From positions 1 to 43,223 of the forward strand of contig JAZRZQ010000065.1 in assembly GCA_045601445.1 (NCBI GenBank): a stretch of 43,223 nucleotides of DNA. Direction: 5' to 3'. Under the pieces are notes generated by a model that saw only the letters and a program-made list of their open reading frames with translations, had not been told where the DNA came from and did no database searches. This stretch comes from Eubacteriales bacterium (GTDB taxonomy: Bacteria; Bacillota; Clostridia; Oscillospirales; SIG627). This document shows, in pieces, positions 1 through 43,223 of the stretch. Numbering within the stretch: the stretch's first letter is position 1; every line of letters starts with the position of its first letter. A program made the position numbers and the translations under genes.

Positions 1-215
1 ATAACACCGGCGGCACGGGTAGCGATAACACCGGCGGCACGGGTAGCGATAACACCGGCGGCACGGGTAGTGATAACACCGGCGGCACGGGCAGTGATAA
101 CACCGGCGGCACGGGCAGTGATAACACCGGCGGCACGGGCAGTGATAACACCGGTGGCACGGGTAGCGATAACACCGGCGGCACGGGTAGCGATAACACC
201 GGCGGCACGGGTGGA
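1..215 (+). repeat. 24-bp tandem repeat, about 9 copies (GATAACACCGGCGGCACGGGTAGC), truncated by the window edge
   Basis: Unit boundaries fall at 24, 48, 72, 96, 120, 144, 168 and 192. The only variants are GGT/GGC, AGC/AGT and GGC/GGT third-position changes. Confidence 0.95.
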
Positions 216-248
216 GAAAACAACGGTGCCGCTGTCACTCCCGCCTAA
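3..248 (+). CDS. 3' end of a gene for a repeat protein, (DNTGGTGS)n then GENNGAAVTPA*; probably secreted or surface-associated
   Basis: The frame is open from the window edge to TAA at 246-248. Every repeat variant is synonymous in this frame and non-synonymous in the other open frame. The 5' end lies outside the window. Confidence 0.6.
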   Translation, partial: NTGGTGSDNTGGTGSDNTGGTGSDNTGGTGSDNTGGTGSDNTGGTGSDNTGGTGSDNTGGTGSDNTGGTGGENNGAAVTPA

Positions 249-272
249 GTAAAACCATATTCAAACTTTCAA

Positions 273-300
273 TTGACTAATTTCGCTTTTCTGCTATAAT
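273..300 (+). promoter_or_regulatory. sigma-A-type promoter TTGACT-16-TATAAT upstream of the lipoprotein gene
   Basis: Hexamers read directly at 273-278 and 295-300. An AGGAG RBS sits at 331-335 ahead of the ATG at 343. Confidence 0.45.
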
Positions 301-342
301 ACTTGGTGAAGATGAAATTGATCGAAATTTAGGAGTTTTTTC

Positions 343-1647
343 ATGAAGCGTTTTCTATGCCTGATTTTGGCGTTGTTTTTGTGTTCGGCCTTGCTGTTTT
401 CCTGTCAGCCGAACACGCCTCAGGGCACAGCCGGTTCATCTGCGTTGCGCTTGTCCGATTTTGTCGGCGTCTGGACCAATGATGCAAATGATCTGTATTA
501 TCGTTTTACCGCTTCCGGCTTGTGGTACCGTTATAATTCTGACGGTGAGGTTGAGTCGAAAGGTGACGTCAGTTTTGATGGATCGATTTTTACTCTTATA
601 GACGAGAACGGATCAACTCACTATCTTAATTGTTCCGACCAATCTTCGTTTCTTGACTCCGAAAAGGTTTCATTTCATCGAACGGATTCCCCCTCTTCCT
701 TGGTTTCCGCCAGTGGCTATGAGGATTATTTTAATACTTGGCTTGAAGATGCAAACACACTCGGAAATCGCCTTGTGATCGGAGAGCCGGACCGTTGGTC
801 ATATACCGATCCCAATGGTAAGGTTCTTTCTGAAGGTTCGTTTTATGCCTACGCCAACGAAGAGGAGAATCTCTATCTTCATTTAGAGGAAAGCGGAGAT
901 TTCTATGCAACGCTCTCTCTAACCGAAAAGTGTCTGATTTTCCAAAGACATATTGAAGACCGAGTGATTCAAACGGAGTTTGCCACCGAAGAAAATTCTA
1001 AGCCCAGAAGCTTCTATTTTAAAGAAAAGGGAATTGAGATCAACTACTACCTTGGCGAAGGGCCTCGACTTCTCAGAAATGGCGGTGCGGCCTTTAACGA
1101 AGCGCATGATTATAAAAAAATGCCCGTTATTTGCAGCATTAAATCTGTTCAGGATCTTGTTTCAAATGGTCAAAGACAGGTTGAGATCGTTGTGAATTAT
1201 GAGTTCAAGAAAAGTGATATGCCTTCGCTGAACGGTAGTAAGATCTATAATTCGGTTCGTTTTTCTCAGTATGATTATTATACCGGCGAGCTGTTTTACC
1301 TCGATGATTCTACCGGTACCGAGCATTTACAGAGTCGCTGGGTCACCGAGCACGATGGACAAAGTTATCAGATCCGTTGCGATTTTACGTCCTATTGGGA
1401 TTATCCGAATAACGACGACGTGATGGTTCGCTGGAACGGAACGTATCGTCTTGTGTTTCCCGAGGATTATGATGGCTTCGTGATCTGTCTTCGTCCGGTT
1501 TTCAATTCTTATTCAGCTCAGGTTTCAGGCTCCATTACTCCACAGGAGGGAACGCTTCTTTTGGAGGATCTCGGCGAAGACGTTGATAAGGCTCTATATT
1601 GTCGCATTGAGAAAAAGACGATTCAGGTTTCAAAAACATCCGATTAA
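343..1647 (+). CDS. hypothetical lipoprotein (434 aa)
   Basis: The N-terminal signal peptide has the lipobox LLFSC|Q. The ORF is long, has a good RBS and is followed by a terminator. I recognised no family. Confidence 0.8.
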   Translation: MKRFLCLILALFLCSALLFSCQPNTPQGTAGSSALRLSDFVGVWTNDANDLYYRFTASGLWYRYNSDGEVESKGDVSFDGSIFTLIDENGSTHYLNCSDQSSFLDSEKVSFHRTDSPSSLVSASGYEDYFNTWLEDANTLGNRLVIGEPDRWSYTDPNGKVLSEGSFYAYANEEENLYLHLEESGDFYATLSLTEKCLIFQRHIEDRVIQTEFATEENSKPRSFYFKEKGIEINYYLGEGPRLLRNGGAAFNEAHDYKKMPVICSIKSVQDLVSNGQRQVEIVVNYEFKKSDMPSLNGSKIYNSVRFSQYDYYTGELFYLDDSTGTEHLQSRWVTEHDGQSYQIRCDFTSYWDYPNNDDVMVRWNGTYRLVFPEDYDGFVICLRPVFNSYSAQVSGSITPQEGTLLLEDLGEDVDKALYCRIEKKTIQVSKTSD

Positions 1648-1654
1648 TAGAATG

Positions 1655-1691
1655 AAAGAGTTGAGTTTATCCGGATTCAACTCTTTTTTTC
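1655..1691 (+). terminator. intrinsic terminator
   Basis: Stem GAGTTGA/TCAACTC (1658-1664 / 1677-1683) followed by a T-run at 1684-1691. Confidence 0.6.
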
Positions 1692-1766
1692 TTTTCTAAT
1701 TGATTTAGTCCTAACGGGAAGGAAATTTGCATATTCTTTTCACAGGATGTTCCTTTCTTGAAATTG

Positions 1767-1795
1767 TTGACTTTTCATCGTTTCTATGATATACT
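1767..1795 (+). promoter_or_regulatory. sigma-A-type promoter TTGACT-17-TATACT with an extended -10 TG
   Basis: Hexamers at 1767-1772 and 1790-1795, with TG at 1787-1788. Confidence 0.5.
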
Positions 1796-1840
1796 TTTTG
1801 TCGATCTTTGGATTATTTTATCAATGAGAGTGAGGCGCGT

Positions 1841-2731
1841 ATGAAAACGAAAAACAATCACCGCAAATTCGGCGATCGTGCTGATGCTACGCTCATTCGC
1901 GATGCAGATCCGATGCATAATTTTATGCCGTACCTTCTGCTTGACAGAACGCAAAATGAATGCTTGATGAATGATGAAATTGATCTGACGAATACTCTCA
2001 AATATATCGAAGAAAAGAATCAGTCAGACGTTGATTTCAAATATACAATTTTTCACGTTGTCATCGCTACTCTTGCCAAGACGATCTATCTTCGTCCCGC
2101 AATGAATCGCTTCGTTCAGGGGCATCGCTTGTATCAAAGAAAGGATATCTCCTTTTCCTTTGTTGTGAAACGTGCTTTTTCCGACCGCGCTGAGGAAGCG
2201 CTTGTCATTATGAAGCTCGATCCTGATTCCGAGCTTTCTCCGATGGATCAGGTCTATACGCGGATTCGCAAGGAAGTGAATTACATCCGCAAGGAGAATC
2301 AGACGGACGGATCTACCGATGTGATGCGCGTTCTCAATTATTTACCGAGACCGATTCTTCGCATCGTATCGCGTCTTCTGTTTTGGCTTGAGTATCACGG
2401 ATGGGTTCCCAAGTCTCTCGTTAAGGTTGATCCATACCATTCTACGTGCTTTGTTTCTAATCTCGGAAGTATCAAGATGACAGCATCCTATCATCATCTG
2501 GCCAATTGGGGCACGAATTCATTTTTTACTTTGATCGGTGAATTAAAATGGCTTCCGATCTTTCAGCAGGACGGTTCTTATGAAATGAAGCAGTTTTTGC
2601 CGCTTGGGTTTACCGTTGATGAAAGAATTGCCGACGGTTTTTATTTTGCCAACAGCATTAAGGTTTTGCGCCGCATTCTTGAAAACCCACAGATTTTGGA
2701 TCAGCCGTTTGCTGCTCCGCTTGAAGATTGA
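1841..2731 (+). CDS. stand-alone 2-oxoacid dehydrogenase E2 / CAT-like acyltransferase catalytic-domain protein, with no lipoyl or PSBD domain
   Basis: C-terminal LGFTVDERIADGFYFANSIKVLRRILENP aligns with the E2 motif LSLTFDHRAIDGAPAAKFLKELCNNLEHF encoded at 41423-42697. Start moved from TTG 1808 to ATG 1841. Confidence 0.7.
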   Translation: MKTKNNHRKFGDRADATLIRDADPMHNFMPYLLLDRTQNECLMNDEIDLTNTLKYIEEKNQSDVDFKYTIFHVVIATLAKTIYLRPAMNRFVQGHRLYQRKDISFSFVVKRAFSDRAEEALVIMKLDPDSELSPMDQVYTRIRKEVNYIRKENQTDGSTDVMRVLNYLPRPILRIVSRLLFWLEYHGWVPKSLVKVDPYHSTCFVSNLGSIKMTASYHHLANWGTNSFFTLIGELKWLPIFQQDGSYEMKQFLPLGFTVDERIADGFYFANSIKVLRRILENPQILDQPFAAPLED

Positions 2732-2749
2732 TTGTTAAGGAGAAAGAAT

Positions 2750-4468
2750 ATGAAAGAGCCTAAGACGCCGTGGCTTTCCAGCTATGGAGATGTTTCTTTT
2801 CACTTGGAGTATCCCGCGGGATCAATGAGTTCTGTTGTTCTCGATACGGCGACGGCTTATCCGGAGGCTGTTGCGTTGACCTTTATGGGAAAGAAAACCA
2901 CCTATTCTCAGCTTGCAAAGTACATTGATCTTTGTGCCAGAGCATTTTATGCCGTTGGTGTTCGCCCCGGTCAGCGAGTTTGCGTTTGTATGCCCAATAC
3001 GCCACAAACGGTGTATTGCTTATATGCTCTCAATCGCATCGGTGCGATTGCCGCGATGGTACACCCTCTTTCTGCAGAGGGCGAAATCGTTCATTATCTG
3101 AAAGAAGCGGAAAGCGACTTTGTTGTCACGCTGGATCAGTTTTATGATAAAATGCTCAATGTGCAAAAGGTCGCTAAAATATCAAAGCTTCTCATTGCGA
3201 GTGTTGCCGATGCGCTTGGCGCACTCAAAAGCATTGGATTTCGTCTGACGCAGGGTAGGAAAATTCCGAAGGTGGAGTCTTCTGAAAACGTTATTCTTTG
3301 GAATGATTTTCTTTCGCTTGGGAAAGAGTATCAAGGAGAGTATCGAGCTGTTTGCTCGGCTCAGGATCCTGCTGTCGTTTTGTTTTCCGGCGGCACGACA
3401 GGTCTGAACAAGGGAATCCTTCTTTCTAACCTAAACTTCAACGCTTTGGCATATCAAACGATCAATATGTGTCACTATCCTGTCGTTGGAAAGAGAATGC
3501 TCGCCGCGATGCCGATGTTTCACGGCTTCGGACTCGGTGTTTGCGTTCATACGCTTTTGGTCGCGGGCGGCACCTCTATCCTTGTTCCGCGCTTCACTCC
3601 TAAGCAGTACGCTGAAATGATCGTTAAGGAAAAGCCAAATTATATCGCCGGTGTTCCCACGCTTTTTGAAAACATCACCCGCAATCCTTACCTGCTAGGA
3701 AAGGATCTGAGCTTTTTAATGGGTGTTTTTTCCGGCGGTGACAGCCTTTCGATTGAACTGAAAAAGAAATTTGATCAGTTCCTTTCCGATCACGGTGCGA
3801 GCATTCGCATTCGCGAGGGCTACGGAACGACCGAATGTGTGACAGCAAGCTGCCTGACGCCTTATAACATTGAAATTGAGGGAAGTATTGGGCTTCCGTA
3901 TCCCGATACGTACTATAAGATTTGCAAGGTTGGTTCGACCGATGAGATCCCTTACGGTGAGGACGGTGAAATTTGTGTCTCCGGTCCGACGGTTATGATC
4001 GGTTATTTGAATCATCCGGAGGAAAATGCACAGACCCTGCGTCAGCACGAGGACGGAAGAATTTGGTTGCACACGGGTGACTTGGGTTCCATGAACGAGG
4101 ATGGATTCATCTTCTTCAAGCAGAGAATCAAGCGTATGATTATCACGTCCGGCTACAACGTGTATCCGTCTCAGCTCGAGAATATCATTGATGCTCACGA
4201 AGCTGTCCAAATGAGCTGCGTGATCGGCGTAAAGGATCCCATTAAAGTAGAAAAGGTCAAGGCCTTCGTTATGCTTCGCGACGGGTATGAGCCGACCGAA
4301 GAGGTTTTGGAATCCCTGCGAGAGCATTGTCGCAAGAATATTGCAAAATATGCCTTGCCTTACCATATTGAAATTAGAAAAACTCTTCCCAAGACCTTGG
4401 TCGGCAAGGTTGCGTATCGCGTGCTTGAAGAGGAAGAAGCAAAGAAGCAGGAAGAGGAAGCAAAATAA
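2750..4468 (+). CDS. AMP-dependent synthetase/ligase (acyl-CoA synthetase-like adenylate-forming enzyme)
   Basis: Motifs seen: SGGTTGLNKG (A3-like), GYGTTEC, GDLGSMNEDGFIFFKQRIKRMII. Start set at ATG 2750, preceded by AAGGAGA. Confidence 0.9.
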   Translation: MKEPKTPWLSSYGDVSFHLEYPAGSMSSVVLDTATAYPEAVALTFMGKKTTYSQLAKYIDLCARAFYAVGVRPGQRVCVCMPNTPQTVYCLYALNRIGAIAAMVHPLSAEGEIVHYLKEAESDFVVTLDQFYDKMLNVQKVAKISKLLIASVADALGALKSIGFRLTQGRKIPKVESSENVILWNDFLSLGKEYQGEYRAVCSAQDPAVVLFSGGTTGLNKGILLSNLNFNALAYQTINMCHYPVVGKRMLAAMPMFHGFGLGVCVHTLLVAGGTSILVPRFTPKQYAEMIVKEKPNYIAGVPTLFENITRNPYLLGKDLSFLMGVFSGGDSLSIELKKKFDQFLSDHGASIRIREGYGTTECVTASCLTPYNIEIEGSIGLPYPDTYYKICKVGSTDEIPYGEDGEICVSGPTVMIGYLNHPEENAQTLRQHEDGRIWLHTGDLGSMNEDGFIFFKQRIKRMIITSGYNVYPSQLENIIDAHEAVQMSCVIGVKDPIKVEKVKAFVMLRDGYEPTEEVLESLREHCRKNIAKYALPYHIEIRKTLPKTLVGKVAYRVLEEEEAKKQEEEAK

Positions 4469-4500
4469 GGTTTGCGTTTGACCGGAAGGATGTCCATTTT

Positions 4501-5223
4501 ATGTTAGAACTGCAAAAAATTACTTATACCGTCGAAACGCCTGAGGGCGCAAAAAATATTCTCGATTCGGTTGATCTTGTGATTCGAGACGGTTACACCG
4601 CATTGACCGGACCAAACGGCGGCGGAAAATCTACACTTGCAAAAATTATTGCCGGTATTTATCAACCGACCTCCGGTAAAATTCTTTTTAACGGTGAGGA
4701 TATTACCGATCTTTCCATTACCGAACGCGCCAAAAGGGGAATCAGCTTCGCATTTCAACAGCCCGTTCGTTTTAAGGGCATCAGCGTGATGGATTTGATC
4801 CGCTTTGCGGCGGGCGAAGAAATCGGTGTCAGCAAGGCCTGTGAGTATTTATCTCGCGTCGGGCTCTGCGCCAGAGAGTATATTGATCGCGAAGTAAACG
4901 CCTCCTTGTCCGGCGGTGAATTGAAGAGAATTGAGATTGCACAGATTATTGCCAGAGCAACAAAATTTTCAATTTTTGACGAGCCTGAAGCAGGAATTGA
5001 CCTTTGGAGCTTTCAGAATTTGATTCAGGTCTTTGAGAATCTTCGTGATTCCGTGAACGGAACGATCTTGATTATTTCACATCAGGAACGCATTTTGAAC
5101 ATTGCGGATCGTATCGTTGTAGTGGCAGACGGCAAAATTTCTAAAGACGGTACAAAAGATCAAATTCTTCCGGAGCTCTTAGGAAGAAGTTCTGTTTGCT
5201 CTGTGTTGTCGGAGCATCTTTGA
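4501..5223 (+). CDS. sufC: SufC-family ABC ATPase (Fe-S cluster assembly ATPase)
   Basis: Walker A GPNGGGKST, signature LSGGELKRIEIAQ, Walker B FSIFDEPEAGID, and H-loop ISHQ. It is directly followed by a SufB/D-family gene. Confidence 0.85.
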   Translation: MLELQKITYTVETPEGAKNILDSVDLVIRDGYTALTGPNGGGKSTLAKIIAGIYQPTSGKILFNGEDITDLSITERAKRGISFAFQQPVRFKGISVMDLIRFAAGEEIGVSKACEYLSRVGLCAREYIDREVNASLSGGELKRIEIAQIIARATKFSIFDEPEAGIDLWSFQNLIQVFENLRDSVNGTILIISHQERILNIADRIVVVADGKISKDGTKDQILPELLGRSSVCSVLSEHL

Positions 5224-5233
5224 GGAGTAAACT

Positions 5234-6151
5234 ATGAACCAAATCGAAAAGAATCTGTTAAAAGAAATTGCTTCTCTCCATGAAATCCCGACCGGCGCGT
5301 ATAATATTCGCAAAAACGGAGAAAGCGCGGGAAGAAATTCAACAGAACACATTCGCATCGTCCCCAAAAAAGACATTTCCGGAATTGATATTATCATTGA
5401 ACCGAATACAAAGAATGAGTCGGTGCATATTCCCGTTGTCGTGACGCAAAGTGGCCTTGTTGACACGGTATATAATGATTTCTATATCGGTGAAAACTGT
5501 GACGTTACGATCGTTGCCGGTTGCGGTATTCACAACAGCGGGTGTCAAACGGTCGGTCACGATGGAATTCACGCCTTTCACGTCGGTAAAAACGCCGTTG
5601 TCCGTTATGTGGAAAAGCATTACGGAGAAGGGGAGGGCGAGGGCAAAAACGTAATGAATCCCAAAACCGTCGTCATTCTCGATGAGGGTGCCAGAATGGA
5701 GATGGAGACCACACAAATCGGCGGCGTTGATTCCACGCTTCGTTGCACGGAGGCGACCGTCAACGATCGCGCAACGCTTGTGATCCGTGAAAAGATTCTG
5801 ACGGAGGGGACTCAGTCTGCCGATACCGATTTTACCGTCAATCTAAACGGTTTGGAATCTTCTGCAAACGTTGTTTCTCGCTCGGTGGCCAAGGGAAATT
5901 CGCGCCAGAAGTTTTTATCTCGTGTGAACGGAAATAACGCCTGCTCCGGACACACGGAGTGCGATGCCATCATAATGGATCAAGCGGTCGTCGTTGCCAT
6001 TCCCGAGGTTTGTGCAAACGACATCAACGCATCCCTGATTCATGAAGCGGCAATCGGAAAAATTGCCGGCGAGCAATTGATTAAGTTGATGTCGCTCGGT
6101 CTTACCGAGGCAGAGGCCGAAGAGCAGATCATTGCGGGATTTTTGAAATAA
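5234..6151 (+). CDS. short SufB/SufD-family protein (305 aa)
   Basis: The C-terminus SLIHEAAIGKIAGEQLIKLMSLGLTEAEAEEQIIAGFL is typical of the SufBD beta-helix domain. There is a Cys-containing segment AGCGIHNSGC. RBS GAGGAG. Confidence 0.8.
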   Translation: MNQIEKNLLKEIASLHEIPTGAYNIRKNGESAGRNSTEHIRIVPKKDISGIDIIIEPNTKNESVHIPVVVTQSGLVDTVYNDFYIGENCDVTIVAGCGIHNSGCQTVGHDGIHAFHVGKNAVVRYVEKHYGEGEGEGKNVMNPKTVVILDEGARMEMETTQIGGVDSTLRCTEATVNDRATLVIREKILTEGTQSADTDFTVNLNGLESSANVVSRSVAKGNSRQKFLSRVNGNNACSGHTECDAIIMDQAVVVAIPEVCANDINASLIHEAAIGKIAGEQLIKLMSLGLTEAEAEEQIIAGFLK

Positions 6152-6157
6152 TCATCA

Positions 6158-6190
6158 AAAAGAGCAGGTCATCGACTTGCTCTTTTCATC
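6158..6190 (+). terminator. weak intrinsic terminator after the SufB-like gene
   Basis: AGAGCA...TGCTCT stem followed by TTTTC. The stem is short, so confidence is low. Confidence 0.35.
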
Positions 6191-6217
6191 AATTATAATA
6201 ATTTTTTTGGAGGCTTT

Positions 6218-6886
6218 ATGGAAGAGCGTTATGATTCTCCCAAAATGACGCCCGGGCAATGGATTGCAAATTTTTGGTATTACCACAAGTGGCTCTTTCT
6301 GCTTGCAGTCGTTGTGCTGATCTTTCTTGCCATTTGCATCGTCCAATATGCTACGAAGGAAGACTCCGATCTTTCCGTTCTCTACGTTGGGCCGGCGGCC
6401 GTCTCGCAGGTTTCCTGTGAAGAAATGTCTCAGGAACTTGCCGGGATATTGCAGGACGTTAATGGTGATGGCTCTGTCTTTTGCGAAGTGAGAACGATCT
6501 CTCAAGTTCCCTCGTTCGACCGCTTGCCCCCCTCGGAGCGAAATCAGGCGATGGAGCTGTATCGAAGCTATCTTGCCGAGATCTTGGGCGGTGATTCTTG
6601 CCTCTTGCTGGTCGACCCCTATTTTTATCATCGACTTTCTGAGATGAATGCGCTCGTTTCATTTTATGAGATTTCAGAAAATTTCGTTGATGCTTCACTC
6701 GGTGATCGTGGTGTCTATTTGAAAAATACACCACTGTATCGGTTAGCCGGTTTTTCTTCCTTGCCGGAGGATACGGTTCTCTGCCTGAAATATTTTCCGG
6801 TTGTTTCCGATTTTGATTTTGAGGAGCGAGTTGAGTTTGATGAGAATAATCTCCATCAGCTTCGTCTGATTTTTCAGGAAGCCTGA
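6218..6886 (+). CDS. hypothetical membrane-anchored protein (222 aa)
   Basis: GGAGG RBS and a single N-terminal TM (WLFLLAVVVLIFLAICIV). No family recognised. Confidence 0.7.
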   Translation: MEERYDSPKMTPGQWIANFWYYHKWLFLLAVVVLIFLAICIVQYATKEDSDLSVLYVGPAAVSQVSCEEMSQELAGILQDVNGDGSVFCEVRTISQVPSFDRLPPSERNQAMELYRSYLAEILGGDSCLLLVDPYFYHRLSEMNALVSFYEISENFVDASLGDRGVYLKNTPLYRLAGFSSLPEDTVLCLKYFPVVSDFDFEERVEFDENNLHQLRLIFQEA

Positions 6887-7941
6887 TTGAGGTATTTTCC
6901 AAGCAATAGAGCGCATTCTCCTCTCGTTAGCGTTTGCATAAGACTCTCATCTGTGCCGGCTTGCACCCCGATCTCCCCTTCAACGGAGAATAATTCTTCA
7001 ACGCATGTCAGCGCATCTTTTCGTGTGATCGGTTCGCTTTTGTTTTCGTGATGAAAAAGCATGTCGCTCTTTTGACTTATTCTGCTTACGATTTCGTAAA
7101 ACTCATCTGCTGATACAGCCAGATTCGGTTCAAAGATCGGAAGACCGTCGTTGTTTGTTCGATACTGCATCAATCCCTCTTCGCAGAGCAAGATCGCTTC
7201 ACTGTGTCCGCAGCTTTCTATCATATCAAGAAAATAGAGATTATCGGATGCCTTATCAACTCTGATTTTCTTTGATTTGATTTCACTTTTGTTTCCGTAT
7301 TCGTCAACAATTCGATAACGGAAGCGATCTGTTCCGACGAAATTTGTCTTCGGCCGGTAAAGAATGCTTTCCGAATCAATCCGTTCGAGCATACCGTTTT
7401 TTGGACCTTCTACGATTTCAAAAGATTGGATGTTCCCCGAACTCTCCAGAGTGAGAAGTGCTGATGTGTTTTTGTATATTTTTTCATTCGTAAACACCGC
7501 ATTTACGGATTGCTCACCTTTGTCTTGAAAACAAATCAAGCACGAATAGCACTCATCATTGGCTGAATTTGAAAATTCGAAGCTATCGATCGCCTCGTCG
7601 GGACCGTTTGGCTTGACTGATAAATTCGATATTTCAGTTACGGGGATCACTTGCCCTGCGCTCACTGCCGTTCCATTCAGCCATAAACTACCGCATGCGG
7701 GATTCGGAAGGGTATGAATTTTGATCGCGCGATAGTTGCCTTCCCCGAAAATTTCGTCGAAATCTTCTTTTTCAAACGTAATACCGGCTCCTTCCGGCGC
7801 GCCTTTCTTGATTTTCGTGCTTTGATAGAGAATTTCAAGCGCAGGAGACAGAAGTGCAGAATAGCTCTCTGCATGCACGTTTATTGTTTTTGTTTGAAAG
7901 AAGATCAATACGCAGACAAGACAAAGAATCACTTTTCTCAT
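6874..7941 (-). CDS. hypothetical secreted protein with Ig/cadherin-like repeat features
   Basis: Signal peptide MRKVILCLVCVLIFFQTKTINVHA|E. The segment VGTDRFRYRIVDEYGN resembles bacterial Ig-like domains. The start overlaps the ylmC-like stop by 4 nt. Confidence 0.7.
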   Translation of the reverse strand: MRKVILCLVCVLIFFQTKTINVHAESYSALLSPALEILYQSTKIKKGAPEGAGITFEKEDFDEIFGEGNYRAIKIHTLPNPACGSLWLNGTAVSAGQVIPVTEISNLSVKPNGPDEAIDSFEFSNSANDECYSCLICFQDKGEQSVNAVFTNEKIYKNTSALLTLESSGNIQSFEIVEGPKNGMLERIDSESILYRPKTNFVGTDRFRYRIVDEYGNKSEIKSKKIRVDKASDNLYFLDMIESCGHSEAILLCEEGLMQYRTNNDGLPIFEPNLAVSADEFYEIVSRISQKSDMLFHHENKSEPITRKDALTCVEELFSVEGEIGVQAGTDESLMQTLTRGECALLLGKYLNQAS

Positions 7942-8207
7942 CGTTGGCCCTCGTTGTAGCGAACCAAAATTGTGTCGCTTCCAATGCGTTCAATATCGCT
8001 CCAAGCAATTCGGTAGGCTCTGCAACCGTCTTTTTTTACAAAATCGGATAATTCATATTTTTTCGGCAGAAGAATGGCACAAATGTGCCCCAGGCATAGA
8101 TCAAATTCGACATCCTGTATATAACCCATCCTTTTTCCGTTGCACAGATTGATGACTTCCAATTTTTTTAATTGGCTCAGTGTGCAATAATTGCTCGTAC
8201 CGCTCAT
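7938..8207 (-). CDS. YlmC/YmxH-family sporulation protein (PRC-barrel)
   Basis: Size is 89 aa. The pattern LSQLKKLEVINLCNGKRMGYIQDVEFD...ICAILLP matches the YlmC/YmxH family as I recall it. AAGGAGG RBS. Confidence 0.8.
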   Translation of the reverse strand: MSGTSNYCTLSQLKKLEVINLCNGKRMGYIQDVEFDLCLGHICAILLPKKYELSDFVKKDGCRAYRIAWSDIERIGSDTILVRYNEGQR

Positions 8208-8260
8208 CGCGAGCCTCCTTTACTATATTTGATTCCATTTTATGCAAACGAGAGGTAATT

Positions 8261-10021
8261 ATGCCATTTGACGCATTTATGACAGCAGCGCTCACAAAGG
8301 AGCTGTCAGATCTTTTAACAGGCCTAAAGGTCGATCGCATCAATCAGCCGGAGCGTGATGAGATTGACTTGCTCTTTCACCGAAAAGGTGCAGACCGTCT
8401 GATTATTAACTGTACGGCATCTACTCCTTACGTTGCGCTTTCTTCCACTTCGCGTGAAAATCCCGCAACGCCGCCGATGATCTGTATGCTTCTTCGTAAG
8501 CATCTTTCGCGCGCAAAAATTACCTCCATTCGCCAAATCGGATTTGATCGAACACTTGAGATCGAGTTTGATTCCGGTGACGAGCTTGGCTTCCGCAAGA
8601 CCAAATATCTCTACTGTGAAATGATGGGTAGAGGATCGAACCTTATTTTCGTGGATGAGAGCGGTGTGATTCTTGCTGCTTTTCGTCAAAACGACATTAC
8701 AACCAAGTTTGATCGTGTCGTTATGGTTGGCGTTCCGTACCGTCCCATGCCCATGCCCGACAAACAAGATCCCGTTACCTGTACCGAGGAGGTATTTATC
8801 GAACTTTTTTCCAATGCTAACCCCGAAACGAGGGCGGATTTGTTTATTCAGCATCAGTTTTCCGGCTTTGGAAAACTAACTGCCAGAGAAGTGGTCTATT
8901 TGGCCGATGCGGATCCGGAAGCACCTCTTCAATCAATTTCTCCCGATTTGCTCTGGAAAGCGTTTTCCAAGGTTGTTGATCGAGTGAAACAGAATGACTA
9001 TTCTCCCGTTTTGGTCTATTCCTCGCACGAAGCGTTGGATGCCGGAGACGCCCCCATCGATTTTTCTTTTATGCCGATCACGCACCTTCAAAAGCCTTTT
9101 GTCGTTATGCCTTGCCCATCGCCCTCTCTTGCCATTGAAGGCTTTTATTCGATGCGCAATCAATTAGAGCGGCATAAGCAGCACTATAACGATATATCTT
9201 TGATTTTAAAGAATTGTCGCAATCGTTTGGAGAAAAAAATTGCTGCACAAAAAATTCAATATCAGGAAGCACTGGATGCGGAGGATCAAAAGCTTAAGGG
9301 TGATCTGATTATGCAAGAGCTGTATCGGATCAAAAAGGCAGATCGTGAGGTCGTTGCAATCAACTATGCCAAGACCCCGCCCGAGGAGGTTCGCATTCTT
9401 TTGGATCCGAAATTGTCTGGGCCTCAAAATGCACAGAAGTATTATCGCGAGTATTCAAAAAAGAAGACGGCTCTTGTTAAAATCCTTGAACAGATTCAAA
9501 TTGCAGAATCCGAATTGGCGTACGTTCAAAGCGTTTTTTCCACGTTGGAAACGGCAACAACTGCTTCCGATCTTCAAGAGATTCGATTGGAGCTGTCCCA
9601 TTGGAGCTACGGTCGCAGACTTACCTCAAGTTTAAAAAAGCCCCAGCTTCGCCCAAAAAAAGCAAAGCCGCGTGAATGCAAAACGGAAAATGATTTCACG
9701 GTTTACGTCGGCATGAATAATTTTCAAAACGACACGGTTTCCGTATCTCTTGCGTCTCCTAATGATCTTTGGTTTCACGTGAAGAATTATCACGGCAGTC
9801 ACGTTCTTCTGAAGGCGGAGCACGATCGCGCTTTTTCCGATTCTGACGTGGAATTCGCCGCTTCGCTTGCTGCTTTCTATTCGGAATGCAGGGACGCCGA
9901 TCGTGTTGAGGTTGATTACACATTCGCAAAATTCATCAAGAAGCCGAACGGTGCTAAGCCCGGCTTTGTCACCTATAAGAATCATAAAACCTGTCTTGTA
10001 AAGCCCGAAAGTATGAAATAA
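8261..10021 (+). CDS. rqcH: ribosome quality-control protein RqcH (NFACT / FbpA family)
   Basis: N-terminus MPFDAFMTAALTKEL, a central coiled coil, and C-terminal NFACT-R/DUF814 (WFHVKNYHGSHVLLK). Start moved from 8180 to ATG 8261. Confidence 0.85.
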   Translation: MPFDAFMTAALTKELSDLLTGLKVDRINQPERDEIDLLFHRKGADRLIINCTASTPYVALSSTSRENPATPPMICMLLRKHLSRAKITSIRQIGFDRTLEIEFDSGDELGFRKTKYLYCEMMGRGSNLIFVDESGVILAAFRQNDITTKFDRVVMVGVPYRPMPMPDKQDPVTCTEEVFIELFSNANPETRADLFIQHQFSGFGKLTAREVVYLADADPEAPLQSISPDLLWKAFSKVVDRVKQNDYSPVLVYSSHEALDAGDAPIDFSFMPITHLQKPFVVMPCPSPSLAIEGFYSMRNQLERHKQHYNDISLILKNCRNRLEKKIAAQKIQYQEALDAEDQKLKGDLIMQELYRIKKADREVVAINYAKTPPEEVRILLDPKLSGPQNAQKYYREYSKKKTALVKILEQIQIAESELAYVQSVFSTLETATTASDLQEIRLELSHWSYGRRLTSSLKKPQLRPKKAKPRECKTENDFTVYVGMNNFQNDTVSVSLASPNDLWFHVKNYHGSHVLLKAEHDRAFSDSDVEFAASLAAFYSECRDADRVEVDYTFAKFIKKPNGAKPGFVTYKNHKTCLVKPESMK

Positions 10022-10075
10022 GACTTGTATTTTTTATAAAAATCGTTTACAATGTCTTTGTTTGGAGGTGATGGA

Positions 10076-10501
10076 ATGCGGCGTGAATATTATAGTAAAA
10101 GCGAGCGTGAAACAGAAGCAATCGGTGCTGAAATTGCTCGAAGCTGTAAGCAACACGATTTCATTGCTATGCGCGGTGAAATGGGAAGCGGCAAGACCGT
10201 TTTTATGCGCGGCTTTGTCTCCGTCTTTGCGCCGGATGCATTGGTCACCAGCCCCACTTACGCTATTTTGAACGTATATGAAGGCGAGGACATTTGTGTC
10301 AATCATTTCGATTTATATCGGGTTACCGATGAAGACGATTTGATATCTACCGGCTACGAGGAAGTGATTCGAAACGGAATAACCGTGTGCGAGTGGTCGG
10401 AAAACATTCCGGAGGCTCTACCTGCAAACTATCTTCGCATCACCTTTGAAAAGCTCGGCGAAAACGAGAGAAGACTGATCGTTGAAGAGGTGGTTCGATG
10501 A
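10076..10501 (+). CDS. tsaE: tRNA t6A biosynthesis ATPase TsaE
   Basis: P-loop GEMGSGKT plus SPTYAI and HFDLYR motifs. GGAGGTG RBS lies 5 nt before ATG 10076. Confidence 0.85.
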   Translation: MRREYYSKSERETEAIGAEIARSCKQHDFIAMRGEMGSGKTVFMRGFVSVFAPDALVTSPTYAILNVYEGEDICVNHFDLYRVTDEDDLISTGYEEVIRNGITVCEWSENIPEALPANYLRITFEKLGENERRLIVEEVVR

Positions 10502-11193
10502 TTGTGCTTGGGATCGATACTTCCGCGGTCACCTGTTCGGTAGCATTGATGGTGGATGACTGCATAAAAGCTTCGTTTTCCGAGACGAACGGATTGACAC
10601 ATAGTGAAACGCTCCTCCCCGCCATCTCTGACGTATTAAAGAGGGCAGAGGTTTCGATCGAGGACCTTGACGTGATTGCGGTCGCCGCAGGACCCGGTTC
10701 ATTTACCGGTCTTCGCATCGGCATCTCTACGGTTAAGGGCCTTGCGATCCGACACAGCATTCCCTGTGCCGCCGTGTCAACGCTCGAAGGGCTTGCGATG
10801 AACGCTGCCGATTACGGTGGAAAGACGGTTTGCGCTCTTATGGATGCCAGACGCAATGAGTTTTATCAGGCTCATTTTGTCATAAACGATCGTATTCCTT
10901 GTCGATTGATTGAGGATCGAGCTGTTGATATTGATCGGATATGCGCGGATCTGCCTTTGAGTGAGGATCTTATTTTGCTCGGTGACGGTGCGGAAAAGTT
11001 TGTTTCGCTAAAGCCTGAATATGCACCTTGCCTCGCGCCCGATGCCTATCGTCTGCAATCCGCGGAAAGCATAGCCATTCTTGGCGGGCGAGAAGCAAAC
11101 AAAAATCGCTTGATTGATTGCCGCGCGCTCTATCCCCTGTATTTGAGACTGCCGCAGGCAGAGCGTGAGTGGCAGGAAAAACATAAATCATAA
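10498..11193 (+). CDS. tsaB: tRNA t6A biosynthesis protein TsaB
   Basis: MIVLGIDTS... and GPGSFTGLRIG motifs. The start overlaps the tsaE stop by 4 nt. Confidence 0.85.
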   Translation: MIVLGIDTSAVTCSVALMVDDCIKASFSETNGLTHSETLLPAISDVLKRAEVSIEDLDVIAVAAGPGSFTGLRIGISTVKGLAIRHSIPCAAVSTLEGLAMNAADYGGKTVCALMDARRNEFYQAHFVINDRIPCRLIEDRAVDIDRICADLPLSEDLILLGDGAEKFVSLKPEYAPCLAPDAYRLQSAESIAILGGREANKNRLIDCRALYPLYLRLPQAEREWQEKHKS

Positions 11194-11208
11194 AATGAAT
11201 GAAGGAGA

Positions 11209-11652
11209 ATGAAAATGATTGTACTTGGATCAGATCACGCCGGAGATGAATTGAAACAGCATATTAAAGCTTATTTTGATGAAAAGGGAATCGAATACGT
11301 CGATCTCGGCTTTCACGAATTGAAGCGCGACGATGATTATCCCATCATTGCGAAAGAAGTTGCTCGTTACGTTCAAAGCGGGAAGGCTGAAAAGGGAATG
11401 CTCTTCTGCGGCACCGGAATTGGTATGAGCATCTGCGCTAATAAGTTTAAAAACGTTCGAGCGGTGGTTGCTTCTGATATGTTTTCGGTTCGCCATTGCC
11501 GCCTCCACAATGATGCCAATATTCTCTGTATGGGCGCGAGGGTCATGGCGCGCGGCCTTGCCGTTGACCTGACTGAAATTTTCCTGAATACGCAGTTTGA
11601 AGGCGGCAGACATGCCAAGCGCGTGGCAATGTTTGAAGAAAACCTTGATTAA
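11209..11652 (+). CDS. rpiB: ribose-5-phosphate isomerase B
   Basis: MIVLGSDHAG, CGTGIGMSICANK and RHCRLHNDANILCMG are typical RpiB/LacAB motifs. Confidence 0.9.
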   Translation: MKMIVLGSDHAGDELKQHIKAYFDEKGIEYVDLGFHELKRDDDYPIIAKEVARYVQSGKAEKGMLFCGTGIGMSICANKFKNVRAVVASDMFSVRHCRLHNDANILCMGARVMARGLAVDLTEIFLNTQFEGGRHAKRVAMFEENLD

Positions 11653-11656
11653 ACGC

Positions 11657-11685
11657 TTGCATTAGCGCTTGTTCTATGTTAGAAT
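11657..11685 (+). promoter_or_regulatory. sigma-A-type promoter TTGCAT-17-TAGAAT upstream of the SRP RNA
   Basis: Hexamers at 11657-11662 and 11680-11685, with TG at 11677-11678. Confidence 0.45.
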
Positions 11686-11717
11686 AAACTCATACGAATT
11701 GATGCAGGATGCAAAAT

Positions 11718-11988
11718 AAGGTCGCACTATCCGGGGAGTCAGCGGTGCCTTGTACCCTCAATCCGCTATAGAGGGGGAGATGCCCTTTTAAGGGGAGCGA
11801 TCGTGTTGCAGCCTCTTTCAGAGAAGCGTAGAGAATTGGGTCTTGTGCAATTGAATGCCGTGAATCATGTCAGGTGGGGAACCAAGCAGCATTAAGCGGA
11901 AGTTTCGATGTGCCACGAGGGTGCCTTATTTGAGCCGATTTGGGGAGAAGCGAATATTTTCGTTTTTTCGAGAAAGGGTGTGCGATCT
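11718..11988 (+). ncRNA. ffs: signal recognition particle RNA, long Bacillus-type (scRNA/ffs) with an Alu-like domain
   Basis: The conserved domain IV sequence GTCAGGTGGGGAACCAAGCAGC is at 11869-11890. The 5' region GGTCGCACTATCCGGGGAGTCAGCGGTGCCTTGTACC resembles B. subtilis scRNA. The gene sits just upstream of dnaX, as in Bacillus. The ends are approximate (+/- 10 nt). Confidence 0.85.
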
Positions 11989-12019
11989 TATTTTGCCTCC
12001 TGCATTTTAGGTGAACGCA

Positions 12020-13558
12020 ATGTATCAGGCTTTGTATCGAAAATATCGACCGTCAAATTTTTCCGACGTTTGCGGGCAGGATCATATCACTTCCGTTTTG
12101 AAATCTCAACTTCAAAACGGGAGAGTTTCTCACGCCTATATGTTTTGCGGTTCGCGCGGTACGGGAAAAACGACCTGCGCGAAGATCCTGGCCAAAGCAG
12201 TTAACTGTGAGGATCTTCAAAACGGCGAGCCCTGCAATCGTTGTTCGTCTTGTCTTGCCATTAATGAAGAACGGGTGCTGGACGTTGTTGAGATGGATGC
12301 CGCAAGTAATAACGGTGTCGATCATATCCGCAGGCTTTGCGATGAAGTTCAGTATCTTCCCTCGGAGGTAAAAAAGCGCGTTTATATCATTGATGAGGTG
12401 CACATGCTGTCTACCAGTGCTTTTAATGCCTTGCTCAAAACGATTGAAGAACCTCCGAGTCACGTTTTATTCATTTTGGCAACGACTGAAATGAATGATA
12501 TTCCCGCGACCATTATGTCCCGTTGCCAGCGATTTGATTTTAAGCGAATTCTGCCGAGTGTTATCTGCGATCGCCTTCTTGAGATCGCAAAAGCGGAATC
12601 TATTCCGCTTGAGAAGGATGCGGCTCATGTGATCGCACGCTTGTCTGACGGTGCAATGCGTGATGCGCTCAGCTTATTAGAAGGCTGTCAGGGGAGAGAT
12701 CAAACCATCACAGCCGAGCTTTTGCATTCCATTCTCGGACTTGGTAATCGCGGCAACGTTATTGCACTTGCACGCGCAATTGCAGAGCGCGATGCTTCTC
12801 TTTGTTTATCACTTGTACAAGAGATTTACGATCAGATGAGTGACTTTAAGGAAGTGCTCTCACAACTCTTGGCCGTGTATCGTGATCTTTTAGTTCTTTC
12901 CTGCGTTCCCGATTCGCAAAAATTTGTGGAGGCCTATGAAAATGAGCTTCCTCTCCTTCAAGAGATTTCCAAGCTTCATTCGAGCGAGAGTATTCTTTAT
13001 CAAGCCCAGCTTTTGGAGGATTTTTATGCGGTCTACGATCGGATCGCAAACGAAAAGAAGGCTTCTGTTGAGATTTTGATGATTCGCCTTTGCTCACCGA
13101 TGCTTAATTCCTCAAACGAGGCGATTTTGGCAAGACTCTCCGATCTTGAGCGAGCAGGCGTTGTGACTCGTTCGAGCCCTGCCATAGAGTCGACGACCGT
13201 TTCGATTGAAAAGCCGTTTTCAGATGGCGCGGTTCTTCGATCCGACCACGTCGTCTTAGAAGAAGAGCAGGAGGATGCTTCCGCCAATGACACTTCATTT
13301 CGCGAATTGGTTTTGAAAAATGCTCTTCAGGATCAGGCGTTCATCAAGCCATGGCTACCGCAGATTAGCTTTTCAAAGTCTGATGCAACGCTTCGTGTTC
13401 TATCAACTCCCTTTGTTAAGGGGATTCTTTCGGCATCGGGCGCATCCGAGCTGATCCTCAACGCCGCAAAGGAGTTGCATCCTGAAATTACAAGCATTGT
13501 CTTTGAAGAAAAAACGATAGAGCCCCACCGGAAGGATACGGGACTTGAAGATTTATAA
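12020..13558 (+). CDS. dnaX: DNA polymerase III subunit gamma/tau
   Basis: MYQALYRKYRP, GSRGTGKTT, zinc module CNRCSSC, Walker B YIIDEVHM and sensor SRCQRF. Start set at ATG 12020 after AGGTGA. Confidence 0.93.
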   Translation: MYQALYRKYRPSNFSDVCGQDHITSVLKSQLQNGRVSHAYMFCGSRGTGKTTCAKILAKAVNCEDLQNGEPCNRCSSCLAINEERVLDVVEMDAASNNGVDHIRRLCDEVQYLPSEVKKRVYIIDEVHMLSTSAFNALLKTIEEPPSHVLFILATTEMNDIPATIMSRCQRFDFKRILPSVICDRLLEIAKAESIPLEKDAAHVIARLSDGAMRDALSLLEGCQGRDQTITAELLHSILGLGNRGNVIALARAIAERDASLCLSLVQEIYDQMSDFKEVLSQLLAVYRDLLVLSCVPDSQKFVEAYENELPLLQEISKLHSSESILYQAQLLEDFYAVYDRIANEKKASVEILMIRLCSPMLNSSNEAILARLSDLERAGVVTRSSPAIESTTVSIEKPFSDGAVLRSDHVVLEEEQEDASANDTSFRELVLKNALQDQAFIKPWLPQISFSKSDATLRVLSTPFVKGILSASGASELILNAAKELHPEITSIVFEEKTIEPHRKDTGLEDL

Positions 13559-13570
13559 GGAGAAAAGATT

Positions 13571-13918
13571 ATGAAGGCAAGATTACCGCAAGGAATGGGA
13601 AAAGGGCCGTCCAGCCAAAAGGATATGCTTCGTCAAATGCAGAAGATGCAGCAGGATATGGAAACGCTTCAAGTTGATTTGGAAGCGCGCGAATATGAGG
13701 TAGCGGCAGGCGGCGGAGTTTGCAAAATTGTCATTGACGGCAAAAAAGTAATCCGTTCCATCACGCTCGATCCTGTGATCGTAGATCCCGATGATTTGGA
13801 AACCCTGCAGGACATTCTGGTTGCAGGAGTGAATGAGGCCGTTCGCAGAGTCGAAGATACCAACAATTCCGAAATGTCTAAAATTACCGGAAATCTTTCG
13901 ATTCCGGGTATTCTCTGA
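13571..13918 (+). CDS. ybaB: YbaB/EbfC-family nucleoid-associated protein
   Basis: Size is 115 aa. It has a Q/M-rich N-terminus, and it sits in the conserved position between dnaX and recR. Confidence 0.9.
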   Translation: MKARLPQGMGKGPSSQKDMLRQMQKMQQDMETLQVDLEAREYEVAAGGGVCKIVIDGKKVIRSITLDPVIVDPDDLETLQDILVAGVNEAVRRVEDTNNSEMSKITGNLSIPGIL

Positions 13919-14517
13919 TGCTTGGCTTTACCCCCGCCCTCGAAAGATTGGTAGAGCATTTTCGAACGTTCCCGGGTGTAGGATATAAGTCTGCCGTACG
14001 GATGGCTTTTTGTGTTTTGGAAATGTCAGAGGATAAAGCATCGGATTTTGCCAATGCCATTCTTGAGGCAAAGGAAAAGATCGGTCATTGTTCTGTTTGT
14101 CAGGACATTAGTGAAACACCGATTTGTCCCATTTGCTCCGACCCCGCCCGCGACCGAAGCGTGATTTGTGTTGTAGAGAGTCCCAAGGACGTGCTCGCCA
14201 TTGAAAAGATCAACGATTTCAGAGGCCTTTTTCACGTTCTTGGCGGTCTGATTAACCCGATCGAAGGTGTCGGGCCGGATGAACTGAAGATCAAGGAGCT
14301 GATCGCTCGTCTTAATGATCCCGATCTTAAGGAGATCATTGTTGCCACAAACCCCAGCATTGAAGGCGAGGCGACGGCAATGTATCTCTCCCGTTTGATT
14401 CGCCCGTTTGGTATTCGAACCACTCGCTTGGCTTATGGCTTGCCTGCAGGCGGTGAGCTTGAGTATGCGGATGAATTAACTTTGTATAAAGCGCTTGAGG
14501 GCAGAAGAGAAATTTAG
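13918..14517 (+). CDS. recR: recombination protein RecR
   Basis: HhH N-terminus, Cys4 finger CSVCQDISETPICPIC, and Toprim segment VICVVESPKD. The ATG overlaps the ybaB TGA by 1 nt. Confidence 0.93.
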   Translation: MLGFTPALERLVEHFRTFPGVGYKSAVRMAFCVLEMSEDKASDFANAILEAKEKIGHCSVCQDISETPICPICSDPARDRSVICVVESPKDVLAIEKINDFRGLFHVLGGLINPIEGVGPDELKIKELIARLNDPDLKEIIVATNPSIEGEATAMYLSRLIRPFGIRTTRLAYGLPAGGELEYADELTLYKALEGRREI

Positions 14518-14523
14518 CGATAA

Positions 14524-14558
14524 TAAAAAAGCAGCAGATTAGATCTGCTGCCTTTTTA
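14524..14558. terminator. bidirectional intrinsic terminator between recR and the DUF378 gene
   Basis: 9-bp stem GCAGCAGAT/ATCTGCTGC (14531-14551), flanked by an A-run (14524-14530) and a T-run (14553-14557). Confidence 0.75.
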
Positions 14559-14564
14559 TTTCGA

Positions 14565-14780
14565 TCAGAGATTATCAGATGTGCTCAGCCGTTCGCTCTT
14601 TTTAAAGAGGATCGAAATACACCAAAGGGCACAAAGCCCAACCAGCGTAAAAATGATCCGTGCAACAATGTGCGCCATCCCCGGGAAAATCCAGGATACG
14701 ATATCAAAATTGAAAAGTCCAATGCTTCCCCAGTTCAGTCCACCGATAATCAGGATGATCAATGCAATTCTGTCAAGCAT
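14565..14780 (-). CDS. DUF378-family small membrane protein
   Basis: MLDRIALIILIIGGLNWGSIGLFNFDIV matches the DUF378 pattern as I recall it. Start set at ATG 14780, 7 nt after AAGAGG. Confidence 0.75.
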   Translation of the reverse strand: MLDRIALIILIIGGLNWGSIGLFNFDIVSWIFPGMAHIVARIIFTLVGLCALWCISILFKKSERLSTSDNL

Positions 14781-14813
14781 ATTCATACCTCTTATTGATT
14801 TGCTGAAGGATAT

Positions 14814-14856
14814 AAAAAAGGTCATATATCCCGTAAATATTATGACCCTTTTTTTG
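14814..14856. terminator. hairpin with flanking A and T runs after the DUF4097 gene
   Basis: Stem GGTCATA/TATGACC (14820-14847) with a 14-nt loop, an A-run before it and a T-run after it. The long loop lowers confidence. Confidence 0.4.
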
Positions 14857-14876
14857 TATTTGATGGTTGGAAATTT

Positions 14877-15824
14877 TTATTTTATTTTGATGCTTCCCAC
14901 AACAACGCTCGATGAAACTCTTGAAGTCGTGTTGGAGGGCTGTTTCAGTTCCGATCCGACGGCTTCTTCTTCGGAATAGACAGATCCGAGCGTCGTAGAA
15001 AGACTGAGTTTGTAGCTCTCAAGCGGCAAATTGCAAATAACGTTAACCGAGCCGACCCAAGCGTCTAAAACCGTTACCGTGTTCGGATCGTCGGAAAGGG
15101 TAGCTGAAATCTTTCCGCTTTTTATGGAGGCGTTACAGGAAGCATATTGATTGTTTTCGAGAATGATTGAACCGCTTTGAGCGTTGCAAGTGATCTTGGA
15201 TTCCGGATTGGAAAGATTCTTGAGCAGAACCTTTCCTGAAAATGAATCAATATTGATCAGATCAACAGATAGCGAGTCAAGCGTTACCGAACCGATCTTT
15301 GAGCGAACGTTAATAGAGGAGATCGAGTCGTTTTCGTTTAAATAAACCGTGACGGTTTTTCCGGAGTTTGCCGAGTTACCGGGTCCGAAAATCTGTCTTA
15401 GTCCCTTAAAAGAGAATCCGTTGTCGTCAATATACAGTCCGAAAAAACCGACGGGGTCGATCTCGCGGATTTCAAGAGTTTCGCCGACGATACAAACGGA
15501 AAGGTTAGACGTGTTTGTGTGGTTAAGAGTAACGTGCGTCTCGCCGTTTGTCGGTATAACGACGATATCCCCTGCGTATGAGCTGAGGTCAAGCTTGGTA
15601 AAGGGGCGCTCGGCCAAACCCTTGACGTAATTGGATTCAGGGGATTGAGAGAGGATCTCTTTCAAGGAAACGGTTTTATCCTCGATAATTTGCACGTTTT
15701 GCTTGACACCGAATGCATCAATTCCCAATGCGGTAACGTATATGGCAGAACCCAAAGAAAGCAGGAGACCGAAGGCAAGAAGGATCAAAGAGGTAATCAG
15801 TAAAGATTTGGTTGTCTTTTTCAT
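14877..15824 (-). CDS. DUF4097-family beta-strand repeat protein (putative adhesin fold) with an N-terminal TM anchor
   Basis: N-terminal TM LLITSLILLAFGLLLSLGSAI, followed by repeated G-x-V/I beta-strand segments (SGSIILEN, SGKISATL, VGSVNVIC, LGSVYS). Its start overlaps the upstream gene's stop by 4 nt. Confidence 0.7.
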   Translation of the reverse strand: MKKTTKSLLITSLILLAFGLLLSLGSAIYVTALGIDAFGVKQNVQIIEDKTVSLKEILSQSPESNYVKGLAERPFTKLDLSSYAGDIVVIPTNGETHVTLNHTNTSNLSVCIVGETLEIREIDPVGFFGLYIDDNGFSFKGLRQIFGPGNSANSGKTVTVYLNENDSISSINVRSKIGSVTLDSLSVDLINIDSFSGKVLLKNLSNPESKITCNAQSGSIILENNQYASCNASIKSGKISATLSDDPNTVTVLDAWVGSVNVICNLPLESYKLSLSTTLGSVYSEEEAVGSELKQPSNTTSRVSSSVVVGSIKIK

Positions 15825-17047
15825 ACCTTACCTCCGTAAACAAAAGCTATCATTGTCTTGAGATATTTTAAGAAATATTGCGTAATGCACTTGAGCGTTT
15901 TGGGAACGATAGAAAACAGAAATTCATAAATGATTGCCGCGCTCGCCGTGACAACACCAAATAAAATCGTTCCGATGCCAATCTCAATCAAACCAATCGC
16001 GACAGAATCGAAGAGGAGGGTAAAGCCGTAAACAAGCTCGATGATCCCCGCGACGATCAAACCGACCATTAAGATAAAAACGAGGACGGATACCAGAACA
16101 ATAACGACGGTGGAAATCAGATAAGCGAGTGCGCCAACAGATAAAAAAATGAAAAGAAATGGCAAGAGTGGGATTGACAGAAAAACGGTGGCGGCTTTTT
16201 TTGCTGCAGGAGAGTGCTTTTCGGCAGGGAAGAGACGGTTAAATAAGCCGACGTATTCCTTCTTGGGTTCCGGCTCTTTTGCCGTGGTATCTTCTTCAAG
16301 CGCGGATACCTCATCAGATTGAGGGGCATCTTCCGATAAGTTTTCTTCCTCGGTTGCGGGAATGGCATCAACAACGGTTGGCAAGACCAAGGGATCGTGA
16401 TCCAATGCTTTTGCCTCATCGAGCATTTTTTCGGCCTTTTCTTCCGGTTCGGCGAAGACTTCCTCGTCGTATGTCTTTGCTTTTTGTAACGTGTCAGCCT
16501 TGGCCTTGTCAATCTCCTCGGCGGAGAGTCCGTTTTCTTGATCCAAAGGCTCAAGAACGATCTCTTCGATCGGGGTCTGACGATCTTCGATAACGACCTT
16601 CTCGCCGTAAATTGGCTTGACCTCGCTTTTCTCCATCGAGTGAATGACCTCAGCACTCTCGCCTTGGGCGACGGGCTTCGTGAAGATCAAATCATCGTCC
16701 GAGGGCGAACCGGCATCCTCTTCGCTTGCGGTTTGGATCGTTTCAATTCGTGTCTGATCGTGCTCATCAATCGAAGCGTTGCCGGTCTTTTCGGATGAGT
16801 CGGTCGATTGAGTCGGCTCGGAAGGTGCCGCTGCTTGATTATTTTGGTGGAGAAGATGATAGCTTTGCTTGAGTCTTTGAGCAATATGCTCGGGCGAGCC
16901 GAAGGATTTGACAATCAGCTCCTCCTCCGTCAAGGTCACGACGTCTGATAGTTTTTTTTCATAGAACCGTGCAACGGTTTGCTTCTCTTCTTCTGTTAAA
17001 AAATCCAATTGAAACAGAAGACGTTTTAAAAAGGCAGTTCCGGTCAT
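15821..17047 (-). CDS. DUF1700-like membrane protein with a long acidic disordered linker and a C-terminal polytopic TM region
   Basis: The N-terminus FLKRLLFQLDFLTEEEKQTVARFYEKKL resembles DUF1700. An E/D/P/A-rich linker of about 200 aa follows, and 4-5 TM helices lie at the C-terminus. The start is uncertain (alternatives 17062 and 17074). Confidence 0.65.
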   Translation of the reverse strand: MTGTAFLKRLLFQLDFLTEEEKQTVARFYEKKLSDVVTLTEEELIVKSFGSPEHIAQRLKQSYHLLHQNNQAAAPSEPTQSTDSSEKTGNASIDEHDQTRIETIQTASEEDAGSPSDDDLIFTKPVAQGESAEVIHSMEKSEVKPIYGEKVVIEDRQTPIEEIVLEPLDQENGLSAEEIDKAKADTLQKAKTYDEEVFAEPEEKAEKMLDEAKALDHDPLVLPTVVDAIPATEEENLSEDAPQSDEVSALEEDTTAKEPEPKKEYVGLFNRLFPAEKHSPAAKKAATVFLSIPLLPFLFIFLSVGALAYLISTVVIVLVSVLVFILMVGLIVAGIIELVYGFTLLFDSVAIGLIEIGIGTILFGVVTASAAIIYEFLFSIVPKTLKCITQYFLKYLKTMIAFVYGGKV

Positions 17048-17147
17048 TATTTCACCACACATTTCATTTATCACTACCTATATTATGACATATTATCAGA
17101 GAAAAATCAAGAATCTGATCGTATTTGTTCCTTTTCTTTCGAATTAC

Positions 17148-17176
17148 TTGTCAACGTTAAAAAAATATGTTAAAAT
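17148..17176 (+). promoter_or_regulatory. sigma-A-type promoter TTGTCA-17-TAAAAT with an extended -10 TG, upstream of thyA
   Basis: Hexamers at 17148-17153 and 17171-17176, with TG at 17168-17169. Confidence 0.45.
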
Positions 17177-17203
17177 AATCAAAAAATTATCGGAGGATTC
17201 GTT

Positions 17204-18049
17204 ATGAGCCTTGCAGATCATATTTTCATCAATATGTGCCGAGATATTTTGGAAAACGGAACTGATACCCGAGGCGAAAAGGTGCGTCCTCATTGGGCGG
17301 ATGGTACGGCTGCCTACACCGTCAAGCGATTTGGAATCGTCAATCGCTATGATTTGTCCAAGGAGTTTCCCGCCATCACTTTGCGCAGAACCGCGCTGAA
17401 ATCCTGTGTGGATGAGATCCTTTGGATCTGGCAAAAAAAGAGTAATCGCATTGAGGATCTCTCCTCGCGTATTTGGGATTCTTGGGCCGATGAAGACGGT
17501 ACGATCGGGAAAGCATACGGTTATCAGCTTGCTCAGAAATATCAATTCAAGCAAGGCGTTATGGATCAGGTAGACAACGTGTTGTGGCAACTGAAAAACA
17601 CGCCGTTCTCCCGCAGGATTCTCACGAATCTTTATAATTTTTCCGATCTTCACGAGATGGGCCTTGAACCTTGTGCGTATTCGATGACATTCAACGTTAC
17701 TCAGGATTCCGCAGGAAACCTTGTTTTGAATTCCATTCTCAATCAGCGCTCCAGTGACGTTCTGACGGCAAACAATTGGAACGTTGTTCAGTACGCTGTT
17801 CTAACCCATATGTTTGCTCAAGTTTGTCAAATGAAGGTCGGCGAATTTGTTCACGTCATTGCCGATGCGCACATTTACGATCGACACATTCCTCTTGTTC
17901 GCGAGCTCATCTCCCGCGAACCCTTGCCCGCCCCTAAATTATGGATCAATCCCGACGTAACTGATTTTTATCAATTCAAAACAGAGGATATTCAGCTGAT
18001 TGATTATCTGACGCACGAACAGATCAAGAATATTCCCGTTGCAATCTAA
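17204..18049 (+). CDS. thyA: thymidylate synthase (ThyA)
   Basis: Catalytic segment LEPCAYSMTFNV, plus NQRSSD and DAHIYDRH motifs. It is followed by folA. Confidence 0.93.
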   Translation: MSLADHIFINMCRDILENGTDTRGEKVRPHWADGTAAYTVKRFGIVNRYDLSKEFPAITLRRTALKSCVDEILWIWQKKSNRIEDLSSRIWDSWADEDGTIGKAYGYQLAQKYQFKQGVMDQVDNVLWQLKNTPFSRRILTNLYNFSDLHEMGLEPCAYSMTFNVTQDSAGNLVLNSILNQRSSDVLTANNWNVVQYAVLTHMFAQVCQMKVGEFVHVIADAHIYDRHIPLVRELISREPLPAPKLWINPDVTDFYQFKTEDIQLIDYLTHEQIKNIPVAI

Positions 18050-18058
18050 GAGGTAATT

Positions 18059-18565
18059 ATGGATTTAATTGTTGCAGTGGATTTGAAATGGGGAATCGGA
18101 AAGAAAAACGACCTCTTGTTTCATATTCCCGAGGATATGAGGTTTTTTCGTTCCAAGACGCTTGAAAAGACTGTTATTTTGGGCAAAAACACGCTCTTGA
18201 GCTTTCCCGAGTCGAAGCCGTTACCGAAACGTCATCACCTTCTCTTAACGCATTCTGAAGATCAATTCGGCCCTAGCGTTACGAATATTAAGAGTCTCGA
18301 TGAATTGGAGGAGTATATTCGTACGATTCCTTCCGATGACCTTGTTGTAATTGGCGGTGCTTCCGTTTATGCCCAGCTTTACAAAAAATGCAAATATGCT
18401 TTTGTTACGAAAGTATCTGCTGTGGATACGGCGTGCGATACCTTCTTTCCGAACTTGGATTCTGATCCTGACTTTCGCTTGGTCGAACAAAGCGATTGGA
18501 TGCTTTCCGAAAAGGCGGGTTTGAAGTATTCCTTCTGCAAATACGAAAATATAGCGCTTTTATAA
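18059..18565 (+). CDS. folA: dihydrofolate reductase
   Basis: LIVAVDLKWGIGKKNDLLFHIPEDMRFFRSKT and VIGGASVY motifs. The thyA-folA pairing supports the call. Confidence 0.9.
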   Translation: MDLIVAVDLKWGIGKKNDLLFHIPEDMRFFRSKTLEKTVILGKNTLLSFPESKPLPKRHHLLLTHSEDQFGPSVTNIKSLDELEEYIRTIPSDDLVVIGGASVYAQLYKKCKYAFVTKVSAVDTACDTFFPNLDSDPDFRLVEQSDWMLSEKAGLKYSFCKYENIALL

Positions 18566-18566
18566 C

Positions 18567-18603
18567 GAAAAGAGAAGTCCTTCGAAAGGACTTCTCTTTT
18601 TTG
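18567..18603 (+). terminator. intrinsic terminator after folA
   Basis: About 11-bp stem AGAGAAGTCCT/AGGACTTCTCT followed by TTTTTT. Confidence 0.8.
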
Positions 18604-18636
18604 CATATCTTTTCCTATCTATGAAATAATAATTCT

Positions 18637-19317
18637 ATGTTGAATTTATTGATACGATTTCTGTTTATTTATTTTTTTATGGTCTTCTCCATGAAGTTGA
18701 TGGGAAAGAGACAAGTTGGCGAAATGCAAATGTCCGAGCTTGTGACGGCCTTCTTTCTGTCCGAGCTGGCAACCTTCACCGTTACAGACTCCGATATTCC
18801 TCTGCTGTATGGAATCATCCCCATCCTTTTGCTGATTTGTATGGAGGTGATTATTTCATTTTTTGCCATAAAGAATCCGTTGATGAAGCGTCTGTTTGAT
18901 TTTTCACCGGGGATTCTGATTGATCGCGGGAGAATACTGGAAAAAGAGTTGGCAAGAAACAGAGTGACGATTGATGAACTGCTTAGTTTGCTAAGACAAA
19001 ACGGATTTTTTGATTTAAAGAAGGTGAACTATGCTATTTTAGAACCAAACGGTCAGCTCAGTGTGATCCCTTTTGATCGGGATGATTCCGTGACAAAAAA
19101 GGACCTTGGCTTGACGACGACGAATGAGCCATGCTTTACGGTTGCGGTCATTGATGACGGAAAGATTAATCAAAAGGCGCTGGATGCCATAGGAAAAAAC
19201 GAGGTTTGGGTTAAAAAAATATTAGAAAAACACAGGATCGGTCGTGTGCAGGATGTGTTTTTGATGGCTTCTGATTTTGTCGGAAACGTGACAATGATAA
19301 AAAAGGATATGAAATGA
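18637..19317 (+). CDS. DUF421 (YetF-like) membrane protein
   Basis: An N-terminal TM pair with MGKRQVGEMQMSELV, and a C-terminal soluble domain. The family call is from recall. No clear SD sequence. Confidence 0.78.
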   Translation: MLNLLIRFLFIYFFMVFSMKLMGKRQVGEMQMSELVTAFFLSELATFTVTDSDIPLLYGIIPILLLICMEVIISFFAIKNPLMKRLFDFSPGILIDRGRILEKELARNRVTIDELLSLLRQNGFFDLKKVNYAILEPNGQLSVIPFDRDDSVTKKDLGLTTTNEPCFTVAVIDDGKINQKALDAIGKNEVWVKKILEKHRIGRVQDVFLMASDFVGNVTMIKKDMK

Positions 19318-19697
19318 TGAAGAGCTTTGTTGCCGCATGCTCTATTTTTACGCTGATCCTACTTGCACTCCTGTTTTCCTCTAATCTTTTGGAGCGTAGA
19401 TTAGATGCTTTTGCAGATCTCTTTGACGCTTGCTCGGATTTGGAACAGAGCTTTTCCTCTGATGAAAACAGGGCATTAATTTCTCAAATGATTTCGTCTT
19501 GGGAGCAGGAAGAAAGGCTTTATCACCTGTTTTATTCCCATAGTGCGATTCGGGAGATTAGGGCTTCTCTCGTGCGTTTGCGTGATTCTTCTAACGCAAA
19601 TGATTTCGCACTGTATGTTGATTCTCTTCATTCTCTTGAATTGCAGTTAGAGGTCTTTAGAAGCAATGCAGGGGTTAGTCTTTGGGAGGTGCTATAA
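19314..19697 (+). CDS. DUF4363-like small protein
   Basis: N-terminal TM. Its start overlaps the DUF421 gene's stop by 4 nt, in the position DUF4363 usually occupies. The family call is tentative. Confidence 0.6.
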   Translation: MMKSFVAACSIFTLILLALLFSSNLLERRLDAFADLFDACSDLEQSFSSDENRALISQMISSWEQEERLYHLFYSHSAIREIRASLVRLRDSSNANDFALYVDSLHSLELQLEVFRSNAGVSLWEVL

Positions 19698-20027
19698 AAG
19701 GCTAATTCCATCGAACTCGTGTTCCGATACAATGTGAACGTTTAATCGGTATAGATTAAAATAATCCATCAATTCTATATTGGAAAGCTTGGTTTTTGCA
19801 TCCGTAATAAAAACGATGCTTCCGAGTGCGGCGTTTCCCGCTGCTGTCCCTTGTATTGTGACAATCAGATCAAGTGTATCTACAATTTCACGCTCCTCCT
19901 TGCCTCTTATGTCCACAAAAAGAGACCCTTTGATCCTGCGATGACGATAAAAGAAATAGTCTAAGATCCGAATGGCAAGCAATACGATACCGAGTGAAGA
20001 AAAAAATGCTAATATGATTTCAGACAT
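19692..20027 (-). CDS. hypothetical single-pass membrane protein
   Basis: TM EIILAFFSSLGIVLLAIRIL. Start set at ATG 20027, 7 nt after GGAGGG. The 3' end overlaps the convergent gene by 6 nt. Confidence 0.55.
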   Translation of the reverse strand: MSEIILAFFSSLGIVLLAIRILDYFFYRHRRIKGSLFVDIRGKEEREIVDTLDLIVTIQGTAAGNAALGSIVFITDAKTKLSNIELMDYFNLYRLNVHIVSEHEFDGISLL

Positions 20028-20081
20028 ATCCATTCCCTCCGATTTTATACTATGCCGGGGAAAGAATTATGTTCTCGTATC

Positions 20082-20113
20082 AAAAAAAGCCGCTGTGAGG
20101 CGGCCTTTTTTTA
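20082..20113. terminator. bidirectional intrinsic terminator
   Basis: GC-rich stem GCCGC/GCGGC (20089-20104), with an A7 run before it and a T7 run after it. Confidence 0.6.
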
Positions 20114-20926
20114 TCCTTGTGAAATTGTTATGTTTTCTCCGTCCGAGCGGATCTGAACGGAACCGTAGCGCGTCTGGTAAAGATGAATGTTTCGCTGCTC
20201 GCAAAGCTGGACGATTTTCTCGTCACCCGGATTTTTGTCTGAATTACAGGCTACTGCGTATTTCGGACTGACCTGATCGAGAAAGAACTCGTAGTTGTCA
20301 AGGTAATTGGCGTGATAGGGAAGCTTGATAAAATCAAAACTCGCTTGACCGTCCGACAGCCATTCCTGCAGGCGAAGCTCCATCGCATCCGCGCAGAATA
20401 GAAAACGATTGTTTTCATGGGAAAGCGAAACGATCAATGACGCGTTGTTGTCTTCCTTTTTTGAATAGGAATCATTTTTGGGAGGATCAACGATAAAATT
20501 CATCGTTCCGATTGTAAATTGAACGGGATCGGAAAGTTTTGTTATGCTTTTATTCTGCTCGGAAATGACTTTGTGGTAGGCAGTATATTCAAAACGGTCG
20601 GAGACAAAATCTGATTCAAGGATCTGTTTTACGTCGATTTCATTACAAACGGTGGCTGCCCCGCCGATGTGATCCTTATCAAAATGCGTCAAAATCAGGG
20701 TGTCGATCACGGTAATATTCTGCATCTGCAAATAGGCAAGGATTTCAGGCGCGTTTTCTTCCTCTCCCGTGTCGATCATCACAGTTTTCTCACCTTGACG
20801 GATGATAATGCAATCGGCTTTTCCAATGCTCAAAACGTCGATTGTCATTGACTCCGAATGCGTTGACGAGCAAGATGCGAGAAAAACGAAAGTGAGTATC
20901 ATCACAAAAACAGTAATTTTCTTCAT
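20111..20926 (-). CDS. MBL-fold metallo-hydrolase lipoprotein (ComEC C-terminal-domain-like)
   Basis: Lipobox FLASC. Metal motif ILTHFDKDHIGG. Start set at ATG 20926 after AAAGGAG. Confidence 0.8.
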   Translation of the reverse strand: MKKITVFVMILTFVFLASCSSTHSESMTIDVLSIGKADCIIIRQGEKTVMIDTGEEENAPEILAYLQMQNITVIDTLILTHFDKDHIGGAATVCNEIDVKQILESDFVSDRFEYTAYHKVISEQNKSITKLSDPVQFTIGTMNFIVDPPKNDSYSKKEDNNASLIVSLSHENNRFLFCADAMELRLQEWLSDGQASFDFIKLPYHANYLDNYEFFLDQVSPKYAVACNSDKNPGDEKIVQLCEQRNIHLYQTRYGSVQIRSDGENITISQG

Positions 20927-20988
20927 CAGGTAGCTCCTTTCCTTATTTATCATTATATCACTCGCCTTGTTTGTTTGCAAGTTAACGG

Positions 20989-21017
20989 TTGCAAAACGAT
21001 GTGTTTTTTGCTATAAT
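20989..21017 (+). promoter_or_regulatory. sigma-A-type promoter TTGCAA-17-TATAAT
   Basis: Hexamers at 20989-20994 and 21012-21017. Confidence 0.5.
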
Positions 21018-21031
21018 TTGAAAAGGGGGGG

Positions 21032-21571
21032 ATGACTATGATTGAATATTCCGTGATTCGCTCGGCAAGAAAAACCTGCTGTATCGAAATCGATCGTGAT
21101 GCGCGCGTTGTTGTTCGCGTTCCTTGGCTTTATCCGACCAAAAAGATCGATGAGCTGGTGCGCTCCAAGGAAAAATGGATCGCAAGCCACCTTGATCGTA
21201 TGCTGAAGATCCCACCCTCAAAAATTGTAAGTCATTCAGAGCGAGAAGAGCTTCGTCAAAAGGCGAAAGAGATTCTCCCCGAACGTGTTTTTCAAATTGC
21301 CAAGCAATTTGAACTTCGCTATCGTTCTGTACGAATATCCGTTGCAGAAAAGCGCTTTGGTAGCTGTAGTGCGGATCATCGGATTTCCTTGAGCTGTTAT
21401 TTGATCTTATATCCGCAGGATTTGATTGATTATATTATTTTGCACGAGCTGTGTCACACCGTTGAGCACAATCATTCCGCTTCTTTTTACCGTCTGCTGG
21501 ACCGTTGGATGCCGGATTGGAGATCAAGAAAGAGAATGCTCGCTCAGATGCCCTTGCCGCATTGTGTTTGA
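21032..21571 (+). CDS. YgjP-like (DUF45 / M48-related) metal-dependent hydrolase
   Basis: HELCHTVEHNHS zinc motif (HExxH) near the C-terminus. Size is 179 aa. Confidence 0.8.
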   Translation: MTMIEYSVIRSARKTCCIEIDRDARVVVRVPWLYPTKKIDELVRSKEKWIASHLDRMLKIPPSKIVSHSEREELRQKAKEILPERVFQIAKQFELRYRSVRISVAEKRFGSCSADHRISLSCYLILYPQDLIDYIILHELCHTVEHNHSASFYRLLDRWMPDWRSRKRMLAQMPLPHCV

Positions 21572-21591
21572 GCATAAAAAAGGAAAAAAAT

Positions 21592-23475
21592 ATGTTTTTA
21601 CCGATAACAAGAAATGAAATGTTGTCAAGAGGATGGGATCGTCCCGATGTCGTTCTCGTTACGGGCGATGCCTATGTTGACCATCCAAGCTTTGGTACTG
21701 CCATTATTTCCCGTGTTCTTGAGAATGCAGGCTATCGTGTTTGCATTCTTCCTCAGCCTCAATGCGATGAGGATTATTTGCAATTTGGAGAGCCGAGGCT
21801 TGGATTTTTCGTAAACGGCGGAAATATTGATTCAATGGTAGCGCATTATACCGTTGCCAAACGTCGCAGAACGACTGACTACTACAGCCCCGGGGGAAAA
21901 ATGGGTCTGCGGCCGGATCGTGCTACGATTGTGTATTGTAAAGCGATTCGCTCGCTATTTCCCGATGCATTTATTGCTATCGGTGGGGTTGAGGCATCGC
22001 TTCGCCGCTTTGCTCATTACGATTATTGGGATAATTGTGTGAAGCCTTCCATTTTGGTTGAATCCGATGCTGATATCCTGATGTACGGAATGGGAGAAAA
22101 GCAGGTCGTCTCGATCTGTGAATTAATATCAGAAGGGAATTATGAGTCCTTAAAAAAGATCCGCGGTACCTGCGTTTTGATGCCGAAGGACTGGTGTGTT
22201 CCGACTGATGTTCTCCTGATTCCATCTTTGGATGAAGTCAAACCTCAGACCTCGAACGGTTTTCGAGCATACGCGGACTCTTGCCGCATTCAGCAAGAGG
22301 AGCACGATGCCGTTCGCGGGAGAGCGATCGCTCAACGGCATAAAGAAGGCTTTGTGCTTCAAAACCGCCCAATGCCTCTTTTGACCACGAAAGAACTTGA
22401 TGCCGTGTATGATCTTCCGTATGAAAGAGAGTATCACCCGTCCTACGTTCCCCTTGGCGGTGTTCCTGCGATTGAGGAGGTAAAATTCTCCATCACACAT
22501 AATAGAGGTTGTTTTGGCGCTTGCAACTTTTGTGCTATCGCCTATCACCAGGGAAGAGCTGTTGTATCGCGTAGCAAAGAATCTATTTTAAAAGAAGCGC
22601 GGCTTCTCACTCAAAAGTCTGATTTTAAAGGGTATCTTCACGATGTCGGCGGCCCGACTGCCAATTTTCGTCATCCATCCTGCGAGTATCAAAAGCAGAG
22701 CGGTCTTTGCCCCTCAAAGAAATGTTTGGCACCAAAGCCTTGTCCCAACCTTGTTGTTTCTCATCGTGAGTATCTTGACATTCTGCGATCGCTTCGAGCA
22801 TTACCGAAAGTCAAAAAAGTGTTTGTTCGCTCAGGTATTCGTTTCGATTACGTGATGTCGGATCCCGATGAAACCTTCTTCAAAGAGCTGGTTCGCGAGC
22901 ACGTGAGCGGTCAACTTAAGGTTGCGCCGGAGCATTGCTCTGATTTCGTTCTGTCAGCGATGGGAAAACCGAAGTTTTCCGTTTATAAAAGATTTCAAAA
23001 ACGTTTTTATGAACTAACCAAGTCGATCGGTAAAAAGCAGTATCTCGTTCCGTATTTAATGTCTTCGCACCCCGGCTCCACCATTCATGATGCGATTGAA
23101 TTGGCACTTTTCTTAAAGCAAGAAAAGATGCATCCGGAGCAGGTTCAGGATTTTTATCCGACACCGGGAACCGTCTCAACTTGTATGTTCTACACGGGTC
23201 TTGATCCATATACGCTTCGCGAGATTTTTGTCCCCAAAAGCAGAGAAGATAAGATGAAGCAACGAGCCCTGCTTCAATACTACAAGCCGGAGAACCGAAG
23301 TCTGATTACGGAAACCCTGATCGAGGCAGGCCGAGAGGATTTGATCGGATACGGGCCCGATTGCCTCGTTCCTCCGAAAACTATGACGCCAAAGCAAGAA
23401 CATAAGGTGAATAAGCCCGCGGCCTCGAAACGAAAAACGTCTCTTACGAAGCATTTAAAAAAGCGAAAAAAATAA
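21592..23475 (+). CDS. ygiQ: YgiQ-family radical SAM protein (UPF0313)
   Basis: N-terminus MFLPITRNEMLSRGWDRPDVVLVTGDAYVDHPSFG, radical SAM cluster motif CFGACNFC, and a Lys-rich tail. Start moved from 21505 to ATG 21592. Confidence 0.9.
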   Translation: MFLPITRNEMLSRGWDRPDVVLVTGDAYVDHPSFGTAIISRVLENAGYRVCILPQPQCDEDYLQFGEPRLGFFVNGGNIDSMVAHYTVAKRRRTTDYYSPGGKMGLRPDRATIVYCKAIRSLFPDAFIAIGGVEASLRRFAHYDYWDNCVKPSILVESDADILMYGMGEKQVVSICELISEGNYESLKKIRGTCVLMPKDWCVPTDVLLIPSLDEVKPQTSNGFRAYADSCRIQQEEHDAVRGRAIAQRHKEGFVLQNRPMPLLTTKELDAVYDLPYEREYHPSYVPLGGVPAIEEVKFSITHNRGCFGACNFCAIAYHQGRAVVSRSKESILKEARLLTQKSDFKGYLHDVGGPTANFRHPSCEYQKQSGLCPSKKCLAPKPCPNLVVSHREYLDILRSLRALPKVKKVFVRSGIRFDYVMSDPDETFFKELVREHVSGQLKVAPEHCSDFVLSAMGKPKFSVYKRFQKRFYELTKSIGKKQYLVPYLMSSHPGSTIHDAIELALFLKQEKMHPEQVQDFYPTPGTVSTCMFYTGLDPYTLREIFVPKSREDKMKQRALLQYYKPENRSLITETLIEAGREDLIGYGPDCLVPPKTMTPKQEHKVNKPAASKRKTSLTKHLKKRKK

Positions 23476-23501
23476 TGGAGTCAATCGACTCCATTATTTT
23501 T

Positions 23502-24647
23502 TTACTCCATATAATCGAGAATGTACTGAACAAAAAGATTTGGCGCAACATCGAGTGCTTTCTCGTTGATGACCGTCTTGCCGTTGTGCAGCGGGATCAT
23601 GCGGCCATCATCGGGCTGAACGCCGAGAGAAACCATTGCGGCGGGCTTGAGAAGGGAATAGTAAGCAAAATCCTCGGCGCCCATGCTTTTTGGTCTTTCT
23701 GCAACGCATCCTGCTCCGTAAAGCTTTTCGGCAGAGGCAACAAGTTTGTCGACCGTCTTATGATCATTAAAGAGGCAGGGATAGAACTTTGTCGTTTCGA
23801 TTTCAAAGCTTGCGCCAAGCTCCTTGGTGACACTATCACAGATGTCGGTAATTCTGCGGTAGACGTATTCATCAACTTGGGTATTCATGGCGCGGATCGT
23901 GCCGTGCATCATCACGTTATCGCAGATGATGTTGTTTGCAGCACCGCCGTGGATCTCGCCGATTCCTACTACCACCGGCTCAAAGGGATCAAGTTCGCGT
24001 GCTCTCATCACCTGAATATCGTTGTAGATTCTGGCGGCCATTGCAATCGCATCAATTCCTTGTTGCGGGCGAGCAACGTGTGCACTCTTTCCGTGAAGAT
24101 GGATCTTGAAGCCGTGGCTGGAGGCGTTCATACAAGTTTTATTCAAATGAAGCAGGCCGGCGGGCTTGAGCGTATTAACGTGGCAAGCCAAAATGGTGTC
24201 GACCTCATCCATAAGTCCGCTGTCGCAGATCGGCTTTGCACCGCCGGGCCCCTCTTCGGCGGATTGGAAAATGAGCTTAATACAGCATTTGATCTCTTTT
24301 TCCATTTTTTTGAGTGCTTTTGCGGTTCCCAAGAGCATTGCTGCATGGCAATCGTGACCGCAGGCGTGCATCTTACCGGGGTGCTTGGACGAGAAGGGAA
24401 GGCCGGACTGCTCCTGAATGGGGAGCGCATCAATATCGGCGCGAAGCGCAATCGTCTGATTGCCAACACCCTCGTTAATGGTTGCGACGATGCTTGAGAT
24501 CCCGTATTTTTCGGTATACGAGATTCCCAATTCGTCCAACTCGCGACGGATGATTTTGAGCGTTTCATCAAGGTCATAGCCGATTTCGGGCACTTGGTGA
24601 AGCTCTCTTCTTACACGAATAATGTAATCAAGATCAATTCTGTTCAT
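23502..24647 (-). CDS. M20-family amidohydrolase (N-acyl-amino acid amidohydrolase / hippurate hydrolase-like)
   Basis: RRELHQVPE, MHACGHDCH and GGGAEDF-like (MGAEDFAYY) motifs. Confidence 0.88.
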   Translation of the reverse strand: MNRIDLDYIIRVRRELHQVPEIGYDLDETLKIIRRELDELGISYTEKYGISSIVATINEGVGNQTIALRADIDALPIQEQSGLPFSSKHPGKMHACGHDCHAAMLLGTAKALKKMEKEIKCCIKLIFQSAEEGPGGAKPICDSGLMDEVDTILACHVNTLKPAGLLHLNKTCMNASSHGFKIHLHGKSAHVARPQQGIDAIAMAARIYNDIQVMRARELDPFEPVVVGIGEIHGGAANNIICDNVMMHGTIRAMNTQVDEYVYRRITDICDSVTKELGASFEIETTKFYPCLFNDHKTVDKLVASAEKLYGAGCVAERPKSMGAEDFAYYSLLKPAAMVSLGVQPDDGRMIPLHNGKTVINEKALDVAPNLFVQYILDYME

Positions 24648-24666
24648 AATTACTCCTTAATGGTTT

Positions 24667-25239
24667 TTAATCAATGTTGTATTCTTGTAAAAAATGCTTG
24701 ATTTCTCTGTAAAGCCTTGAAATGGGAAGACCGACAATGTTGGAATAGTCTCCTTCGATTCTCCTTACAAATTTCGCCCCTTTTTCCTGGATTGCGTATG
24801 CGCCCGCTTTACCAATCGGTTCACCGGTCTTAATGTATTCGTCAATTTCGGAATCCTCAAGGGGATAGAAGGTAACGTAGCTTTCCTCGAAAAAAGTTTC
24901 CGAAAAGCCACGACAGGTGATACAGCATCCGGTAATTACCTTGTGTTCTCGACCGGAGAGCGCATGGAGCATGCGGGAGGCATCGGCGTCATCGCTTGGT
25001 TTCCCGAAAATGACTCCGTCCAGCAAAACAACGGTATCTGCTGTGATTATGAAATCGTTAGGATGCTTGGCAGAAAGAGCAAGAGCTTTTTGAGCCGCCA
25101 AATAGACGGGTGCAAATTCCGCTCCGATCTCATCGGGAACGGTTTCTTCGATATCGGCGGGAAGTATGATAAACTCGGGATATAGCCGCTTCAACAGTTC
25201 TTTTCTTCTCGGGGAGGCTGAGCCTAAAACTATATTCAT
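24667..25239 (-). CDS. maf: Maf-family nucleoside triphosphate pyrophosphatase
   Basis: IVLGSASPRRKELL, ITADTVV, and KAGAYAIQEKG...IEGDYSNIVGLP. Confidence 0.9.
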   Translation of the reverse strand: MNIVLGSASPRRKELLKRLYPEFIILPADIEETVPDEIGAEFAPVYLAAQKALALSAKHPNDFIITADTVVLLDGVIFGKPSDDADASRMLHALSGREHKVITGCCITCRGFSETFFEESYVTFYPLEDSEIDEYIKTGEPIGKAGAYAIQEKGAKFVRRIEGDYSNIVGLPISRLYREIKHFLQEYNID

Positions 25240-26450
25240 TCGTTTGCTTCCTCGTTATTTTTCTCTGAGATAAACATCTTTGGATTGATTAAAATAAAAA
25301 CGATCATAAAGCCGGTCTGAGGCCAAAAGAGAGTGATGTCGGCCATACCGTTCACCAGAACACCTACCGCAATGGAAAGCATAAATGATAATGACAGCTT
25401 ATCCGTTGCCTTGACGGCGGCTTTGACGTTACAGACCATTTTCTTGATGCAATATGCGGCGATACTGAAGGTGCCGCACAGGCCGAAGTTTAGGAGTAAT
25501 TCCACGTAAAGATTGTGTGCGTGAAGAGCATAAAAGCTTGCGTTGCTGTAATGCTCCCAAATACCGCTGTAGGAGTAATAGCCACAGCCGAAGATCGGGT
25601 GATCCGCAAAACAGCGAAGTGCCGCCTTCCAAATTCCGAGCCGGAAGTCAAGATAAGATCCCGAGGAGTCGAAGCGTGGCAGAAGAGTTGGGTGATAAAT
25701 TAACAGAACGACAAACGCGGCGAGTGCGGTAAGTAAAACGAAGGAAAATTTCCTGTGGTAAAAGAAGAAAAATACCAAAATGGAGATCGATGCGGCAATA
25801 TACGCTGTTCTTGTTTGGCAAAGCCAAAGGCCCGCTACGTTAGAGAAAAAGGAGATCGCAAACAGAATCTTTTCCCATTTCGCTTTAGCAGAAAAGAAGC
25901 AAAACAGGGAAACGATCACCATAATCTCGATCATGGTGCCGTAGTAATTCTCGTTGATAAACATAGAAGGAAAACGATTCGGTCTATCAATGCTTGCGGG
26001 AAGATTGTTGATCTTCTGAACGATGGCAACAACAAGACAGCCGATGCTGAGAATGCAAGAAAGCTTCATCCCCATCAAATAGGCGCGCTTTGTCATAATA
26101 TTGATAAAAAAGAAAATGTCAAAGCAAAGAATGATGATACCGATGGAAAGGAGCTTTAAATAATCTGCTTTCAGCAAAAAAGTGCCAAGCATAGCATCTT
26201 TGGCATTTAAGAACGTAGATAATGCGGCGCTGAAGGCAAAGATCAGCAGAAAATACTCATATTTATGAACAGGTAAAGCCTTCTTTGCTTGCTTTGTAAA
26301 AAGCATATAAAACGGAAGCAGCAAAATGAGCGCTGCGATAAAAAAAACAGAGACAAAGGCAGAAAGCACAAGCAGAAGAACGAGAAGCTCGTTCATCGTG
26401 AGCTTGGAAAACAAAGCGTTTGATTTGTTTTCGCGATCAAGTGCTTTCAT
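25236..26450 (-). CDS. O-antigen ligase / Wzy_C-family polytopic membrane protein
   Basis: At least 10 TM helices and a Wzy_C-like motif ALHAHNLYVELLLNFGLCG. Start set at ATG 26450 after GGAGA (alternative 26471). Confidence 0.75.
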   Translation of the reverse strand: MKALDRENKSNALFSKLTMNELLVLLLVLSAFVSVFFIAALILLLPFYMLFTKQAKKALPVHKYEYFLLIFAFSAALSTFLNAKDAMLGTFLLKADYLKLLSIGIIILCFDIFFFINIMTKRAYLMGMKLSCILSIGCLVVAIVQKINNLPASIDRPNRFPSMFINENYYGTMIEIMVIVSLFCFFSAKAKWEKILFAISFFSNVAGLWLCQTRTAYIAASISILVFFFFYHRKFSFVLLTALAAFVVLLIYHPTLLPRFDSSGSYLDFRLGIWKAALRCFADHPIFGCGYYSYSGIWEHYSNASFYALHAHNLYVELLLNFGLCGTFSIAAYCIKKMVCNVKAAVKATDKLSLSFMLSIAVGVLVNGMADITLFWPQTGFMIVFILINPKMFISEKNNEEANE

Positions 26451-26510
26451 TTTGTCTCCGTTAAGAATCATCAGGCGTTTCGTTGTTAAAACATTTCTTT
26501 GACTGACATA

Positions 26511-26539
26511 ATTATACTGTAAAGCAAAGTAAATGTCAA
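26511..26539 (-). promoter_or_regulatory. consensus sigma-A promoter TTGACA-17-TATAAT on the minus strand
   Basis: The -35 is at 26539-26534 and the -10 at 26516-26511. It lies upstream of the Wzy-like/maf/M20 gene string. Confidence 0.55.
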
Positions 26540-26576
26540 GGTGAAAGAGGGCCGATTCATTTGCTTCTTCGACACT

Positions 26577-27656
26577 TTAACCTTTTTCCGGAATAATTCG
26601 TTCTATCAGTGAATTTGAGAATGCCTCCAATGCAATGAAATCCATAGAAGCAACGTAGATTGCTTCTAATTGCGTGTGAAGCTGTGATGCCTGTTGAAAC
26701 GCCTCGGTTGCACCTGCATATAATTCCTGACAGCACTTTTTTGCAAAGCGAATCTTCTGTCGATTCTCATGAATTGTATTTTGATCCAAGAAACGGTTCA
26801 TATTCACATAATGATAGTCCTTACCCTTGAGTTCTGAAGCGTAATTTCGCTTGCCGATTTGAACACAAAGTCTTATGGATGGGAAATATATTGCACAGGG
26901 ATATTCTGGGAAAATCGGATCGGGGCTGAGCCAAACCTCGGTTTTGCTGTTTTTTGCCTTTTGATAGATCTCTTGCAAAAATAACTTTCCGGAATGAAGA
27001 ACGTCCTCAACAATATAGATTGTGTCGCTGTTTTTCATAAAACTGTCAAGATAGGTGACTCCTTCGTGATTAAAGGCCGAAACAATGCGAATTTCCTCTG
27101 CTCCGCAGGCTTGCTTTTGTATTCTTCGATCAAACGTTCGATCAATCATTTTACTCATTTTTTCTTGATTTAATGTGCCGATTGATAATTTGAACGTTTC
27201 CTTTTCAATTTCGCCTGCAGATTTTAAAAATCGGAATGCTCGCAGATACCATTGCTTTTTTTGTCGAATCAGATTGAGGATCTCACGACGCTGAGAAAGT
27301 ATCTTATCCCGATTCCAAAAAATACCGAGATTCACAATCGTTTCGACTGCTCCCGGATACTGAGGGTCAACGGTATGCGGACTTGTTCCATCAATGACAG
27401 ATAGCTTCAACTCAGGAATTAAAATTCCGTCCAGCGAAACAGGATCGGAGGAACAATAAAATCTATGCACTTCATAGTTCCTTTTTGATGCTTCATTGGC
27501 AATTTTTCTCATCAGCGATGACTTTCCCGTTCCCGGTCCGCCTTTTAAAATAAAAATTTGCTCGGACTTGTCGGGATCAAAAATCTTATCGAAGTAGCTT
27601 TTAAATCCGTTTGGAGTGTTCATCGCTGCAAAAAAAGAAAAGTGTTCCTGTAACAT
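26577..27656 (-). CDS. uncharacterised P-loop ATPase (resembles the family annotated PRK06851 in Bacillus and Clostridia)
   Basis: ILKGGPGTGKSSLM Walker A, then CSSDPVSLDGILIPELKLSVIDGTSPH. The family assignment is from memory only. Confidence 0.72.
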   Translation of the reverse strand: MLQEHFSFFAAMNTPNGFKSYFDKIFDPDKSEQIFILKGGPGTGKSSLMRKIANEASKRNYEVHRFYCSSDPVSLDGILIPELKLSVIDGTSPHTVDPQYPGAVETIVNLGIFWNRDKILSQRREILNLIRQKKQWYLRAFRFLKSAGEIEKETFKLSIGTLNQEKMSKMIDRTFDRRIQKQACGAEEIRIVSAFNHEGVTYLDSFMKNSDTIYIVEDVLHSGKLFLQEIYQKAKNSKTEVWLSPDPIFPEYPCAIYFPSIRLCVQIGKRNYASELKGKDYHYVNMNRFLDQNTIHENRQKIRFAKKCCQELYAGATEAFQQASQLHTQLEAIYVASMDFIALEAFSNSLIERIIPEKG

Positions 27657-27659
27657 AAG

Positions 27660-27707
27660 ACGCCTCTCTTCCGAAAATACTTACTGTATCTTATGAAAGA
27701 GAGGCGT
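27660..27707 (-). promoter_or_regulatory. 11-bp hairpin in the pcrA-ATPase intergenic region that includes the ATPase Shine-Dalgarno
   Basis: 27660-27670 pairs perfectly with 27697-27707, with a 26-nt loop. On the mRNA strand, the arm AAGAGAGGCGT ends 3 nt before the ATG at 27656. Confidence 0.4.
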
Positions 27708-27712
27708 ATTTG

Positions 27713-30106
27713 CTACTGAATTAGTTTTAATTTGGCGTAAGTGGCCATTAGTTTCTTTTCGCCGGCCTTGTCAAATTGAATTTTATACAAAACATCAGAA
27801 CCATATTTCTTTGCCGATAAGATCGTGCCATCGCCGAAAATTAGGTGCGTAACGCGATTTCCGACGGAAAAAACGGGGAGAGGAGCGCTTGGCTTTTTCG
27901 GTGGAAGATCACTTTCCGATCTTGGAGCTCTTCGCTCGAACGTCGTCACTCGGTGGACGATCGGCTTCTTATTTGTATAATCTGCATAGTAAGAAAGATT
28001 CTCTGTCTGATCTGGCTCGTATAGCTTAATATGAATATAATGCTCGGGAATCTCTCTAACGAAGCGCGAGACGGGGTTAACACTTGTTCTTCCATAAAGC
28101 ATTCTTTGGTAGGCACAGGTGATAAACAGACGCGACTTGGCTCTGGTCATTGCGACGTATGCAAGTCTTCGTTCCTCCTCGATGTCTTCTTCTGTGATCG
28201 TGGATTGAGCAGAAGGGAAGAGATTTTCCTCCATTCCGACAAGATAAACAACCGGAAATTCCAAGCCCTTTGCCGCGTGAATCGTCATCATAACGACGGA
28301 GTTGGTTTCTTCGTCGTAGTTATCGATGTCAGAGACCAGCGCAATTTCCTCCAAAAAACCGACAAGTGAAGGCTCATCGTTTTTTTCTTCATAAAAAAGG
28401 GCCGAGGAAATAAGCTCGTTTACGTTGTCTCTTTTCTCAGAGTTTTCGTCGCCAAGAAGTGTTTCCATATATCCTGTGCGATCAAGAACCGCTTTGACCG
28501 TCTCGGAAGGAAGGCTTTGGCTTGAAAAATCGGTAAGAGAGTCGATCAGACTTGTAAAATCTTTTAATCTTGACGCCGCTTTTGACAGCTCCGGGTATTG
28601 ATCGGCAGATCGAAGGACGTCGTAAAGACCGACACCGACTTGTTTTGCAATTTCTTGTGCGCGCTGCATCGTCGTCTGTCCGATTCCCCTGCGCGGTGTG
28701 TTAATGATTCGGTTCAAACTAACAGGATCATTTGGGTTTCTTAACACTCTAAGATAAGAAATAATGTCCTTGACCTCGGCGTGATCGTAAAAACGAAGGC
28801 CGGAGAGTAAACGGTGAGGAACACCCGATTTGGTAAAAACGGTTTCTAAGGCATTTGCCTGTGCTCTCGTTCGATATAGGATGGCAATATCGCGGTATGC
28901 AAATCCCTTGGCGACCACCATTTCGGAAATGCTCTCCGTGATAAATAGAGCCTCCTTTTCCTGATCGGCTAATTGATAAAGCCGTGGGCGAAAGCCCTGT
29001 TCATTTCTGCTTCTGAGCTTCTTATAGCGGCGGGATCTGTTGTGGGCGATCATTCCGTTCGCGGCTTCCACGATGGTAGCTGTCGATCGATAGTTATCCT
29101 CAAGGGTAATGACGGTTGCATCGGGGTACTGCTTGTCAAAGTCGAGAATGTTGGATATATCGGCGCCACGGAATTTGTAAATGCTTTGATCGTCATCACC
29201 GACGACCATTACGTTTCTGTGTCCGTCGCCGATCAGCTTCATCAGAAGGTATTGGACGTGGTTGGTGTCCTGGTATTCGTCAACCATAACGTGATGAAAT
29301 TTGTTTTGACACCAACGAAGCACGTCGGGATCGGTTTGCAGCATTCTGACCGTAACGCACAGTAGGTCATCAAAATCCATCGCGTTTGCCTTAAACAGCG
29401 TATCCTGATACTCCTGATAGATCTCGGCGCAAAGCTGCATTTTGGCAGAAAATTTTGCTCGTTCCTTGAAATCCTCGACGGTTTCAAGCTTATTTTTGGA
29501 ATTGGAGATGACGTTTAAAACGTACTTCGGAGTAAAGTCTCGGTCTTCGATGTTTTTTTGCTTGAGAATGTCGGAAATGATCTTTTTGCAGTCGTCTTGA
29601 TCGTAAATGGTAAAGTCTTTTCCGTATTGCGTATGATCCGAAAACATGCGAAGCAGTCGTACACAGATGGAGTGAAAGGTACCGGACCAAATCAGATCGG
29701 CGTTCTTTCCCAATACGTTGGAAAGTCGCTCTTTGATTTCGTTTGCGGCTTTGTTCGTAAAGGTGATGGCGAGAATGTTCGATGGATGACACGGCTCGTC
29801 CGCAAAGCCAAGCAGCGTTTGATAGAGAACGTCTCCGTTATTGCACCCATTCGGAGCAGCCAGCATCTTTAGCGTGCGGAATTCATCGTTTGTCATTGGA
29901 ATTTCCTTCTCGGAATAAAAGGCATTGCCAAAGCGGGCAATAAACGCAATTCTGTTAGCCAGAACGGTCGTTTTGCCGCTTCCGGCGCCGGCAACGACCA
30001 GCAAAGGGCCGTGAACGGTAAACACGGCTTGACGTTGATTCCGATTCAGCCAGGAATAGGCAAGATGAAACAGTGATCTTTTCAGTCGGTGAATTTCAGA
30101 TGTCAT
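27713..30106 (-). CDS. pcrA: ATP-dependent DNA helicase PcrA (UvrD/Rep superfamily 1A)
   Basis: AGAGSGKTT, VDEYQDTN, TIHAAKGLEFP, and a C-terminal Tudor-like tail GNRVTHLIFGDGTI. AAGGAGA RBS. Confidence 0.92.
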   Translation of the reverse strand: MTSEIHRLKRSLFHLAYSWLNRNQRQAVFTVHGPLLVVAGAGSGKTTVLANRIAFIARFGNAFYSEKEIPMTNDEFRTLKMLAAPNGCNNGDVLYQTLLGFADEPCHPSNILAITFTNKAANEIKERLSNVLGKNADLIWSGTFHSICVRLLRMFSDHTQYGKDFTIYDQDDCKKIISDILKQKNIEDRDFTPKYVLNVISNSKNKLETVEDFKERAKFSAKMQLCAEIYQEYQDTLFKANAMDFDDLLCVTVRMLQTDPDVLRWCQNKFHHVMVDEYQDTNHVQYLLMKLIGDGHRNVMVVGDDDQSIYKFRGADISNILDFDKQYPDATVITLEDNYRSTATIVEAANGMIAHNRSRRYKKLRSRNEQGFRPRLYQLADQEKEALFITESISEMVVAKGFAYRDIAILYRTRAQANALETVFTKSGVPHRLLSGLRFYDHAEVKDIISYLRVLRNPNDPVSLNRIINTPRRGIGQTTMQRAQEIAKQVGVGLYDVLRSADQYPELSKAASRLKDFTSLIDSLTDFSSQSLPSETVKAVLDRTGYMETLLGDENSEKRDNVNELISSALFYEEKNDEPSLVGFLEEIALVSDIDNYDEETNSVVMMTIHAAKGLEFPVVYLVGMEENLFPSAQSTITEEDIEEERRLAYVAMTRAKSRLFITCAYQRMLYGRTSVNPVSRFVREIPEHYIHIKLYEPDQTENLSYYADYTNKKPIVHRVTTFERRAPRSESDLPPKKPSAPLPVFSVGNRVTHLIFGDGTILSAKKYGSDVLYKIQFDKAGEKKLMATYAKLKLIQ

Positions 30107-30177
30107 AGTTCTTCTCCTTACCGGATTATTATAAGGGATTTGGAAGTAAAAGTAAAGAATTGCAATGCATTTTATCC

Positions 30178-30206
30178 TTGAATTTTAAGACGAAATGTGA
30201 TATGCT
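30178..30206 (+). promoter_or_regulatory. sigma-A-type promoter TTGAAT-17-TATGCT with an extended -10 TG
   Basis: Hexamers at 30178-30183 and 30201-30206. Confidence 0.4.
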
Positions 30207-30224
30207 GATCTTTGAGGTGAAACC

Positions 30225-30731
30225 ATGCAAACAATTCAAGCTTGTTCCTTTACGGGCCACCGCCCAAAATCTTTTTCCTTCGGAGCTGATGAGACGTCTG
30301 CTGAGTTTGCAGAGTTTTATCAGCGGCTTCGGAACACCATCATTCAGGTATGTAATGCGGGATGTCGTCGATTTTACTGCGGTATGGCCGAGGGGGTTGA
30401 TCTTTGGTGTGCTGAAATCGTTCTTTCCTTGAGGGATCATTTCCGGCCTGCTCTTGAGATTATTCCGGTCGTTCCTTACTTTGCTCAGCCGGATACGATG
30501 TCCAAAATCAACAAAGAACGCTATCGCGCGGTGATGGATGCTTCCTCAGAACGCTTCTTGGTTTCGCGTCGCTTTACAAAGTCCTGCTTTTTGAAGCGTA
30601 ATCAGTTTCTTGTCGATTCGGCAGATGCTTTGATTGCTGTTTTGAAAAAAGGCGAGGAACGCTCGGGAACAGGTCAGACCGTTCGCTATGCAACCAAAAA
30701 AAAGAAAACAATTTTTTTGATTGATGTTTAA
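30225..30731 (+). CDS. DUF1273 / YpsA-like SLOG-family protein
   Basis: CSFTGHRPK near the N-terminus, then GMAEGVDLW. Size is 168 aa. Confidence 0.85.
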   Translation: MQTIQACSFTGHRPKSFSFGADETSAEFAEFYQRLRNTIIQVCNAGCRRFYCGMAEGVDLWCAEIVLSLRDHFRPALEIIPVVPYFAQPDTMSKINKERYRAVMDASSERFLVSRRFTKSCFLKRNQFLVDSADALIAVLKKGEERSGTGQTVRYATKKKKTIFLIDV

Positions 30732-30740
30732 AGCAATAGG

Positions 30741-30776
30741 AAAGGACAGAGAATGCTACATTCTCTGTCCTTTTTG
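30741..30776. terminator. bidirectional intrinsic terminator between convergent genes
   Basis: 12-bp stem GGACAGAGAATG/CATTCTCTGTCC (30744-30770) with a T5 run after it and AAA before it. Confidence 0.8.
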
Positions 30777-30792
30777 ACGGAATAAGGAAATT

Positions 30793-31974
30793 TTATTTTT
30801 CTTTTGCGGCATTCAAGGATTTGATTCCGAAATAAGTGAATGTGAAGTATGAAGCAAAATGTGCGACCGTCATAATCAAGGCAACCATAACGGCATTGAT
30901 AAGCGAACCGCGAATCAAAAGCCAACCAATCATAATGACGGCAAAAAGGATGCCGTGGGGAAGGATTCCCTTGAGACTGAATTTTTTGAAATTTGCACTA
31001 CCGTTCTTAGCGGCGTTCAGCGCCTTCAACTCATAGATGATGGTAAGAACGAGCATAACGGTAAATGTGATAATGGTAACAAAATTCAGAAGATAATAAG
31101 TGTTGGCGAGATAGGCCAAAAAGATTGCAACGGTGGAAAGAACGCTCAAAGAGGCAAACAGGCCGGATAACTTTCCCTTAACGATCAGGATTGCAACCCC
31201 TGCAACAAGGAGAAGAGCGGGGATTGCATAGATGACGGCAAGAATGGGCGTAGACAGCGTCGGAGCAAGCGCCTCGGTCGAAACGATTTCCATTTTTGCG
31301 GGAAGCTCGCCCGAATTGATGATCGTTGTGATAATGTTGGCGGAGTTGTAATCAAAAGAGCCGAACTTGTAGGTATCGGTAATCGTTTTCGGAACTTCAC
31401 CGGCGGCAGTATAAGCGCCGTCAACCATCAAGTAGATGTATGCAGACGAGGTCTGGTAGGATTTCGTGTTGTTTTTAAAGGCGGTGAGGCCTTCGGCGGT
31501 GAACTTGATTTCAACTTGATAAGCGCCGGTCAGGGAAGTGACGACTTTTGCGCTTTCCACCATCGAGGCGTCACAAATCGTCTCGGACATGGTAGAACCG
31601 GTAAAGTTCCACTCACCGACGTTGGCGACGGAATCCATCAAGGAGGCAATGTCCTGCGTTTGAGCAACGTCAATGCGGATTTTTTCGTCAACAACCTCTA
31701 CCGAGGCGTCGTCGTATTCTCTGGAGAGCAGACGCTCGCGAAGAACCTTGGCGGTGTAATTTAAATTGTCGGCAGAAGAGGTAACCTGTGAGGATTCGGG
31801 AAATGTCAGATAGATGGCAGTTCCGTTTCCGAATTTGCGATTGGCAACGACTGCGTTCTGATCCAAGATACCGTTTCCATCATAATCGGCAAACTTAAAT
31901 CCGAACAGAGAAATCATCAGTACACAGACAAAAAGCAGTGCAATTGTCGCGAACTTTAAAACATTTTTCAACAT
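30793..31974 (-). CDS. SecD-like membrane protein: TM1, a P1-like extracytoplasmic domain, then 5 TM, with a divergent TM core
   Basis: The architecture and the segments TAKVLRERLLS...IRIDV, YLMVDGAYTAAGEV and GELPAKMEIVSTEALAPTLS resemble the SecD periplasmic domain. I could not see the conserved TM motifs LTLPGIAG and AVDANV. Confidence 0.6.
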   Translation of the reverse strand: MLKNVLKFATIALLFVCVLMISLFGFKFADYDGNGILDQNAVVANRKFGNGTAIYLTFPESSQVTSSADNLNYTAKVLRERLLSREYDDASVEVVDEKIRIDVAQTQDIASLMDSVANVGEWNFTGSTMSETICDASMVESAKVVTSLTGAYQVEIKFTAEGLTAFKNNTKSYQTSSAYIYLMVDGAYTAAGEVPKTITDTYKFGSFDYNSANIITTIINSGELPAKMEIVSTEALAPTLSTPILAVIYAIPALLLVAGVAILIVKGKLSGLFASLSVLSTVAIFLAYLANTYYLLNFVTIITFTVMLVLTIIYELKALNAAKNGSANFKKFSLKGILPHGILFAVIMIGWLLIRGSLINAVMVALIMTVAHFASYFTFTYFGIKSLNAAKEK

Positions 31975-32015
31975 ATTGTTATACCTTTCTTGGCCCGAGG
32001 GCTTTTAATCGTCTT

Positions 32016-32044
32016 ATTATATACAAAAATGAGCGGTTCGTCAA
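32016..32044 (-). promoter_or_regulatory. sigma-A-type promoter TTGACG-17-TATAAT (minus strand) for the SecD-like gene
   Basis: The -35 is at 32044-32039 and the -10 at 32021-32016. Confidence 0.5.
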
Positions 32045-32048
32045 GTGC

Positions 32049-33329
32049 TCACAGGCCGAGAAGTTTCTCCAAAGCCGCAAGACGTGCACAAATCGTAATA
32101 TACTTTGCGATCGGACCGACGTTTTCAATCAAAACGTTACTGGGGGCAATGCGCAGGTTCGAGTCGTTCGGGTCGTTCTTGTAGGGGTAAGTAGCACCAA
32201 CGTTCGTGAGAGTAACGCCGATTTCTTTTGCTAAATTCCAAGTGCGTTTTGCAGTACCGCTCATTACCTCGAGGCTGACAAAATAGCCGCCTCTCGGCTT
32301 AATCCAACTTGCAATACCGCTATCGCCAAAGCCCTCTTCAAAGGTCTTGGTAACAGCATCAAACTTGGGGCGAAGAATGTCGGCGTGCTTTTTCATCGTG
32401 CGGTACACACCGTCCGCATCCTTGAAGTAACGGTAGTGACGAAGCTGATTGACCTTGTCGTAACCGAGGCCTTCCATAGAAAGCATCTTTTCAAGCCAAG
32501 TAATGTTGGCCTTGGAGGAAGCGGCAAAGCAAACACCACCGCCTGCGAGGGTGATTTTGGAGGTCGAACAGAAGGAAAAGACGATGTCTTCATTGCCGTA
32601 TTTCTTCGCTTCGCTGTGGATGTTCAAAAGGGAATCCTTTTCATCGTACAGATCGTGTACCAGATAAGCATTATCCCAAAAAATTCTGAAATCCTTGGCC
32701 TTCGGCTGGAGCTTGGCAAAGCGGACCACCGTTTCATCACTGTATGTAATGCCGGTCGGGTTGGAATACTTCGGCACACACCAAATACCCTTGATCGTCT
32801 CGTCATTGCGAACGGCGTCTTCGATGAAATCCATATCAGGGCCTGTGGAGAGCATCTTAACGGGAATCATCTCGATTCCGAGGTGCTCGCAAATTGAAAA
32901 GTGACGGTCATAACCCGGGGCAGGGCAGAGGAAACGAACCTTGTCATATTTTCCCCAAGCCTTTTCCGATTGTTCAAAGCCGATCGCCATCGCATCAACG
33001 ATAATGTTGTACATCAAGTTAAGCGAGGAGTTTCCGCCGGTGAAGATTTCATCCTCTTCGACGTCCATAATTTGCGCGAAAATACGCTTTAATTCGGGAA
33101 TACCGGTAGGAAGGCCGTAATTGCGCACGTCAAATCCGGTTTCGCACTTGCAGTCCTCGGCAGTTTCCAGAATGGTCATCAATTCCATACATAGATCAAG
33201 CTGAGCTTTTTCGGGCTTTCCCCTTGACATATCAAGGCTCAGCTTCTGATCCTTGATTTCTTGCCACTGAGCACGAACCCGAGCGTATTCGGATTGTAGC
33301 TGATTCTTATCTAAATCGGTGTACTTCAT
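32049..33329 (-). CDS. class I/II PLP-dependent aminotransferase (426 aa)
   Basis: LDMSRGKP near the N-terminus. PLP-lysine context FCSTSKITLAGGG. Substrate specificity cannot be assigned. Confidence 0.85.
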   Translation of the reverse strand: MKYTDLDKNQLQSEYARVRAQWQEIKDQKLSLDMSRGKPEKAQLDLCMELMTILETAEDCKCETGFDVRNYGLPTGIPELKRIFAQIMDVEEDEIFTGGNSSLNLMYNIIVDAMAIGFEQSEKAWGKYDKVRFLCPAPGYDRHFSICEHLGIEMIPVKMLSTGPDMDFIEDAVRNDETIKGIWCVPKYSNPTGITYSDETVVRFAKLQPKAKDFRIFWDNAYLVHDLYDEKDSLLNIHSEAKKYGNEDIVFSFCSTSKITLAGGGVCFAASSKANITWLEKMLSMEGLGYDKVNQLRHYRYFKDADGVYRTMKKHADILRPKFDAVTKTFEEGFGDSGIASWIKPRGGYFVSLEVMSGTAKRTWNLAKEIGVTLTNVGATYPYKNDPNDSNLRIAPSNVLIENVGPIAKYITICARLAALEKLLGL

Positions 33330-33412
33330 ATCCTAATCTCCTTACCGTTTCGAAAATTCTTGATAATGACAGTTGGTTTCCATCAAAAAATGCGATGATA
33401 AAATCATCAAAT

Positions 33413-33441
33413 ATTATATAACAATCGGGGACTTAATTCAA
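33413..33441 (-). promoter_or_regulatory. sigma-A-type promoter TTGAAT-17-TATAAT (minus strand) for the aminotransferase gene
   Basis: The -35 is at 33441-33436 and the -10 at 33418-33413. Confidence 0.5.
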
Positions 33442-33472
33442 TAGATAATAACAATTTTTTTGGATTTTTCCA

Positions 33473-33508
33473 TAAAAAAGGCGACAATCCAAAGTTGAAT
33501 TGTCGCCA
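33473..33508 (-). terminator. intrinsic terminator after the 171-aa hypothetical gene
   Basis: 9-bp stem GGCGACAAT/ATTGTCGCC (33480-33507), followed on the minus strand by a T6 run (33474-33479). Confidence 0.75.
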
Positions 33509-33512
33509 AGTC

Positions 33513-34028
33513 TTAGATGAATTCCGCTTTGCAACGAAGAGCAAAGAGCTTTCGGAGCCATTCCGGCCTATTATCTATTATTTCTTTTAACTTCAGCAGA
33601 GAACGCTTCCCGATCCTTCGATCGAGAACAGCAAACATCTCTACGAGGGGATTGTCGGAAAAAAGGCTCGCTTGAACGTCTTGATTGCGATATTGTTTTA
33701 ATGCATCCGTAAATTCCTCATCCGTATATTCTGTTCTGTCGAGAATCGTGTAGCGATTCAGCAAGGTCCAGTATTCTTCCCAGTATTCCATACGACCAAA
33801 GGGATCGGGATTTGTTTTGTAGCCGCATGCAATAAAATAACTGTTTACCGTTTCCCAGGAAAAACGCTTAAAGAGCTGATCGTCAACGTAGACCTCGAAC
33901 AGGCAGCAGCCATCCATTCCTTTGTAGGTTGTGCAGTTATAACGGATTCTTTGAGACAAGGAGTCGGCGAGCATTTCATCTTCCAAGTATTTTCTCATGC
34001 CGCTCCAAGAAGAGAGAATTTTGGGCAT
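33513..34028 (-). CDS. conserved-looking hypothetical protein (171 aa), rich in Trp, Tyr and Cys
   Basis: G-rich RBS and its own terminator. It vaguely resembles a widespread uncharacterised family, but I cannot name that family reliably. Confidence 0.65.
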   Translation of the reverse strand: MPKILSSWSGMRKYLEDEMLADSLSQRIRYNCTTYKGMDGCCLFEVYVDDQLFKRFSWETVNSYFIACGYKTNPDPFGRMEYWEEYWTLLNRYTILDRTEYTDEEFTDALKQYRNQDVQASLFSDNPLVEMFAVLDRRIGKRSLLKLKEIIDNRPEWLRKLFALRCKAEFI

Positions 34029-34199
34029 TTGATACCCCCCCTTTTTTGTACTTTCTTTTACTTCCGGGGAACATTGAAAATTGAAAATCTAAAAAGTAAA
34101 AATCGACATCCTTCTGTCGAAGAATGTCGATATTTGTCTATGGGCTACAAAAAAGATATTTTCGGCAGTTTTGTCGTATGAATTTGAACTCTTACAGAA

Positions 34200-34368
34200 A
34201 ATGAAATCCTTGCTGACGCAAGGATGAAATCAGCTAACGCTGATGAAATCTTCGGCTTTGCCTCAGATGAAATTAAATCCACCCATCCGCCGTCGAGGCG
34301 GATTTCACCCAACGAAGTTGGATTTCATCGTCGAAGACGATTTCACCCACCAGCAAGGGTGGATTTAG
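34200..34368. repeat. array of seven mini-hairpins built on the 9-mer GATGAAATC (4 copies), then its reverse complement GATTTCAYC (3-4 copies)
   Basis: Motif copies sit at 34201, 34223, 34242 and 34266 (+ orientation) and at 34301, 34321, 34339 and 34362 (inverted). Hairpins: 34206-34225, 34229-34244, 34248-34268, 34285-34303, 34309-34321, 34327-34341, 34347-34362. Confidence 0.8.
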
Positions 34369-34374
34369 TTGAAA

Positions 34375-34405
34375 CCGACAGATTCCTGTCGGAATCTGTC
34401 TTTTT
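34375..34405 (+). terminator. strong intrinsic terminator with its T-tract on the + strand, abutting the tRNA-Ser 3' end
   Basis: 10-bp stem GACAGATTCC/GGAATCTGTC (34377-34400) with a 4-nt loop, then TTTTT at 34401-34405. On the minus strand only GGTTTC follows the stem. Confidence 0.7.
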
Positions 34406-34406
34406 C

Positions 34407-34498
34407 TGGCGGAAAGACAGGGATTCGAACCCTGGAGTGGGTATTAGCCACTACACGATTTCCAGTCGTGCGCCTTAGACCAGCTCAGCCATCTTTCC
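34407..34498 (-). tRNA. tRNA-Ser (anticodon GGA), class II with a long variable arm and an encoded CCA
   Basis: The reverse complement folds as follows: acceptor GGAAAGA/TCTTTCC, anticodon stem CACGA/TCGTG, loop CTGGAAA, variable arm GTGG..CCAC, T-arm CAGGG-TTCGAAT-CCCTG, then G-CCA. Confidence 0.93.
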
Positions 34499-34558
34499 AT
34501 AGCACATTTGGAACGCAAATTATAATAACACATCATTTTAGAAAAATCAAGCCTTTTT

Positions 34559-35059
34559 TTATTTTTTATTAAAAAAAAGATGAGAATGCAGGAGGAAAGA
34601 TACGATCAGGCCGTTAAAAAGACCGCTGAAGATTGCGACGATGATAAGGATCGGAGCGTAGAAGAGAATAGCATCGCTTTGCATGATGAGCCAAAAGACA
34701 ACGCACTGCGATAAAACGTGAAACAATGAACCAAATACGCTGATGATCCAAATAAAGGATCGGTTGAAAACTTTTTTTAACAGCCACATACAAGCGAGGG
34801 AACAGATGGCGCCGGAAAGACTGTAACACAGGGTGATTAAGGAGCCGTGCGAAAAGAAGACGACAGCGACTCGGATCAAAGAAACCAAAAAAGCACTGCC
34901 TGCCGACTCGGTATAAAGAATCAGCAAGATGATCGAATTGGCAAGCCCAAGCTTGATCCCGGGGATCGGGAAGGAAAAAGACAACTGTGCTTCAAGGATC
35001 GACAGCGCGATTGCGCAGCTACAGTACAGCGAGAGTCTGGTTAAAGTCTTGATCTTCAT
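34559..35059 (-). CDS. Gx transporter family membrane protein (Hpre_diP_synt_I-like)
   Basis: N-terminus LTRLSLYCSCAIALSILEAQLSFSFPIPGIKLGLANS and 5 TM helices. It lies 1 nt downstream of the NusG-II gene, the usual partner. Confidence 0.8.
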   Translation of the reverse strand: MKIKTLTRLSLYCSCAIALSILEAQLSFSFPIPGIKLGLANSIILLILYTESAGSAFLVSLIRVAVVFFSHGSLITLCYSLSGAICSLACMWLLKKVFNRSFIWIISVFGSLFHVLSQCVVFWLIMQSDAILFYAPILIIVAIFSGLFNGLIVSFLLHSHLFFNKK

Positions 35060-35060
35060 A

Positions 35061-35438
35061 TTACTCTACCACAGCATCAAATGGGAGATTGGGGTTGGTA
35101 AAAGCGATTTCGATCCGATTCGGAAGGCAAACGATCGGGTATTCGGATAAATAGCCCTGCTTTTTGCAATCCTGTCCCGCGCAAACGGAGGATTCGACCC
35201 AAACTCTTTGATCCTTAATCCTAATCGTCATTTTTCCGTTTACATCAATCAGTTGATCGTCATTCACTTCAAAAATGCCGAAAACGGCACCGTCACAGGT
35301 TACCGTGACCGTGCCATTGTCTTGATCATTGCTATGAATGAGTGCTGTGCAAAATAGCACAAGCGACAGGAAAAATACAGCAAAAGAAGCGTGGATGAAA
35401 AAATTACTCTTCGTCTTCTGCATCAGCGGGAATTTCAA
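35061..35438 (-). CDS. NusG domain II-containing protein
   Basis: N-terminal TM, then CAGQDCKKQGYLSEYPIVCLPNRIEIAF, typical of the NusG_II family. Start is 35438 or 35423; both overlap the yajC 3' end. Confidence 0.75.
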   Translation of the reverse strand: MKFPLMQKTKSNFFIHASFAVFFLSLVLFCTALIHSNDQDNGTVTVTCDGAVFGIFEVNDDQLIDVNGKMTIRIKDQRVWVESSVCAGQDCKKQGYLSEYPIVCLPNRIEIAFTNPNLPFDAVVE

Positions 35439-35691
35439 CCTGTCTGACGGCCCATTTGAAAATTTTCAGCTTGTTGCGGTCAGAACCGGTTTCAATGGTA
35501 ATAATGTCGTCTTTGATTTTAACGATTCTTCCGAGAATGCCGCCGGTGGTGGAAATTTCGTCACCGATTTGGAGACTGTCTCGCATCTTGGCGGTTTCCT
35601 TTTCTTGCTTTTTTTGCGGACGGTAGATCATAAAATAAAAGATGGCAACGAATGCTACCAGCATAACGATCATCGATACTTGTTCGCCCAT
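35404..35691 (-). CDS. yajC: preprotein translocase subunit YajC
   Basis: IVMLVAFVAIFYFMIYRPQKKQEKE...LQIGDEISTTGGILGRIVKIKDD. Start set at ATG 35691, 6 nt after GAGGAGG. Confidence 0.88.
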   Translation of the reverse strand: MGEQVSMIVMLVAFVAIFYFMIYRPQKKQEKETAKMRDSLQIGDEISTTGGILGRIVKIKDDIITIETGSDRNKLKIFKWAVRQVEIPADAEDEE

Positions 35692-35780
35692 TTCATACCT
35701 CCTCAAGTTTTGTTTAGGCTATTATAGTGCATTTGTTTCGATTTTACAATGCCTTTGACAATTTTTTCGGAAAATGAATC

Positions 35781-35808
35781 TTGAATTTTTTTGCTGTTTT
35801 GCTATAAT
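35781..35808 (+). promoter_or_regulatory. sigma-A-type promoter TTGAAT-16-TATAAT upstream of ruvX
   Basis: Hexamers at 35781-35786 and 35803-35808. The promoter lies inside the ORF-track extension, which supports the downstream start. Confidence 0.4.
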
Positions 35809-35839
35809 GAAAGAAAAAAGAAGTGGATTGAGTTGTGAT

Positions 35840-36256
35840 ATGATTATTTTGGGTATTGATTTCGGAGACAAGCGGATGGGCGCGGCGATCTGCGATCGTG
35901 AAGAGAAGCTTGCTGTCAGCATCTCTACGGTACAGGTTCGCGGTGCGAGGGATGCTGCTGAAAAGGCAGCTGCTCTTGCATCGGAGCGTTCGGCGGAAAT
36001 GATCGTTGTCGGCATGCCTGAGAGAGCCGATGGCTTTCGCGGGGAGCGATGTGAAAAAACGGAGGTGTTTCTTTCGTTCCTTCGCAATCTTGTCACCGTT
36101 CCGATTGTGACGGTTGGAGAGCGTTACACAACCGTCCAGGCTCATTTAATGCTTTATGAGACGGGGCTGGGCGGAAGAAAGCACGTTCAGTGCGTTGATG
36201 CTCTATCTGCTCAATTGATTTTGCAGTCTTATCTCGATCAGAAGCGGCAGAACTGA
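35840..36256 (+). CDS. ruvX: Holliday junction resolvase-like RuvX (YqgF)
   Basis: MIILGIDFGDKRMGAAICD N-terminus and DERYTT-like GERYTTVQA. Start moved from 35774 to ATG 35840. Confidence 0.85.
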   Translation: MIILGIDFGDKRMGAAICDREEKLAVSISTVQVRGARDAAEKAAALASERSAEMIVVGMPERADGFRGERCEKTEVFLSFLRNLVTVPIVTVGERYTTVQAHLMLYETGLGGRKHVQCVDALSAQLILQSYLDQKRQN

Positions 36257-36294
36257 AAAAAGAGACGAATCCGAGCGGATTCGCCTCTTTTTTC
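36255..36294. terminator. bidirectional intrinsic terminator between convergent genes
   Basis: About 12-bp stem AGAGACGAATCC/GGATTCGCCTCT (one mismatch), with an A6 run before it and a T6 run after it. Confidence 0.8.
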
Positions 36295-36316
36295 ATATGA
36301 TATGAATCTGGAATGA

Positions 36317-37651
36317 TTATAAGGTTTTTAGAATACTGATCGCACCGTCAGTAATAATCTTTGCACAGTTCGGCGCAAAGATAGAAGCCTTTCTTTCATA
36401 GCCGTCTTCGGAGAAGGCTTCCGCGGAAGGATAGTAAGCGTTTTCCTCGCCGCCGTTGGAGCAGGAGGTAACGAATGTGGTGTCGAAATTACTTGCGTTC
36501 TTAATATCCATACCGATAGATTGGAAAGGTTCGCCGGGGATGCCGACAAAGACCAGCTCGCCGATCTTCAAAGCGGTGATGTTGAGCTGATAGAAGTCGG
36601 GGTGGTCAAGCGTTTCAACGATGCGAACCGCCTCTACATTTGAAATCGGATAATCCTTAAGCTCGGGAGCCTTGCTTCCTTTTTCCAGATAGATCTGATA
36701 CATTTCTTTGGCAACGGGAAGCATTTCGGGGGCAAAGCTTGCCTTTGCAATTTGGACTTCGGTCGAAGCAACGTTGATCTCATCAAAGGCAAGATCGTGA
36801 GCATCGTCGTAGAGCTTTAAGACCTCGCCGGCAAGAATGCGTCCCATTCTCTGCGCAACGGGAACGCCCTTTTTCCACGGAGTTTCCTTCGGAAGAAAGG
36901 GATTTCTGTGGTTTGAATCTCCTTCTGCACCGTTGAAGAAGATAACTTCTTTTTCACCGAGAAAGGCACCCTTCAAATACTCGGTCATATAGCCGGAGTA
37001 ATCAGCGCAGAATTTGTTGCCGCCGATTACGTCAGCGTGCGTGCCGAAATTGACAAGGATGATTTCCTTGGCTTCTTCGCGGATGACTCGAACGATCTGA
37101 ACGGAGTCGTCGTGCTCGCTCTCAAAACGAAGGATGTCGGGATTTCCGAAGGACGGGTTCGTTTTGACCGTTCCGTCCTTCATACGGCAACGGCGGATAA
37201 ATCCGACGCCCTTTGCTTCTCCCTTCGCGGCTTTTAAAGTCGCGGGTTTCAAGTCCTCAATGGCAAAGATTGCGCTGTCGCGGCACTGTTGAAAGAGTCT
37301 TTGCATATAAATGCGCGCAAGCTCCGAATTGGTTTGATCGGGAGCAACCAGACGGAAAGAGGTGTGGGAGTGATTGGCGGAGATGTAAATGTATCTTTCG
37401 TCGATTCCGCACGCATCAGCGATCATTTTTCTTAGTTCATAGTATCCTTTGGTTCGAATGCTGATGCATTCAACGCTGATAAACACGGCAGTTTTGCCGT
37501 TTGAGCGGAACGCGATCGTGCGAATATGCAAATCATTGATGATGCCGTCGGCGGGGCGTACGGAATAGTACCCCGGAATGTTGAATCCAAGCGGCGGGGT
37601 GATGACGTCTTCGGCATACCCTGCAAAAAGCTGATTTTGATTTTGATCCAT
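36317..37651 (-). CDS. neutral/alkaline ceramidase-N-terminal-domain-like hydrolase (function uncertain)
   Basis: ITPPLGFNIPGYY and SANHSHTS resemble the neutral ceramidase family from recall. Start set at ATG 37651 after AAGGAG. Confidence 0.6.
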   Translation of the reverse strand: MDQNQNQLFAGYAEDVITPPLGFNIPGYYSVRPADGIINDLHIRTIAFRSNGKTAVFISVECISIRTKGYYELRKMIADACGIDERYIYISANHSHTSFRLVAPDQTNSELARIYMQRLFQQCRDSAIFAIEDLKPATLKAAKGEAKGVGFIRRCRMKDGTVKTNPSFGNPDILRFESEHDDSVQIVRVIREEAKEIILVNFGTHADVIGGNKFCADYSGYMTEYLKGAFLGEKEVIFFNGAEGDSNHRNPFLPKETPWKKGVPVAQRMGRILAGEVLKLYDDAHDLAFDEINVASTEVQIAKASFAPEMLPVAKEMYQIYLEKGSKAPELKDYPISNVEAVRIVETLDHPDFYQLNITALKIGELVFVGIPGEPFQSIGMDIKNASNFDTTFVTSCSNGGEENAYYPSAEAFSEDGYERKASIFAPNCAKIITDGAISILKTL

Positions 37652-37866
37652 AATGTCAACTCCTTTTTTTATTGATTTCATTTTATCACATTTTCCGACC
37701 ATTTCCATAAAAATGGAAAGATTTTATTCGTTTCATTTAAAAAGTCCATCAAAATTTAAATTTGAAAGCCAAGCCGACGCATTTGCATTTTTTTTTACAA
37801 AAGTTATTAACAAATTGCATTTGATATGTTATAATATGAAAACTTAATACGCAAAGAGGTATAATT

Positions 37867-38454
37867 ATGAAACCGATCTTTCGCAGTGCTATGTTTGGAT
37901 TTAATAAGGCCGACGTGGTTGCATTTGTTGCCAAGCAGAGTAAGCAGTATGAAAATAGAATTGCTGAACTCGAGGAAGAGCTCGAACGGCAAAACAGGGA
38001 ACACACAGCAGAGATGGATCGCTTTAAGTCCGACCGAGATGCTTTGGATTCCCTTCGAGCCCGTTCCTTGCAGTCGGCAGATACCGCGAAGAGAATCGAG
38101 GTGCTGTCCGAGTCGATTCTTTCCCGTTTTGATTCTTTGGAGCAGTGCAGTGAGCTTTGCGGAAATGATCGCATTCAACTCCGCGATGGGATTTTAACCC
38201 TTCAGACGGCCCTTAAGGACGCCCTTTCTTTCCGCGAAAAGGCTGAAAAGTTTGACCGACTTGCCGGCGTCTTGTCTTCCATCGTCTCGGGAAGGGAAGA
38301 GAATCTCACCGTCTCCTCTCAGTCTTCGGTCGACCCGACGGTCAGCATCCCCTCAGAGCAGAATTTTGATCGACAAGACGAGCTTTTGAAGGAACTTTTT
38401 GATTCCTTGAGGGAGCTCTGCGGCCTTTTGAAGGAGCTGGATCTGTTGCAATGA
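37867..38454 (+). CDS. DivIVA-domain-like coiled-coil protein
   Basis: The N-terminus FRSAMFGFNKADVVAFV resembles the DivIVA/GpsB head, followed by a heptad-rich coiled coil. AGAGG RBS. Confidence 0.6.
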   Translation: MKPIFRSAMFGFNKADVVAFVAKQSKQYENRIAELEEELERQNREHTAEMDRFKSDRDALDSLRARSLQSADTAKRIEVLSESILSRFDSLEQCSELCGNDRIQLRDGILTLQTALKDALSFREKAEKFDRLAGVLSSIVSGREENLTVSSQSSVDPTVSIPSEQNFDRQDELLKELFDSLRELCGLLKELDLLQ

Positions 38455-39179
38455 AAAAGGTTTTGATTACCGGTGGCACGAGAGGCATCGGAAGAGCTAT
38501 GGTCGAGCGCTTTGCCCGTAACGGATGGGAAGTGGCGTTTACGTATTGTTCGTCCGAAGCCTCGGCTCAGCAGCTTTGCGAGCGCTTTTCGCATTTGACT
38601 CGCATGGCGGCGTTTCAATGCGATTTTTCGCACATTGAGTCCGCCAACCGTTTGGCAGATTCTGTTCTTGATAAATTCGGTACGATCGATGCTTTAATCA
38701 ACAATGCCGCAATCTCGTCCTACGGGCTTTTTCAGGATCTCGGGGAGGATGAGATTGATCGACTTTTAAACGTGAACGTAAAAAGCCTGATCCTTTTAAC
38801 GAAGAGGATCGTTCCTTCTATGATCTCAAAGCACTCCGGTACGATCATCAATTTATCTTCTGTTTGGGGGCAGACCGGAGCTTCTTGCGAGGTGCTGTAT
38901 TCTATGTCCAAGGCAGCGGTCATCGGTTTTACAAAAGCCTTGGCCAAGGAGCTTGCTCCGAGCGGGGTATGTGTGAATTGTATTGCGCCCGGCGTCGTTG
39001 ATACGGATATGCTGTCAAAGTTTTCCGAGGAAGAAAAAGAGGCTATGCGCTCGGAGCTGCCTCATGGTGAATTTTCTGCGCCGTCTGACATTGCCGAGCT
39101 TGCTCTCTTCCTTGCAGAGAATCGTATTCCGTCCTTACTTGGACAAGTGATTGCCGTGAACGGAGGGATGTATTGTTGA
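38451..39179 (+). CDS. SDR-family oxidoreductase (FabG-like 3-oxoacyl reductase fold)
   Basis: TGGTRGIGRA, NNAA and catalytic YSMSKAA motifs. The ATG overlaps the upstream TGA (ATGA). Confidence 0.88.
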   Translation: MKKVLITGGTRGIGRAMVERFARNGWEVAFTYCSSEASAQQLCERFSHLTRMAAFQCDFSHIESANRLADSVLDKFGTIDALINNAAISSYGLFQDLGEDEIDRLLNVNVKSLILLTKRIVPSMISKHSGTIINLSSVWGQTGASCEVLYSMSKAAVIGFTKALAKELAPSGVCVNCIAPGVVDTDMLSKFSEEEKEAMRSELPHGEFSAPSDIAELALFLAENRIPSLLGQVIAVNGGMYC

Positions 39180-39928
39180 TTTTCGAAACGAATCGTTTGA
39201 TTGAAATGCTCCAAAACGGGGAATATGATGTTGCCTATTCTTTAATGAATGAAATGATGGATGCCGCCGAGCAGACGTTCATTGAGCAGCTTACCGTCCG
39301 GTCTGCGACGGATCTTGTCGCACTTGCGGTTTTGTACTGTCAGTTTGCTTCCAAGGAAAAAAAGCCATGGAAATCGTTACGTGCTCTCGGACGGATCGGC
39401 GCGGCCACTCGCTATCTCGATCAATATATGTCCGACCGAGCGATGCTTTCGTCTACGCTTCATACCATTGCGCTCGCGTATGCTTATGCCAACTGTTGGA
39501 AGGAAGCGGCTGTTTTTGAGCAAAAATCCTTGTTTGAACCGAATGAAATGAAGGATACGGATGAATTCGGCGATCGATTTTATCATTGCGTCTTTTGGTA
39601 TTCTATGGCCGATTCATCCGCTCCCGATGAATTAAAGTCGCTTGCTGACCAAGTCCTCGGAAAATTGAAGGCAGCGGAGCTGTTTTCCCAAGCGTGTGAC
39701 GATGCCGATCATTCCATTGTCACCGATCCGATCGAAAACAGCGATGATTATCGTGCCATTCGATATGAACTGGAAAGGGAAGTTGATCTGGCTCTGTCAA
39801 AGTCCTCCGATTCGAATAAGCCGTATTGTCTTCGCTATTGGGACGAGAAAAAGCGTATCTTATCCGATCGATTCAATCTATCCTGGAAATCCCCCGAAGA
39901 GCTAAATCCGAATATCCGTTTTCAATGA
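39173..39928 (+). CDS. hypothetical alpha-helical protein (251 aa)
   Basis: TTG start 5 nt after GGAGGG, overlapping the SDR stop. The C-terminal segment YCLRYWDEKKRILSDRFNLSWKSPEELNPNIRF looks like a conserved module that I cannot name. Confidence 0.6.
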   Translation: MLIFETNRLIEMLQNGEYDVAYSLMNEMMDAAEQTFIEQLTVRSATDLVALAVLYCQFASKEKKPWKSLRALGRIGAATRYLDQYMSDRAMLSSTLHTIALAYAYANCWKEAAVFEQKSLFEPNEMKDTDEFGDRFYHCVFWYSMADSSAPDELKSLADQVLGKLKAAELFSQACDDADHSIVTDPIENSDDYRAIRYELEREVDLALSKSSDSNKPYCLRYWDEKKRILSDRFNLSWKSPEELNPNIRFQ

Positions 39929-39929
39929 C

Positions 39930-39955
39930 AAAAGGGACGCATAGCGTCCCTTTTC
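39930..39955. terminator. bidirectional intrinsic terminator
   Basis: 7-bp stem GGGACGC/GCGTCCC with AAA before it and TTTT after it. Confidence 0.7.
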
Positions 39956-39959
39956 ACTA

Positions 39960-40235
39960 TTAGCAGCAGGAAGTGCAATCCATACAGAATTTCTGCTTTG
40001 CCTGATCGATCTTTTGCTGCGGGGCGTTTTCCGTTTGATACCAGCCTCGCTTTTCCATTTCCTGAAAAACACGATGCTGCAGAGTGTGCTCCTCGTCCAA
40101 GAGCGACATCATTGCTGTTTTTACGGTTGCATTCTTGGCTTCGGTTGCGTTGGTGTTATAACCCTCTGCAATGAACTTTTGCGTCGAAAGAACGTCGTTC
40201 ATCATTTCCTGATCTTGAAAACAAGTTTTGTTCAT
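39960..40235 (-). CDS. spore coat protein, CotF-like
   Basis: MMNDVLSTQKFIAEGYNTNATEA...LDEEH matches the Coat_F pattern from recall. Start set at ATG 40235 after AAGGAGG. Confidence 0.72.
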   Translation of the reverse strand: MNKTCFQDQEMMNDVLSTQKFIAEGYNTNATEAKNATVKTAMMSLLDEEHTLQHRVFQEMEKRGWYQTENAPQQKIDQAKQKFCMDCTSCC

Positions 40236-40246
40236 CCCGTTCCTCC

Positions 40247-40432
40247 TTATCCCAAAAGAGAATAAAGCTTGTTGTAGTGGTTCTGATGCTGATTTGCCAT
40301 TTCCTCTAACTGATTCTTCAGTGCTTGATCCTGTGTGCATTCGGAAAAATGCTTCAACTTGCAAATCACGGTCTGCTCTGCCTTCAGCTGATCCTCGATG
40401 CCCGAAAGCTCTTTGGTGGTTAAGTTTCCCAT
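40247..40432 (-). CDS. small helical protein that often partners CotF-like genes
   Basis: Size is 61 aa. It sits 11 nt upstream of the CotF-like gene. LTTKELSGIEDQLKAEQ...QHQNHYNKL resembles half of a Coat_F domain. Confidence 0.55.
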   Translation of the reverse strand: MGNLTTKELSGIEDQLKAEQTVICKLKHFSECTQDQALKNQLEEMANQHQNHYNKLYSLLG

Positions 40433-40550
40433 TTTGCGTTTCCTTTCGATGTTAAAATCGTCGGAATACCGACGTGATTATTATGGTTTCTCGAATGACG
40501 ATTATGCAAAAAATGAATGGAATTGCCCACTATTTTTGAGCCCAAATTTC

Positions 40551-40579
40551 TTGACAAATTGTTAACAAAGTGTTATATT
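40551..40579 (+). promoter_or_regulatory. sigma-A promoter TTGACA-17-TATATT with an extended -10 TG, upstream of the DeoR gene
   Basis: Hexamers at 40551-40556 and 40574-40579, with TG at 40571-40572. Confidence 0.55.
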
Positions 40580-40604
40580 ATAACAGAACTTGTTAATTTT
40601 AACA
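40559..40604 (+). promoter_or_regulatory. three TGTTA...TAACA inverted repeats (candidate operator sites)
   Basis: TTGTTAACAA at 40559-40568, TGTTATATTATAACA at 40571-40585, TGTTAATTTTAACA at 40591-40604. The first two overlap the promoter spacer and the -10. Confidence 0.4.
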
Positions 40605-40633
40605 TTTCGATATAAAATTTGAAAGGAAACGAG

Positions 40634-41401
40634 ATGAATTATCCAAGAAGAGTCCTTGTGCGGGAAATTCTTACCTCGAAGCCGTTCACCTCGTTAAAAG
40701 AGCTGGAGGCGCGTTTTCCTGACGTTTCGAGTATGACCTTGCGCAGAGATATCGAGTTCTTTGAACGTCAAGGAGACGTTATCAAGGTGCGAGGCGGTGC
40801 TCGGTCAATGAAGTTTATAACAACTTCTATGGAAGAAAAAATTACCACTCGTGTGACAGAAAATACGTATCCAAAACAAAAAATAGCACAAGAGGCCGCA
40901 AAGTTTATTGAGACTGGTCGAAGTATTTTTTTGGATTCCGGTTCAACGACAATTCAGCTCGCCCCGCTTCTTCCTGCCGGTAGGCTTTCCGTTAACACCA
41001 CCGATCCTACGCTTGCTTTGGAGCTTGTCAAAAAAGAAAACGTTATGGTAAGCCTCGTCGGCGGTCTTCTTAGCAAAGATAACCTCTCGTTATCGGGGAT
41101 GCAGTCCGTCGACTATGTAAACAAAGTAAATATTGATGTTGCGCTTATTTCTCCGTCCGGCTTTTCGCTTAACAATGGTTTTACGAGCGGTAACTACAAT
41201 GAAAGCGAGTTGAAGTCGTCCATTGTAAAAAAAGCCGGCCGCGTTATTATGCTGATCCATTCCTCGAAGATCGGCAAAAGTCTTCCTTATACGTTTTGCG
41301 GTTTAGAACAGGTTGATATTTTGATTACCGATCTGCCGCTGAATGACGACGTCTTGAAGGAGTGTGAGAAGCATTCCATCCAAGTGATCGTAGCCAAATA
41401 A
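40634..41401 (+). CDS. DeoR/GlpR-family transcriptional regulator
   Basis: N-terminal HTH (LKELEARFPDVSSMTLRRDIEFFE) and a DeoR C-terminal sensor domain (IFLDSGSTT). Start set at ATG 40634. Confidence 0.88.
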   Translation: MNYPRRVLVREILTSKPFTSLKELEARFPDVSSMTLRRDIEFFERQGDVIKVRGGARSMKFITTSMEEKITTRVTENTYPKQKIAQEAAKFIETGRSIFLDSGSTTIQLAPLLPAGRLSVNTTDPTLALELVKKENVMVSLVGGLLSKDNLSLSGMQSVDYVNKVNIDVALISPSGFSLNNGFTSGNYNESELKSSIVKKAGRVIMLIHSSKIGKSLPYTFCGLEQVDILITDLPLNDDVLKECEKHSIQVIVAK

Positions 41402-41422
41402 AATTTTTATGGAGGTGTTGCT

Positions 41423-42697
41423 ATGGCAACCGCAGTAATTATGCCGCGCCAGGGACAGAGTGTAGAAAGCTGTGTCATTACATCCTGGAGCAAAAAAGTC
41501 GGCGACGAAGTAAAGGTCGGAGACATTCTGTTTTCTTATGAAACCGATAAGTCTTCCTTTGATGAAGAGGCAACCGTCGCCGGAACTCTCCTTGCAATCT
41601 TCCGCGAGGAAGGAGAAGATGTGCCTTGTCTTGAAAACGTTTGCGTGATCGGCAATGCAGGCGAAGACTTTTCTCAATTCGCTCCCAAGGGCGAGGAAGC
41701 TCCCGCCGCTGCTCCTGCCGCTCAACCTGCCGCACCCGAGGCCCCTGCTGCTCAGGAATTTTCCGCGCCCGTTGCCGCATCTACCGCCGCTTCCGGTGGA
41801 GACAAAATTTCTCCCAGAGCAAGAGCCTTGGCTGATAAGACTGACGTTGATCTTTCCCGTGTTGTTCCCACGGGTCCCGAGGGCCGTATCATCGAGAGAG
41901 ATATTCAGGCCGCTCTGGATCAGGGCTTCCTGAAGGGCGCCGTTGCTTCCGAAACTGCTGCTCCTGAAGCTGCTGCTCCTGCCGCAGCCGTTGACGCCGG
42001 CGAGTATGAGGACGTTAAGCTTTCCAACGTGAGAAAGGTCATCGCAAAGTCGATGCATGCTTCGCTCTCCAATTCTGCACAGCTCACGCTCAACGCTTCT
42101 TTTGATGCGACGAAGATTATGGCATACCGCTCTTCCTTGAAGGCGAGTGCCGAGGCAATGGGGCTGCCTAATATCACCCTCAATGATATCGTTCTTTATG
42201 CCGTATCGAGAACCCTCCTCAATCACGCCGATCTCAACGCCCACTTCCTTGATGATAAGATGCGTCTGTTTAAGCACGTCAATCTCGGCATCGCCGTTGA
42301 TACTGAGCGCGGACTTCTTGTTCCCACCCTTCCTTTGGCCGAAACCCTTTCGCTGGATGCTCTGGCTCGTCAGTCCAAGGCCATTATTGCCGAAGCTCAA
42401 AGCGGAAAGATCAGCCCTGATAAGCTCTCCGGCGCCAGCTTTACCGTAACAAACCTCGGTTCGATGGGCATTGAAAGCTTTACCCCTGTTATCAATCCTC
42501 CTCAGACCGGAATTCTCGGCGTTTGCACGATCGTCAACCGCGTGAAGAAGAATGCCGCCGGTGAACTTGTGACTTATCCCGCTATGGGCCTTTCTCTCAC
42601 CTTCGATCACAGAGCGATTGACGGTGCGCCTGCGGCTAAGTTCTTGAAGGAGCTTTGCAACAATCTGGAGCATTTTGATCTTTTGCTTGCCAAATAA
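41423..42697 (+). CDS. dihydrolipoamide acyltransferase (E2 of a 2-oxoacid/acetoin dehydrogenase complex)
   Basis: Lipoyl motif ETDKSSF, Ala/Pro linkers, PSBD ISPRARALA...GPEGRIIERDI, and catalytic DHRAIDG. Confidence 0.92.
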   Translation: MATAVIMPRQGQSVESCVITSWSKKVGDEVKVGDILFSYETDKSSFDEEATVAGTLLAIFREEGEDVPCLENVCVIGNAGEDFSQFAPKGEEAPAAAPAAQPAAPEAPAAQEFSAPVAASTAASGGDKISPRARALADKTDVDLSRVVPTGPEGRIIERDIQAALDQGFLKGAVASETAAPEAAAPAAAVDAGEYEDVKLSNVRKVIAKSMHASLSNSAQLTLNASFDATKIMAYRSSLKASAEAMGLPNITLNDIVLYAVSRTLLNHADLNAHFLDDKMRLFKHVNLGIAVDTERGLLVPTLPLAETLSLDALARQSKAIIAEAQSGKISPDKLSGASFTVTNLGSMGIESFTPVINPPQTGILGVCTIVNRVKKNAAGELVTYPAMGLSLTFDHRAIDGAPAAKFLKELCNNLEHFDLLLAK

Positions 42698-42714
42698 GTT
42701 AGGAGATAACTACT

Positions 42715-43223
42715 ATGTATGATTTGATTGTGATTGGTGGCGGCCCTGCCGGCTATAACGCGGCAGAGCGTGCTGCAGAAAAAGGTCTCAAGACCTGTGT
42801 TGTTGAAGAGAGAGCACTTGGTGGGACTTGCTTGAACGAAGGTTGTATTCCGACCAAAACCCTGCTTTACTCTGCTAAAATTTACGATTATGCCAAGCAT
42901 TGTGAGGATTACGGCGTTTCCTTTGACGGCGCCAAGATCGACCACGCCAAGATCATTGATCGCAAGAACAAGGTTGTGAAGACCTTGGTCGGCGGCGTCG
43001 GAATGAAGATGAAGAAGGGCGGAATCGAAGTGATCTCCGCTACTGCAAAGATCCTTGGTAAGACGTCCGATGGCTTTTCTGTCGCAGCAGGAGAAAAAAC
43101 GATCGAGGGCAAGCGTCTTTTGATCTGCGCGGGCTCCGAAGCGACTCTTCCGCCCATTGATGGCCTGAAGGATTCTCTTGCCAACGGATTTGCTCTCACA
43201 AACCGTGAGATTTTGGATATGAA
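42715..43223 (+). CDS. lpdA: dihydrolipoyl dehydrogenase (E3), with the 5' part only; it runs off the window
   Basis: MYDLIVIGGGPAGY FAD motif and redox-active disulfide GGTCLNEGCIPTK. AGGAG RBS. The frame is open to the window end. Confidence 0.9.
   Translation, partial: MYDLIVIGGGPAGYNAAERAAEKGLKTCVVEERALGGTCLNEGCIPTKTLLYSAKIYDYAKHCEDYGVSFDGAKIDHAKIIDRKNKVVKTLVGGVGMKMKKGGIEVISATAKILGKTSDGFSVAAGEKTIEGKRLLICAGSEATLPPIDGLKDSLANGFALTNREILDM

Follow-up and report, generated by a model that had tools for sequence, protein, structure and literature searches.

A tRNA-linked two-array element containing the Gut-1 motif in a Clostridia genome, and its association with a four-helix-bundle protein gene

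The region just past a tRNA-Ser(GGA) gene in the window, by which we mean the whole 43,223-nt stretch of DNA analysed here, is one copy, without cargo, of a repeated, modular element found in gut Clostridia. The array of heptamers and hairpins that it carries is real, non-random and conserved, and belongs to a known family, the Gut-1 RNA motif. Comparison with related copies shows a unit roughly double the length of the Rfam model, with a fixed order of parts, of which Gut-1 is one half. This two-array anatomy, its placement after tRNA genes and its link to a gene for a four-helix-bundle protein appear to be undescribed in the searchable literature.

The copy behind tRNA-Ser

An Rfam scan gives a minus-strand match to Gut-1 (RF01706) that scores 72.5 bits, above the gathering threshold of 50 bits, and the three consecutive RUGAAAU-spaced hairpins with covarying stems that mark membership of the family are all present. 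A second, sub-threshold match of 42.3 bits covers 34199-34278 on the plus strand. The first-pass annotation of this DNA had held that a confident Rfam match would make the array a known element; because that match has now been found, the element is counted as known and its novelty is not supported. Gut-1 was described by Weinberg et al. in 2010 (PMC2864571) from 43 representatives in unassigned reads, listed as 'human gut only', and was classed as a non-cis-regulatory RNA of no stated function, host or context. Text searches returned no paper on Gut-1 beyond that one (PMC2864571). The published motif spans only ~77 nt, and the flanks in the alignment of the same paper (PMC2864571) run from a tRNA 3' end through a terminator and Gut-1 to reverse-complement linkers, with four copies at a 240-nt period. 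The window copy resembles the published motif in having a full-length, above-threshold array A with three RUGAAAU-spaced hairpins and relatives from gut organisms; array B, helix P1, hairpin T1 as part of the unit and the linkage to tRNA and four-helix-bundle genes are not in that paper (PMC2864571).

Each re-examined feature of those first read from the letters of this locus is found again: the motif copies, the flip of orientation, the hairpins, the long-range helix and the terminator. The motif RTGAAAT stands on the plus strand at 34201, 34224, 34243 and 34267 and, after a flip of orientation, on the minus strand at 34302-34308, 34322-34328 and 34340-34346, followed on that strand by a degenerate eighth copy (Table 1). 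Seven of the 39 matches to this motif in the window fall inside 146 nt, a length for which the window-wide rate predicts ~0.13. All seven proposed hairpins are seen, with coordinates within ~1 nt of those first given, and the one called imperfect (34250-34266) has two adjacent mismatches that read as C.U/U.C on the plus strand and as tandem G.A/A.G on the minus strand. The proposed long-range helix, here called P1, is longer than was thought, with 14 nt at 93% complementarity, and competes with local hairpin 1 (34347-34362); the minimum-free-energy folds of both strands contain it. Folding of the region gives -119.3 kcal/mol on the minus strand (z -8.1 against shuffled sequence) and -113 kcal/mol on the plus strand (z -6.8). 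The gap is, as claimed, free of a credible coding sequence, holding only short open reading frames that cross the array or the tRNA. Of the flanking genes, the downstream SF0329-family protein had no match in an exact look-up and a homologue search with the upstream gene gave 42% identity at best.

Table 1. Features of the element copy next to tRNA-Ser (strand left empty where none applies)
Feature	Coordinates	Strand	Details
tRNA-Ser(GGA), encoded CCA	34407..34498	-	ARAGORN; Rfam tRNA 54.7 bits
Promoter-like TTGATT-17-TATTAT, upstream TG	34550-34522	-	promoter scan
Hairpin T1, 10-bp stem, 4-nt loop	34377..34405		U5 tract in plus direction only
Array A (Rfam Gut-1)	34297..34371	-	RF01706, 72.5 bits, full model 1-77
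Array A linkers	ACUAAAU 34369-34363; GUGAAAU 34346-34340; AUGAAAU 34328-34322; GUGAAAU 34308-34302	-	
Array A hairpins	34362-34347; 34339-34329; 34321-34309; fourth at 34301-34287	-	
Long-range helix P1, 3' arm	34271..34284	-	pairs with 34357-34370
Array B	34201..34273	-	composite profile match 34374-34202, 88 bits, full length
Array B linkers, AUUUCAU	34273-34267; 34249-34243; 34230-34224; 34207-34201	-	
Array B hairpins	34266-34250; 34242-34231; 34223-34208	-	tandem G.A/A.G and AAA loop; GUUA loop; GUCA loop
Tail module, ~63 nt	34136..34198	-	~GAGAGUUCRAAUUCAUACGNAAAAC..GAAAAUAUCUUUUUU, then GUAGCCCAUAG; conserved in relatives
Hairpin T2, intrinsic terminator, 13-bp stem then UUUUACUUUU	34092..34131	-	stem + tract 34131-34102

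The element starts one base past the tRNA. The terminator that had been proposed at this end is confirmed, its stem occupying 34377-34400 ahead of TTTTT on the plus strand; on the minus strand the same hairpin, T1, is preceded by A5 and followed by GGUUUC. A G+C-rich hairpin with a U-tract, as is expected of an intrinsic terminator, is formed by T1 on the plus strand only and by T2 on the minus strand. Between array B and T2 lies a tail module that is common to six related loci (numbered with the prefix L: L161, L233, L234, L308, L241 and L258), where it follows array B or precedes the next T1. The position of T2 matches that of the next-unit T1 in L258, and by this positional homology T2 corresponds to the T1 of a truncated second unit; heptamer-like repeats continue beyond it at 34069-34088.

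A two-array unit and its paired stems

Scanning species-representative genomes for three copies of GTGAAAT gave 120 loci, many of them in gut metagenome-assembled genomes (MAGs), from Clostridia, Oscillospiraceae, Ruminococcaceae, Acutalibacteraceae, Christensenellaceae and Akkermansia, and a composite profile run over all fetched loci recovered 118 full copies, 75 of them non-redundant. The copies share one layout on the tRNA strand. It begins with the tRNA CCA, a single base, an A-run with hairpin T1 and usually a U-run; '(C)AACGAAAU' and a segment X come next, followed by array A, that is Gut-1, with short hairpins between GUGAAAU linkers; and it ends with a centre that holds a second complement of X and with array B, whose three or four hairpins, mostly of 17-18 nt, are separated by AUUUCAC linkers. 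Paired arrays keep the forward-then-reverse order in all but one complex multi-array locus (L227). In all related loci that were tested the Gut-1 model finds array A on the tRNA strand, and in 11 related loci it does so above threshold.

Hairpin sequences vary almost everywhere between copies and their pairing is kept. Under simple inward pairing, the 117 distinct hairpin sequences of array A are 92.6% Watson-Crick and the 175 of array B are 86% Watson-Crick, as against 28-29% in shuffled controls, which never rose above 34%. The same behaviour is seen when the window is set beside L161: the T1 stem, P1 and the tail are held in common, and the hairpins differ yet stay paired through compensatory changes, for example CCGCC/GGCGG versus TCGCC/GGCGA. 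Segment X can pair locally, as hairpin 1, and distally with the centre, as P1. Across 47 elements representing 7-8 sequence classes of X, P1 has a mean length of 12.4 contiguous bp when X is paired with its own centre and 7.6 bp with centres of other classes, so that the cloverleaf-like long-range helix suggested for the window is conserved and covaries among loci. The comparison of homologues likewise upholds the first description of the array as tRNA-linked, highly organised, widespread in Clostridia and functionally uncharacterised.

The linkers vary little, and where they do they shift jointly in both arrays, to GTGAAGT/ACTTCAC in L306 and to GTGATAT/ATATCAC in L300. In mixed-linker elements the R/Y positions did not point consistently to any one register for a nested ladder of A-B linker pairs; such a fold is not rejected, because the linker variants covary in the two arrays. 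Kissing loops between A and B were discarded as a candidate, the loops of the two arrays not being complementary in the elements inspected by eye.

Strand, transcription and placement beside tRNA genes

Linkage to tRNA genes is strong and has a direction. In an unbiased sample of genomes, a tRNA gene on the same strand ends 22-38 nt upstream of 20 of the 33 copies, and none of the 33 has an opposite-strand tRNA nearby; the tRNAs concerned represent thirteen amino-acid types. A stable, homologous T1 lies upstream of every unbiased copy (34/34). In most relatives this hairpin is a bidirectional terminator, including a good one in the tRNA direction, and the A-run before it is conserved. Past array B, 11 of 42 non-redundant copies have an extended -10 promoter (TGnTATAAT) on the tRNA strand directly after the last linker, and 18 of the 42 have a tRNA-strand terminator within 170 nt. 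With T1 on one side and a promoter on the other, the arrays of these relatives would sit in a transcriptionally quiet gap, and no promoters for divergent or convergent small RNAs were found inside the element.

Array B is biased towards the tRNA strand, on which Rfam also annotates Gut-1. Its 175 distinct hairpins, read on that strand, contain 44 A.G, 42 G.A and 43 G.U pairs, and only 22 of the complementary mismatch types (8 C.U/U.C and 14 A.C/C.A) against these 129; in an initial sample of 37 elements, the tRNA strand gave the better fold for 47 of 77 B hairpins and the opposite strand for 10. Array A has no such bias (G.U 9 versus 13). The bias of array B disfavours two readings in which this array acts on the opposite strand. 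One, put forward in the first-pass annotation, is an independent RNA of ~200 nt running on the plus strand through both arrays to the T5 tract at 34405. It would account for the U-tract that T1 of the window copy has in the plus direction only, for the A-run conserved before T1 in relatives and for a P1 pair that is G.U on the plus strand and a C.A mismatch on the minus strand, and a weak candidate promoter for it (TTGTCT-17-TATTTT, ~34135-34163) is conserved in L161. This candidate scores 8/12, below the cut-off of the promoter scan, which found no sigma-70-type promoter on the plus strand upstream of the array, and the same position in relatives is occupied by the tRNA-strand promoter of the next gene. 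With the Rfam score of the plus strand below threshold, T1 bidirectional in most relatives and the bias of array B pointing the other way, we consider an independent plus-strand RNA very improbable.

The other reading is a pair of convergent Gut-1 small RNAs, array A being expressed on the tRNA strand and array B on its complement, each in the GUGAAAU sense. Each half does match Gut-1 when read in its own sense, array A with 72.5 bits (minus strand) and array B with 42.3 bits (plus strand), one B array of L258 exceeds the threshold on the opposite strand, and the U.G closing pair that flanks the linker in the Rfam consensus structure exists only in the GUGAAAU sense. Set against this are the clearly better structure of the array B hairpins on the tRNA strand, the failure to find an opposite-strand promoter and the absence of a terminator between the two arrays, and we regard the convergent pair as likewise very improbable.

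What the strand bias of array B, the promoter at 34550-34522 and T2 favour is the structured 3' trailer of the tRNA on the minus strand, which had been offered only as an alternative in the first reading of this DNA. The whole element would then form a 3' trailer of ~310 nt, its transcription starting at the tRNA-Ser promoter. Co-transcription over this length is the simplest arrangement here because T1 has no U-tract in the tRNA direction, T2 terminates the minus strand and the tRNA promoter is present. We hold tentatively, at a little short of an even chance, that the window copy is a minus-strand trailer of tRNA-Ser whose linkers are presented to a multimeric protein, possibly of the four-helix-bundle kind. 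Against it stand the termination by T1 towards the tRNA direction in most relatives and the quiet gap that this leaves ahead of the promoter after array B, the loop types discussed below, the lack of strand bias in array A and the absence of a four-helix-bundle gene from the window; T1 is also repeated in every tandem unit where units are repeated, which argues against RNA output from the distal ones.

A four-helix-bundle gene, duplication and candidate function

Several copies of the element precede a gene of ~115 aa that starts 'MAESKLREL..' and whose product belongs to PF05635 (23S rRNA intervening-sequence protein) and TIGR02436 (four-helix-bundle protein). The gene follows 6 of 34 unbiased copies and is present at 12 of the 120 loci picked by DNA pattern alone, where it adjoins heptamer tandem arrays in L142, L229 and the Chlorobi locus L147; it is absent from the 43-kb window. 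The association is tighter in the reverse test, which began from 80 metagenome loci coding for this PF05635 subfamily, 62 of them with enough upstream sequence. A full element lies within 200-420 nt upstream of the gene in 52 of the 62, same-strand tRNA genes lie upstream in 42 of the 62, and 27 of 28 protein clusters (90% identity) have the element directly upstream. What comes after the four-helix-bundle gene varies (MazG-like, AAA, DUF2087, ParA-like and membrane proteins), so that a conserved second gene was rejected. The closest PDB relative of the protein is 2RLD, deposited with five chains, and literature searches on the function of PF05635 brought up nothing beyond Avd of diversity-generating retroelements (DGRs). 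Avd is a pentameric nucleic-acid-binding barrel. Because such a protein is encoded directly behind the element in other genomes, a member of this 2RLD/Avd family is the best candidate partner; that it binds the element we infer purely from gene neighbourhood.

The proposed mechanism is as follows. The element would work as a folded single strand in which fast-folding mini-hairpins of arbitrary sequence serve as spacers and so hold out the conserved heptamers between them (~five linkers in each array) to a multimeric partner, for which the PF05635 four-helix-bundle protein (Avd / 23S-rRNA-IVS family) is the best candidate. P1 could bring array A into a cloverleaf-like junction, in competition with local hairpin 1. 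The active form may well be RNA, and the element may be co-transcribed with the tRNA. A bolder version, which we put forward as doubtful, would have Gut-1 as half of a ~180-nt two-array cognate partner of a PF05635 pentamer, the whole forming a self-propagating cassette right after the CCA of tRNA genes in gut Clostridia, in simpler form in Akkermansia, with 'master' copies that carry the protein gene and many cargo-less ones like that of the window.

The unit is duplicated. A unit of ~1015 nt recurs in four loci (L241-L244) at 93-98% identity; it comprises T1, both arrays, a promoter and the genes for the four-helix-bundle protein and for a MazG-like protein; on the left it is flanked by tRNA-Pro, tRNA-Arg or a protein gene, and similarity begins right past the CCA. 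In L241 and L243 this unit is followed immediately by a second T1 and array A, so that the cargo has T1 and array A as a direct repeat on either side. L258 contains another four units in a tandem row, each with its own T1, L152 and L183 have two near-identical units each, T1 included, and ~15 of roughly 60 loci have at least two arrays within 8 kb. Copies inside one genome can also be strongly diverged (L146), and the window and L161 have the element in common and not the flanking genes. A phage or plasmid origin was rejected, there being no blastn match to the element in either the plasmid or the phage collection. A loose pattern (TGAAAT..RTGAAAT..RTGAAAT) in viral contigs gave mostly chance matches, with a single locus matching the composite profile; about 10 of 120 such matches proved genuine, and of these half have tRNA genes close by and one precedes a four-helix-bundle gene.

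These duplications bring in a reading at the DNA level, which we consider less likely than not and yet a strong rival. The element would be a repeated or mobile one, mosaic in the manner of REP/BIME or BOX, whose hairpins matter in single-stranded DNA, for instance on the lagging-strand template or in a recombination intermediate. The unit, bringing its own bidirectional terminator and often a promoter, would be copied to sites just past tRNA genes, and the four-helix-bundle protein would be an accessory factor. The near-identical ~1015-nt units behind different tRNAs or a protein gene, the cargo between direct repeats, the inclusion of T1 in what is duplicated, the tandem units of L258 and of the Weinberg alignment, the multi-array loci, the differing flanks of the window and L161 and the joint change of linkers in both arrays (L306, L300) are all of the kind this reading calls for. 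The loops are too. The C-GAA-G-type loops pointed out in the window are family-wide, taking the form c-GNA-g or c-GNNA-g on whichever strand has the linker as ATTTCAC, which for array B is the tRNA strand and for array A the opposite one; about half of the tetraloops are not GNRA. Both d(cGNAg) and d(cGNNAg) are hyperstable DNA motifs, and this mirror symmetry together with the loop types fits a DNA-level design at least as well as an RNA one. On the other side, genes for a transposase, integrase or HUH nuclease do not recur consistently in the neighbourhood, target-site duplications were looked for in vain, nothing in the plasmid or phage collections matched, and the G.U and G.A pairs would suit RNA just as well; the high divergence of same-genome copies in L146, which gives no sign of recent bursts, also argues against it. 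The trailer-RNA and DNA-level mobile-repeat readings are compatible with each other and not mutually exclusive.

The element and its candidate partner can be placed among systems already known. REP/BIME elements with their RAYT proteins and the pneumococcal BOX elements are likewise short intergenic repeats, modular and able to form hairpins, that lie where transcription units end and in some cases cluster in tandem or inverted order. The element resembles them in having one associated protein gene flanked by repeats, and differs in that its stems vary and only its linkers are conserved, in having no GTAG-type signature and no HUH or Y1 transposase, and in that its associated gene encodes a 115-aa helical bundle without a known catalytic motif. 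Membership of REP/BIME, with a conserved palindrome of ~35 nt, a fixed 5' tetranucleotide and RAYT, was rejected, the stems being different from copy to copy and from hairpin to hairpin and PF05635 the only recurrent neighbour gene. The likeness to the 23S rRNA IVS and to DGR Avd lies in the PF05635 family itself and in a gene beside a stable-RNA gene and an inverted-repeat structure; here the gene does not lie within the stable RNA, is read from a promoter of its own and has no reverse transcriptase close by. Repeated short single-stranded motifs between spacers or hairpins are also found in the GAG repeats bound by TRAP and in CsrB/RsmZ, and the 3'ETS-leuZ sponge derives from a tRNA transcript. 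These titrating RNAs have no complementary motif, whereas the second array of the element provides one, and its partner is only a candidate.

Three further families were considered and rejected. The integron attC site keeps its structure while its sequence varies, separates gene cassettes in direct orientation and acts as folded single-stranded DNA. The internal organisation of the element is entirely different: there is no RYYYAAC ... GTTRRRY pair, a ..UUCAAC-like sequence occurs only next to T1 with no inverse after array B, and no integron integrase was noticed in passing. A type III toxin-antitoxin RNA of the ToxI kind is contradicted by the non-identical hairpins and by a promoter, not a terminator, before the four-helix-bundle gene, and a CRISPR array, with repeats of 24-48 nt and unique spacers, by repeats that are 7-nt linkers and spacers of 9-18 nt that are self-complementary.

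Taken alone, the window copy is ordinary, one more copy of a motif catalogued in 2010. Its relatives now place Gut-1 in named lineages, Clostridia, Oscillospiraceae, Ruminococcaceae, Acutalibacteraceae, Christensenellaceae and MAGs of Akkermansia, and tightly link it to PF05635, a family understood only through Avd, a subunit of diversity-generating retroelements. If this link is functional, two orphan families, Gut-1 and the IVS/four-helix-bundle proteins, would become testable by a binding experiment, and a new selfish or regulatory module attached to stable-RNA genes would come into view. Should the element prove to be the partner of PF05635, this would be the first function-level handle on Gut-1 and on the IVS/four-helix-bundle proteins.

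Repeats, tail and genes around the element

Downstream of the inverted array B the window carries a conserved tail module, shared with six related loci from other genomes or metagenomes (L161, L233, L234, L308, L241 and L258), which lies 3' of array B or of a cargo gene and 5' of the next T1, the hairpin that adjoins the tRNA in the window. Its approximate consensus is GAGAGUUCRAAUUCAUACGNAAAAC..GAAAAUAUCUUUUUU, followed by GUAGCCC(A/U)UAG, and it bears a vague likeness to a tRNA T-arm, but the T-arm fold is not formed. Behind the minus-strand terminator hairpin T2 are short tandem repeats which, read on the minus strand as AUUUUCA AUUUUCA, look like the beginning of a second unit that has been truncated (..UUUUCAAUG). 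The flanks of Gut-1 in the alignment of Weinberg et al. 2010 (PMC2864571) also contain runs of heptamers of this type.

The first-pass annotation had suggested that spurious database ORFs antisense to clostridial tRNAs often carry such repeats, and the two ORFs found here are of the same kind. An exact database look-up for the SF0329-family protein returned no record, and the best match to the upstream gene (34559-35059) had only 42% identity, so the source organism is sparsely represented in databases.

Features of the window and of the related loci
Feature	Location	Strand	Remark
Tail module	window 34136-34198	minus	~63 nt
GAAAATT x2.9 + CTTTCTTGTA x2.3	window 34041-34088		behind T2
ORF, 84 codons	window 34224-34478	plus	through hairpin arrays and tRNA
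ORF, 55 codons	window 34145-34312	minus	through hairpin arrays
SF0329-family gene (PF25753)	window 33513-34028	minus	next gene after element
Bacterial large SRP RNA (RF01854)	window 11722-11985	plus	172 bits
Pure heptamer tandem array	L142 972-1048		adjoins PF05635 gene
Pure heptamer tandem array	L229 251-547		adjoins PF05635 gene
Pure heptamer tandem array	L147 686-734		adjoins PF05635 gene; Chlorobi MAG

Concerted linker variants

In two related loci, L306 (about 1270-1480) and L300 (625-1040), the linkers of both arrays have changed together, giving the pairs GTGAAGT/ACTTCAC and GTGATAT/ATATCAC, respectively. Such concerted change could reflect pairing between the linkers of arrays A and B, or co-evolution with a binding protein.

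Taxonomic range and the PF05635 family

An Akkermansia sp. MAG (L124 2312-3306) contains three tandem Gut-1 matches, each above the Rfam threshold and spaced by ~440-470 nt, with a PF05635 (four-helix-bundle protein) gene ~3 kb downstream; the range of the motif is therefore not limited to Firmicutes. The tabulated heptamer arrays come from other taxa, among them one Oscillospiraceae and one Chlorobi MAG, and are built of GTGAAAT / GAGCAAT or ATTTCAC / ATCTCAC, with both orientations present in L142 and L229. Since PF05635 genes adjoin these pure arrays, the family's tie to GTGAAAT-type repeats is suggested to extend beyond Gut-1.
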